From: Squalus acanthias
Lineage: Eukaryota
Reading direction: 5' to 3'
DNA: 64,000 nucleotides
Assembly (NCBI GenBank): GCA_030390025.1
Contig: CM059432.1
Coordinates: 7,750,001 to 7,814,000, forward strand
Shown: one piece after another, positions 1-64,000 of the stretch
Position numbering within the stretch: position 1 is the first letter of the stretch
Layout of the letters: each line of letters starts with the position of its first letter
Program-made: the position numbers and the translations under genes
The notes under the pieces: model-generated
Database searches by the model: none
What the model was told of the DNA's origin: nothing
Seen by the model: only the letters and a program-made list of their open reading frames with translations

Positions 1-469
1 ACATGGCTTCATTGCTTTTATATTCTATTCCTCTAGAAATTAACCCCAGTACTTGGTTGCTACTTTCAGTGATTTATGTATCCTTATTCCCAGAATGCTA
101 TTCTCCTCTACCTCATTTTATTTCTGACCTACCGAGGAAGCAAAATGGATTTCTTAAAGGAGAATTGCAAGGTTTAAGTCTGCCAAAAGCTTCAGGCTTC
201 ATAACTTATGTTTACCTCGGGCAATCCTGAAATGCTTTTGGGCGGGGTGGGGGGGGTGCTGCAATTTGTTAGGTTGGGGCTGCATCTTGCAGAACGTCGG
301 AACATTCTGGGGCAAGTCTTTAAAAGCTTCTGGCTGGGATTCCCGATGGCCATCCCACTCTTTATACTCCACCTGCTGGAGGCAGATGAGGAAAATGAAC
401 GAGAGGCATCCAGAGAAGCCAGACGAATCAGGCAACATCAGAGAAGAGTTAAACCCTATGTGATGATAC

Positions 470-1024
470 CCTACGGAATGCTTGCCTTTATTAGCCGAGG
501 CATTGAATACAAGAGCAGGGGGGGTTATGCTTGAACTGTGTAAAACACTAGTTAGGCCACTGCTAGAGTACTGTGTGCAGTTCTGGTCACCATATTGCAG
601 GAAGGATATGATTGCACTAGAGAGGGTACAGAGGAGGTTTACGAGGATGTTGCCTGGACTGGAGAATTTTAGCTACGAGGAAAGATTGGATAGACTGGGT
701 TTGTTTTCTTTGGAACAGAGGAGGCTGAGGGGGAGACCTTATTGAGGTGTATAAAATTATGAGGGGCCTAGATAGAGTGGATAGGAAGGACCTATTTCCC
801 TTAGCAGAGAGGTCAATAACCAGGGGGCATAGATTTAAAGTAATTGGTAGGAGGTTTAGAGGGGATTTGAGGGGAAATTTCTTCACCCAGAGGGTGGTGG
901 AAGTCTGGAACTCACTGCCTGAAAGAGTGGTAGAGGCAGAAACCCTCACCACATTTAAAAAGTGCTTGGATGTGCACTTGAAGTGCCGTCACCTACAGGG
1001 CTATGGACCAAGAGCTGGAAAGAT
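470..1024 (+). mobile_element. CR1 LINE, 5'-truncated ORF2 C-terminal fragment
   Basis: Frameshifted ORFs with [44 protein letters not shown], typical of the CR1 ORF2 C-terminus. Confidence 0.9.
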
Positions 1025-1406
1025 TTGATAGAGGAGTTCAAAATCATGAGGGTTCCAGACAGAGTAGATAGAGAGAAACTGTTCCCATTGGCAGAAGGTC
1101 GAGAACCAGAGGACACAGATTTAAGGTGATTGGCAGAAGAACCAAAGGCGACATGAGGAAAACCTTTTTTACGCAGCGAGTGGTTAGGATCTGGAATGCA
1201 CTGCCTGAAAGAGTGGTGGAGGCAGATTCAATCGTGGCTTTCAAAAGGGAGTTGGATAAGTACCTGAAGGAAAAAAATCTGCAGGGCTACGGGGAAAGGG
1301 CGGGGCAGGAGTGGGACTAGCTGAGGTGCTCTTGCGGAGAGCTGGCACGAGCTCGATGGGCCGAATGGCCTCCTTCTGTGCTGTAACCATTCTATGATTC
1401 TATGAT
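1022..1406 (+). mobile_element. CR1 LINE 3' end (ATTCTATG-tail family)
   Basis: FFTQRVVRIWNALP, 3'UTR GGGCCGAATGGCC stem, tail attctatgattctatg. Confidence 0.9.
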
Positions 1407-2295
1407 CCTGTGAGGAGGACAGAAAGAGGCTGCAAAGGGATATAGACAGGTCAATTGAGCAGGCAAGAAGGTGGCAGATGGAGTATAATGTGGGGAAATG
1501 TGAAAATATCCTCTTGGGTATGAAGAATATAAAAGCAGAATATTTTTTAAAAGATGAGAGACTAGTAAATGTTGGTATGCAGAGGGATTTGGGTGTCCTT
1601 GTGCATAAATCACAGAAAGTTAACATGCAGGAACAGCAAGCAATTAGGAAGGCAAATGGTATGTTAGCCTTCATTGCAAGGGGGTTGGAGTACAAGAGTA
1701 AGGAAGTCTTGCTGCAATTATATAGGGGTTTGGTGAGACCACGCCTGGAGTATTGTGTACAGTTTTGGTCACCTTACCTAAGGAAGGTTATACTTGCCTT
1801 AGACGGAGTGCAACAAAAGTTGATTAGATTGATTTCTGGATGAGAGGGCTGTCCTACGAGGAGAGATTGTGTAGAATGGGCCTACGCTCTCTGGAGTTTA
1901 GAAGAATGAGAGGTGATCTCCTTGAAACGTATAAAATTCTGAGAGGGCTTGACAGGGTAGATGCTGAGAGGTTGTTTCCCCTGGCTGGAGAGTCTAGAAC
2001 CAGGGATCCATAGTCTCAGGATAAGGGGTCGGCCATTTAGGATAAGATGAGGAGAAATTTCTTCACTCAGAGGGTTGTGAATCTTTGGAATTCTCTGCCC
2101 CAGAGGGCTGTGGATGTTCAGTCATTGATTATATAGAAGACTGAGATCGATAGGTTTTTGGGCACTAAGGCAATCAAGGGATATGGGGATAGGGCGAGAA
2201 AGTGGAGTTGATGTAGAAGATAAGCCATGATCTTATTGAATGGTGGAGCGGGCTCGAGGGGCCGTATGGCCTACTCCTGCTCCTATATCTTATGA
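1407..2295 (+). mobile_element. CR1 LINE 3' fragment
   Basis: ORF 1478-1843 ([31 protein letters not shown]) followed by CR1 3'UTR and cttatg tail. Confidence 0.9.
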
Positions 2296-2351
2296 ACTGC
2301 CACAACTCCTTTCCTGAGGCAGTCTAGTGTCCCGCTGTTTTTCATGATTAA

Positions 2352-3240
2352 GGATATAGTAGTATAGTGGTTATATTACTGAAGTAGTAATCCAGGGGCC
2401 TGCACTAATAATCCAGACAACATGAGTTCAAATCCCACCATGGCAGTTTGAGAATTTGACTTCAGTTAAGAAAAAACCTGGAAATAAAGAGCTGGTATCA
2501 GTAAAATGTGATCAGGAAGCCATCAGATTGTTGTAAAAACCCATTTGGTTCACCAACGTCCTTTAGGGAAGGAAATCTGGCATCCTTACGTGGTCTGGCC
2601 TATATGTGACTCCAATCCCACACCATTGTGGTTGACTCTTAGCTGCCCCCTGTACTGGCCTAGCAAGCCACTAAGTTGTATCATATAGAACATAAGAAAT
2701 AGGAGCAGGAATAGGCCACTTGGCCCCTCGAGCCTGCTCCGCCATTCAATAAGATCATGGCTGATCTTGGGCTCAAAGCCACTTCCCCACCCGCTCCCCA
2801 TAACCCTTCACTCCCTTATCTTGCAAAAATCTGTCTATCTCCACCTTAAATGTATTTAATGACCCAGCCTCCACAGCTCTCTGGGGCAGAGAATTCCACA
2901 GATTTATGACCCTCTGAGAGAAGAAATTCCTCCTCATCTCAGTTCTAAAAGGGCGACCTTTTATTCTGAAACTATGCCCCCGAGTTCTAGATTTCCCCAC
3001 AAGGGGAAACATCCTCTCTGCATCTACCTTGTCGAGACCCCTCAGTATCTTATATGTTTCAATAAGATCACCTCTCATTCTTCTAAATTCCAATGAGTAT
3101 AGGCCCAACCTACTCAACCTTTCCTCATCAAACTGCTATGAAGAATAAACAAGGACTGTAGTTCAAGAAGGAAGCCCACCTTCTCAGGGCAAATATGGAT
3201 GGATAACTAAAGCTGGCTTTGCCAACGACAGCCACATGTT
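2352..3240 (+). mobile_element. tRNA-derived SINE (family B), interrupted by a CR1
   Basis: A-box-like tagtggtta and B-box-like gagttcaaatccc; same body as copies at 15770, 38630, 42992, 62600; resumes at about 3129 with LINE-like tail. Confidence 0.8.
2684..3128 (-). mobile_element. CR1 LINE 3' fragment inserted in SINE B
   Basis: ORF 2773-3117(-) LGLYSLEFRRMRGDLIETYKI...WNSLP plus 3'UTR. Confidence 0.9.
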
Positions 3241-3244
3241 GGAA

Positions 3245-3420
3245 AGTTCGAAAGTGCACTTAGGGGAGAGTTTTTTTTTCCCCAAGGACAGGCGCAGAAG
3301 GGAATGTGGTTTGGAAGGAGGCAGGAGGATGTGGGTGGTGAGAGATACAAGGAAGTGGTCGGAGATGGCCTTGTCAGCGATCGGGATGATGGAAGTAGAG
3401 AGGTCATGGGAGTTGGGAAA
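3245..3420 (-). mobile_element. degraded LINE (probably L2) endonuclease-end fragment
   Basis: ADKAISDHFLVS resembles the SDH motif ending APE endonuclease domains. Confidence 0.5.
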
Positions 3421-3485
3421 AAAGTCAGAAGAAGGTTCACGTGCCGCCAAGGTGGGGTGATTTCAGGAGAAAGTAGACGCCCAAA

Positions 3486-3935
3486 AACATAGCAATCTAT
3501 AGCGACAGGAGGAGGCCATTCAGCCCCTCACACCTCTTCTGCCATTCAATTAGATCATGGCTGAGCTATGCCTCAACTCCATCTACCCACTTTGGTTCCA
3601 GTAACCCTTAATACCCTTGCCTAGCAAAAATCTATCAATCCCAGTTTAGAAACATGTTTCCTTCAAGCATATACACAGTGGGCCTGGGTGTATGGAAAGA
3701 TTCCTGATTGATTTCACCTAATTTTGAAATTTTCAATGGACCCCCCAGCCTCAACAACTCTTTGCGGGGGGGGGGAGAGAGTTCCAGATTTCCACCACCC
3801 TTTGTGTGAAGAAGTGCTTCCTGACATCAACTCTGAACGGCCTAGCTCTAATTTTAAGGCTTGTTCTGGACTCCCCCCAACCAGAGGAAATAATTTCTCT
3901 CTATCTCCCCAATCAAATCCTTCAATCTTCATCAT
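3486..3935 (-). mobile_element. CR1 LINE 3' fragment with an internal insertion of about 80 bp
   Basis: DREKLFPLVG and CR1 3'UTR; extra segment about 3650-3720 also present at 8750-8820. Confidence 0.8.
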
Positions 3936-3999
3936 AGGATGGAAACCTCTTTAAGAAAAAAAGACTTGCATTTCTTTATAACACCGGCATTCTTCTACA

Positions 4000-4207
4000 T
4001 AGTACCTTTATTGAAGTGAAATGTCCCAGGGCACTTCACAGGAGCGATTATCAAACTGAATTTGACACCGAGCCACATAAGGAGATATTAGGGCAGGTGA
4101 CCAAAAGCTTGGACAAAGAGGTAGGTTTTAAGGAGCGTCTTAAAGGACGAGAGAGAAGTAGAGAGAATGAAGAGGTTTAGGGAGGGAATTCCAGAGCTTA
4201 GGGCCTA
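4000..4207 (-). mobile_element. L2 LINE 3' end fragment
   Basis: Reverse complement matches the L2 ends at 11178-11481 and 32368-32913 (ctctggaattccctccctaaacct...tttgtccaagcttttggtcacc). Confidence 0.75.
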
Positions 4208-4252
4208 CCGAAACAATTAATGTTTTTCATTCTTTAAAATGAAAGCATTATA

Positions 4253-4694
4253 AAGAACAGAAAGACTTGCATTTATATAGCGCCTTTCACGACCACCAGA
4301 TGTCTCAAAGCGCTTTACAGCCAATGAAGTACTTTTGAAGTGTAGTCACTGTTGTAATGTGGGAAACGCGGCAGCCAGTTTGCGCACAGCAAGCTCCCAC
4401 AAACAGCAACGTGATAATGACCAGATAATCTGTTTTTGTTATGAGGGATAAATATTGGCCCCAGGACACCGGGGATAACTCCTCTGCTCTTCTTCGAAAT
4501 AGTGCCATGGGATCTTTTACGTCCACCCGAGAGAGCAGACGGGGCCTCGGTTTAACAATGCAGCACTCCCTCAGAACTGCACTGGAGTGTCAGCCTAGTT
4601 TTGTTATATGCTTAAGTCCCTGGCGTGGGACTATGAACCCACAACCTTCCGACTGCAGAGGCGAGTGGGCTACCAACTGAGCCACAGCTGACAC
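4253..4694 (-). mobile_element. DeuSINE, SacSINE1-like
   Basis: tRNA-like head tggctcagttggtagc, Deu-domain-like core (aaccgaggccccgtc, aaaagatcccatggcact, ggtgtcctgg), L2-like tail ggcgctatataaatgcaag. Confidence 0.85.
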
Positions 4695-4949
4695 TTTAGA
4701 TACAATCAGTCACCAGAACACCATCAAAGGCTTTGGAGATGTTCAAGGTGATGATAAAGTAAGTGTTGCGAAGTAGAGTTCCAGAGGTGTGCCGTGTAGA
4801 CAAGCGGATCATCGGTAGAACGGCCATGCTGAAAGCCAAGGTTGTCTCTGAAATTTCATGTGGTGCATAATGAGGCAAAAAAAAAGATTGTTTTTTTTCA
4901 GAGCTGATCTGTGTAGGAACATTCCTCAACTTGTGTTAATACCTCGACC

Positions 4950-5210
4950 ACCTAGCAGGCGCATGGGAACACCACCACCTGCAAGTTGCACATCACCTTG
5001 ACTTGGAAATATATCGGCCGATCCTTCATCGTCGCTGGGTCAAAATCCTGGAACTCCCTCCCTAACAGCACTGTGGGAGTACCTTCACCACACGGACTGC
5101 AGCGGTTGAAGAAGGTGGCTCACCACCACCTTCTCAAGGGCAACTAGGGATGGACAATAAATGCCGGCCTTGCCAGCGACGCCCACATCCCATGAACGGA
5201 TATAAAAAAA
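4950..5210 (+). mobile_element. 3' end of a non-CR1-family LINE (here called LINE-X)
   Basis: Matches the 3' end of the long copy at 44660-47146 (SFIVAGSKSWNSLP...AHHHLLKG), poly(A)-like tail. Confidence 0.85.
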
Positions 5211-5454
5211 AATAAGAAAACTTAGCTAGTTATTCACAGCAGACCTGTGAGTGATTAATGTAGAGGATGGGTTAAATGTCAAAATTTAAAGACAGAATAA
5301 CAGATTTAGGGGAATATGTGAAATGCAGCTTGTCAGCTTGAATCTGCCCCAATCCCCGCTGTTATCCCTGACCCCACTCAATTCCTGGAGCTAGTTGGCA
5401 CACTAAAACGAATGAGGTTCCAAGTAAAAAGTCAGCCACTATTAATATACTGAG

Positions 5455-5806
5455 GGTTTTAGATTCAAAATTATGAGGGGTTTTGCTGGGGAGAAACTGT
5501 TTCCACTGGCAGGAAGGTCGGTAACCAGAGGACACAGAAAAGCCAAGGGGGAGCTGTGAAGAAATTTTTTGATGCAGTGAGCTGTTATGATCTGCAACGC
5601 GCTGCCTGAAAGGGCGGTGGAAGCAGATTCAAGAGTAACTTTCAACAGGGAATTGGATAAATACTTGAAAAGGAAAAATCTGCAGGGCTATGGGGAAAGA
5701 GCAGGGGGGGTGGGACTAATTGGATCGCTCTTTCAAAGAGCCGGCACAGGCACGATGGGCCGAATGGCCTCCTTCTGCGCTGTAAGATTCTATGATTCTA
5801 TTCTAT
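5455..5806 (+). mobile_element. CR1 LINE 3' end
   Basis: NALPERAVEADS, 3'UTR stem and attctatg tail. Confidence 0.85.
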
Positions 5807-5814
5807 AGATTGCG

Positions 5815-6487
5815 TGCCCATATACAGCTGCTCACGATGTGGTCTCCTCTACATTGGGGAGACCAAACGCAGATTGGGTGACCGCTTTGCGGAACACCTC
5901 CGTTCAATCCCTAAGGGGGACCCCGAGCTCCCGGTCGCCTGTCACTTTAATTCACCGCTTCACTCCCACTCTGACCTCACTGTCCTCGGCCTATTACACT
6001 GTTCCATGGAAGCTCAGCGTAAGCTCGAGGAACAGCACCTCATCTTTCGTTTAGGCACGCTACAGCCCTCTGGACTCAACATCGAGTTCAACAATTTCAG
6101 AACATAACCTCGACCCCCATCACATTTATATTTTATTTTTTCATCCACCCTTTTGTTTGGCCCCCCCTTTTTTTTTCCCTCCCAGAAGCTGGCAGTGGTC
6201 CTTCATTCTGCCAGTGCATTTCACACTTCATCAAGCCTCAACCTGTCACATTAACACCTCCTCTTGCCTTGATTATCTCTTAATGTCTCTCAATGTCTCT
6301 TAATCTCTCCTTTTGTTCTTTCATCCCCTCCCCCTTTTCCCAGCTTTATCCTTGCTTTAAATCTATTTCATTTCCTGCTTTTTTCCAGTTCTGACGAAAG
6401 GTCTTCGACCTGAAACGTTAACTCTGTTTCTCTCTCCATGGATGCTGCCTGGCCTGCTGAGATTTTCCAGCGTTTTCTGTTGTTTTT
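5815..6487 (+). mobile_element. Penelope-like element, 5'-truncated (GIY-YIG end plus terminal repeat)
   Basis: CSRCGLLYIGETKRRLGDRFAEH...GLNIEFNNFR nearly identical to the C-terminus of ORF 34441-37350; followed by the same terminal repeat. Confidence 0.95.
6387..6423 (+). ncRNA. minimal type I hammerhead ribozyme
   Basis: agtt-CTGACGA-a-aggtc(ttc)gacct-GAAA-cg-TT-aact: intact core, stem II, stem I agtt/aact. Confidence 0.8.
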
Positions 6488-6683
6488 ACAGAGAAGAGTA
6501 ATAGGTCCACAGAACAGGGGAAAAATTGATGGATTTCCCCATTATGCCTTTTATTACAGGGAAGGGCGATTCTAAATCTGAATCAACTCAGCTGGGACAA
6601 ATACAGATAAATTAATATTGTGAAAATACTTTGGAGATGCTCCCTGTCCTTTCTCTTAGACAGCTGCAGTTTTGACTCATTAT

Positions 6684-7426
6684 GGCCCAAAAATTAGTGC
6701 CGCTACGCGAGAGTACGCACTGTGTACTCTCGCGTATTCTGTCTCCAATTGCCGGTTTTCTGCATGCACTGCGCATGCGCTGAAAACCGGCACTTGGTGA
6801 ATTCAAAAGGGGGCGGTTCCTAGGTGAACCGCATGCGCGCTACAGGCTGCGCGCACGCAGTGCACTTAGTGCTTTGAACGCGCAGGTAAGCATGGAACAT
6901 TTTAGACATAAAGAAAGGAGGCGTAAGACCCTCTTTTAACAAGGTAAGTAGTTAATTAAGTATTATTTTGAATTTTTTTTAACAGGTATATCTTTTTTAG
7001 AGACTTTAAAGACAGGTAAGTTTATTTTTATAACTTTTTAAAAGATTTTAAATTTTTTCAAAAATTTAATTTTTTGTTTAAAATGGTTAATTTATTTAAC
7101 TATACTTATTTTATTAATGTGATGGTTTTTTTTTAAATTTAATTGAGGTTTAGCTGTTCTTTTGGGGGGGTATAGTATTCATAGCTTTCACAGCACTTAT
7201 GTGAAAGCTATGAATGAAAGATGGTGTGCTGCCATTGGCTCTAACTGAGTCACGTGATCCCACAGCTCGCACGAATTAACTACGCCGGTGGGATACGGAA
7301 GCCCAGCACAGCAGCTGTCCAGAACATCAAGTTCGTGCGAGCTCGGACTGAAAAAGCCAGCACGCAGTGAGAGATCGCGGGGAGGCCTTACCCTCGCACG
7401 AAGGCTCCCTCACGAATTTTTGGGCC
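6684..7426. mobile_element. non-autonomous PIF/Harbinger-type MITE with AT-rich core
   Basis: TIRs ggcccaaaaattagtg / cacgaatttttgggcc (15 of 16 match), 3-bp flanks TAT/AAT, internal hairpins. Confidence 0.8.
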
Positions 7427-8119
7427 AATATCTGAGCTGTATTTGCTCAAATGACCTGACTTAAGAAGTGGGAATAATGTATGCATTTTTCCTTGTTTAA
7501 AATTTTTTTTATCAAATTTTAATCTTCAGACTACGCAGCATTGTCTTGCTGGAGACAGACAGTGACGTTCATAAGGCGCACTAAATCCTCATTGAAATGT
7601 TCGAGTTTGTTCAATAATTAAAAAAATGATGTCCTTGCCAATTAAACGATGAAAATAAACCTGATTATCTTGGTCTGATAGACCTCATTCAGCTCGACAT
7701 CCCAGAGGGGAATTATAGTGTCTAGTCGTTCCAAGTTGGCGAATTGCGGTGCTGAATTTATATAACCTTTGTGGATTCTCTAGTATATTTTATTAAATTT
7801 CCAAATGTAATAGTTCCATCTCACTGAGATACAGTGAGATTCCACCTTTGAGTACACGAATGTCATGTTGTATAATTCATCGGATCATTTTGCTAAGCTG
7901 TCAGTCCCATCGAGACCAACGTCGCTTTTCCCAGGAATACAAATAAGGTTAAAGGTGCCCTCTGATCGTGATGCCTTTAGAGCAAAATTGATGCAATAAA
8001 AACAGAGGTGACCTGGTGTCCTTCAACCAGTTTTTCTTTCAAATTAATGAATGATTGACAGAGCTACAATAATAAATCCGATGATTTTCTTTGTTAAACA
8101 AATTCCAAAGGAATCATCC

Positions 8120-8449
8120 ACCGCAACTCGCCAAGGCTTCGTCGGCAGCACCTGCCAAACCTGCAACCTCTACTGCCGAGAAGGGCAAGGGCAGCAGGTG
8201 CATGGGAACAGCACCCCCTCCAAGTCAGACACACCATCCCGACTTGGACATATATCGGCTGTTCCTTCATCGTCGCTGGGTCAAAATCCTGGAACTCCCT
8301 CCCTAACAGCACTGCGGGAGTAACTTCGCCACACGGACTGCAATGGTTCAAGAAGACGGCTCGCCACCACCTTCTCAAGGGCAACTAGGAGTGGGCAATA
8401 AATGCTGGCCTTGCCAGCGACTCCCACATCCCAGGAATGAATAAAAAAA
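8120..8449 (+). mobile_element. LINE-X 3' fragment
   Basis: Matches 46810-47146, ends in gaatgaat plus poly(A). Confidence 0.85.
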
Positions 8450-8589
8450 ATGTGAAAATACATAATCCCCTCCAATACGCAAGGTAATTCCTCCTAAGTA
8501 AGGGACCTATTCTGTAATTTTAATTTTGGCATTCCGTTAAAAATCTGTCAGTATTTCTGTTACAATATATTTACATGCACAGTACATAT

Positions 8590-8825
8590 TTACATAGGAA
8601 TATAGGAACAGGAGGAGGCCATTCAGCTCCCTCAAGCCTGTTCCACCATTCAATTAGATCATAGCTGATCTGTCGCTCAACTCCGCCTTTGCCCCATATC
8701 CCTTGATACCCTTACCCAACAAAAATCTATCAATCCCAGTTTTGAAGTTTTGAAATATGTTTCCATCAAGCATGTACACACTGAACCTAGGTGCATGTAA
8801 ATATTCCTGATTGATTTCTCCCAGT
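8590..8825 (-). mobile_element. CR1 LINE 3' fragment, same subfamily and insertion as 3486-3935
   Basis: 3'UTR ggaggccattcagc...gatcatagctga and shared extra segment 8750-8820. Confidence 0.75.
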
Positions 8826-8929
8826 TGGGTTCACTGTGAATTATAATTAAACAAAGAGAGCTGTAGCGCTTCAAATGTTGGGCAAGATTTTATGCTCATG
8901 TTACGCAGCAATCCTAAAGATGATTTTAC

Positions 8930-9325
8930 ACCACAGTAACAGGCCATTCGGACCAACTGGTCCGTGCCGGTGTTCCTGCTCCACACGAGCCTCCTCCCAC
9001 CCTACTTCATCTCACCTTATCACCATAACCTTCTATTCCTTTCTCCCTCATGTGCTTATCAAGCTTCCCCTTAAATGCATCTGTGCTATTTGTCTCAACT
9101 ACTCCATGTGGTCACGAGTTACACATTCTCACCACTCTCTGAGTAAAGGTTTTTGCCCTGAATTCCTTATTAGTGACTCTCTCATATTTATGGCCCCTAG
9201 TTTTGGACTCCCCCACAAGGGGAAACAGCTTCTCTATGCCTACCCTATTGAAACTCTTCAGAATTTTTTGACCTCTATCAGGTCAGCTCTCGATCTTCTC
9301 TTTACTAAGAGAAAAGAGCCCCAGC
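8930..9325 (-). mobile_element. CR1 LINE 3' fragment (degraded)
   Basis: 3'UTR ggaggaggctcgtgtggagc as at 22400 and 52900; degenerate ORF2 end. Confidence 0.75.
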
Positions 9326-9789
9326 CTGCGAGGTGGAGTAGACACAAATAGTACTGGTGTTAAAACTGCTTTCATCTTGAATGTATCAACCCTTCTAATG
9401 ATGTTACTTAGTACCAAGACTATCCAGGTTCATAACTTCGTCAGTGAGAAGGGTCCGTACTTTTGTTCCAATTTAAAACGAATATGGTGGATCCATTACG
9501 CGGTACTTCTGTGCAATCCAAGACTGATACAGTCTAGCCTGTAAAGATTTACAATCTACTGTGCTTACACATCTGTAAGCACCTTCATTAATGGGCAGCT
9601 CGCAAGACAAGGTGGATGCACTCTATGGCACCTTGGACCCTGGGGAAGGCTGCAATGCGGGTAAAGCCCAGTGCTCTCTTGCTCTACTTCGCTCTGTCCA
9701 TGGGGAAAAGAGATGTACGTGTTCCTCCTGGCTTAGAGAGCCTCCCTTATACAACGGTGGAATGCAAACCGGCAGATGTCACTAATGTC

Positions 9790-10546
9790 CTTTCACCTCC
9801 TCCCTTCCCACTGTCCAGGGCCCCAAACGCTCCTTCCAGGTGAAACAGCGATTTACTTGTACTTCTCGCAATTTAGTATACTGTATTCGCTGCTCACGAT
9901 GCGGTCTCCTCTACATTGGGAGACCAAACGCAGATTGGGTGACCGCTTTGCGGAACACCTCCGTTCAGTCCGTAAGGGTGACCCCGAGCTTCCGGTCGCC
10001 TGTCACTTTAATTCTCCACTCCACTCCCACTCTGACCTCTCCATCGTCGGCCTCTTACGCTGTTCCAATGAAGCTCAAAGTTAGCTCGAGGAACAGCATC
10101 TCATCTTTCGATTAGGCACTTTACAGCCTTCTGGACTCAACATCGAGTTCAACAATTTCAGACCATAACCTCTGCCCCTATCTTCTTTATCCATTTTTTT
10201 TCTTTCTCTCACATGGCAGCTGTCTTTCATTCTGCTAGTGCCATTTACACTTCATCTAGAGACATTTTTTGTTTCTTAACTTGTCCTATTACCATTTCCT
10301 TTCGCCTTGCACCATCATCCCTTTCGTCTCTTAATCTCTCCTGCCTTCCAGCCTATCACAGACCTTCCCTTTTGTTCTTTCCTCCCCTCCCCCCTTTCTC
10401 TGCCCCTGCACTTGCTTAAAAACCTGCTCCATCTCCAGCTTTTTCCAGTTCTGACGAAGGGTCATCGACCTGAAACGTTAACTCTGTTTCTCTCTCTCCA
10501 CAGATGCTGCCTGACCTGCTGAGCATTTCCAGCATTTTCTGTTTTT
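9790..10546 (+). mobile_element. Penelope-like element, 5'-truncated, with 14-bp TSD
   Basis: KQRFTCTSRNLVYCIRCSRCGLLYIG plus terminal repeat; atgtcactaatgtc duplicated at 9776-9789 and 10547-10560. Confidence 0.95.
10447..10483 (+). ncRNA. minimal type I hammerhead ribozyme
   Basis: agtt-CTGACGA-a-gggtc(atc)gacct-GAAA-cg-TT-aact. Confidence 0.8.
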
Positions 10547-11177
10547 ATGTCACTAATGTCACCTGCTGCAGCCTGGAAGGAGCCTTTTGCGTGAAGTTTA
10601 ATTCCGCGGTGACCTTGACGGCCACAGGCAGTGCTGTCCACGCCCCTGTTTCGAGGCTCGGGTTGAGGCTGCAGCAAGTGACATAGCTCGGCGACCCCCT
10701 CCTCGGTGAAGCCAAGGTGCCTGAGACGCTGCTCCTCAGTGAAGTTCAGGTCGGTGAATTGCTCCCTTGAAGACCCGCTGTGAGCATGGTCTCCGTGCAG
10801 TGCTTTCCTTCTCCTTTGTCTCCCAGCTACTCCTGCTCTCTCTGGGTGTCCTCCACCCTCCAAAACCCCCATGACTGCAGTGAAACTGTTTTGAAGGCAG
10901 CCAGCAGTAATCCAGCAAAAGGTTATACCCAGGAGTCAGAAATCAGTTGGAGAAGGCAGAAAGTAAGACAAAAAACCACCCAGAAGTTAACCAGCCGCCT
11001 AAAAGGACAAATCAGCAACTAACCTGTGTGTAGTGGATTAGCCCTTTAAACAACACTGTGAAGGGTCCTTACTGCCCATTAGTGCTACAAGTTGCTGAGC
11101 GAATTTAGCACGTGGTGAGTCAGGCACTAGAGCAGAACAATTTCACAAATAGGTCCGACATCAAGCGTAGGACCCTC

Positions 11178-11481
11178 ATCTGGCCTCTTGAGCATCCCCG
11201 ATTTTAATCGCTCCACCATTGGTGGCCGTGCCTTCAGTTACCTAGGCCCTAAGCTCTGGAATTCTCTCCCTAAACCTCTGCCTCCACCTCTCTTTCCTCC
11301 TTTAAGAAGCTCCTTAAAACCTACCTCTTTGACCAAGCTTTTAGTCACCTGTCCTAATATCTCCTTGTGTGGCAGGGTGTCAAATTTTGTTTGATAAAAC
11401 GCTCCTGTGAAGCGCCTTGGGATGGTTTACTACGTTAAAGGCGCTATATAAATACAAGTTTTTGTTGTTGTTGTTGTTGTT
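11178..11481 (+). mobile_element. L2 LINE 3' end
   Basis: RSTIGGRAFSYLGPKLWNSLP (L2-type C-terminus), ggcgctatataaat and (GTT)n tail. Confidence 0.85.
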
Positions 11482-11721
11482 TCAATATTTTAATGAGCGT
11501 TTTTAATGCTTCTGGCATGCGCCTTGGACACCTACGGAGGAGCCCGATCCAATATGGCGATCGACACAATTCCGGCACACAATGAGCATGTGCCACAATG
11601 GACACTTAGGCACCCATCTTATGCCTGTAAAATGGGTGGGGTGCGATCGAATTTTCAGGCCCCAGTCTGGAGCATTATAGTTGAGACAGACTATTGGGTG
11701 ATAAACTCCCTGTCAGTGGTA

Positions 11722-12127
11722 AAGAAAGAAGAATGACTTGCATTTTCATAGCGCCTTTCACGATCTCAGGACGTCCCAAAGCGCTTTACAGCCAATGAAG
11801 TAATCGCAAAGTGTAGCCACTGTTGCAATGTAGGAAACACGGCAGCTAAATTGCACACGCCGATGTGATACTGAGCAGATAATCTGTTTTAGTGATGTTG
11901 ATTGATGGATAAATATTGGTCCCAGGACACCAGGGATGACCCCCCCCGCTCTTCTTCAAATTAGTGCCCTGGGATCTTTTACGTCCACCTGAAAGAGCAG
12001 ACGGGGCCTCGGTTTAATGCCTCATCCGAAAGACGGCACCTCCCACAGTGCGGCACTCCCTCAGCACTGCACTGGGAGTGTCAGCCTAGATCTTGTGCTC
12101 AAGTCTCTGGAGTGGGACTTGAACCCA
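11722..12127 (-). mobile_element. DeuSINE, SacSINE1-like
   Basis: Same core and tail as 4253-4694; head truncated near the B box. Confidence 0.85.
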
Positions 12128-12411
12128 ATGGTATGTAGTAATGGAAATAGGTTCCTTAGCAACGTCATCAAGATCAAAGTTGGAGGAGAAAAAAATGAGT
12201 CGAAAGCATCGGCTTTCTTTTGGGAATGCTAGCAACTGTACCATCAGGATGGAAAATGAGAGGAGAGGTGGAATCACAGAGGTTGGCAAGGGACTAGAGG
12301 GGAGCTGCTGGAGGAGTGGCAGATGGTGAATGAGGCCTATCCTCAATAAAGTTGCAAGTTCACTTTTGCTAGTATCTTAACATGTGCAGTGCACTTTTGT
12401 GCCATTTACAC

Positions 12412-12726
12412 AAGAACATAAGAAATAGGAGCAGGAGTAGGCCATTCGGGCCTTCGAGCCTGCTCCACCATTCTACCTCTTCTACCTCAACTCCACTTTC
12501 CTGCACCATCCCCATATCCCTTGATTCCCTTAGTATCCAGAAATCTATCTATCTCTGTCTTGAATATACTCAACGATAGCCTCCACAGCCCTCTGGGGTA
12601 GACAATTCCAAAGATTCACCACCCTCTGAGTGAAGGAATATCTCCTCATCTCAGTCCTAAATGGCCGACCCCTTATCCTGTGACTGCGTCCCCTGGTTCT
12701 AGACTCCCCAGCCAGGGGAAACATCC
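12412..12726 (-). mobile_element. CR1 LINE 3' fragment
   Basis: ttcttatgttctt tail, 3'UTR stem, degenerate RVVNLWN segment. Confidence 0.85.
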
Positions 12727-13411
12727 TGTTGACCCCTTCTATTCTTACAGTCAGTTCAGCTGTAGCAAGCAGACTTGTGTCTCTACCTTTAGGTGTTCGA
12801 AGCTTATCATAAAAAACAGTGTGGAGCAGATGTATCTATTTGATGTCATTCTCACCAAGGTCTTCTGTTAAATTCTTAGTCACCTCAGCTGGTTGCAACA
12901 CAGACTTCGTGTCTCCTAGGTGTTCCAAGTTCAACACAAAAACAATGTGATGTCTGGTGCATCTATTTGATGCCATTCTTACGAAAGTCTTCTGTTTGTA
13001 TCTTTTGCATTTAAAACACCTCGAATGGGTGCATCATTGTCTTCTTAGCTACTTCAGTTGGTTGTATTACAGACTCATGTCTCTGTGTTTCATTTGATGT
13101 CATATTTACGAAGGCATATGTTTCTTTATCTTTCTGTGTTTCATTTCAAAGTGTTGGTTTAAGACACTTTAACGGGGTATGCTATTGTCTTGTTTCCAAA
13201 GCTGCAGACTTCTAGGAACCTCCAACCTTCTGTTTCAATGAGGCTATTGTTTCAGTGTCAACAACTTATCTTATCTCAAAAGCCTGTATGCTGTTTACAG
13301 CTTCTGATTGTTGAGGCTTTCAGATTTCCAAGCCCAGTTTGTCATGTTTAATAAAGTCAGAATTCTTTCATAGGATGGTGTATTTTTCTGAATATTACGT
13401 ATTCCTTCACA
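12727..13411. repeat. LTR-like segment with three degenerate internal direct repeats
   Basis: Starts TG, ends ccttcaCA, AATAAA at about 13351; repeated cagact...gtctc...atttgatg[tc]cat units at about 12755, 12885, 13053; no clean TSD. Confidence 0.4.
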
Positions 13412-13759
13412 CCATTTGCTTTTATATTTAAATATACAAAATGAAATGCAATAAGAACATAAGAAAATCTAGCTGGATGCTTGCTCCATCCACCAAGAGC
13501 TCATGTAAAATCATTCTATCATGGACTTTTGCACCCAATGTCTCCTGTGGATCCCCTACTTAAAGGAATCCGAGTAGCTAGATTTTATACCCATTAATTA
13601 TGAATGGTGAATAATCTATCCTTTAATTTCTCTGTAACCCTCAGGCCAGCTCCTCAATAGATATTGATTGAGCTCACCTTTAAATGTTTCAACATATATT
13701 GCAGTTGGTTCGTCAAAGCATACATTGCTTAAAAATCTGAAACTCATCCATAATTATAA

Positions 13760-14357
13760 TTTTTTTAAATTCGTTCCTGAGATGTGGGCATCGCTGGCAA
13801 GGCCATCCTTTATTGCCCATCCCTAATCGCCCTTGAGAAGGTGGTGGTGAGCCGCCTTCTTGAATCGCTGCAGTCCGTGTGGTGAGGGTGCTCCCACAGT
13901 GCTGCTAGGGAGGGAGTTCCAGGATTTTGACCCAGCGACGATGAAGGATCGGCAATATATTTCCAAGTCAGGATGGTGTGTGACTTGAAGGGTAACCTGG
14001 AGGTGGTGGTGTTCCCATGCGCCTGCTGCCCTTGTCCTTCTAGGCGGAAGAGGTCGCGGGTTTGGGAGGTGCTGCTGAAGAAGCCTTGGCGAGTTGCTGC
14101 AGTGCATCTTGTGGATGGTACACACTGCAGCCACGGTGCGCCGGTGGTGGAGGGAGTGAATGTTTAAGGTGGTGGATGGGGTGCCAATCAAACGGGCTGC
14201 TTTGTCCTGGATGGTGCCGAGCTTCTTGAGTGTTGTTGGAGCTGCAACTCATCCAGGCAAGTGGAGAGTATTCCATCACACTCCTTACTTGTGCCTTGTA
14301 GATGGTGGAAAGGCTTTGGGGAGTCAGGAGGTGAGACACTCGCCGCAGAATTCCTGC
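13760..14357 (-). mobile_element. LINE-X 3' fragment
   Basis: YKAQVRSVMEYSPLAWMS and SLHHRRTVAAVCTIHKMH...AHHHLLKGD. Confidence 0.9.
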
Positions 14358-14904
14358 AGAATATAGCATGCAATAAAAAAATTCCCTAGAGTTCTTTAAT
14401 GTGTAGGAATTTCACATGTGGCATTAATTGTACAGATTTGCAACTGGACAGGAAGCAGGATGAGGCACTCAATGTCTTCATTCTACTTATATCGTCCTGT
14501 GTGCTTTTTAGCAGAATGGAAACCTTCCCAGCAACTCATCAATATCATCACTGGGTTTAATTTAATCTCTACAACCTCCCAATTATTGGTTTAATGGGAT
14601 GATTTTCTACTTGAGTAGTAATGCTTAATACTTGAGATTAATTTACACTCTAAAGTCTTACTTGATGATTGTAATAACTAAAGTAGATGTAACAGCCAAA
14701 AGCAATTTTCTTCTCAAAGCTAATAGTGCAGAAACATGACCACTACCTGACCCCTATCTCAAACTTACTTCATGGAAACGTTGGAACTGGTGAAAGTGTC
14801 CCGACCTATCTCCAATACAGTTACAATTGCTTAGTGCTTGCATCAATTTCCCCTCATACTTTTGTTTTTCTCTTCAAACTGTTGAGTTTATAGCCTATAA
14901 ATTA

Positions 14905-15248
14905 AGATCATAGAATCATAGAATGGTTACAGCACAGAAGGAGGCCATTCGGCCCGTCGAGCCCGTGCCAGCTCTCTGCAAGAGCACTTCAGCTAGTCCT
15001 ACTTCCCCGCCCTTTCCCCGTAGCCCTGCAAATTTTTTTCCTTCAGGTACTTATCCAACTCCCTTTTGAAAGCCATGATTGAATCTGCCACCACCACCCT
15101 TCAGGCAGTGCATTCCAGATCCTAACCACTCGCTGCGTAAAAAAGCTTTGCCTCATGTTATCTTTGCTTCTTTTGCCAATCACCTTAAATCTGTCTCCTC
15201 TGGTTCTCAGCCCTTCAGCCACTGGGAACAGTTTCTCTCTATCTACCT
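14905..15248 (-). mobile_element. CR1 LINE 3' end (ATTCTATG-tail family)
   Basis: Near reverse complement of 1060-1406. Confidence 0.9.
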
Positions 15249-15769
15249 GAAGGAATGAGACTCAACAGTTTAAATTGTTCCCTTTCTGGTGCGAAAAGGT
15301 CGCATTAACAATTATCGCGTCATTAGAAGGTTATTCAAGCTGTTAAATACTAGCCCTAACTTTCTGCGACGAGTTTAGTTTGAGTTTAATGTGCAAATCC
15401 AACAAGTTCTTAAAAATAGTGGGAAGGTTAAGGACGAGGTGCCATTTTCGTGAGGCTAATGGCGGAGCGGCACAAATCGTCCGGCAACTTGTGGCGATTG
15501 GCAATTCACAGGGTAGCTCTCCCTCGCCATTAGCTGCTGGACGATTTGCTCACTAATAATGTCATATGCATGAAACACACTATTATTCTGGGCTATTGTC
15601 ACAGAGCTATTACCTACTCATCATAAATGGGTTAATTCCTCTGTTAACATGGTCGACAAGATGAAGTTATATGAACATGTTTAGTGCATCTAATATTGCA
15701 CCATCGTTTCTTGATTTACAATATTTGACACTTCTGTGAGACAATTGATGGGACAACGCTCTGCTGGGG

Positions 15770-16150
15770 TATGGTAGTGTAGCGGTTGTGTTACTGGACT
15801 AGTAATCCCATAGAATTTAGGCTCAAATCCCATCGTTTAAGAGTTTTAATTCAGTTAAAAATAATCTGGAAATAAAACAAAAACTGGGATCAGTAAAAGC
15901 TGCCCGATTGTCACAAAAACCCAACTGGTTTGCTAATATTACTTTAGGGGAGGAAATCTGCCGCCCTTACCCGGTCTGGCCTATAGGTGACTCCAGTCTC
16001 ACATCAAATGTAGTTGACTCTTGACTGCCACAACAAGCCACTCAAACCATGACCAATGATTCATGAAGAAGGTCCATCGCCACCATCTCAGGGCAGCTAC
16101 GGCTGGGCAATAAATGCCAGCCTTGCCAGTGATGCCCACATCCCACGACT
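15770..16150 (+). mobile_element. tRNA-derived SINE (family B)
   Basis: ggtagtgtagcggtt head, conserved body, LINE-X-like tail ggcaataaatgccagccttgccag. Confidence 0.8.
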
Positions 16151-16202
16151 GCATTAAATTTTATAAAATGATAGTTATTTGTTCTTCTGCAACAAATAGC
16201 AT

Positions 16203-18351
16203 GGGGGGAATTTTGCCGGTGCTCAGGGGGCGGGTTTGGAAGCGGGACATCCGGCAAAATTGCAAAGATTGACAGCGGGTCGGAAACCCGCTGTCAACCC
16301 GCCTCCAATCAATCTTTCTGGGTGCCGGGTCCCCAGTTTGCGCATAGACCCGACAACTAGCAGTGGGAAAAAGATTATAGGCACTTAACTGCATGTTAAC
16401 AGGTTGTTAACAGGCAGTTATGAGGCTTTTTGCAATTTTGACAGGTCTACTGCGGGCTTTCCGACACCACGCCAGGGTAAGTGTGGCGTGCTGTGAGTCT
16501 ACTGTAATGTTTCTTCATTGATGATAGCTGCAGACGTGGTGTGAAGGATCCAATGGTGCACTGGTGAGTTTCAGAGGTAAGAAAATGTTGGGAAAATCAT
16601 TTAAAATATATTTAGGGGTAAAAATTCACTTGGTTGCGCCTCCCGTTAGCGCCTTAAGAGGGCGCTAATGGGGCGCAAAGCCGCTAACGCCCGGGCGCAG
16701 CGATGTTTGCGCCACTCGAGAACTTAACTTGAGATTGTGCGGCGGCGCTAAAACTTACCGCTGCGACCACCTGCGCGCGCAGATTGTGACGTCATTCCAT
16801 GGTGCAACGCCCTTGTGGCGCCCCGTAGCGGAAATTGAGTGGCGCCCCCTGCCTTACCGCCTGGCGCTTCCAACGACCAGAAGACTGGAACGCTATCAAT
16901 CGCTGTGGGGCTGGGGGGGGGGGGGCGCTATTTAAAGGGGGCCTCTTCCTGTCTTTTATTGTTGGTGGCATTTTTGAACTACGCATTCTGAGAGAGAGAG
17001 GGAGAGACTTCTGGAGAGATTCAACGTTGTGTGAAGGAGTTTTGGGTACTGAGCAGCACTTTGCAGGTTCATTTTGATTTGCCATTCCTTGTATCGATTT
17101 AGCAGAGACTGTGGGAGCTGCACTCTGAGCTCTTTGCCTGGTACTCTCCATTGTTCTTTCCAGCACATTTGATGTGCAAGTCTCTCCAGGCCGAGATTCA
17201 AGGCAGCAATGAACAGGATGTGGATGGAAAACAAGATTAACCATCCCCTTTAAGAACTGGCCCGTGCCATTGTGTGTGTGTTCCATTGCTGACTGACATT
17301 ACATGAGCTTCGCCAGCGCTCCGAGTTAGCGCCTCACTGCTCGGCCTTTGCGCCTTAAGAGAGGTGTGCAGCGCCTGCTTTAGCGCTCCACTCACCTCCC
17401 GGGGCGGTAAAAGCGAAGTTTCCAGTCAGTGTCGATAATTAGCGCCAGGCGCTAATATTTGCGTCCGGACGATATTTGCGCCCCAAATGGGGCGCGACCT
17501 AATTTCTACCCCTTAGACTTTTCTGTATGTGACAAGTTTTGGATTGTGTGCGTAGTCCCACGTCATTGGGAGAACCTCTCTCACCAGTGACAGATTGCTT
17601 CTGTAACCTCACCTGCAGCTGCCATCTGTTCTAGCCTAAGTCACTGGAGAACCTAGGTGCAAGGGCTTACCTTTGTACAGTGATTGTCAGTGTTTGCAGC
17701 ACCTCAATGCTGTCAAACACTAAAAAATCAGCTGTCAAAAAATATTGTGTGTGGCCCCTTTAAGAAAACCAGCAGATGACGTGTCATCAACTGACGTCAT
17801 CTGACACAGGCTTTCTCTTAATTGGCCGGCAAGCCCACAGGGCCAGCTTAACAAGGCCAATTGATGCAAAATCGTGTCTGTGCGTTGGACGTCGTTGGGA
17901 GCTAAGTGGCTTTATAGCTACCTCCTGGATCCAGGGTCCTGACCATACCCACCCCCCTCCGCAATCGGAGACCCCCCCCACGAGGCCTCCGATCACCCCC
18001 CCCCCCCCAGGTTTCCCCCCCTCCCCAACGATGATGATGAGGCCGGCCATGATCCTCCAGTGGCCGGCCCCGATCCTCTCTCCCCCCCCCCGGCGATCCC
18101 CGGCCGACCCCTCTCATGATCCTGGCCGAACCCCCACCTGATCCCTGACCCTGGCCGATCTTCTCCCCACACTCCACCCCGATGCCTGACCTCGGCCGAT
18201 TGCCGAAGCCCCTCCCGCGATCCCTTCCCCGGACTGGCCCCTCGCTTCTAAGTCCTACCTGCACGCAGCCAGCCAGTCTCTCAATCTGGCTGGCTGCGGG
18301 CGGGAAACCGAGGCCTTGCATTCAAATCAGGCCCTTGAGAAAATTCTGGCC
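16203..18351. mobile_element. non-autonomous Harbinger deletion derivative (probably chimeric) hosting a nested MITE
   Basis: Ends ggggggaatttt / aaaattctggcc; 16203-17860 colinear with element 28173-30985, including a minus-strand APRFSSD Myb start near 17640-17660; 18240-18320 matches 61540-61600 in reverse. Confidence 0.7.
16615..17512. mobile_element. PIF/Harbinger MITE (898 bp), TTA TSD
   Basis: TIR ggggtaaaaatt / aatttctacccc, TTA on both sides; same family as 48869-49761 in opposite orientation. Confidence 0.92.
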
Positions 18352-18419
18352 TTATTTTCCGAGGAGTATGTGGCCTCCTTATTCTTCCTACCAAAAACGT
18401 ATTACCTCACACTTAACGG

Positions 18420-18790
18420 AAGAACATAAGAGATAGGAGCAGGAGTCGGCCATACGGCCCCTCGAGCCTGCTCCACCATTCAATAAGATCATGGCTGATC
18501 TTCGACCTCAACTCCACTTTCCCGCCCGATCTCCATATCCCTTGATTCCCCATGAGTCCAAAAATCTATCGATCTCAGCCTTGAATATACTCAAAGACTC
18601 AGCATCCACAGCCCTCTGGGGTAGAGAATTCCAAAGATTCACAACCCTCTGAGTGAAGAAATTCCTCCTCATCTCAGTCTTAAATGGCCGACCCCTTATC
18701 CTGAGACTGTGACCCCTGGTTCTAGACTCTCCAGCCAGGGGAAACAACCTCTCAGCATCTACCCTGCCAATCCCCTTCAGAATCTTATCT
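18420..18790 (-). mobile_element. CR1 LINE 3' fragment
   Basis: ORF 18508-18804(-) RVDAERLFPL...NFFTQRVVNLWNSLP plus 3'UTR. Confidence 0.9.
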
Positions 18791-19231
18791 ATATTGAAGT
18801 CCATTTGCCAATTATACTCCCATTCTGCAAGCTACCTGCTAGCGGTTTCCTCACTTCACCTTCCTTGCTTGTGTTGATGGATTCAGTGGTCTGCCAAAAA
18901 CATAATAGAACTTGTTATTAGAAATTAGAAGTGGTAGGTAACCTTGGGAGACTAACAAGCATTCCTCTGGTTAACAAAATCGAACACTTTTACTACTTGA
19001 TATACAGGGCTACATTTTTTCTCTTTTATTATTGTGTGACATAAATAATGGGTTTCAGTCTGTAGCAAGGACAACTGTCTACAGATTTAACCCTAATGTT
19101 GCTGAGAGATGTTGCCTTGGAAATACTGAATGAAATTGCACGAGAAGTCAAGGTGCCAGCTGGAGTTTTCTACAATTTGAATCGTGCTTCGTCAACTTCA
19201 GTTTAACCAGCAATGCTTATCTCTTTGCATT

Positions 19232-19500
19232 TTTAAAATAATTCATTCTCGGGATCTGGGCGTCGCTGGCAAGGCCGGCATTTATTGCCCATCCCCAGTC
19301 GCCCTCGAGCAGGTGGTGGTGAGCCGCCTTCTTCTTGAACCGCCGCAGTCCGTGTGGTGAAGGTGCTCCCACAGTGCTGTTAGCGAGGGAGTTCCAGGAT
19401 TTTGACCCAGCGACGATGAAGGATCGGCCGATATACGTCCAAGTTGGGATGGTGTGCGACTTGGAGGAGAACCTGGAGGTGGTGGGGTTACCACACCACC
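19232..19500 (-). mobile_element. LINE-X 3' fragment
   Basis: Reverse complement of 46900-47140. Confidence 0.85.
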
Positions 19501-19516
19501 TGCTCGTGTCCTTTCC

Positions 19517-19980
19517 GTGTCAGCTGTGGCTCAGTTGGTAGCACTCCTCGCTTTGAAGTCAGGTAGGTCAAGGGTTCATGTCCCACTCCAGGGATCTGAG
19601 CACAACATTTTGGTTAGTGTACCAGTGCAGTACTGGGGGAATGTTGTGCCGTCTTTCAGGTGAGACGTTAAACCGAGGCCCCGTCTTCTCTCTCAGGTGG
19701 ATGTAAAAGATTCCATGGCACTACTTCGAAGAAGAGCAGGGGAGTTATCCCCGGTGTCCTGGCCAATATTTATCCCTCAATCAACAGAACAAAAAAAAAC
19801 AGATTATCTGGTCATTATCGCATTGCTGTTTGTGGGAGCTTACTGTGAGCAAACAGGTTGCCGCGTTTCCCACATTACAACAGTGACTCCACTTCAAAAA
19901 GTACTTCATTGGCAGCAAAGCGCTTTGGGACGTCCTGAGGTCAGGAAAGGCGCTATAGAAATGCAAGTCTTTCTTTCTTT
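19517..19980 (+). mobile_element. DeuSINE, SacSINE1-like, near full length
   Basis: gtgtcagctgtggctcagttggtagc head, Deu-like core, tail ggcgctatagaaatgcaagtctttctttc. Confidence 0.88.
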
Positions 19981-20295
19981 AGGTGGTGGGGTTTGCGGGT
20001 TTGGAATGACAGAGGTGCAAAGTAAAACATTGCCAGGGAGAGGATTGAACAGTAAGAGAAAAGGGGTAATTTTAACTCTGCCTCATCCGTGGGGCAGGGG
20101 GAGGGGGGTAAGCAGTTAAAAATGAAGCGGCTCCATTGTCCGCTCCGTTACCTTGCTGCCGGTAATCTTCTCTGGGTACCGACGGGCCGCCCCCGCGACA
20201 TCCAATTTTGGTCTCCTCCCCACCGGCCAGCTGCCGATTCCTGTCCAAAGCGGGCGAGCAGCACAGGTTGTTTGGCAGTAGTTCAGATTTAACAC

Positions 20296-20460
20296 CAATG
20301 TTCCCTCTAATTTTTTTCTTGGTGCTGCGCTGGCCCCTTTAAGGGTCTACGGGGACCATTCAAAATACCGCACATGCTGGTGTAGGGAAGCTGGTGAAGG
20401 AGCAGGGAAAATCGGACAGCAACTTCCTGGTTTCCGCGTTTTACCACGTATGTGCGGACA
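20296..20460. mobile_element. truncated hAT-type MITE end
   Basis: Begins caatgttccct and resembles the reverse complement of 47306-47470; cut by the CR1 at 20461. Confidence 0.5.
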
Positions 20461-22494
20461 CTCCATGGATGAATGAAGCCATAAGGGAACAATTGAGGGT
20501 AAGGAAAGAGGCAGACATTAAGTACGTAGACAGCAGAGGAGTGCATGATAAGGGAGAATAAGAAAAGATTAGGAGAGAAGTCAAAAGAAAATTAGGGAGG
20601 CAAAGAGGAACTATGAAATTAATTTATCAAGGAACATAAAACAAAATAGTAAAATATTTTACAGACACATCAGTAAAAAAAAGAAGGTTGGGATGGGAAT
20701 AGGGCCATTAATGGATAGACAGGATAATACCACAGGTAACGATAGGGAGATGGCAGAAAAATTAAGTAATTATTTTGCTTCAGTATTTACCAGGGAGATA
20801 GAACAGGTGGACATGACATTGGATGATGAGATTAGTAATGATATAAGTGCATTTAAAATAAAAAAAGGGGATACATTAAATAAACTCATCAATCTCAAAG
20901 AGGATAAAACCCCTGGTCCGGATGGATTGCATCCACACATTTTAAAAGAATCTAGGGAAGAGATAGCAGAGGCATTACTGCACATATTTAATAATTTGTT
21001 AGAAAAAGGTGTAGTGCCAGAGGACTGGCGGACAGCTAATGTAATACTTATATTTAAGAAGGGGGATAGAACATGTCCAGGGAATTATAGACCAGTCAGC
21101 TTAACATCGGTGGTCGGAAAAATAATGGAATCCCTACTAAAGGAGAAAATAGAAGAATATCTAGAAACCAAAAATATAATAATGAACAGTCAGCATGGAT
21201 TTCAAAAGGGAAAGTCTTGCTTCACCAACCTTATTGAATTTTTTGAAAAGGTAACAGAGAGAGTAGACAATGGTAAAGCAGTAGATGTAATTTATCTGGA
21301 TTTTCAAATGGCCTTCAATAAGATACCCCATGATAGACTGATGAACAAGGTCAGAGAATGCAGAGTCAGGGGACAAGTAGCAGAATGGATTGCTGGCTGG
21401 CTTCAGGACAGAAAGCAGAGAGTGGGAGTAAAGGGTAGCTATTCACAGTGGCAGAAGGTGGGTAGTGGTGTTCCACAAGGATCAGTGCTGGGACCACTGC
21501 TGTTCACAATTTACATTAACAATTTAGACTTAGGAATCAAAAACACAATTTCTAAATTTGCGGATGACTCCAAATTGGAGGGCGGGGGGGGATAGTCCTG
21601 AGGAGGACTGCAACAAATTACAGGAGGACATTAATAAATTTGCAGAATGGGCATATAATTGGTAAATGAAGTTCAACACAGATAAATATGAGGTATTACA
21701 TTTTGGTAGGAAGAATAGGGAGGTCACTTATCACTTGGAGGGTGCGAGTCTAGGTGGGGTAGAGGAATAAAGGGATCTTGGAATATTAATACACAAATCA
21801 CTGTAAGTTGTGACACAGGTTAGCAAGGCCATAAAAAAAGCAAACCAAGCAATAGGGTTTATTTCTAGAGGTATAGAATTGAAAAGTAGGGAAGTTATGC
21901 TAAACCTGTATCGAACCTTGGTTAGACCACACTTAGAGTACTGCGTACAGTTCTGGTCGCCATATTATAAAAAGGATATAGAGGCACTGGAGAGGGTACA
22001 GAGAAGATTTACAAGGGTGATACCAGAAATGCGAGGGTATACATATCAGGAAAGGATGAACAGGCTGGGTCTCTTTTCTCTTGAAAAAAGAAGACTGAGG
22101 GGTGACCTAATAGAGGTCTTTAAAATTATGAAAGGTTTTGATAGAGTGGATACAGAGAGAATGTTTCCACTTGTGGGGAAGAGCATAACTAGAGGCCATC
22201 AATATAAGATAGTCACCAAGAAATCCAATAGGGAATTCAGAAGAAACTTCTTTACCCAAAGAGTGGTGAGAATGTGGAACCCGCTACCACAGGGAGTGGC
22301 TGAAGCGAATAGTCTAGATGCATTTAAGGGGAGGCGAGATAAGCATATGAGGGAGAAGGGAATAGAGGGTTATGCTGATAGATTTAGATGAGGAAAGACG
22401 GGAGGAGGCTCGTGTGGAGCACAAACAGCGGCATGGACTGGTTGGGCCGAATGGCCTGTTTCTGTGCCGTATATCCTATGTAATCCTATGTAAT
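20461..22494 (+). mobile_element. CR1 LINE, about 2-kb 5'-truncated copy with disrupted RT
   Basis: KTPGPDG, NYRPVSLTS, QHGF, YLDFQMAF, GVPQGSVLGPLLF, KFADD; stops and frameshift at 21590-21800; (atcctatgta) tail. Confidence 0.95.
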
Positions 22495-23051
22495 ATGTTT
22501 AGCCCAGCTTTCAAAGTAATTACCTCAAACTCACATTGTTTTTACAGTTAATTTGGCACAAGCTTCATCCATTAGCTACAGAGTGACTAAAACATCAATT
22601 ACATCAGTTGAAATGGGGGAATATTATGCAACATATTAAATACCACCGTGACGCTCACGTACTGAAGTCATGATGAAGTGGGGGTCAAATACGGACCAGG
22701 TTCCTCACCCTGCCTAAGGCACAGTGAGCAATGCTTCCGTTCATCTTGAACAGCCTCCAAGCAGTGCTGTATATGGCTTGCTGACATCCAGACTGTTTGC
22801 TAATTTCACACACAACAGATTGCAATCTGACCCCTTATGCTGGCTAAACCAACAGACAGCGGAGTGCCTGCCAATTCCCACATCGGCTGTCAGACCAACT
22901 TGCAAAGCACACCGAAAGTCTTGCGAAGCTTCATTTTCCGACACTTTTCGTGCATTCCTCCGTGCGATGTGGACAGCAGATGTCTTCCTTCCTTGTAGCT
23001 CTTTGGGTTTCCAAGCTCCCATTTTGCGGGGTCGCAAAGCTGTTTCCCGCA

Positions 23052-23468
23052 TGAGTCACCGTGGCTCAGTGAGTAGCACCCTCGCCTCTGAGACACAAGG
23101 TTGTGGGTTCATAGTTCCGTGTCAGAGACTTGAGGACAAAATCTAGGCTGACACTGCAGTGCAGTACTGAGGGAGTGCTGCACTGTCAGAGCAAGGTCCC
23201 GTCTGCCCTCAGGTGGATGTAAAAGATCCCAGGGCCACTATTTCGAAGAAGAGCAGGGGAGTTCTCCCCGGTGACCTGGCCAATATTTATCCCTCAACCA
23301 ACATCACCAAAAACAGATTATCTGGTCATTATCTCATTGCTGTTTGTGGGAGCTTGCTGTGCACAATTTGGTTGCCGCGTTCCCTGCATTAAAACCGTGA
23401 CTACGCTTCAAAAGTACTTCATTGACTGTGAAGCGCTTTGGGATGTGGTGAAAGGCGCTATGTAAATT
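23052..23468 (+). mobile_element. DeuSINE, SacSINE1-like
   Basis: Head, core and tail as other copies. Confidence 0.85.
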
Positions 23469-23469
23469 G

Positions 23470-23858
23470 TAGAATGATACAGCACAGAAGGAGGCCATTT
23501 GGCCCATTGTGCCAGTGCTAGCTCTTTGGTAGAGCTAGTCAATTAATCGCACAACCCTGCTCTGTCCCCAAAACCTGTCAATTTTTTCTCCTTCAAGTAT
23601 CTAACCAATTCCCTTTTGAATGTTAATATTGAATTTGTTTCACAACCCTTTCAGGCAGCGCATTCCAGATCACAACAACTCGCTGTATAAAAATAAATTC
23701 ACATCTCGCCCCTGGTTCTTTTGCCAATCACCTTAAATCTGTGTCCTCTGGTTACCGACCCTTCTGCCACTGGAAACAGTTTCTCCTTATTTACTCCAGC
23801 AAAACCCTTCATGATTTTGAACACCTCTGTCAAATCTCCTCTTAAACTTCTCTGCTCT
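23470..23858 (-). mobile_element. CR1 LINE 3' fragment
   Basis: Similar to 37743-38117 in reverse. Confidence 0.85.
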
Positions 23859-24756
23859 GCGGGATAATTTGAACCCTGACATTTAATTCAGTGAGATAAT
23901 TCAACAGTAATTGGCAGCAGCATTGACTCGTTATCAGTCACGCAGCTAACAACAATCTCTTGAGCCCAAAGGGAACATGCTCTGAGAAGCTAAAGTGAAA
24001 CTCCTATCATAAGCTTCACATCTTTTCCTCACAATGCTTCGATTCCGCAGAGAGGAAACGCTTTCATCTCATCAGTACAGGCCAGATACAGAGTTGGATC
24101 TCCAGAGGTGAAAGGATAGCATCCTGATCCAGTTGCCTGGTTCTCCTAAAGCCTGCCCAGTACCTTGTATCATGAATTTTACACAGCATGCACAATCTGC
24201 CCTTTATTTCTAATAACACAAAAGACTCCTGGCTTATCATCTTACTGCAACCTGTGTGACTGAAGTGCTCTACAGGGTGATTGCATCATATGACGGGCAG
24301 GATGCTAAAATAAGCACTGCGCTGATTGTTCCCAGAGGAATACAGAATCAAGGGACAGGAAGGGAAAACACGACAGGACAATTTGCACGATATATTCAGG
24401 ATATATGGCTGGCAGTAAGCTAAGATAAATAAGTCACAGCTAAGGAACGGCTGGCCCCATTACTGCTACTTGTAAAGTATTCTAGTTATGTAGAAAGCAG
24501 ATAAAATACATTACCTGGAATGCCCGAGTGATGTGCAGACTGACACATCAATAGGTTAGTGGAGTTTCTTTTCCTCTCAGCTGGCAGCACTCTCTGAGTC
24601 AGGAGGTTGTGGGTTCAAGTACCCACTGCCGAGATGTCAGCACAAAACCTAGGCTGACACTCCAGTGCAGTACTGAAGGAGGACGGCACTGTCGGAGGTG
24701 CCTTCTTTCGGATGAGACGTTAAACTGCGGCCTCGTCTGCCCCCTCAGCTGGACAA

Positions 24757-24980
24757 GTCTTTGGAATTCTCTGCCCCAAAAGGCTGTGGATGTTCAGTCG
24801 TTGAGTATATTCAAGACTGAGATCGATAGATTTTTTGGACACTAAGGGAATCAAGGGATATGGGGATAGGGCTGGAAAGTAGAGTTGAGGTAGAAGATCA
24901 GCCATGATCTTATTGAATGGCGGAGCAGGCTCGAGGGGCCAAATGGCCGACTCCTGCTCCTATTTCTTATGTTCTTATGT
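24757..24980 (+). mobile_element. CR1 LINE 3' end inside SINE
   Basis: LWNSLPQKAVD, 3'UTR, ttcttatg tail. Confidence 0.88.
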
Positions 24981-25159
24981 AAAAGATCCCATGACACTAT
25001 TTTGAAGAAGAGCAGATGAGTTTATCCCTCAACCAACATGATTAAATCAGATTATCTGGCCATTATCACATTGCTGTTTGTGGGAGCTTGCTGTGCGCAA
25101 ATTGGCTGCCGCGTTTCCTACATTACAACAGTGACTACACTTCAAAAAGTATTTCAAAA

Positions 25160-25750
25160 GGGCCTTGGTGAGACCACATCTTGAGTATTGTGTGCAGTTT
25201 TGGTCGCCTTATCTGAGGAAGGATGTTCTTGCCATGGAGGGAGTGCAGTGAAGATTCAGCAGGCTGATACCTGGGATGGCAGGAATGACGTATGAGGAGA
25301 GATTGGGTCGATTGGGTTTATACTCGCTGGAGTTTAGAAGAATGAGAGGGGATCTCATTGAAACTTATAAAATTCCATCAGGACTAGACAGACTAGATGC
25401 AGGAAGGATGTTCCCGATGGTGGGGGAGTCCAGAACCAGAGGTCACAGTCTAAGGATAAGGGGTAAACCATTTAGGACTGAGATGAGGAGGAATTTCTTC
25501 ACCCAGAGAGTGGTGAACCTGTGGAATTCTCTACCACAGAAGGCAGTAGAGGCCAATTCATTAAATATATTCAAGAAGGAGTTGGATATATTTCTTAAAG
25601 CTAAAGGGATCAAGGGATATGGGGAGAAGGCAGGCACAGGGTACTGAATTTGGATGATCAGCCATGATCTCATTGAATGGTGGAGCAGGCTCGAGGGGCT
25701 GAATGGCCTACTCCTGCTCCTATCTTCTATGTTTCTATGTTTCTATGTTT
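25160..25750 (+). mobile_element. CR1 LINE 3' fragment inside SINE
   Basis: ORF 25276-25647, (tttctatg)n tail. Confidence 0.9.
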
Positions 25751-26337
25751 ACTTCATTGGGTGTAAAGCGCTTTGGGACATCCTGAGGTCGTGAAAGACG
25801 CCGTATTCATTTTTCTCTAGTTTCAAAGAGGCTCCATACAAATGGAATGAAAGTTTTCTTTCCCTACTGGCAGTAGAGGCCTCGTGCAAAAGTCTTGTGC
25901 TGACTGAATGAGATGCTGACAACGTGAGAGAAGAAAATAAAACTGGTTTGGCCTAAACAGAAGACAGATTGGATCAGAATTTGCAAGAACAGATGGGCAA
26001 GTGAGAATTAATTAGAGCTCAAGTTCCTGGCCCCCTTGCATCCAAGAACTGTGTGTTCTATGGGTGCAAGGGCCAAGAGAAAGCGGCAGAGAGCCAGATG
26101 GCTAGGTCTTTTCCGCCTTTAATATTTCCCCACAGACTTTCCCGAGGGGGCAGAACCCGACCTGTCCCTGCAGAAGGGGGCATGACCAGTTGGAGCGATG
26201 CAAATGAGTTGGGAGTCGGTGGTCCTAGTTTTCTAGGCTTTGTAGGTGTGCCCAGAAAGAGCTGGCACTGTGGCCCGCCCGCACCCTCACCCCTGAACCC
26301 CCACTGACCAAATCTCCGTCGCCAACCTGAAAGTGGC

Positions 26338-26718
26338 AGATGAGAGGTGATCTCATTGAAACATACACATTTTTTTACAGGGCTTGACAGGATAGATGCT
26401 GGGGAGTCTAGAACCAGGGGTCACAGTCTCAGGATAAGGGGTCGGCCATTTAGGACTGAGATGAGGAGAAATGTCTTCACTCAGAGGGTTGTGAATCTTT
26501 GGAATTCTCTACCCCAGGCTGTGGAGGCTCAGTCGTTGAGTATATTCAAGACAGAGATTGCTAATTTTTTGAATATTAAGGGAATAGAGGGATATGGCGA
26601 TAGTGCAGGAAAGTGGAGTTGAGGTAGAAGATCAGACATGATCTTATGGAATGGCGGAGCAGGCTCGAAGGGCCAAATGGCCGACTCCTGCTCCTATTTC
26701 TTATGTTCTTATGTTCTT
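26338..26718 (+). mobile_element. CR1 LINE 3' fragment, internally deleted
   Basis: GESRTRGHSLRIRG...WNSLP, 3'UTR and ttcttatg tail. Confidence 0.88.
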
Positions 26719-28440
26719 ATCGATAGCCTTTTGGAGGAGAAAATTCCACATTTCCTCTGAAGTCACTCATCCCGAAAATGACTTGTTTATTCCTACTCTC
26801 TGTTTTCTGTCTGTTAACCAATCCTCAATCCATGCTAGTATATTACCCCCAATCCCATGAGCCCCAATTTTGTTTAATAACCTCTTGTGTGGCAACTTAT
26901 CGAATGCCTTATGAAAATCCAAATACACCACATCCACTGCTTCCCCCTTATCTATTCTGATAGTTACAACCTCAAGAAATTCTAACAGATTCGTCAAACA
27001 CAATTTCCCTTTCATAAATCCATGTTGGCTCTGCCCAATCCTATTATTATTTTCTAAGTGCCCTGTTACCGCGTCCTTAATAATAGATTCTAGCATTTTC
27101 CCTATTACTGATGTCAGGCTAACTGGTCTGTAGTTCCCCGTTTGCTCTCTTTGCTACCCTCCAATCCACAGGAACCATTCTAGAATCTATGGAATTTTGG
27201 AAGATGACAACCAATGCATCCATTATCTCTATAGCCACCTCTTTCAAAACCCTAGGATGTAGGCCATCAGTTCCAGGGGATTTATTGGCTTTCAGTCCCA
27301 TTAGTTTCTCCAGTACTATATTTTTACCAATACTAATTTCTTTCAGTTCCTCATTCTCACTAGACCCTTGGTTCTCCACTATTTCCAGGAAGATTTTAGC
27401 GTCTTCTTCCGTGGAGACAGACACAAAGTACTTGTTTAATTTCACTGCCATTTCCTTATTCCCCATTATAATTTCTCCTGTCTCAGCCTGTAAGGGACCA
27501 CACTTACTTTCGCAAATCTTTTCCTTTTTACATACCTATAGAGGCTTTACAGTCTGTTTTTATGTCTCTCGCTAGTTTACTCTCATATTCTACTTTCCCT
27601 TTCTTTATCCATTTTTTGGTCTTCCTTTGCTGAATTCTAAAACCCTCCCAATCCTTAGGCTTACTACTCTTTTTGGCAACTTATAAGCCTCTTCCTTTGA
27701 TCTAATATTACCTTTAACTTTTCTTGTTAGACACAGTTGGACCACTTTTCCTGTGGAGTTTTTGTGCCTTAAAGGAATGTATATTTGTTGTAAATTATGT
27801 ATTAATTCTTTAAATGCTTGCCATTGCTTGTCTACCATCATACCTTTTATTGTATTTTCCCAATCTACCTCAGCCAACTCGCCCCCTCATACCTACGTAG
27901 TTTGCTTTGTTTAGATTTAAGATCCTAGTTTCAGATTTAAATAAATCACTTTCAAACTCAATATAAAATTCTATCATATTATGGTCACTCTTCCCTAAAG
28001 GCCCCTTTACTACAAGGTTAATAATTAACCCTTTCTCATTGCACAATACTAGAACTAAAATACTCTGTTCCCTAGTTGGTTCCTCAACATACTGATCTAG
28101 AAAACTATCTTGCATACATTCCATGAATTTGTCCTCCACACTATTACTGCAAATTTGGTTTGCCCAGTCTATGGGCTTGATTTTTGCTGGTGCTCAGAGG
28201 GTGGGTTTGGAGGCGGGTCTGCTGTCAAAATCGCAAAGATTGACAGGGGTAGTAAACCCGCTATCAACCCACCTCCAAGCGAGTCTCCCAGTTGTTGGGT
28301 CTGTCAGCGGAAAACTGACCCGACACCAAGCGGCGGGGGAGACAATTGAGCTCATTAAATGGCCTGTTAATGGTCAATTTAATGGTATTTTGAGGCTTCC
28401 TTCCAATATTACGTGCTCCCCCACGGGTTACCCACGGGGT

Positions 28441-29436
28441 TTTCTCCATTACTGGTCCCCCGTTACACACAGTTCTTGGACGTCAGGATTTATAAGAACA
28501 AAATACACACGGCACAGGGTTTTGGCTCAACCTTTGATTTGTTCATTTATTGAACACACACACACACAATTACCTCCCCAGTATAAATCCCTACGACTTA
28601 TATCAGGCTAACAACCCCAAAATACAAACCCCTACGCAAGGGTCATTTGCATCGACACAATATGACACAGTTAAACCCATCCGCGATTTGACTGTTACAT
28701 ACAAAGTTACCCAGACTCAATCACAAAACCCTTATTGTGATCTGACTGAAACTCACAAACTTACTCAGATTCAATCACAAAAGCCCCCTCTATGATTTGA
28801 CTGAAACATACAATCACCACTCCCGATCGGCTGTCTCCTGGAGTTGATTGTGGGCCCGAATCTTCCTGCTCGCTGTTCTTCCATTGGCTTCCCAAGACTC
28901 TCGTCGAAGTGACTCTTCCTTTAAACCAAAACCAACTTGCAATCTTAAAACACATTTCCTGCCCTTCCTGTGCAAAATGTGTGAATGTCTCTAGCAGAGA
29001 ACTCTTGATGGCTAATTGTCCCTCGTATTGTCCATTGATTACTTGGGGACCCGACTGTCTGCATCGCGGTCCTTTCTGACAATGCAACCTTCCCAAGGTG
29101 ACTGCATATGCGAAGTTGTTGGTTTCTGTTAGCATTCGTATTCAAATAGTTCAAGGCCCGGCCCATTGTCTAGGCCTGCGCTGATACTGTTTATTCTGGG
29201 GCCATGGTCTTCTTTAACAATGTAACCCCTTAAGGTAAATGAATATGTGAATGTTCTTGGTCAGAAGCATTTGTCTTTTAGGTTGTCTGTGATCCAGTCT
29301 ATTGATGGTTCATAGTTTTGGCTGCAATGTTTGAATTAACCCTTTTTTGCCCATCTCTTTTTGCGGGCTGTGCAGTTCTGGGTTTTTATATTTCATAGTC
29401 CAATTTTTACCGTTGTGGGGAAGGAATGGATCCTAC
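28441..29436 (-). mobile_element. probable solo LTR nested in the Harbinger element
   Basis: Minus strand begins TGTAGGATCC, has TTTAAA near 28920 and AATAAA near 28546; about 52-bp tandem units 28670-28815; absent from the colinear copy at 16203; left boundary uncertain. Confidence 0.55.
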
Positions 29437-30464
29437 ATCGGGGAACACGCCAGCTCACCCTGTCAGGAGTTGAGTCTGCTCTGATGTATCTGAAAAGCTG
29501 ACAGCTGCAGAAGTGGTGTGAAGGATGCCATGTTGCAGATGGTCAGTTTCAGAGTGCAGAAACTGTTGGTTACTGCATTTGTAATACATATAGAGATTTC
29601 TTTAGCTTACAAGTGTTTAGAGCCAACTGTATGTCCAGTGCCACCTCATTGGAACAACCTCTCTCACCATTGACAGATTGCTTCTCTCATCTCACCTGCA
29701 GCTGCCATCTATTGCAGCAACATCGGAGCCCTAGAAACTATTTCACCTTGCTCCTCTGATTCCTTCCACACTCAGCCCCAACACCAACATCACCAGGCAC
29801 ACCAACATCACCAACAACATCACCAACCTTCTCCGCCATCACCTGATGCTGCACAGGACACAGGGCATCAGCCTCTGACAACATTGCTGGCCGGGAGGCC
29901 AGTGATGGCATCACCATGGCCAGATTTTCTTCACTTGATGCTGTAAACCCTGGCTGCCACATGATGCGCCAGGTTGACACCATCCCACACCAGCACCGTG
30001 AAGCATCCCTTTAATGTCCAAGCCATTCCATTCACATTCATCACTATAGCTGGGGTGTGGGGGTGGGGGGGGGGGGGGCGGTGAAGTTATGTCTCAACAT
30101 TCACTGGAACTCAGTAACACACTTCTCAAGGTGCGCACAGATCTGTCCAATAAGGGGCAGTGTTGAAAATATAGATTTCACTGTATGACAACACATTACC
30201 AGAAACTTCACATGGACATTGGCTAAACCTCTCAAGTGCCTACCCTTGTGTGTTGTTAGTTGGTATGCTTGCAGTAGGATGAGGGTGAGTGTGAGGGGTG
30301 GCTAGTGAGATGGGGAAGTGATAATGTAGATAGAGAGGGATGGGTAGAGGTGCAAAGTAAGTTGGTGTGAGTAAGGATGTGCAGGAGAAGGGTAGGGAAG
30401 ACAGAGTGATGGGGATGTGTTGAGTGGCACAGCAGGGTGAGTTTGAGTGTGGCTTTGCAGTAAC

Positions 30465-30700
30465 GTTTCGTGATCTACTAAGATCATTGAAAGGTTGGCG
30501 CCACTGCAGCCAGGGACCCCTGATGACATCCCTGCTTTTGCCCTCCTGCGCAATGTGCAACCAGGCTGCACTGGTGTCCTGGGGAGGTCTCTTCCGTCCT
30601 TGGAAGGGAAGAGGACCTCCCTGCATGCTGTGACTCCCTCCATAAGCATATGGAGGGAGTCATTGGAGAGCCTGGGTGCAAGCATCCACCTTTGTGCAGT
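30465..30700 (-). pseudogene. Harbinger Myb/SANT DNA-binding exon (frameshifted)
   Basis: APRLSNDSLHMLMEGVTACREVLFPS / RKRPPQDTSAAWLHIAQE...WLQWRQPFNDL, homologous to 54668-54907. Confidence 0.8.
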
Positions 30701-31619
30701 GCTTGTCAGTGTTTGCAGCACCTCGAATGCTGTCAAGCACTGACAGAACAACTGTCAAACTCAATGTGGCCATGGTCCCTTTAAGGAAACCGGCTGATGA
30801 CGCGTCATCGAATGACGTCATCAGACCCGCTTCCTGTCAATTGGCCAGGAAGCCCGCAGGGCGGGCTTAACAAGGCTAATCAAGGGAAAATCCCGTTGAC
30901 AGAGCGACTGTAGCCGGGAGCGCCACCGAAACCTGTCAAACAGCTATCCCACCACCATCCCGACACCGCTGAGAAAATCCAGCCCATTATACATCCCCCA
31001 TGATTACTGTATTACCCTTGTTACATGCACCTCTAATTTCCTGATTTATATTCTGCCCTACATTACAACTGCTGTTTGGGGACCTATAAACAACTCCCAC
31101 CAATGTTTTCTTCCCCTTGCTGTTTTTTTAGCACCGCCCAAACTGATTCTCCTTCTTGATTTTCGGAGCTAAGATCCTTTCTCTCTACTGTCTTTATTCC
31201 ATCCTTTATTATCAGGGCTACCCCTCCTCCTTTTTCATTTTGCTTATCTCTTCTAAAAGTTAAGTATCCTGGAATATTTAGTTCCCAACCTTGGCCACTT
31301 TGCAACCACATCTCTGTAATGGCTATTAAATCAAACCTGTTAATTTCTATCTGCGCTATTAATTCATCTATTTTGTTGCAAATGCTTCGCGCATTCAGAT
31401 ATAATGCCTTTAGCTTTGACTTGTATCTATTTTTCCCTGATGTCACCATAGTCACTGATGCCTTATTACCTTTGTTACTCTCTCTGTCCCTTCCTGACCC
31501 ACTCTGCTTATTTTTACCCAAAACTCTGCTCTGCTCTAAAGTCTTGACATTTCTCTTGCTGCTTTTAAATTTACTCTTTCCTGAATCCTCCCACCCGCCC
31601 TCCGCCTTCATTAGTTTAA

Positions 31620-32284
31620 AGCCCTGTCTACTGCCCTAGATATTCAGCTCACCAGTACACTGATCCCAGCCCGGTTTAAGTGGAACCCGTCCCAATGGAA
31701 CAGCTCCCTCTTTCCCCAGTACTGGTGCCAGTGCACCGTGAACTGAAATCCCTTCCTCCCACACCACTCTTTGATCTACGCATTTAAACCTCTAATCTGT
31801 TTGTCCCTATGCCAATTTACGCATGGCTCAGGTAACAATCCAGAGATTACTACCTTTCAGGTTCTGCTTTTTAATTTGGATCCTAACTCCTCAAACTCCC
31901 TCAGCATAACCTCATTCCTAGTTCTACCTCTGTCGTTGGTTCCTACGTGGACCATGACAACTGGATCCACCCCCTCCCACTCCAAGTTCTTCTCCAGCCG
32001 CGAGGAGATATCCTTAACCCTGGCAACACAGCCTTCGGAACTCCCGGTCGCGGCTGCAGAGAACATTGTCTATCCCCCTGACTATACTGTCGCCTACCAC
32101 TACCACATTCCTTTTTACTCCCCCCACTTGAATGTACCTCCTGTACCACAGTGCCGTGGTCAGTTTGCCCATCCTCCCTGCAGTCCTCCTTCTCATCCAT
32201 ACAGGTAGCAAATACCTCGAGCTGCAGCCACTTACCGCAGATGTGGTTGCTCAGGATCTCGTTGGTCTCCACCTGCACTGCCAT
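31620..32284 (-). pseudogene. CR1 ORF1 with SGNH/GDSL esterase domain (frameshifted)
   Basis: ICGKWLQLE, VVVVGDSIVRGID and VMVHVGTND blocks, matching the esterase ORF1 known from CR1 elements. Confidence 0.85.
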
Positions 32285-32367
32285 CTCTATTTAACCTTAT
32301 TTTATTTATATAATTAGTTGCAGTATTTATTCAAATGACTATTTTTACTTACCTACCTGCTGTCCTG

Positions 32368-32913
32368 GCTGGCCTCCCACATTCCACCCTACATAAACTT
32401 GAGCTCATCCAAAACTCGGCTGCCCGTGTCCTAACTCGCACCAAGTCCTGTTCGCCCATCACCCCTGTGCTCGCTGACCTACATTGGCTCCCGGTTAAGC
32501 AACACCTTGATTTCAAAATTCTCATCCTTGTTTTCAAATCCCTCCATGGCCTCGCCCCTTCCTATCTCTGTAATCTCCTCCAGCCCCACAACCCCCTGAG
32601 ATATCTGCGCTCCTCTAATTCTGCCCTCTTGAGCATCCCTGATTATAATCGCTCAACCATTGGTGGCCGTGCCTTCTGTTGCCTGGGCCATAAGCTCTAG
32701 AATTCCCTGCCTAAACCTCTCTGCCTCGCTACCTCTCTCTCCTCCTTTAAGACGCTCCTTAAAACCTACCTCTTTGACCAAGCATTTGGTCACCTGCCCT
32801 AATATCTCCTTATGTGGATCGGTGTCAAATCTTTTGTCTTAAAATACTCCTGTGTAGCGCCTTGGGACGTTTTACTACGTTAAAGGCGCTATATAAATGC
32901 AAGTTGTTGTTGT
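32368..32913 (+). mobile_element. L2 LINE 3' fragment with 10-bp TSD
   Basis: KLELIQNSAARVL, PITPVLADLHWLP, GGRAF; (GTT)n tail; tgctgtcctg at 32358-32367 and 32914-32923. Confidence 0.92.
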
Positions 32914-33554
32914 TGCTGTCCTGTGACGTCACTTCCTGTTTTTTGTTTTCTTTAAGCCGCCTCTGCTGTTTCTGCTCCCGCTCAGGTCCGCGCTGTCTGG
33001 GGCTCAATGGAAATTTTCAAGGCTCAGATCAACAGATTGTCATTAGGTAAGAGTGTCAAGAGGTATGATCAAAGGAGGCCAGATGGAGTTGAGGTACAGA
33101 TCAGCCATGATCGAATTGAATGGCGGAACAAGCTCGAGGGGCTGAACGGCCTCCTCCGGCTCCGATGGTGCAAATAAATTCCAAAGGGCTGATTTTATTA
33201 GAATGGCAAAATAAAAGAAACAAGGGTCTTGCATTTATTTACAACGTTTAATGACTGCAGGGTGTCCCAAAGCACTTTGCAGCCGATGAAGTACTACTCA
33301 AGTGCAGTCACTTTGTAAATGTAAGGAAATATGACATCCAATTTGTGACCCACAAACAGCATTGAAATAAATGTATGTACACAAATCTTTGAAGGTGGCA
33401 GGACAAGTTGACAAGGCTGTTAAAAATGCATATGGGATCCTTTGTTTTATTAATAGAGGCATAGAGTACAAAAGCAAGGAAGTTATGCTAAAACTTTCAA
33501 AAACACTGGTTAGGCCTCAGCTGGAGTATTCTGGGCACCGCACTTTAGGAAGGA

Positions 33555-33990
33555 AGTGCAACGAGACCTGGGTGTCCTTGTGCACCAGTCGCTGAAGGTA
33601 AGCATGCAGGTGCAGCAGGCGGTTAAGAAGGCAAATGGTATGTTGGTCTTCGTAGCGAGAGGGTTTGAGTACAGGAACAAGGATGTCTTGCTGCAGTTGT
33701 ACAGGGCCTTGGTGAGACCACATCTTGAGTATTGTGTGCAGTTTTGGTCACCTTATCTGAGGAAGGAGGTTCTTGCCATGGAAGGCAGTTGAGGCCAATT
33801 CATTAAATATATTCAAGAAGGTGTCGGATATATTTCTTAAGGCTAAAGGGATCAAGGGATATGGGGAGAAAGCAGGGACAGGGTTCTGAATTTGGATGAT
33901 CAGCCATGATTGCATTGAATGGTGGAGCAGGCTAGAGGGGCCGAATGGCCTACTCCTGCTCCTATCTTCTATGTTTCTATGTTTCTATGT
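33555..33990 (+). mobile_element. CR1 3' fragment, internally deleted
   Basis: QRDLGVLVHQSLK...WSPYLRK, jump at about 33783, (tttctatg)n tail. Confidence 0.85.
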
Positions 33991-34124
33991 CAAGGCCTTA
34001 GAGAGGGTGGAGAGATTTACTTGAATGGTACCAGGGATGAAGGACTTCAGTTACGTGGAGATACTGGAGAAGCTGGGGTTGTTCTCCTTAGAGCAGAGAA
34101 GGTTAAGAAGAGATTTAAATAGAG

Positions 34125-34535
34125 GAGTTCAACAATTTTAGATCATAACCTCAGCTCCAATCACATTTATATTTTATTTTATCTACCCTTTTATTTGTCC
34201 CCCCCACCTTTTTTTTTTTTTTTTTCCTCCTAGAAGCTGGCAGCTGTCCTTCATTCTGCCAGTAGATTTCACACTTCATTCAGCCTTAATCTGTCACATT
34301 AACACCACCTCTAGCCTTGCATATCTCTTAATGTCTCTTAATGTCTCTTCATCTCCTCCTTTGTTCCTTTATCCCCTCCCCCTTTTCCCAGCTTTACCCT
34401 GGCCTTAAATCTATTTGATTTCCAGCTCTTCCCAGTTCTGATGAAAGGTCATCGACCTGAAACGTCAACTCTCTTTCTCTCTCCACGGATGCTGCCTGGC
34501 CTGCTGAGTTTTTCCAGCGTTTTCTGTTGTTATTT
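34125..34535 (+). repeat. 5' pseudo-LTR of the Penelope element
   Basis: Matches 37327-37742 except for about 2 substitutions and poly(T) length; starts with the last codons of the ORF. Confidence 0.95.
34434..34470 (+). ncRNA. minimal type I hammerhead ribozyme (GUC site)
   Basis: agtt-CTGATGA-a-aggtc(atc)gacct-GAAA-cg-TC-aact; predicted cleavage after C34466. Confidence 0.85.
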
Positions 34536-37350
34536 CGGATTTCCAGCATCTGCAGTATTTTGCTATCGTATTAGTGCTTGGTTCACTGCCACCTCTCTTC
34601 TTGGAATGCCTACCTTGAAGAAGTTCTGCTCTTCTCTTCGACGGGATTTCCGTTTGGCTCTTCAACCTTGTTCATCTTCATTGATTTCAGTTTCCCTTCT
34701 CGTGTTTGATCAGGTATCTGCCAAGACTCGGTTTCACAGCCACATTACTTTCCTCAGCAACTGTCTCCGGTTCCGACTTATCCCACGTGGATTCCAACTA
34801 AACTTCCACCCTTCGTGTTTCGGATCCACCCAGGATTACAAATATCTCCAAGATATTCATCGTTCCTCGAACTACTGCTCTCGCCGCATCTTGAGATCCA
34901 CGCTCAATGCCATGCGGCGCCACATGAACACTCTCGACATCTCTCTTCAGCAGCACCGACGCACTCTATCTCAAAGCTGTCCGGGTCCACAGTTCCATTT
35001 CATCCTTAGACTCATCCGACGCTTCAACAAAAAACTTTTCTTCTTCCTTTCCGATGTCAAGGATCGCAAGCTTCAACAACTCTTGGACACTAAAGCCCCT
35101 CCGGAACCTTCTTCCCCTTCACTTTCCTCTGACCCCCCTTCTCCCAATCTCACCCCCTGCCGCGTTTTCACTATCCCCTCTGACCTTCCCCTCTCTGACT
35201 CCGAACGATCAGTCCTCAGCAAAGGCCTGAGCTTCATCCCCTTACGCCCCCATCTCAATGAATTTCGAGCTCGGCACGATGCTGAGCTCTTTTTCCGCCG
35301 CCTCCGTCTCCGTGCCCACTTCTCTGGCCAGGAGTCTTCCCCCCGCACGGCTGACCCTTTCTCCCGCTTTCAGAATTCTCGTTCCACCTGGACCCCTCCC
35401 TCTGGCCTCTTACCCTCTCTTGATCTTTTCATTGCTAACTGCCGCCGTGACATCGGCCAGCTCAATTTCTCTGCTCCCCTCACTCACTCCAACCTACCTC
35501 CCTCTGAACTTGCAGCACTCCATTCTCTCCGATCCAACCCTGACATTGTCATTAAACCTGCTGACAAGGGTGGCGCTGTTGTTGTTTGGCGAACCGACCT
35601 CTACCTAGCGGAAGTTGAACGCCAACTCTCTGACACCTCCTCCTACCTCCACCTGGACCATGACCCCACTACCGAACATCAAGCCACCGTGTCCAAGACT
35701 GTCACTGACCTCATCTCCTCTGGAGATCTTCCCCCCACGGCCGCCAACCTCATAGTTCCCCAACCCCGCACAGCCCGCTTCTACCTCCTTCCCAAGATCC
35801 ACAAACAGGACTGCCCCGGTAGACCCATCGTTTCAGCCTGTTCTTGCCCCACGGAACTTATCTCTTCCTATCTCGACTCTATTTTTTCTCCCCTTGTCCA
35901 GTCTCTTCCCACCTACATCCGCGACTCTTCCGATGCCCTCCGCCATTTTAACAGTTTCCAGTTTCCCGGCCCCAACCGTCTCCTCTTCACTATGGACGTA
36001 CAATCCCTCTACACCTCCATTCCCCACCAGGATGGCCTGAGGGCGCTCCGCTTCTTCCTTGAACAGAGGCCCAACCAGTCCCCATCCACCACCACCCTCC
36101 TCCGCCTGGCTGAACTTGTTCTCACATTGAACAACTTCTCCTTTGACTCTACCCATTTCCTCCAAATTAAAGGTGTTGCTATGGGTACCCGCATGGGTCC
36201 TAGCTATGCCTGCCTTTTCGTGGGATATGTGGAACACTCTTTGTTCCAGTCCTACTCGGGTCCCCTCCCTCACCTCTTTTTCCGGTACATTGATGACTGT
36301 ATCGGTGCCGTCTCCTGCTCTCGCCCTGAACTAGAACATTTCATTCACTATGCTTCCAATTTCCACCCTTCCCTCACCTTCACATGGTCCATCTCCGACT
36401 CTTCTCTTCCCTTCCTCGACTTCTTCATCTCCATCTCTGGGGATAGGTTATTGACTAACATTCACTACAAGCCCACCGACTCCCACAGCTACCTGGACTA
36501 CACTTCCTCCCACCCCGCCTCCTGTAAGGACTCTATTCCATTCTCCCAGTTTCTCCGTCTCCGCCGCATCTGCTCTGATGATGCCACCTTCCATACCAGT
36601 GCTTCCGACATGTCTTCCTTTTTCCTCAACCGAGGATTCCCCTCTACCGTGGTCGACGCGGCCCTCGACCGTGTCCGTTCTATCTCCCGCACATCTGCCC
36701 TCACCCCTGCCCCTCCCTCCCGGAACCACGATAGGGTTCCCCTTGTCCTCACCTTTCACCCCACCAGCCTCCACATTCAACGGATCATCCTCCGCCATTT
36801 CCGCCACCTCCAGCGTGATCCCACCACCAAACACATCTTCCCCTCACCTCCCCTTTCAGCATTCCGCAGGGACCGCTCCCTCCGCGACACCCTAGTCCAC
36901 TCCTCTACCACCCCCAGCACCCCTTCCCCCGGCACCTTCCCGTGCACGCGCAGGAGATGCAACACATGCCCTTATACCTCCCCTCTTCCCACTGTCCAGG
37001 GCCCCAAACACCCCTTCCAGGTGAAACAGCGATTTACTTGTACTTCCTGCAATTTAGTATACTGTATTCGCTGCTCACGATGTGGACTCCTCTACATTGG
37101 GGAGACCAAACGCAGATTGGGTGACCGCTTTGCGGAACACCTCCGTTCAGTCCGTAAGGGGGACCCCGAGCTCCCGGTGGCCTGTCACTTTAATTCACCG
37201 CTTCACTCCCACTCTGACCTCACCGTCCTCGGCCTAATACACTGTTCCACGGAAGCTCAGCGTAAGCTCGAGGAACAGCACCTCATCTTTCGTTTAGGCA
37301 CGCTACAGCCCTCTGGACTCAATATCGAGTTCAACAATTTTAGATCATAA
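34441..37350 (+). CDS. Penelope-like reverse transcriptase plus GIY-YIG endonuclease (969-codon frame; true start may be 34489 or 34606)
   Basis: IKPADKGGAVVV, YLLPKIHK, GRPIVS, MDVQSLYT, GVAMG, FRYIDD, Cys-rich linker FPCTRRRCNTC, VYCIRCSRCGLLYIGETKR, GLN; no stops or frameshifts. Confidence 0.96.
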   Translation: MKGHRPETSTLFLSPRMLPGLLSFSSVFCCYFGFPASAVFCYRISAWFTATSLLGMPTLKKFCSSLRRDFRLALQPCSSSLISVSLLVFDQVSAKTRFHSHITFLSNCLRFRLIPRGFQLNFHPSCFGSTQDYKYLQDIHRSSNYCSRRILRSTLNAMRRHMNTLDISLQQHRRTLSQSCPGPQFHFILRLIRRFNKKLFFFLSDVKDRKLQQLLDTKAPPEPSSPSLSSDPPSPNLTPCRVFTIPSDLPLSDSERSVLSKGLSFIPLRPHLNEFRARHDAELFFRRLRLRAHFSGQESSPRTADPFSRFQNSRSTWTPPSGLLPSLDLFIANCRRDIGQLNFSAPLTHSNLPPSELAALHSLRSNPDIVIKPADKGGAVVVWRTDLYLAEVERQLSDTSSYLHLDHDPTTEHQATVSKTVTDLISSGDLPPTAANLIVPQPRTARFYLLPKIHKQDCPGRPIVSACSCPTELISSYLDSIFSPLVQSLPTYIRDSSDALRHFNSFQFPGPNRLLFTMDVQSLYTSIPHQDGLRALRFFLEQRPNQSPSTTTLLRLAELVLTLNNFSFDSTHFLQIKGVAMGTRMGPSYACLFVGYVEHSLFQSYSGPLPHLFFRYIDDCIGAVSCSRPELEHFIHYASNFHPSLTFTWSISDSSLPFLDFFISISGDRLLTNIHYKPTDSHSYLDYTSSHPASCKDSIPFSQFLRLRRICSDDATFHTSASDMSSFFLNRGFPSTVVDAALDRVRSISRTSALTPAPPSRNHDRVPLVLTFHPTSLHIQRIILRHFRHLQRDPTTKHIFPSPPLSAFRRDRSLRDTLVHSSTTPSTPSPGTFPCTRRRCNTCPYTSPLPTVQGPKHPFQVKQRFTCTSCNLVYCIRCSRCGLLYIGETKRRLGDRFAEHLRSVRKGDPELPVACHFNSPLHSHSDLTVLGLIHCSTEAQRKLEEQHLIFRLGTLQPSGLNIEFNNFRS

Positions 37351-37742
37351 CCTCAGCTCCAATCACATTTATATTTTATTTTATCCACCTTTTTATTTGT
37401 CCCCCCCACCTTTTTTTTTTTTTTTTTTTTTTCCTCCTAGAAGCTGGCAGCTGTCCTTCATTCTGCCAGTAGATTTCACACTTCATTCAGCCTTAATCTG
37501 TCACATTAACACCACCTCTAGCCTTGCATATCTCTTAATGTCTCTTAATGTCTCTTCATCTCCTCCTTTGTTCCTTTATCCCCTCCCCCTTTTCCCAGCT
37601 TTACCCTGGCCTTAAATCTATTTGATTTCCAGCTCTTCCCAGTTCTGATGAAAGGTCATCGACCTGAAACGTCAACTCTCTTTCTCTCTCCACGGATGCT
37701 GCCTGGCCTGCTGAGTTTTTCCAGCGTTTTCTGTTGTTATTT
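37327..37742 (+). repeat. 3' pseudo-LTR of the Penelope element
   Basis: Direct repeat of 34125-34535. Confidence 0.95.
37641..37677 (+). ncRNA. minimal type I hammerhead ribozyme (GUC site)
   Basis: Identical to 34434-34470. Confidence 0.85.
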
Positions 37743-38629
37743 AAATAGAGGTGTTCAAAATCATGAAGAGTTTTGATGGAGTAAATAAGGAGAAACTGTT
37801 TCCAGTGACAGGAGGGTCGCTAACCAGAGGACACAGATTTAAGGTGATTGGCAAAAGAACCAGAGGGGACATAAGGAGACATTTTTTTACACAGCGAGTT
37901 GTTGTGATCTGGAATGCGCTGCCTGAAAGGGCGGCGGAAGCAGATTCAATAGTAACTTTCAAAAGGGAATTCGATACATACTTGAAGGGAAGAAAATTTA
38001 CAGGGCTATGGGGAAAGAGCAGGGGAGTGGGATTAATTGGAGAGCTCTACCAAAGCGCCGGCACAGGCAGGATGGGCTGAATGGCCTCCTTCAGTGCTGT
38101 ATCATTCTATGATTCTAAATGACCAGTTCATCTGTTTCAGTGATAAATGTTGGTCAGTAACTCCCCGGCACATCTTTAAATTGTGCCACGGGATCTTCTA
38201 CAGCCACCTGAGAGGGCAGACTCTTTAACCTGGTTTAATTTTGCATCCAAAACACAGCATCTCTGACAGTGCAGCACTCCCTCGGTAATGCAGTAAAGTG
38301 CCAGCCATGATCATGTGCTCAGGCCTCTGAAGTGGATCTTGAACCCACAACCTTGCGGCTCAGATGCAAGAGTGACCATTGTAGCCATTGCTTCCCCTCC
38401 AAATACATAGGGCTGACCCTAATGAATCTTCGGGGATCGGAGCTCATTAGGCATTCAGAGCGAAGCCCCAGTGTGTAATCTGTCAGTGATCGGGAACCCT
38501 CTGTTTTTAGGGTGGGCTATCCAGCACTGCTGCGGTCATTTAAAAGCCTGCTGCAATTGCTTAACGGCTATTACATTTTTAAGGCCAAAATGTTACCCGC
38601 ACTTCTCCAGCACTACACGGTGTGGGAAT

Positions 38630-38940
38630 AGAGCATTTCAATTCAGTTAATAAATAAAAATCTGGAATAAAAAGCTAGTATCAGCAAGGATGCCCATGTA
38701 ACTACCGGATTGTCGTAAAAACCCATCTGGTTCAGTAATGTCTTTTAGGGAAGGAAATCTGCCGTCCTTACCCAGTCTGGCCTATATGTGACTGCAGACC
38801 CACAGCAATCTGGTTGACTGTTAACTGCCCCTCTGAAATGGCCCAGCGAGCCACTCAGTTAAGGGAAATTAGGGATGGGCAATAAATGCTGGCCTTGCCA
38901 GTGACGGACAAATACCGTGAATGAATAAAGAAAAAAAAAA
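38630..38940 (+). mobile_element. SINE family B (head missing)
   Basis: Conserved body, LINE-X-like tail, poly(A). Confidence 0.8.
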
Positions 38941-39319
38941 TAGCCTGCTCCTGTTCCTATGATCCTCCTTTAATCAAAGTGTTGCCTACTTAAGAACCGC
39001 TGCAATTTTAATACTAAGATAAATTAATACATAATGGGCATTGCAGATCATGAAGAACATCTCTGCAAAGCAAACATTTTCAAGGCATCTTCAAACTAAC
39101 TCTCGTGAAACCTTTGCTGCTGATATGATTCATTTCCTCAGCACTGACTGATCGCCTGTTACATCAGATTCCAGCTTTTGTCTCACACCGTACTTTAATT
39201 CCTGATCGCGTGGCAACTGTTAAGCATTTATTTTTGTGACTACTCCTGTTTCTATCATGAGGTAGTTCTGAGCGTGCTTTGAAACCTCATCAGCACGTTA
39301 CAAACTTTATACTACGTTG

Positions 39320-39709
39320 TGACATGAATCTTGTCATTCATGTATGAAATAATACTGGGCGGCCTGCTGGTGGCGCTGTCCAGGGAGAGTATAAATACTC
39401 GGGCATGGACCCAGCTTGCTTAGGACATTCTTTAACAGGAACTAGTAAAGGACAGAACTAGATCTCCATGTTGAAAAACAGTTGATTAAAGCTTTGTTTA
39501 ACGCTTAGACCAAGTGCCTAGTAGTTTTCTTACATCAATTTAATCAACTGTTTTTCAACATGGAGGTCTAGTTGTGTCCTTCACTAGTTCCTGTTGAGGA
39601 ATGTCCTAAGCAAGCTGGGCCCATGCCCGAGTATTTATACTCTCCCTGGACAGCACCACCAGCAGGCCGCCCAGTATTACTTCATACATGAATGACAAGA
39701 TTCATGTCA
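39320..39709. repeat. fold-back element: 171-bp inverted arms, 48-bp spacer, TG..CA ends, 5-bp TSD
   Basis: 39320-39490 is the reverse complement of 39539-39709 with about 8 mismatches; cgttg at 39315-39319 and 39710-39714. Confidence 0.92.
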
Positions 39710-39919
39710 CGTTGTATATTCTGACAGATTACAATGCACACAAATGTACAGAAGGCTTATAACTGGGACATACAGCTCATCAGAATGGGTTTAAAATCTC
39801 GCCCCCTTTATTGTGGCTCTTCAGTGTGTAACAAAAATTACACCATGACTGGACGAATTGGGAAGATGAATAGGGTGTTTCAAATCATCAAAAAAGTTGA
39901 TTTTTTCAACAGTTAATAG

Positions 39920-40859
39920 AATGTCTAGGCCTTGGAGAGGCTGCGGAGGAGATACCAGGGGTGAGGGACTTCCGTTACGTGGAGGGGCAGGCGAAGCTGG
40001 GATTGTTCTCCTTGGAGCAGAAAAGGTTAAGGGGAGATTCAATAAAGGTGTTAAAAATCATGAACGGATTTGATAGAGCAAATAAGGAGAAACTGTTTCC
40101 AGTGGCAGAAGTGTCGGTAACCAGAGGTCACAGATTTAAAAGAAAAGAAAGTCTTGCATTTATATAGCGCCTTTCATGACCACCGGACGTCCCAAAGCAC
40201 TTTACAGCCAATGAACTACTTTTTTTTTTGAAGTGGAGTCACTGTTGTAATGTGGGAAACGCAGCAGCCAATTTGCGCACAGCAAGGTCCCACAAACAGC
40301 AATGTGATAATGACCAGATAAACTGTTTTTGTTATGTTGGTTGAGGGATAAATATTGGCTCAGGGACAGCTACCCTGCTCTTCTTCGAAATAACGCCATG
40401 GGATCTTTTACGTCCACCTGAGAGAGCAGACAGGGCCTCGGTTTAACCTCTCATCCTCCGACAGTGCAGCACTCCCTCAGCACGGCACTGGAGTGTCAGC
40501 CTAGCTTTATGTGCTTTAAGTCCCTGGAGTGGGACTTGAACCCACAACCTTCTGATTCAGACGCGAGGTTGCTACCCACTGAGTCACATCTGACACTAGG
40601 TAATTGGCAAAAGAACCAGAGGCGAGAGGAGGAAAAAAATTTTATGCAGCGAGTTGTGATCTGGAATGCGCTGCCTGGAAGGGAAGCAGATCCAATAGTA
40701 ACTTTCAAAAGGGGAATTGGATAAATACTTGAAGGGGGAAAATTTGCAGGGCCCCGGGGAAAGAGCGGGGGGTGAGTGGGACTAATTGGTTCGCTCTTTC
40801 AAAGAACCAGCACAGGCACGATGGGCCGAATGGCCACCTTCTGTGCTGTAAGATTCTAT
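39920..40859 (+). mobile_element. CR1 3' fragment interrupted by a SINE
   Basis: [15 protein letters not shown]...TRGHRFK, resumes at about 40598 to the 3'UTR and tail. Confidence 0.85.
40140..40596 (-). mobile_element. DeuSINE, SacSINE1-like
   Basis: Head, core and tail as other copies. Confidence 0.87.
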
Positions 40860-41487
40860 GGGGGAAAAATTCGGTTGCTAACGGGGGCGCTAATGGGGCG
40901 CAAAGCAGCTCGTGGCCGGACACGGCGCCACCAACGCCTCCCACAAAATTCAGCGGGAGGTTAGAGGCAGCGCCAACCATTATGCCCCGCGGCGCTGCGC
41001 TGCCGGCGATGATGTCATCGCTGTGCACAGCGCCCGCTTGTGCCCCGGCCGCGATCTTTGGTAGCGCCCCCCTGACTTACCTCCGGACGCTATGTCCGAC
41101 AGGGACAGGGGGGCTTACCTGCAGCCGGGGCGGCGCTATTTAAAGGCGAGGTACTGGGCGGTCATTTTTGTTGCTGGCCGCCTGCCAGCACCTGCCTCTG
41201 CTGCTGTCCCCGCCCTCCTGACCCGCCCCCCCCCCCCGCGGAGTGCCGGCTGCGCTCCATGAGCCTGGCACTTCTCTTGAGTGCCGGGCTCCTTTGCCGG
41301 CACTCCCGATCCCCGGGTGCCCAGCTGGGCCCCGGGTTGCACTGCGCAAGGCCCCTCCCCTTTAAGAATGGGAGGTAGGCACGTAGCGCTGCGATATTCC
41401 CTCACAGCGCCCCAAGAGGGAGGCGGCTAAAAGTAGCGCCCCGGCGAAGTTAGCGCCCCAAAGGGGGCGCGACTCAAATTTTCACCC
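40860..41487. mobile_element. PIF/Harbinger MITE, TAT TSD, in a CR1 tail
   Basis: TIR gggggaaaaatt / aaattttcaccc, TAT both sides, gcgcc-rich subterminal repeats as in 16615 and 48869. Confidence 0.88.
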
Positions 41488-41746
41488 TATGATTTATGTA
41501 TAAGAGGTGTCCGGCCACTGTAAATCCAGTTCTGCTTGCTTGGAGAAAATGCCCGTCACAGTGTGGCATGAATAAAAATAACCGCAAAGGCATTATTCCT
41601 GTCCAAAGTTGCTTTGATGGCAAAGCACGTGTAACCCACTCACCACAAAGTGCTGGATTTATCCAGCAGGCCATAAAACGAAAGTCCTTGGTAACACGTA
41701 CTAATTAGCTGGCATCTCATATCCAACAGCAGTTCTGGAAATCATT

Positions 41747-42058
41747 GGGCTGTAATTTGCGGTCAGCGGTGAAGCGAAGGTAAGTTTCGCACAAGGATCT
41801 CGCGACCTCTGTGGCGAGAAGTTCGGGGCTATTCTGACGCGTAATTGAAAATCAACGCACTGTAGTGGGGATCCCCTAGTGCGTGCTGCTGTGACGTCAA
41901 CAGGCTGTCTAAGCAGCCAATCAAAAGGCAGAATTTTCACAGACAGCGAACCAGGAAGTGGGTAAGCTCTTAAAATTCTAACTTTTAAAAAAATGTTAGA
42001 GAGAGCAAAAGAAAGATTGGGGCTCTCACATGGGGAAAAGGCAAACCTGAAATACCCC
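41747..42058. mobile_element. truncated Harbinger-type MITE
   Basis: Begins gggctgtaatttgcggtc, like the termini of 60320-61097; other end lost. Confidence 0.55.
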
Positions 42059-42226
42059 AAAGGGCTGTGGATGCTCAGTCATTGAATACTTTCAAGTCTG
42101 AGATCGCTAGATTTTTTTGACTCGAAGGGAATCAAGGGACATGGGGATCGGGCGGGAAAGTGGAGTTGAGGTCGAAGATCAGCCGTGATCTTATTAAATG
42201 GTGGAGCAGGCTCGAGGGGCCGTATG
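42059..42226 (+). mobile_element. CR1 3' end fragment
   Basis: agggctgtggatgctcag...gggcgggaaagtggagttgag and 3'UTR. Confidence 0.8.
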
Positions 42227-42244
42227 GAATGTGAAGCCTTATAT

Positions 42245-42430
42245 TTTTTTTTCGCTTATGGGATGTGAGCGCCGCTGGCAAGGCCCAACATTTATTGCCC
42301 GTCCCTAGTTGCCCTTGAGAAGGTGGTGGTGAGCCACCTTCTTGAACCGCTGCAGTCCGTGTGGTGAAGGTGCTCCCACAGTGCCGTTAGCGAGGAAGTT
42401 CCAGGATTTTGACCCAGCGACGATGAAGGA
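42245..42430 (-). mobile_element. LINE-X 3' fragment
   Basis: Reverse complement of 46960-47140. Confidence 0.85.
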
Positions 42431-42991
42431 TATGATACAAACTAATGGCTTACCAAAGACTGGAGTTTGAAACCTCACGTGGTATTTGAAAGTAGCTGAA
42501 GCGGCACTAACGAGAGGTACAACCCGATTATAATAAACTCTTTAAAAGCTGCTTGCTACTGCATTAGAAAGATCAATTTCTCAATTGGAAGTGACTTCGT
42601 AACAGAAGAAAATTTTCAACTCTAATGTGAACACGTTATGTGAAAACAGTTAACAAGTCAGGTTACAAAGCTACTACACGAACTTACGCTGCTGTTGCTG
42701 ATAGTCTTGAGCCAAAGTGCAGTGTAATAATAAATATTAATTTCCTAAGTTTGAAATATTAAAAAGAGCATAAACCCTGGGGGAACTGCAGCAGAAGCCA
42801 TGTCTGGATGAACAACCATGATCTTTATTTGAAGGGGAGCCACGTGCCAGTTACAATTCACTTTAGAATGATTGAGTCAGTGGCCCACTGCACTTCTATT
42901 GATCTTGCATGTGCTCAGAAAAGGAACCTGAGCCTTCGACATTCGCAATGTTTAGGAAATCAAACGGTCCCTGCTGTTGCAGTTTACAGTG

Positions 42992-43380
42992 CGGTAGCAC
43001 GGTGGTTATGTTACTGGACGAGTTAATGCAGGGGCCTGGAGGAATGATCTTGGCAGCTATGAGTTCAAATCCCGCCACGACAGCTGGGGAATTTAAATTC
43101 AAGTTATAAAATTATAATATGGAATTTTTAAAAAAATGCTGACATCCGTAATGGATTGTAAAAACCCATCTGGTTCACGAATCGGCCGTCCTTACCCGGT
43201 CGGAGCCTCAATGTGACTCCAGACCCACAGCAATGTGGTCAACTCTTAACTGCTGCCCTCTGCCACTCAGTTGTATTCAAGAAGGCGGCTCACCACCACC
43301 GTCTCGAGGGCAGTTAGGGATGGGCAATAAATGCCGGCCTTGCCAGCGATGTCCGCATCCCATGAATGAATAAAAAAAAT
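42992..43380 (+). mobile_element. SINE family B
   Basis: tRNA-like head ggtagcacggtggtta...gagttcaaatccc, LINE-X-like tail, poly(A). Confidence 0.82.
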
Positions 43381-43614
43381 AAGAGACACTGGGGTGCATT
43401 TTCCAAAAGTCATTCCCGCATTCCTCTGTGTGCTTTTTTTAAGGTAATGTTAACCCATTTATGTTACCCCAGTTAATGCACAGCGAGGATCTTAGTTAAG
43501 CATTTGTACGGGAGCATTGCTGCCTGGAAAATTTATCCCAACAGCCTTTTATTAATTAATGCAAGGCATGACGATCGTTTAATATTCTAGGTCATGTGTC
43601 TTGGGCTTTTCCTA

Positions 43615-44235
43615 AAATCGGAGAGTTAACGTTTCAGGTTGGTGACCTTCCATCGGAACAATAACACAGAGACAAAACACTGTGGATGCTGGAACTCTGA
43701 AATACAAACAGAAAATGCTGAGAAATACTCACCCGGTCGGGCAGCATCCGTGGGGAGAGAAACAGAGTTAACGTTTCAGGTCGATGACCTTTCGTCAGAA
43801 CTGGAAAAAGTTAGAGATGTAACAGATTTTTAAGCAAGTGCAGAGGCAGGGAAAGCAGGGAGGGGAGGAAAGAACAAAAGGGAAGGTCTGTGATAGGATG
43901 GAAGGCAGGAGAGATTAACTGACAAAAGGGATGTTGGTGCAAGGCAAAAGGAGATGGTAATGGGACAAGTAAAGGAACAAAAGATGACTCTAGAGGAGGT
44001 GTAAATAGCAATGGCAGAATCATTACTAGCTATCTGACAAAAATGGGAGCAGTGGCTATGATCTGAAATTGTTGAACTTGATGTTGAGTCCTGAAGGCTG
44101 TAAAGTGCCTAATTGAAAGATGAGGTGCTGCTCCTCGACCTTACGTTGAGCTTCATTGGAACAGTGTAGGAGGCCGAGGACGGAAAGGTTAGAGTGGGAG
44201 TGGAGCGGAGAATTAACATGGCAAGCGACTGGAAC
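43615..44235 (-). mobile_element. Penelope-like fragment with two tandem hammerhead motifs
   Basis: PVACHVNS...GLNIKFNNFRS plus terminal repeat on the minus strand. Confidence 0.9.
43766..43802 (-). ncRNA. minimal type I hammerhead ribozyme
   Basis: Minus strand agtt-CTGACGA-a-aggtc(atc)gacct-GAAA-cg-TT-aact. Confidence 0.8.
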
Positions 44236-44259
44236 TGCCTTCCACCCAATCACAGACCT

Positions 44260-47240
44260 TGGCACCGCATCTCAGGAAGGATATTGGAGGGGGATTCACC
44301 AGAATGATAGCGGGGCTAAAAGGTTTAAATTATGAGGACAGGTTGCACAGACTAGGCTTGTATTCCCATAAGTATAGAAGGTTAAGGGATAAACTAAGAG
44401 AGGTGTTTAAAATGATTAAATGATTTGAGAGGGTAGATAGAGAGAAACCATGTCCTCTGGTCAGGGGGTCCAGAACAAGGGGGCATAACCTTAAAATTAG
44501 AGCCAGGCCGTTCAGGGGTGATGTCAGGAAGCACTTCTTCACACAAAGGGTAGTGGAAATCTGCAACTCTCTTCCCCAAAAAAGTTGTTGAGGCTTACAA
44601 TTGAAAACTATACAACTGAGACTTTTGTTAGGCAAGGGTATTAAAGGTTATGGAAACAAATGTTGAACACCACTTGGAAAAGCACTGAGGGTAGCAAGGG
44701 CACAGTATGTACTCTGGGTGGGGGACTTCAATGTCCATCACCAGGAGTGGCTCCGTAGCACCACTACTGACCGAGCTGGCCGAGTCCTGAAGGACATAGC
44801 TGCCAGTCTGGGTTTGCGACAGGTGGGGAGCGAACCAACACGAGGGAAAAACCTACTTGACTTCGTCCTCACCAATCTACCTGTCGCTTATGCATCTGTC
44901 CATGACAAAACTGGTAGCAGTGATCACCGCACAGTCATTGTGGAGATGAAGACCCGTCTTCACACTGAGGACACCCTCCATCGTGTTGTGTGGCACGACC
45001 ACCGTGCCAAATGGGATAGATTCAGAACAGATCTAGCAGCTCAAAACTGGGCATCCATGAGGCGCTGTGGGCCATCAGCAGCAGCAGAATTGTATTCTAC
45101 CATAATCTGTAACCTCATGGCCCAGCATATCCCTCACTCTACCATTACCATCAAGCCAGGGGACCAACCCTGGTTCAATGAGGAGTGCAGAAGAGCATGC
45201 CAGGAGCAGCACCAGGCGTACCTAAAAATGAGGTACCAACCTGGGGAAGCTGCAACACAGGACTACATGCATGCTAAAAAGTGGAAGCAGCATGCTATAG
45301 ACAGAGCTAAGCGATCCCACAATCAACAGATCAGATCAAAGCTCTGCGGTCCTGCCACATCCAGTCATGAATGGTGGTGGACTATTAAACAACTAACAGG
45401 ATGAGGACGCTCCATGAATACCCCCATCCTCAATAATGGTGGAACCCAGCATGTGAGTGCAAGAGACAAGGCTGAAGCGTTTGCAACCATCTTTAGACTG
45501 AAGTGCCAAGTGGATGATCCATATCGGCCTCCTCCTGACGCCCCCACAATCACAGAAGCCAGTCTTCAGCCAATTCGATTCACTCCACGTGATAGCAAGA
45601 AACGGCTGAGCGCACTGGATACAGCAAAGGCTATGGGCTCCGACAACATCCCGGCTGTAGTGCACTCCAGAACTAGCCGTGCCTCTAGCCAAGCTGTTCC
45701 AGTACAGCTACAACACTGGCATCTATCTGACAATGTAGAAAACTGCCCAGGTATGTCCTGTCCACAAAAAGCAGGACAAATCCAATCCGGCCCATTACCA
45801 CCCCATCAGTCGACTGTCAATCAACAGCAAAGTGATGGAAGGTGTCGTTGACAGTGCTATCATGCGGCACTTACTCACCAATAACCTGTTCACTGACGCT
45901 CAGTTTGAATTCCGCCACGACCACTCGGCTCCAGACCTCATTACAGCCTTGGTCCAAACATGGACAAAGGAGCTGAATTCCAGAGGTGAGGTGAGAGTGA
46001 CTGCCCTTGACATCAAGGCAGCATTTGACCGAGCGTGGCATCAAGGAGCCCGAGTAAAACTGAAGTCAATGGGAATCAGGGAGAAAACTCTCCACTGGCT
46101 GGAGTCATATCTCGCACAAAGAAAGATGGTTGTGGTTGTTGGAGGTCAATCATCACAGCCCCAGCACATCACTGCAGGAGTTCCTCAGGGCAGTGTCCAA
46201 GGCCCAACCATCTTCAGCTGCTTCATCAATGACCTTCCCTCCATCATAAGGTCAGAAGTGGGGATGTTAGCTGATGATTGCACAGTGTTCAGTGCCATTC
46301 GCAACTCCTCAGATAATGAAGCAGTCCATGCCCACATGCAACAAGACCTGGACGTCAATCAGGCTTGGGCTGATAAGTGGCAGGTAACATTCACGCCACA
46401 CAGGTGCCAGGCAATGACTATCTCCAACAAGCGAGAGTCTAACCACTACCCCTTCAATGGCATTACCATAGCTGAATACTCTACCATCAACATCCTGGGG
46501 GTCACCATTGACCAGCCACATAAATACTGTAGCAACAAGAGCAGGTCAGAGGCTAGGTATTCTGTGGCGAGTGTCTCACCTCCTGACTCCCCAAAGCCTT
46601 TCCACCATCCACAAGGCACAAGTCAGGAGTGTGATGGAATATTCTCCACTTGCCTGGATGAGTGCAGCTCCCACAACACTCAAGAAGCTTGACACCATTC
46701 AGGACAAAGAAGTCAGCTTGATTGGCACCCCATCCACCACCTTAAACATTCACTCCCTCCACCACCGGCGCTCCGTGGCTGCAGTGTGTACCATCTACAA
46801 GATGCACTGCAGCAACTCGCCAAGGCTTCTTCGGCAGCACCTCCCAAACCCGCGACCTCTTCCATCTAGAAGGACAAGGGCAGCAGGCGCATGGGAACAC
46901 CACCACCTCCAAGTTCCCCTCCAAGTCACACACCACCCTGACTTAGAAGTATATCGCCGATCCTTCATCGTCGCTGGGTCAAAATCCTGGAACTCTCTCC
47001 CTAACAGCACTGTGGGAGTACCTTCACCACACGGACTGCAGCAGTACAAGAAGGCGGCTCACCACCACCTTCTCGAGGGCGATTAGGGATGGGCAATAAA
47101 TGCTGGCCTCGCCAGCGATGCCCACATCACACGAACGAAAAAAAAAGATGGAGTTAAGATACCGATCAGCCATGATCTAATTGAATGGCGGAACAAGCTC
47201 GAGGGGCTGAATGGCCTCCTCCTGTTTCCATGTTCCTGTG
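44260..47240 (+). mobile_element. CR1 3' fragment split by LINE-X
   Basis: Pieces at about 44260-44660 and 47147-47240 join across the insertion. Confidence 0.8.
44660..47146 (+). mobile_element. LINE-X: 2.5-kb 5'-truncated APE-RT LINE, clade not assigned
   Basis: GDFNVHH, EPTRGKNLLDFVLT, SDH, PWFN, LDIKAAFDR, GVPQGSVQGP, LADD, MEYSPLAWMS; several frameshifts; poly(A) tail. Confidence 0.92.
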
Positions 47241-47305
47241 TTGTTTCCTGTCTGTAGCAGAGGTGATGGGTGTAGTGGGGGGGGGGGGGGGGTGGTGTTT
47301 GCTTG

Positions 47306-47470
47306 CAACGTTCCAGTTAAGCTGTGCGACCGCGCAACAGTCTGGAGCTCCCGCGCGGTCCGCTCACCGGCTTTTCAACGGGAACAACCGCTCGTGCGCG
47401 AAGATTTGAACGGGTCGCGCAGCCGGTTAAAGGTCCCACTCACGGAATTTTTTTTTTACAGGGAACATTG
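47306..47470. mobile_element. old hAT-type MITE
   Basis: Termini caacgttcc / ggaacattg; 8-bp flanks only half matching. Confidence 0.5.
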
Positions 47471-47749
47471 GTTACAGGCCATTAAAAAGAATAGAATCAT
47501 TAATTAAATCATGAACTAGAGGTGTACTATCCCAAACCTACTCTTCGTTTAAAAAAAATTAAGTGCAGCTTCCTGTTCAGTGAACATTTTCATCTGGCGT
47601 TTGTTCGGTGTGGCTGCGTTTTCACAGAAACCAGGAGTGAATTCTCCATTGAAGGAGAAATATTGTGCAGGATAATCGGCAGAACTTTTCAAGAGTCAAA
47701 AGACATCGAAGAGGAGAGCTCAATTAACTAAGATGAAAGCTATGGAACT

Positions 47750-50645
47750 TCAAGCTTGAAAGAAAAGGCACACAACGTTGCAAAGATTAGTGGTAGGCCA
47801 GAAGATTGGGGAAATTTTTAGAAACCAGCTAAGGATGACTAAAAAAATAATAAAGAGGGAAAAAATAGCTTATGAGAGTAAACTAGCAAGAAATATAAAA
47901 TCTGACAGTAAGAGCTTCTACAAGCATATAAACAGGAAGAGAGTAGTTAAAATAAACGTTGGTCCCTTAGAGGACGAGACTGGGAAAATAATAATGGGAA
48001 ACAAGGAAATGGCAGAGACTTTGAACAAATATTTTGTATCAGTCTTCACAGTAGAGGACACTATAAACATCCCAGTAATAGTAGAAAATCAAGGGGCAAA
48101 AGGGAGGGAGGAACTTAAAACAATCACTATCACTAGAGAAAAAGTGCTAGGCAAACTTATGGGTTTAAAGGCTGACAAGTCCCCTGGACCTGATGGCCTG
48201 CATCCTAGGGTCTTAAAAGAAGTGGCTGCAGAGATAGTGGATGCATTGGTTGGAATCTTCCAAAATTCCCTTGACTCTGGAAAAGTCTCTGCGGATTGGA
48301 AAACCGCAAATGTAATGCCCTTATTCCAAAAAGGAGGGAGACAGAAAGCAGGAAACTATAGGCCAGTTAGCCTAACATCTGTCATTGGCAAAATGCTGGA
48401 ATCCATTATTAAGGAAGTAGTAGCAGGGCATTTAGAAAATCATAATACAATCAAACAGAGTCAACATGGTTTTATGAAAGGAAAATCGTGTTTGACAAAT
48501 TTATTAGAGTTCTTTGAGGAGGTAACGAGCAGGGTGGATAAAGGGGAACCAGTAGATGTAGTGTATTTACATTTCCAAAAGGTATTCGACAAGGTGCCAC
48601 ATAAAAGGTTACTGCATAAGATAAGAGCTCACGGTGTTGGGGGTAATATAGAGGATTGGCTAACTAACAGAAAACAGAGAGTCGGAATAAATGGGTCATT
48701 TTCATGATGGCAATCTGTAACTAGTGGGGTGCCACAGGGATCAGTGCTGGGGCCTCAACTATTTACAATCTACATTAATGACTTGGATGAAGGAAGCGAG
48801 TGTATTGTAGCCAAATTTGCAGACGATACAAAGATAGGTGGGAAAGCAAGTTGTGAGGAGGACATAAAGGGGGAGAAATTCAGTATCGCCCCATTTGGGG
48901 CGCAATTATCGGCAGGGCGCAAAGATTAGCGCCTGGCCCTAATTATCGCCTCCGACTGCAAACTTGACTTTTATCGCCCCTGGAGGTGATTGGAGCGCTA
49001 AATCAGGCGCTACACATCTGTCTTAAGGCGCAAAGGCCGAGAAGCGAGGCACTATCTCAGAGTGCTGGCGAAGCTCATGTGATGTCAGTCAGCAATGGAA
49101 CACAGACACAATGGCGCCGGCCAGTTCTTAAAGGGGAGGGTTGATCTTGCTTTCCATCCACATCCTGCTCATTGCAGCCTTGAATCTTGGCCTGGAGAGA
49201 CCTGTACATCAAATCTGCTGGAAAGAACAATGGAGATGCCCAGGGAAGGAGCTCAGAGTGCAGCCCCCACAGTCTCTTCTAAATCGATACAAGGAAGGGC
49301 AAATCAAAATGAACCTGCAAAGTGCTGCTCAGTACCCAAAACTCCTTCACACAGCGTTGAATCTCTCCAGAAGTCTCTTTCTCTCTCTCTCAGAATGCGT
49401 GGTTCAAAAATGTCACCAACAAAAAAAGGCAGGAAGCGGTCGCCTTTAAATAGCGCTCCCCCAGTCCCTTCCTGACTGCAAAACGCTCCCCTCAACCTGT
49501 CGTTGCTAGCGGCAGCCGGTAAGGCAGGGAGCGCCACTCAATATCCACTCCGGGGCGCTACCGGGGCGTTGCGCACTCGACTGACCTCATGATCTGCCGG
49601 CGCAGGAGATCGTGGCGGTAGTGTTTAGCGCCGCCGCAAAATGTCTAGTTAATTTCGCGAGCGACACAAACATCGCTGCGCCCAGGTGCTAGTTGCTTTG
49701 CACCCCATTAGCGCCCTCTTAAGGCACTAACAAGAGGCACAACCAACTGAATTTTTCCCCCAAAGAGTCTGCAAAGGGATATAGATAGGTTAAGTGAGTG
49801 GGCAAGAATTTGGCAGATGGAGTATAATGCGGGAAAATGTGAGGTTATCCACTTTGGTAGGAAGAATAGAAAAGAAAAATATTATTTAAATGGAGAAAGA
49901 CTACAGAATCCGGCGGTACAAAGGGATTTGGGTGTCCTCGTACATGAATCACAAAAAGTTAACATGCAGATGCAGCAAGTAATTAGGAAGGCAAATGGAA
50001 TGTTAGCTTTTATTTCAAGGGGGATGGAGTATAAAAGTAGGGAAGTCTTGCTACAACTGTATAGGGCGCTGGTGAGACCACACCTGGAGTACTGCGTACA
50101 GTTTTAGTCTCCTTATTTAAGGAGGGATATACTTGCATTGGAGGCAGTTCAGAGAAGGTTCACAGGGTTGATTCCTGGGATGGAAGGGTTGTCTTCTGAA
50201 GAAAGGTTGAGCAGATTGGGCCTATACTCATTGGAGTTTAGAAGAATGAGAGGTGATCTTATTGAAACATATAAGATTCTGAGGGGGTTGGACAGGGTAG
50301 ATGCTGAGAGGATGTTTACCCTCGTCAGGAATCTAGAACGAGGGGGCAAAGTCTCAGATTAAGGGGTCGCCCATTTAAGACGGAGATGAGGAGGAATTTC
50401 TTCTCTCAGAGGGTCGTGAATCTTTGGAATTCTTTACCCCAGAGAGCTGTGGAAGCTGAGTCATTGAATATATTCAAGGCGGAGATAGACAGATGTTTGA
50501 GCAACAGGGGAGTCAAGGGTTATGGGGAGCGGGCAGGAAAGTGGAGTTGAGGCCAAAATTGGATCAGCCCATGATCTCATTAAATGGCGGAGCAGACTCA
50601 AGGGGCTGAATGGCCTGCTCCTGCTCCTATTTCTTATGTTCTTTT
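47750..50645 (+). mobile_element. CR1 LINE, 5'-truncated with RT, interrupted by a Harbinger MITE
   Basis: ORFs 47778-48707, 48729 (PQGSVLGP, KFADD), 49817-50107, 50138-50362; 3'UTR and tail. Confidence 0.95.
48869..49761. mobile_element. PIF/Harbinger MITE (893 bp), AAA TSD
   Basis: TIR gggggagaaattcagt / actgaatttttccccc; removal restores CR1 gaggacataaagagtctgcaa. Confidence 0.93.
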
Positions 50646-51285
50646 GTAAGCTGCAAGTCCCGATGACAGCTTGTAACCCCAGAAGGAATTTTACAAGCAA
50701 ATCACTTTGAAAAGTAAAGCATTTCACTCCGCATTTTCAACCAATTAAAATATAACCCGGTAACCAATCTGACAGGTGTGAATGATTTGCTATGCTCCTT
50801 TTAGATAAACGGTTAATTTTATATGGCTTTTCTCTGCACTGTGTTGCTATTTTTAACTAAGAGAGTGTTGCTTAATGGAATTCTTTTTGAAGATTTTAAT
50901 TTCTTCACACAGAGTGACTTATCTTCAGGCTAATGGAGCCGTGATTATAACCTGGAAGCTGCCACCAATATTAGTTGAAAAGTCTGTGTTATTGAAGGGT
51001 TGCAGTGCAGTTATTTCAGGAGGAGCACGTGACACACACCTGTTCCTTGCCTCATTGCCGTTCAGGAAGGCGGCTTCTGTACGCTATCGTGCTGAACAAG
51101 GGCATTCAAGTAGCGAGGCTCATTATTGCTGCCATAACAACTGCTTAATTGGAAAATGCACAGCTTTAGGGTAAACTTGCCAATCCCAAATGCTCATGAC
51201 AGCCAATCTGCGCACAGCAAGGTCCCAACAACGACAATGAAATCTATTTTAGCTGTTGGGTGGGGGATAAATATTGGGCAGGACA

Positions 51286-51850
51286 GTGGGGCTCTGGTGA
51301 GACCACACCTGGAGTATTGTGTACAGTTTTGGTCTCCTTACCTAAGGAAGGATATACTTGCCATACAGGGAGTGCAACGAAGGTTCACCAGGCTGGTTCC
51401 TGGGATGGGGGGGATTGTCCTATGAGGAGAGATTGAGTAGCTTAAGCCTATATTCTCTAGAGTTTAGAAGAGTGAGAGGTGATCTCATTGTAACATACAA
51501 AATTCTTACAGGGCTTGACAGGGTAGATGCAGGGAGGATGTTTCCCCTGGCTGGGGAGTCTAGAACCAGGGGTCACAGTCACAGAAAAAGGGGTCGGCCA
51601 TTTAGGACTGAGATGAGGAGAAATTTCTTCACTCAGAGGGTGATGAATCTACCCCAGAGGGCTGTGGAGGCTCAGTCGTTGAGTATATTCAAGATAGAGA
51701 TCGATAGATTTTTGGACTCGAGGGGAATCAAGGGATATGGGGATAGTGCAGGAAAGTGGAGTTGAGGTCGATGATCAGCCATGATCTTATTGAATGGCGG
51801 AGCAGGCTCGAGGGGCCGAATGGCCGACTCCTGCTCCTATTTCTTATGGT
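51286..51850 (+). mobile_element. CR1 3' fragment inside a degraded SacSINE1-like copy
   Basis: [16 protein letters not shown] to the 3'UTR; minus-strand SINE pieces at about 51200-51285 and 51851-51930. Confidence 0.88.
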
Positions 51851-51929
51851 ATTCAAAATAGTGCCATGGGATCTTTTACATCCACCTGAGAGGGCAGACG
51901 GGGCCTCGGTTTGACATCTCATCTGAAAG

Positions 51930-52340
51930 ATAAAAGAAAGAAGACTTGCATTTATATAGCGCCTTTCGCGACCACCAGATGTCGCAAAGTGTTTTACAGC
52001 CACTGAAGTACTTTTTGAAGTGCAGTCAATGTTGTAATGTAGGAAACGTGGCAGCCGATTTGCGCACAGCAAGCTCCCACAAACAGCAATGTGATAATGA
52101 CCAGATAACTGGTTTTAGTGATGTTGGTTGAGGGATATATATTGGAAAAGACACCAGGGATAACTCCCCTGCACTTCTTCGAATGCTGCCATGGGATCTT
52201 TTACATCCACCTGAGAGGACAGACGGGGCCTTGGGGTAACATCTCATCTAAAAGACGCACCTCTGACAATGTAGCACTCCCTCAGCACTGCACTGAACAT
52301 GCCAGCATAGATTATGTACTCTGGAGTGGGGCTTGAACCC
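51930..52340 (-). mobile_element. DeuSINE, SacSINE1-like
   Basis: Core and tail as other copies. Confidence 0.85.
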
Positions 52341-52544
52341 GCAAAGATGCTGGAGCCAGTTTTGAGGCCTAGGGCCAAACGGGCAACCCACGCAGCTTGC
52401 CAGTTTTGGGCCTGAGGAATTTCGTCCGAGTCCTACGTCGAGCCTGCCCGCGGGTAGGTCCTATGATGGCGGGTAAGGGATGTGGATGGGTTGGTGGGGT
52501 TAGTGGGGTTGGGGGGAGGCTCAATCCAGGCTGGCAATGGACTG

Positions 52545-52982
52545 CAGGGGCCATAAATATAAGATAGTCACTAATAAATCCAATCGGGAATTCAGGAGAA
52601 ACTTCTTTACCCAGAGAGTGGTGAGAATGTGGAACTCGCTACCACAGGGAGTGGTTGAGGCGAATAGCAGAGATGCATTTAAGGGGAAGCTAGATAATCA
52701 CATGAGGGAGAAAGGAATGGAAGGATACGCATTTTTAAAAATTCGTTTATGGGATGTGGGCGTCGCTGGCAAGGCCAGCATTTATTGCCCATCCCTGATT
52801 TCCCTTGAGAAGGTGGCGGTGAGCCGCCTTCTTGAACCGCTGCAGTCCGTGTGGTGAAGGTGCTCCCACAGTGCTGATAGGGTGAGATGAAGTAGGGTGG
52901 GAGGAGGCTCGTGTGGAGCATAAACACCGGCACGGACTGGTTGGGCCGAATGGCCTGTTTCTGTGCTGTAAGATTCTGTGCA
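52545..52982 (+). mobile_element. CR1 3' end interrupted by a short antisense LINE-X tail (about 52731-52874)
   Basis: RGHKYKIV...WNSLPQGVVEAN, resumes at gatagggtgagatga. Confidence 0.85.
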
Positions 52983-53424
52983 ATTCTACGTATCATTAGT
53001 TCTTGCACATCTAGAAGATTCATAGCAAGATGTCTCTAGTACTGGCTAGAGCTCCCTCAGGCTTAATCACACAACTTAATTACACAGACCACAGCTGGTG
53101 GTCATGATGAATTGTGGCTTACTCGAAGAGAGTAAAAATATAATTGCTTGTTCACCGCTGTTTTTGTGCCGCAGTTGGATTCTACATTTAGATTAGATTT
53201 TCAATGCAATGCTATTAGAATGCTATTTGAAACGGAGACTGATGATATTACATTCTTCCGCAACAGTACTTCCAAGCTAGTGCCAGAATCCTGCTCTCAC
53301 AGGCTTTGTGGTTCTCCTTTGATATCGTGGGTAGGGCTTTCCTTTCAGCCTAAAGTCCCATCAAAATGACCTTACGTTGTGTTCTTCTAATTTTAGACAG
53401 CGAACAATGCTGTTGGGATTGACA

Positions 53425-53880
53425 GGAAAGAAAGAAAGTCTTGCACTTAATACTGCACCTTTCACAACCACCGGACGTTTCGAAACACTTTACATCCAAT
53501 TAAGTATTTTTCGAAGGGTGGGCAGTGTTGTAATTTGGGAAACGCAGCAGCCAGTTTGCGCACAGCAAGCTCCCACAAACAGCAATGTGATAATGACCAG
53601 ATAATCTGTTTCAGTGATGTTGATTGAGGGATAAATATTGGCCCAGGACACCGGGGAGAACTCCCCTGCTCTTCTTCGAAATAGTGCCGTGGGATCTTTT
53701 ACATCCACCCGAGAGGGCAGACGGGGTCTCGGTTTAAGGTCTCATCCGAGAGACGGCACCTCAGTACTGCACTGGAGTGTCAGCCTAGATTTTTGTACTC
53801 AAGTCTCTGGAGTGGGGACTTGAACTCACAACCTTCTGACTCAGAGGCGAGGGTGCTACCCACTGAGCCACAGCTGACAC
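53425..53880 (-). mobile_element. DeuSINE, SacSINE1-like, near full length
   Basis: Head gtgtcagctgtggctcagtgggtagc on the minus strand, core and tail. Confidence 0.87.
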
Positions 53881-54387
53881 TGAAGAAAGAACGGCAGTGT
53901 ATAAAGTAGGCAGGGTTACTAGCTACAGATACAGAAATAACTGTCAGCACTTCAAAGGAATTTTTTTCGGGAAACGACTCCATTGAAGTCTCTGGTGACG
54001 AGACTAGCGGGCGCACTCACAGCTGAAACATTACCAGGGCTTAAGATTCACATCCAATTCTCTTTAGACGGTTTCATGTTCACCCATCTGTTTTTGTTCA
54101 CAATTGCACGATCCCTCACAGATAACTCTAAGGCACGTTCAGGCGTCTTTGCATCGCTACCAACGTCACTAAAACAGATGATCTGGTCAGTTATCTCATT
54201 GCTGCTTGTGGCAGCTTGCTGTGCTGAGTTTGCTACATTGCAACAGTGACGACACTTCAAAAGAACTCCATCGGCTGTGGAGCACTTTGGGAAGACCCGA
54301 GGTCGCAAAAAGCGCTGTAGAAACGCAGGTCCTTTCTAATGCGTTATTATTTTCAGCCTAACTTCATTTTAAGTTATTAAAGTCATA

Positions 54388-57300
54388 GGGCTGGATAATG
54401 CCAGTGTGGGCGGGCTGGGGCGTGTCAGGTGGAAATCGTGTCAGGACCCCGACTCCTAAGTGAAGTGCTGAAAAAGTGGGATTTTCCCCTAATTGGGCAA
54501 TTGATTTCCTGCGTGTGGGAACACCTGGCCCAATGAGTCTGTTCATACAGAAAGTCGCCTCCGATGAAGTCATCAATGCTGCTGGATTTAAGACCTGCAA
54601 GCAGCCTTGCTTCTTCTGGAGATTGCAAAGGCTTTGGACATTGTATGAAGGTGTTGATTTCCCGACAATGTCCACGATCAAGCAAAAGTGTGCACCTCGG
54701 TTTGATGAGCCCTCCCTCCAAGCTCTGGTGCATGGAGCCAGATGTAATAAGGAGGTGCTCTTCCCTTCCTCAGGGGGAAAAAAGCCACCCCAGCAGACAA
54801 AAGCTGTGTGGCTACAAGTGGCCCAGGAGGTCAACTCCATTTCGCTGAGCCGCAGAACCTGGCTGCAATGCAGGAAGAGGTTTCATGATCTTCTCCGCAC
54901 AGGAAAAGTGAGTATGACTTTCCCATCACCCTCAATCTGATCCCCATCGCCTCTCCTCACCAGCACCCTGCTTTGCCAACCTCTTCCTCCACATGCCACT
55001 TGACCCTTACATGCCTGCACCCTTACCCATTCCCTCTCTCTCGAAGGTCACATTCACTTAACTATTCTACCATGCAGCCCTCACACTCCCTATCACTGTG
55101 ATGCCATGACAACAACAACTTACTACACACAGAGAGGGCCCTTTGTCTCCTTCTAAGCATCTATGCTATGGATTATCTACACTCACTCCTTCATTCACAC
55201 TCAAACTCCTCTTGTGTCCCTCATTGCAGGAAAAGAGAGCCCACAATAAGAGGGAAAGAGCCATGACAGGAGGAGGGCCACCCTCAGTAGCCCAGCTCAC
55301 CACCCTGGCGGCCCTGGAAATCGCCGGGATCGAGGAGGATTCCCAAGTGGGGGATGGACAGATGGGCGCATCGCAGCAAGCTTTTGACAGAATAGTTTTT
55401 CATCTCTCTCATTGACATTGCATGAGTCACTGATAATGAATCTGATGCTCTAACAGATTGACTTATGATCATCTGCACTATTCAATGTTCATGTAACCTT
55501 GACCTCACATCTCTAACTCTTTCCTTTACTCCCCCACTGGACCATCGAAAGCCCCCATCCCCACTGTCCAGGAGGAAGAGCCTGAGCTTCCAGCCTCCTC
55601 AGAGGAAGCTGCAACCTCTGAGGGCGCAGCCTCAGCAGAATTCAGCGCACCCAGCACCAGCGCAGACACTCACACCTCGGTGGGACCTTCTCGAGATAGA
55701 GCAGTGTTGGCACCTGGTGTATCATAGCTCACAAGTGAGCATCAGCAGATGGTGGAGACAGGGACAGCAGTGGAGAGTCCTCGTCGGAGGGCGCAGGACT
55801 CTGCCAGCTCGGCTCAGCTGCATGTCGACCCTGTGCCTCCGGGTCCATCCAGAACGAGAGCGGTGCTGGAACTCCAGGAACAGGTGCAGGAGTCTCTGGC
55901 AGGTTTTGTCTCCAGGGTCGCTGCGAGTGTCGAGCGAATGGAGGAGTCCATCGCGAACATGAGCAGAGCCTTTGTGGAGGCATTGGCGCATAAACGCATC
56001 ACCATGGAAAGGATGGCAACCTCCGTGGAAAGGATGGCTACAGTAGAGGAGAGAATGGCTACGGCCATGGAGGAGCTAAGTTGCCAGAGTGTAGAAAACA
56101 TGGTCATTGTTCAGAATAGACTGGCATCTCTTGAGGAGCGATGGTCAGCTACTGAGCATAGAAACCAGACCTTCATGGAAGTCCTCTGGAGTAGGACTTC
56201 CAGTGCAGAAACGGGTCCTCATGGCCCCCCTGATGTGCAGCAAGGTGCTGTCAAGCCACTTGCTAGCTCTGAAGTGGGGCTGACCCATGAGAGGGATGTT
56301 GGTGGCAGACAACAAGGAAGTGGGGGCTCCTCTCTAAATGCTCAAACGACCATGCCACTGCAAAGCCCTCGGTCAGAGCCCCACCAGAGTCCTCACCCAA
56401 CTGAGATGGGCATCTCATCCCCTGCACAGCCGCAGGAGCAGCAGACTGTTGCCGAACCCTCACAGGTTCACAACCCCAGAGGACAGCCGCCAAAGGTGTC
56501 AAGACAGGAGCAGCAAGAAAGTGAGCAAGGGGCCTCCACATCTGCTGAAGCCACAGGGGAAGCACCATGTAGGAGCACGCGTAAGAGGAAGATAATGCAC
56601 AAGTAGTCACAAGGGTAGTCACTTGGGTGTTATGTTGTGTTTATTTTTGAAATGCCACCAGTTGCTTGTTGTGATAAAAAAATCTGATGGCAAACTGTTG
56701 AAGTTGTGGCGTGTATCATTTTGCAAATGGGACTTCCACATTGAGGGCTTAGAGTGACTTGCAATTGTCAGTATGGTGGTCAGAGTGATAGGAATCCACA
56801 GGTTCTTGTCCATTGTCGATGCTCTGGTAAGAAGGTGCGAGGCAAAAGTGTTTGATTGTACAGGCTAAGCAAATGTGACCAACATGGGTGTGTCCCTTGC
56901 ATCCTGGGCAGCAATATGGTCGCGCTCTTGCGACTTCTGGCCTGTGCATCTTCAGGTGGGTGACTAGCAGCTTGGCGCTCCTGTTGCTGCTCCTGCTGTT
57001 GGTACTGCTGTTGCTCATGGTTCTGCTGCTGCCGCGGCTGGTCTTCATCCGAATCTGATGTCCAGGAGGAAAGGAATTAAATAGTCGCCATACTTCTGGT
57101 ATATGCCTCAGTTGAGGAAGTGCTTAGTCAAGTTGGGGAGAGGGGTTTCCCAGGAGGCCACACTGGAGATGGGTGTCAGGCTCCAAACTTCCACAACACT
57201 GAGTATGCCTGCTAAAAGTTACCCCAGACCTGAAACGACAAAGTTCTGCCACCTGCAAATGATCATTGGTGAAAACTCCTTTGTAATGGTGGAGCTGCAG

Positions 57301-57621
57301 CTGTTCGTAAGCAATCCACTTGTGAGGCCGCCAGCATTACCTGGCGTGTTCCAGAGGAGGTGTGAGGGATGGGGGGAATGACTAAAAATCGGAAAGGACT
57401 CTCAAAATGGGATTATAGAGGCTATTAAGCGGTTGTTAAGGGCCTTAAGGGCCTATCCCGCCTCTTGGAGGCGGGATGGAAAGGGGGTCAAAAAACACGC
57501 TTTTGGGAAAATTGCTCGGAGGCGGGATGGAGGCGGGATCAGGCCTGCCCGCCATTTTTGGCGATTTTAACAACTGACACGCCTCCAATCCCGCCTCCTT
57601 GGGCCTGGCAAAATTGAGTCC
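54388..57621. mobile_element. 3.2-kb PIF/Harbinger element with Myb/SANT gene and deleted transposase, ATA TSD
   Basis: Imperfect TIR gggctggataatgccag / ctggcaaaattgagtcc, ATA both sides. Confidence 0.9.
54668..56606 (+). pseudogene. three-exon Harbinger Myb/SANT protein gene (lightly damaged)
   Basis: Exon 1 54668-54907 (CAPRFDEPSLQALV...VLFP...WLQVAQEVN...RTWLQCRKRFHDL, donor gtgagt); exon 2 from 55230 (cag acceptor, EKRAHNKRERAMTGGGPP); exon 3 from about 55540 to 56606 with one in-frame TAG, coiled-coil ERMAT repeats and basic tail RSTRKRK. Confidence 0.85.
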
Positions 57622-57632
57622 ATAGAGTCATA

Positions 57633-57900
57633 GGGCTGGATTTTGTCTTGGGGTCGGGTTGGGGTCGTGTCCTCCACATTTCGTGTTTCCCCCCCCGACT
57701 CCAGATTAATGTGGATGAATGATGCAATTTTAACTTAATTGGGCAATTGAGTTTCAGCATGTGGGAACCCATGAACCAATTAGTGGTTTCAGCCTGAAAC
57801 CCGCCTCTGATGATGTCATCATTGCTGACTGCCTGCTCACAGAGATTGTCTGGCTGCTGGTGAGAGAGGACCTGCCTGGCTTTTGATGTGATTGACCTGG

Positions 57901-57938
<38 letters not shown>

Positions 57939-58352
57939 CCAAGTCCTCTGGCAGCAAAGGCCAGGCAGTCTCTGAAGACATTCAATGGAGGCGACCTTCA
58001 TCACATCTCCGTTGTAATAGTGGACCTGCAGCTGATAGTCAGCTATCCACTTGTGCTCCCGCCAGGTTTCACTGGCGTGTTTCACACCAGGCGTACTTCA
58101 CGTCAGAAAAGGGTTAAACTAGCTACAACGATTCAAAATAGCATTACAGACCCAATTTAGGGCTTGTTAAGGGCTGTAATGGCCTCTCCCGCCTCTTGGA
58201 GGCAGGACGGAGTCGGGAACCCCGTGACTGATTTTGTCAAAATTGCGTGGAGGCGGGATGGAGTCGGGATGGGGTCGGAAACCCCGACCCCGCAAATTTA
58301 ACCCCCCACACGCCTCCAAACCCGACTCCATGGGTCATTCAAAATCCAGCCC
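57633..58352. mobile_element. PIF/Harbinger MITE (720 bp), ATA TSD
   Basis: Perfect 12-bp TIR gggctggatttt / aaaatccagccc; ATA both sides; contains (GA)n at 57905-57936. Confidence 0.93.
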
Positions 58353-59080
58353 ATAGAGTTATACAGCACAGAAAGAGACCCTTCGGCCCATCGTGTCCGC
58401 GCCGGCAATCAAGCCCTGTCTATTTTAATCCCATTTTCCAGCACTTGGTCCGTAGCCTTGTATGCTATGGCGTTTCAAGTGCTCATCTAAATGCTTCTTG
58501 AATGTTGTGAGGGTTCCTGCCTCTACCACCCTTTCAGGCAGTGAGTTCCAGATTCCAACCACCCTCTGGGTGAAAAAGTTTTTCCTCAAATCCCCTCTAA
58601 ACCTCCTGTCCCTTTCCTTGAAACTATGCCCCCTGGTTATTGACCCCTCTACTAAGGGGAAAAGTTCCTTTCTATCTACCCTATCTATGCCCCTCATAAT
58701 TTTGTACACCTCAATCAGGTCCCTCCTCAGCCTTCTCTGCTCTAAGGAAAACAACCCCAGCCTGTCCAGTTTCTCTTCATAGCTGAAGCGCTCCAGCCCA
58801 GGTAACATCCTGGTGAATCTCCTCTGCACCCTCTCCAATGCAATCACATCCTTCCTATAGTGTGGCGACCAGAACTGCACACAGTATTCCAGCTGTGGCC
58901 TAATTGTACAGCTCCATCATAACCTCCCTGCTCTTATATTCTATGCCTCGGCTAATGAAGGCAAGTATCCCATATGCCTTCGTAACCACCTTATCTACCT
59001 GTCCTGCTGCCTTCAGGGATCTATGTACAGGCACACAAAGGTCCCTCTGATCCTCTGCCCATCCTAGGGTCCTACCATTC
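58353..59080 (-). mobile_element. CR1 3' fragment whose tail hosts the two Harbinger elements
   Basis: ORF 58425-58880(-) QFWSPHYRKD...WNSLPERVVEAG; tail (ACTCTATG)n. Confidence 0.92.
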
Positions 59081-59274
59081 TACTTCTTTCAGTTTTTCCC
59101 TTGTCACAGCTGCTCAATAGAATCTATTGCCGGGGCAGGGGTGAGAGAAAATGGCATGCTGCCTACTCTCCGCATTCGAAAAATACTCCTCAGCTCGCTC
59201 TTCATTATCGTGCTTTAAATCTCAGCTGGAAATGGGTTGGAGTGGGGACTTGAGCTGACAACCTTCTGACTCAA

Positions 59275-60161
59275 TTTCAAAATTCTCATCCTTGTTTTCA
59301 AATCCCTCCATGGCCTCGCCCCTTCCTATCTCTGTAATCTCCTCCAGCCCCACAAACCCCCCGAGATATCTGCGCTCCTCTAATTCTGCCCTCTTGAGCA
59401 TCCCTGATTATAATCACTCAACCTTTGGTGGCCGTGCCTTCTGTTGCCTAGGCCCTAAGCTCTGGAATTCCCTGCCTAAACCTCTCCGCCTTGCTACCTG
59501 TCTTTCCTCCTTTAAGACGCTCCTTAAAACCAACCTCTTTGACCAAGCTTTTGGTCACCTGCCCTAATCTCTCCTTATGTGGCTTGGTGTCAAATTTTTT
59601 GTCTTATAATACTCCTGTGAATTGCCTTGGGACGTTTTACTACGTTAAAAAAAGAAAGACTTGCATTTCTATAGCGCCTTTCACGACCACCGGACGTCTC
59701 AAAGCACTTTACAGCCAATGAAGTACTTTTTGAGGTGTAGTCACTGTTGTAATGTGGGAAACGCGGCAGCCAATTTGCACACAGCAAGCTCCCACAAGCA
59801 GCAAATGACCAGATAATGTTTCTTTTTGTTATGTTGGCTGAGGGATAAATATTGGCCAGGACACTGGGGATAACTCCCCTGCTCTTCTTCGAAATAGTGC
59901 CATGAGATCTTTTACGTCCACCTGAGGAAGTAGACGGGGCCTCGGTTTAACGTCTCATCTGAAAGACAGCACTTCTGACAGTGCAGCGCTCCCTCAGCAC
60001 TGCACTGGAGTGGAGTGTCAGCCTAGCTTTATGTGCTTAATTCCTGAAGGATGGGATTTGAACTGACAACCTTACAATTCACAGAAGGTCAAGTGTGCTA
60101 CCCACTAAGCCACAGCTGACACACACGTTAAAGGTGCAATATAAATACAAGTTATTGTTGT
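59275..60161 (+). mobile_element. L2 3' fragment with 8-bp TSD, split by a SINE
   Basis: GGRAFCCLGPKLWNSLP; tgactcaa at 59267-59274 and 60162-60169; tail resumes at about 60133. Confidence 0.88.
59650..60124 (-). mobile_element. DeuSINE, SacSINE1-like, 8-bp TSD
   Basis: acgttaaa at 59642-59649 and 60125-60132. Confidence 0.88.
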
Positions 60162-60319
60162 TGACTCAAAAGTGACCCCCTGAGCCACGGCTGACACCGT
60201 GTGAGTGCACTGGGTCAATGCTCTAACAGGGGAGGCTTCTGTAACGAATATTGCATGTAGATTAATTATGAGAAGATCTACCTTTTTCAATCCTGTTGTG
60301 TTTCGACTTACGGAATAAT

Positions 60320-61097
60320 GGCCCTGAATTTGCGGTCGGAGGCTTCCCGCGGGCGGACGGGGAATAATAATTTACAAACTTACCTGATGGTCCCGGAGGT
60401 TCGGACGCTCGCGCTCCTCTGCGCAGGCCCATGCAGGCCTCTGTGCGTAGGCCTGCATAGAGGCCCACGTATCCCAGGGGCGCAGGCGGTTCGCGAGCGC
60501 CCCGGGCTCACGTGGGCCGGCCCAATCAATGAAAGAAGGAGAATCCCCATTCATACTTACGGGGATTCCGTATGTACAGAAACCCCATAAGCATGACTGG
60601 GAATATCCCAAAAATACACCTAGATATCAAATACATTTAAAAACACCATCACATATTTAAAATTAATTAAATTGCCATTTAATTAAATATTTGAAACAAA
60701 AATTAAATTAAAAAAAAATGAATTTACATGTTTTAAAGGGGCTAAAAATAAACTTACCTTATTTCAAGGTTTTTAAATGTATAAATTATTGATAACATTT
60801 TATTTTTCTGTTTTTTAAAACTCTTATGCTGGTAAAAAGCAAGCCCTAAGCCTGCTTTTACCAGGAGTAAGAATTTCATGGGCATTCGCTGGGCAGAAGT
60901 TGGGCGAATAGCGCAACTCTCCGCCCGCGGAGGCCCTTCTCCCGGAGATGCGGATCATCTGTCCATAGAACTCTTGACAGATCGCAAGTCCCGGGATTCG
61001 GCCCACGCTCAGCGCATGCCTAAACCCGGAACTTGCGCGTCCCCTACGGGCGCGTACACACCTCGTACGCGCCCGTAGGGGCCGCAAATTACGGCCC
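60320..61097. mobile_element. Harbinger-type MITE with AT-rich core, related to 6684-7426
   Basis: Termini ggccctgaatttgcgg / ccgcaaattacggccc; same layout as 6684-7426 in reverse. Confidence 0.8.
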
Positions 61098-61679
61098 ATT
61101 GTTATCTTGTTAAAGGCAAAAGGTTACGCAGAATTGACATTGGTAAATTGGCAGGTATTGGTGGTAATGAAACTCTCCCAGTTATTAATACGGGAGTTAT
61201 TTGCTGACCGAATAAATATCCCTCCTAAACACATTTCTATTAATCTGCTTCTGACGAACCCCTGCAGGTATCTCAGTTACAGTAAATGCTGCCGTTTAAA
61301 TGCTGCTTCGGAAGCTCAATTGATTTGCAGATTTAATGCCCGACTTTGTGAGTCAGGCAAGAATGGGACTGTAATAGAGACAGAAAATGTTGGAAATGCT
61401 CAGCAGTTCAGGCAGCATCTGTGGCGAGGGAAATAGGTTTAACGGCCCCGATAGTTACAGGGAGCCAGGGAGGGAGTGGGGGGCAGCTTTGCGTTTGGGA
61501 AACCCGGAAGAACGGGTTTCCCTGATTAATTGTTTTTGCCTCCGTTTCCCACCCGCAGCCAGCCAGATTGAGAGGTTGGCCAGCTGTCGGGCGGGTAGGC
61601 CTTTGGCACCAGGCCGCAGGCAGGGAGCAGAGAGGAGTGGGGGAAATTGGAGGCTGGTGGGGGGGAGATCGCAGGCCGG

Positions 61680-62380
61680 AAGGGGGATGGGGGAGGGAGA
61701 TTGGAAGGGTCGGGGGAGATCGATAGGGTCAGGGGGAGATCGGAAGGTTCAGGAGGAGATCGATAGGGTCGGGGGGAGATCGGAAGGGTTGAGGGGAGAT
61801 TGATAGGGTCGTGGGGGGGTCGGGGGGAGATCGGAAGGGTCGGAGGGAGATCGGAAGGGTCGGGGGGAGATCGAAAGGGTTGGGGGGAGAGTGGAAGGGT
61901 CAGGGAGAGATCGGAAGGGTCAGGGAGAGATTGGAAGGGTCGGGGGGGAGAGTGGAAGGGTCAGGGAGAGATCGATAGGGTTGGGGGGAGTTTGGAAGGG
62001 TCAGGGAGAGATCGGAAGGGTCAGGGAGAGATTGGAAGGGTTGGGGGGAGAGTGGAAGGGTTGGGGGGAGAGTGGAAGGGTTGGGGGGAGATTGGAAGGG
62101 TTGGGGGGAGATCGGAAGGGTTGGGGGGAGATCGGAAGGGTTGGGGGGAGATTGGAAGGGTTGGGGGGAGATCGGAAGGGTTGGGGGGAGATCGGAAGGG
62201 TTGGGGGGAGATAGGAAGGGTTGGGGGGAGATCGGAAGGGTTGGGGGGAGATCGGAAGGGTTGGGGGGAGATCGGAAGGGTTGGGGGGAGATTGGAAGGG
62301 TTGGGGGGAGATTGGAAGGGTTGGGGGGAGATCGGAAGGGTCAGGGAGAGATCGATAGGGTTGGGCCGGTGGGGGAGATC
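61680..62380. repeat. G-rich 20-bp minisatellite (GGGGGGAGATCGGAAGGGTT)n, roughly 35 units
   Basis: Direct tandem repeat, most homogeneous at about 62040-62340. Confidence 0.95.
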
Positions 62381-62599
62381 GGAAGCTGCAGTTGGGGAGC
62401 GCAGAGGATGGGGGGTAGGATTGGAAAAAAGGAGGGCTTCGGGACTTTGCCAGATCCAACCTCCACTCCAAATCCCAGCCCTTCGAACATTGCAACTCAA
62501 AACAGCTCTCCCCACTCCTTGGAAATTTAGGGCCATTTCCTGTTCCCCAGGGGTAAAGGTCAGGAAAGTCGGCCCTGCGAAAGGGACAGTTAAGTAATG

Positions 62600-63010
62600 G
62601 GCACGGTAGCATAATGGTTATGTTACTGGACTAATAATCTTGGACTAATGATCTGGAGATATGAGTTCAAAATCCCACCACGGCAGCTGGGGAATTTAAA
62701 TTCAGCTAAATAAATCTGGAATTAAAAGCTATTTCAGTAACTACCGGATTATCGTAAAAGCCCATCTGGATCACTAATGTCCTTTTTAGGGAAGGAAATC
62801 TGCCGTCCTTACCCGGTCTGGCCTATATGTGACTCCAGACCCACAGCAATGTGGTTGACTCTTAACTGCCCTCTGAAATGGCCTAGCGAGACACTCAGTT
62901 GTATTCAAGAAGGTGGCTCACCACAACTTGCTCGAGAGCAATTAGGGATGGGCAATAAATGCTGGCCTTGCTCGTGATGTCCACATCCCGTGAATGAATA
63001 TTTTTTTTAA
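62600..63010 (+). mobile_element. SINE family B, near full length
   Basis: ggcacggtagcataatggtta head, B-box-like gagttcaaaatccc, LINE-X-like tail. Confidence 0.85.
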
Positions 63011-63169
63011 ATGGAGACGTAGGCACAAGTAAAGTAAAAGGCAAGTCAGGAGGCATTCAGCACACAAGGAGTGATAACTACCTGGAATGGGCTGCTGGGT
63101 CGGGTAAGATACATCAGAGAGTTAGATGCTTTGATGTTAGGGCCAGAAATGAATGTGGAAGGAGGAACT

Positions 63170-63621
63170 AGAAAGAAAAACTTTCATTTATATAGCGCCT
63201 TTCACGACCACCTGAGGTCTCAAAGCGCTTTACAGCCAATCAAGTACTTTTTGAGTGTAGTCACTGTTGTAATGTAGGAAACGCGGCAGCCAATTGCGCA
63301 CAGCAAGCTCCCACAAACAGCAATGTGATAAATGACCAGATAATTTGTTCTGTTGATGAGGGATAAATATTGGCCAGGACACCAGGGATAACTTCCCTTT
63401 TCTTCTTCGAAATAGGGGTCTTTTACGTCCACCTGAGAGAGCAGACGGGGCCTATGGTTTAACATCTCATCCGAAAGACGGCACCTCTGACAGTGCAGCA
63501 CTCCCTCAGATGCCAGCACTGGAGTGTCAGCCTAGATTTTTGCGCTCAAGTCCCTAGAGTGGGGACTGCGAACCCACAATCTTCTGAGTCAGAGGCGAGA
63601 GTGCTACCCACTGAGCCACAG
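63170..63621 (-). mobile_element. DeuSINE, SacSINE1-like
   Basis: Head, core and tail as other copies. Confidence 0.87.
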
Positions 63622-64000
63622 ATGGGTTGAATGGCTCCTTCACGTATACTTTGTAATGTTTATGAGAGACAGAGTGAGACGGCAGATGGATTAAAATCTG
63701 TTGAAAGCCGAATGGGTTTTCTCCTTCTATTTCTCACAATGCTTATGCTCTTCTAAATATTTGCCTCATAAGCCTGACCAGCAAAATGTGATCGAAAGTA
63801 GAATCAAGTTGAAATTCATTTTTGTCACAATAGACTTTGCTTAAATCCAATCACATCCCGTTGCTCATCGTGATGCTAAAAGAAGGCAGTACACAGCTCT
63901 AGAAAATGACTTTCTCATTTCTTGATCACTAATTAAACTCCCTGGCAGCCATTACATTTCTTTATCCTCAGAAAACGAAAGTGTAAACATTGATTGCCTT

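Follow-up and report, generated by a model that had tools for sequence, protein, structure and literature searches.

The DNA analysed here, referred to as the window, is a 64,000-nucleotide stretch of the Squalus acanthias genome (assembly GCA_030390025.1, contig CM059432.1, positions 7,750,001 to 7,814,000 of the forward strand), and all positions below are counted from its first letter. It is dense in fragments of non-LTR and Penelope-type reverse transcriptases. An open frame of 1002 codons on the plus strand (34342-37350) matches RVT_1 and, weakly, GIY-YIG, and is apparently an intact Penelope-like element; TCTCTTAATG arrays flank this frame at 34324 and 37531 and a third array lies at 6276. 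Further to the right is a Myb/SANT-like ORF (54464-54940, plus strand; PF13873, E 3.9e-08), which we take to be the DNA-binding gene of a Harbinger-type transposon, followed on the same strand by a 292-codon frame with no Pfam match (55728-56606). The window also holds a tandem array of 34 copies of a 20-bp G-rich unit with 84% matches (61695-62365), and two opposed pairs of LINE/SINE fragments (1858-3126 and 42238-43383), 77-90% complementary and 0.4-1 kb apart, that are ordinary inverted neighbours. A Pfam search of 12 of the 105 long ORFs in the window found no integrase or transposase.

The subject of this study is a fold-back unit of 390 bp (39320-39709) that starts with TG and ends with CA. 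Its two arms (39320-39490 and 39539-39709), each of 171 bp and separated by 48 nt, are complementary at 163 of 171 positions. Of the 11 inverted pairs listed for the window, with arms of at least 30 nt lying within 2 kb, this one is the longest and has the highest complementarity. The eight differences between the arms are seven transitions and one transversion, a divergence of 4.7% (K2P 0.049). The unit is bracketed by CGTTG (39315-39319 and 39710-39714); 5-mers this far apart match by background in 2760 of 1,817,100 cases (0.15%). The initial annotation had described a fold-back with 171-bp arms about 95% complementary, TG..CA ends and a cgttg duplication, and each of these points was confirmed.

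The ends could be drawn in two other ways, as shifting both of them one base inward (39321-39708) gives a 7-bp direct repeat and shifting them outward gives a 3-bp repeat. TG..CA ends with a 5-bp duplication are favoured over both options because copies of the family exit exactly after 39537 and have other letters before TGAC; the two 5' loose ends of family copies, among those listed, differ from the unit in the letters that precede TGAC. We note that an A and a T bracket the target-site duplication (TSD), from which the alternative 7-bp repeat arises, and that the predicted empty site (39304-39319 joined to 39715-39718) is a near-palindrome. There was no second copy elsewhere in the 64-kb window, no ORF of at least 100 amino acids overlapping the unit, and no Rfam match in the window at the gathering score, a threshold that a degenerate tRNA-like stretch could escape. 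Lacking an ORF, a polypurine tract and a second direct LTR, the unit is unable to replicate again as a retroelement.

Table 1. Parts of the fold-back unit and its flanking duplication, with positions in the window
Feature	Position	Strand	Evidence
Left TSD copy, CGTTG	39315..39319	.	
LTR-like monomer of 218 bp, complete, TG..CA; family of very high copy number	39320..39537	+	Depth; loose ends at 39537 in 4/4 runs
TATA-like motif (putative), LTR 71-78	39390..39397	+	
LTR 160-171, pairs with the primer-binding site; putative self-primer	39479..39490	+	Exact complement of 39539-39550; role inferred
LTR 172-218, T-rich (18/47) R/U5 part, single-copy within the palindrome	39491..39537	+	With 39538, forms the 48-nt loop
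1-nt spacer and 12-nt self-complementary primer-binding site, native to the family	39538..39550	+	Two X7 contigs
Proposed copy-back extension: LTR 159 to 1 inverted, stopping exactly at LTR base 1 (second U3 end)	39551..39709	-	
Right TSD copy, CGTTG	39710..39714	.	Organism A contig, X1 record 8

Public sequencing runs were compared with the locus, and 20 of the 24 listed contain 8-34% of the words of 39000-39930. Four runs were aligned at 80% likeness; these represent organisms A, B and C, together with a run of organism A that we guess to be RNA, while organisms D-H, with word shares of 0.08-0.22 that were not used, were left out of the alignment. The summed depth was confined to the element, reaching 609,604 in X1 compared with 3.33 on the right flank, which suggests a family of very high copy number, although summed depth is not itself a copy number. 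In all four runs contigs exit right after 39537 (69, 156, 8 and 8 contigs), and the agreement of their flanks past this point was 0.36, 0.35, 0.47 and 0.44, against 0.316, 0.296, 0.443 and 0.443 for random flanks. The sequences past 39537 are therefore mostly unrelated to one another. Agreement in X1 and X6 was slightly above all 500 random draws, and this excess may reflect AT-rich targets or a shared minority. In X6, 47 contigs match two letters beyond the LTR end (to 39539) compared with the 156 that exit at the end, more than random flanks would give and perhaps a target preference.

The natural unit is thus a 218-bp LTR-like monomer that ends at 39537. The proposal that the left arm plus spacer reads as a small LTR is upheld by this family end, present in all four runs, and the same public contigs speak against the option that the arm occurs only as the terminal inverted repeat (TIR) of a DNA transposon. 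Within the monomer TATAAAT starts at 39390 (LTR 71) and ATTAAA occupies 39485-39490 (LTR 166), with 18 T in the 47 letters downstream and a closing CA at 39537. Among 6380 218-mers of the window, 13 have this TATA-then-poly(A) layout, a count that includes those of the element itself. The letter that prevails in the family at 39534, with 55-90% of the depth, makes the 3' end a short inverted repeat of the 5' end. The anatomy described for solo LTRs of animal Ty3/Gypsy elements (PMC3601003) fits 39320-39537, as these share TG..CA short inverted ends, a TATA-like motif, a poly(A) signal, a T-rich stretch and high copy number; the whole unit is unlike them in carrying a primer-binding site (PBS) together with an inverted second U3 inside one TSD. 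The att motifs given there for Sushi, TGTYANR..CNTNACA, differ from the TGACAT..ACATCA termini of the unit. A hexamer at 39478-39483 has five of the six letters of TCAKTY, an initiator consensus taken from the same source, and would place the transcript start at the paired stretch. The monomer is probably the LTR of an integrase-type element, and probably of Ty3/Gypsy.

The family is itself varied. A related family in X1, X6 and X7 has LTR 1-99 in common with the unit and other sequence beyond, seen at 39611, and so a part of U3 is common to subfamilies. About 22-26 bp into the LTR (39340-39345) there is a length-variable site where insertions of 2-10 letters tell subfamilies apart, and a small hairpin lies at the LTR start (LTR 3-24). 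An abundant LTR family is unsurprising here, since batoid genomes are reported to contain 2.7-4.7% LTR elements, mostly Gypsy/DIRS1 (bioRxiv 10.64898/2026.10.27.761883). Later scans of viral contigs found no relative of the LTR, nor was there one in prokaryote genomes. Three 20-mer matches, two in metagenome and one in viral contigs, were rejected as chance because only 20-21 letters were alike. A scan for a relaxed LTR-PBS geometry gave 15 viral loci, none of which resembles the LTR or has a near-identical direct pair; four of the 15 have repeats of 69-75%.

The inversion starts 1 nt past the LTR end, exactly at the last base of ATTAAA, and the first 12 nt of the right arm (39539-39550) are the exact complement of LTR 160-171. 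Two contigs of X7, from the related organism C, follow the unit as far as 39550, after which come 13-14 letters that differ from the arm (agreement 0.96). This junction was found in these two contigs from one of the four runs, among 24 of 298 loose-end rows listed. The contigs must, in our reading, include the LTR end, as twelve right-arm letters are too few to align alone, and the chance of a random flank matching the 13 letters is 2e-8. Because X7 departs at 39550, the native arrangement of the family is the LTR, then 1 nt, then a self-complementary site of 12 nt, with other sequence beyond. The X7 loose-end motif had no match in the window. The exit in X7 also led us to drop a reading of the inner junction as an end-joining scar at a 5-nt repeat (39534-39538 and 39543-39547).

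Self-priming has been recognized from at least 10 bp of complementarity to the LTR beginning 0-5 nt after it (PMC6317226). Here 12 bp begin 1 nt after the LTR end, the native status of this site coming from the two X7 contigs. Tf1 primes itself with the first 11 bases of its own RNA (PMC7175516, PMC4600332), and in Tf1/Tf2 and Tj1 of the Tf1/sushi group the PBS, of 11-12 nt and immediately following the LTR, pairs with the LTR of the element itself (PMC4600332, PMC6317226, PMC7175516). We infer from this likeness that the family may self-prime in a Tf1-like way; the pairing site differs from that of the Tf1 group in overlapping the poly(A) signal. When 39320-39550 was folded as DNA, the 12 pairs formed with probabilities of 0.91-0.99 (z -2.6 and -3.0), a result that is partly circular as these letters belong to the palindrome. 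What the initial annotation had overlooked is a likely cause of the inversion, namely that it appears to begin at the self-complementary PBS of the family. That the right arm grew from this native site is common to the three explanations that we rank highest, and we consider it quite likely.

The best explanation for the unit, to which we give an even chance, is that it is a dead by-product of reverse transcription by a self-priming LTR retrotransposon and was inserted by integrase. The starting point would be the family's LTR end followed by 1 nt and the 12-nt site complementary to LTR 160-171, as seen in two contigs of one related organism. Plus-strand strong-stop DNA, consisting of the LTR and a copy of the 12-nt primer, would then be displaced as a free single strand, as is known for Ty3. 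The first plus-strand strong-stop DNA that Ty3 makes comprises the LTR and 12 nt copied from the primer; re-priming displaces it, and it accumulates as what is described as a dead end rather than an integrated form (PMC5371799). It is the kind of precursor needed, but its tail copies a tRNA with no partner in the LTR and so should not snap back. In a self-priming family the tail is instead complementary to the molecule's own LTR. About 50% of Tf1 cDNA retains a single-stranded PBS at its 3' end (PMC11042837), a tail like that proposed here. The 3' tail may pair with its own LTR across the 48-nt loop, and reverse transcriptase would extend it and run off at LTR base 1. A snap-back product of this kind has a predicted length of 218 + 1 + 171 = 390 nt, which is that of the observed unit to the base, and all three breakpoints fall on functional landmarks, namely 1 nt past the LTR end, the site of primer pairing and LTR base 1. 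A further strong-stop strand might convert the hairpin to double-stranded DNA, or a pair of hairpins might be co-inserted and resolved via homology. Either would yield a product with two U3 ends, which integrase would insert with a normal 5-bp duplication, and the arms would have diverged by about 5% after insertion.

Insertion by integrase is the best single explanation for two U3 ends within a 5-bp duplication. To this extent the idea of an integrase-mobilised element with two identical left ends holds, whereas a mobile fold-back family is not supported by the pieces listed, which show no other copy. Our literature search found nothing relevant on in vivo integration of a two-U3-end substrate, nor any copy-back product of Tf1 in integrated form. 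It also found no description of an integrated LTR snap-back, although one may exist, as subscription journals, Repbase Reports, Dfam and supplements were outside its scope. By analogy the unit resembles a copy-back product of a Tf1-like self-priming element. In copy-back or snap-back defective viral genomes a nascent strand turns back and duplicates one terminus. The present unit is unlike these in being derived from a retrotransposon DNA intermediate and in being fixed in a host chromosome.

One contig of organism A (X1 record 8) spans 39685-39920 and joins the inverted outer end to CGTTG and the same right flank, with 10 of 236 letters different (4.2%). It has only 25 letters on the element side, compared with the 31 of our bridging rule, and a minus-strand solo LTR would look the same in it as a fold-back. 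The divergence of the arms (8/171, 4.7%) is close to that of this flank, so the data fit arms that were identical and were inserted shortly before the split. Three of the eight arm differences (LTR 30, 112 and 114) involve states that both appear common in the family and that differ between organisms A and B; the 40 of 62 rows listed for the arm states do not include counts for the left arm at 112 and 114, and the picture at 112-114 is blurred by a 1-bp length variant. These states hint that the arms came from two different copies. Such an origin is compatible with integrated strong-stop DNA, because two co-packaged RNAs would allow it, but it also favours annealing into a resident antiparallel LTR and would fit an intermolecular template switch. 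The two arms agree at LTR 102 in a letter that is frequent in organisms A and C only. With the right arm as the ancestral one, seven of the eight differences are changes in the left arm, a lopsided division. The left arm has at least three letters that are in the minority in all four runs (39409, 39447 and 39455), and the right arm has one candidate, 39655, in the minority in three runs but not in X6.

There was no second fold-back with this junction among the 32 of 8337 pieces and 24 of 298 loose-end rows listed, and the unit is a single locus, which we take for one genuine insertion that does not replicate. Two opposite-strand joints in X6 (39387/39634 and 39502/39540) were considered as fold-backs and rejected, because the mirror symmetry gives this look to a small deletion and a small duplication. 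In X1 one contig, with a depth of 8.25 and 25 letters on its shorter side, connects 39348 to 39611, that is, the LTR start to an inverted piece from LTR 99, and is possibly another inverted rearrangement with a different breakpoint.

Other routes to the same structure have to be weighed against insertion of a snap-back strong-stop DNA. One is a chromosomal template switch, in which a full-length element was inserted with CGTTG and suffered a later break or stalled fork near the PBS; the 12-nt site would fold onto LTR 160-171, be extended by copying as far as base 1 and be reconnected to the distal end of the 3' LTR via the short terminal inverted repeat, with loss of the interior and retention of the old duplication. 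This accounts for the same native junction and requires no unusual integrase substrate. The microhomology for the return exists, as the reverse complement of the left outer junction and the right outer junction have the terminal motif plus one base in common, and the LTR ends of the family are short inverted repeats when the majority letter at 39534 is used. Against it, the return would have to hit the final 5-7 bases of a remote LTR precisely, while an exact end follows of itself from run-off, and arms identical at origin, which it predicts, are a poor fit with LTR 30, 112 and 114 unless the template was another copy. We consider it unlikely. Integrase-independent annealing is somewhat less likely still: a cDNA with a single-stranded PBS tail would have annealed at the corresponding 12 nt in a solo LTR already resident on the minus strand with its CGTTG pair, the other side being resolved via the terminal motif common to both, with replacement of 47 bp of the resident LTR. 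Tf1 is reported to insert in this way at PBS-homologous sites and beside resident copies (PMC11042837). Annealing would account for arms from two different copies, and the contig of organism A has only the right junction, as a minus-strand solo LTR would give. It requires a second precise microhomology event, and the incoming left arm should be the younger, yet this is the arm with at least three minority letters, against the one right-arm candidate.

We regard as improbable a third route, in which two LTRs were inserted tail to tail, at the same target or from two cDNAs that each gave one end, and the unstable palindrome then underwent an asymmetric central deletion. Deletion at the centre of palindromes is well established, the family is very abundant, and arms from different copies would be expected, but this history gives no reason for a letter-exact 13-nt junction that is seen without the arm in organism C (2e-8 per flank). 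An assembly artefact from a fold-back chimeric read is scarcely credible. No listed piece runs through the whole stretch or crosses the inner junction into the arm, and the left flank was uncovered in all four runs; nevertheless the arms differ at 8 of 171 positions, a 5-bp duplication brackets the unit, the site of the junction is a native PBS, and in organism A the same right flank adjoins the inverted outer end. Two further origins were rejected. A simple nested insertion fails as the missing 47 bp were not found to the left of the unit, and a Penelope pseudo-LTR fails as nothing beyond an 11-mer is alike between the unit and the Penelope element of the window. DIRS-type tyrosine-recombinase retroelements are not known to make a target-site duplication, and the unit has one of 5 bp. 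The tRNA/5S-derived LTR sequence and 4-bp TSD given for Helenus/TRIMp3 (the latter for animal Helenus; PMC10886601) are likewise at odds with the absence of Rfam matches and the 5-bp TSD.

The remaining possibility, a non-autonomous cut-and-paste element such as a Ginger/Tdd-like MITE with 171-bp TIRs, relates to the link with Ginger transposons made in the initial annotation, and we regard it as highly improbable. The unit is like Ginger1, Ginger2 and Tdd in its TG..CA ends and TIR-like arms (PMC2836005). The arm length is within the 40-270 bp of Ginger1 TIRs, but the arm belongs to a family whose unit is a monomer ending at 39537 and is not two-armed. Ginger1 is described with a 4-bp TSD of CCGG or CCGT and TGTNR termini, compared with the 5-bp CGTTG and TGACA found here. 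For Ginger2/Tdd, with TGTNR termini, an RTATAY target and a 4-bp TSD that is 5 bp in TDD-4 and TDD-5 (PMC2836005), only the 5-bp length fits. An integrase-like transposase between the TIRs is absent, the arms being separated by 48 nt, and there is no second copy among the pieces listed. The link to Ginger therefore fails on termini, TSD length and transposase. Nor do the convergent TATA boxes support the long hairpin RNA that had been predicted, as internal promoters would give a stem of about 70 bp at most. By analogy with Tf1, the stem would be only 11-12 bp if transcription starts at the self-primer, and the full 171 bp would require read-through from outside. The term LTR-to-TIR intermediate describes the shape of the unit rather than any demonstrated step in evolution. 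It has been proposed that the TIRs of Ginger1 derive from two oppositely oriented LTRs (PMC2836005). In that scenario two separate elements flank an integrase gene, whereas here one LTR would have been copied back and only its own 3' part is enclosed.

A wider and more tentative proposal, which we hold to be possible but doubtful, is that self-priming LTR retrotransposons recurrently make strong-stop snap-back palindromes that integrase inserts via two U3 ends. If so, there would be an undescribed class of MITE-looking repeats with the fixed anatomy of a whole LTR, a PBS and an inverted U3. Such units would be mis-annotated as MITEs. They would provide a direct, one-step route from LTR to terminal inverted repeat, a genomic fingerprint of self-priming in families that have never been tested at the bench, and evidence that a Gypsy integrase accepts two left ends in the germ line. 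Should one of the rival explanations be true, the locus would be a one-off rearranged solo LTR, a modest finding that would still record a self-priming PBS in a high-copy family. If the unit is indeed an integrated snap-back strong-stop DNA, the locus preserves, as a fossil, an intermediate of replication for which yeast particles are otherwise the only source, and a genome search alone could show whether animal Gypsy families with a self-complementary PBS prime themselves, as only self-priming families should leave such fold-backs, always broken at the primer pairing site. The use of two U3 ends by integrase in vivo would likewise become searchable, and a one-step change from LTR to TIR-like ends would bear on the proposal that Ginger TIRs arose from opposed LTRs (PMC2836005).
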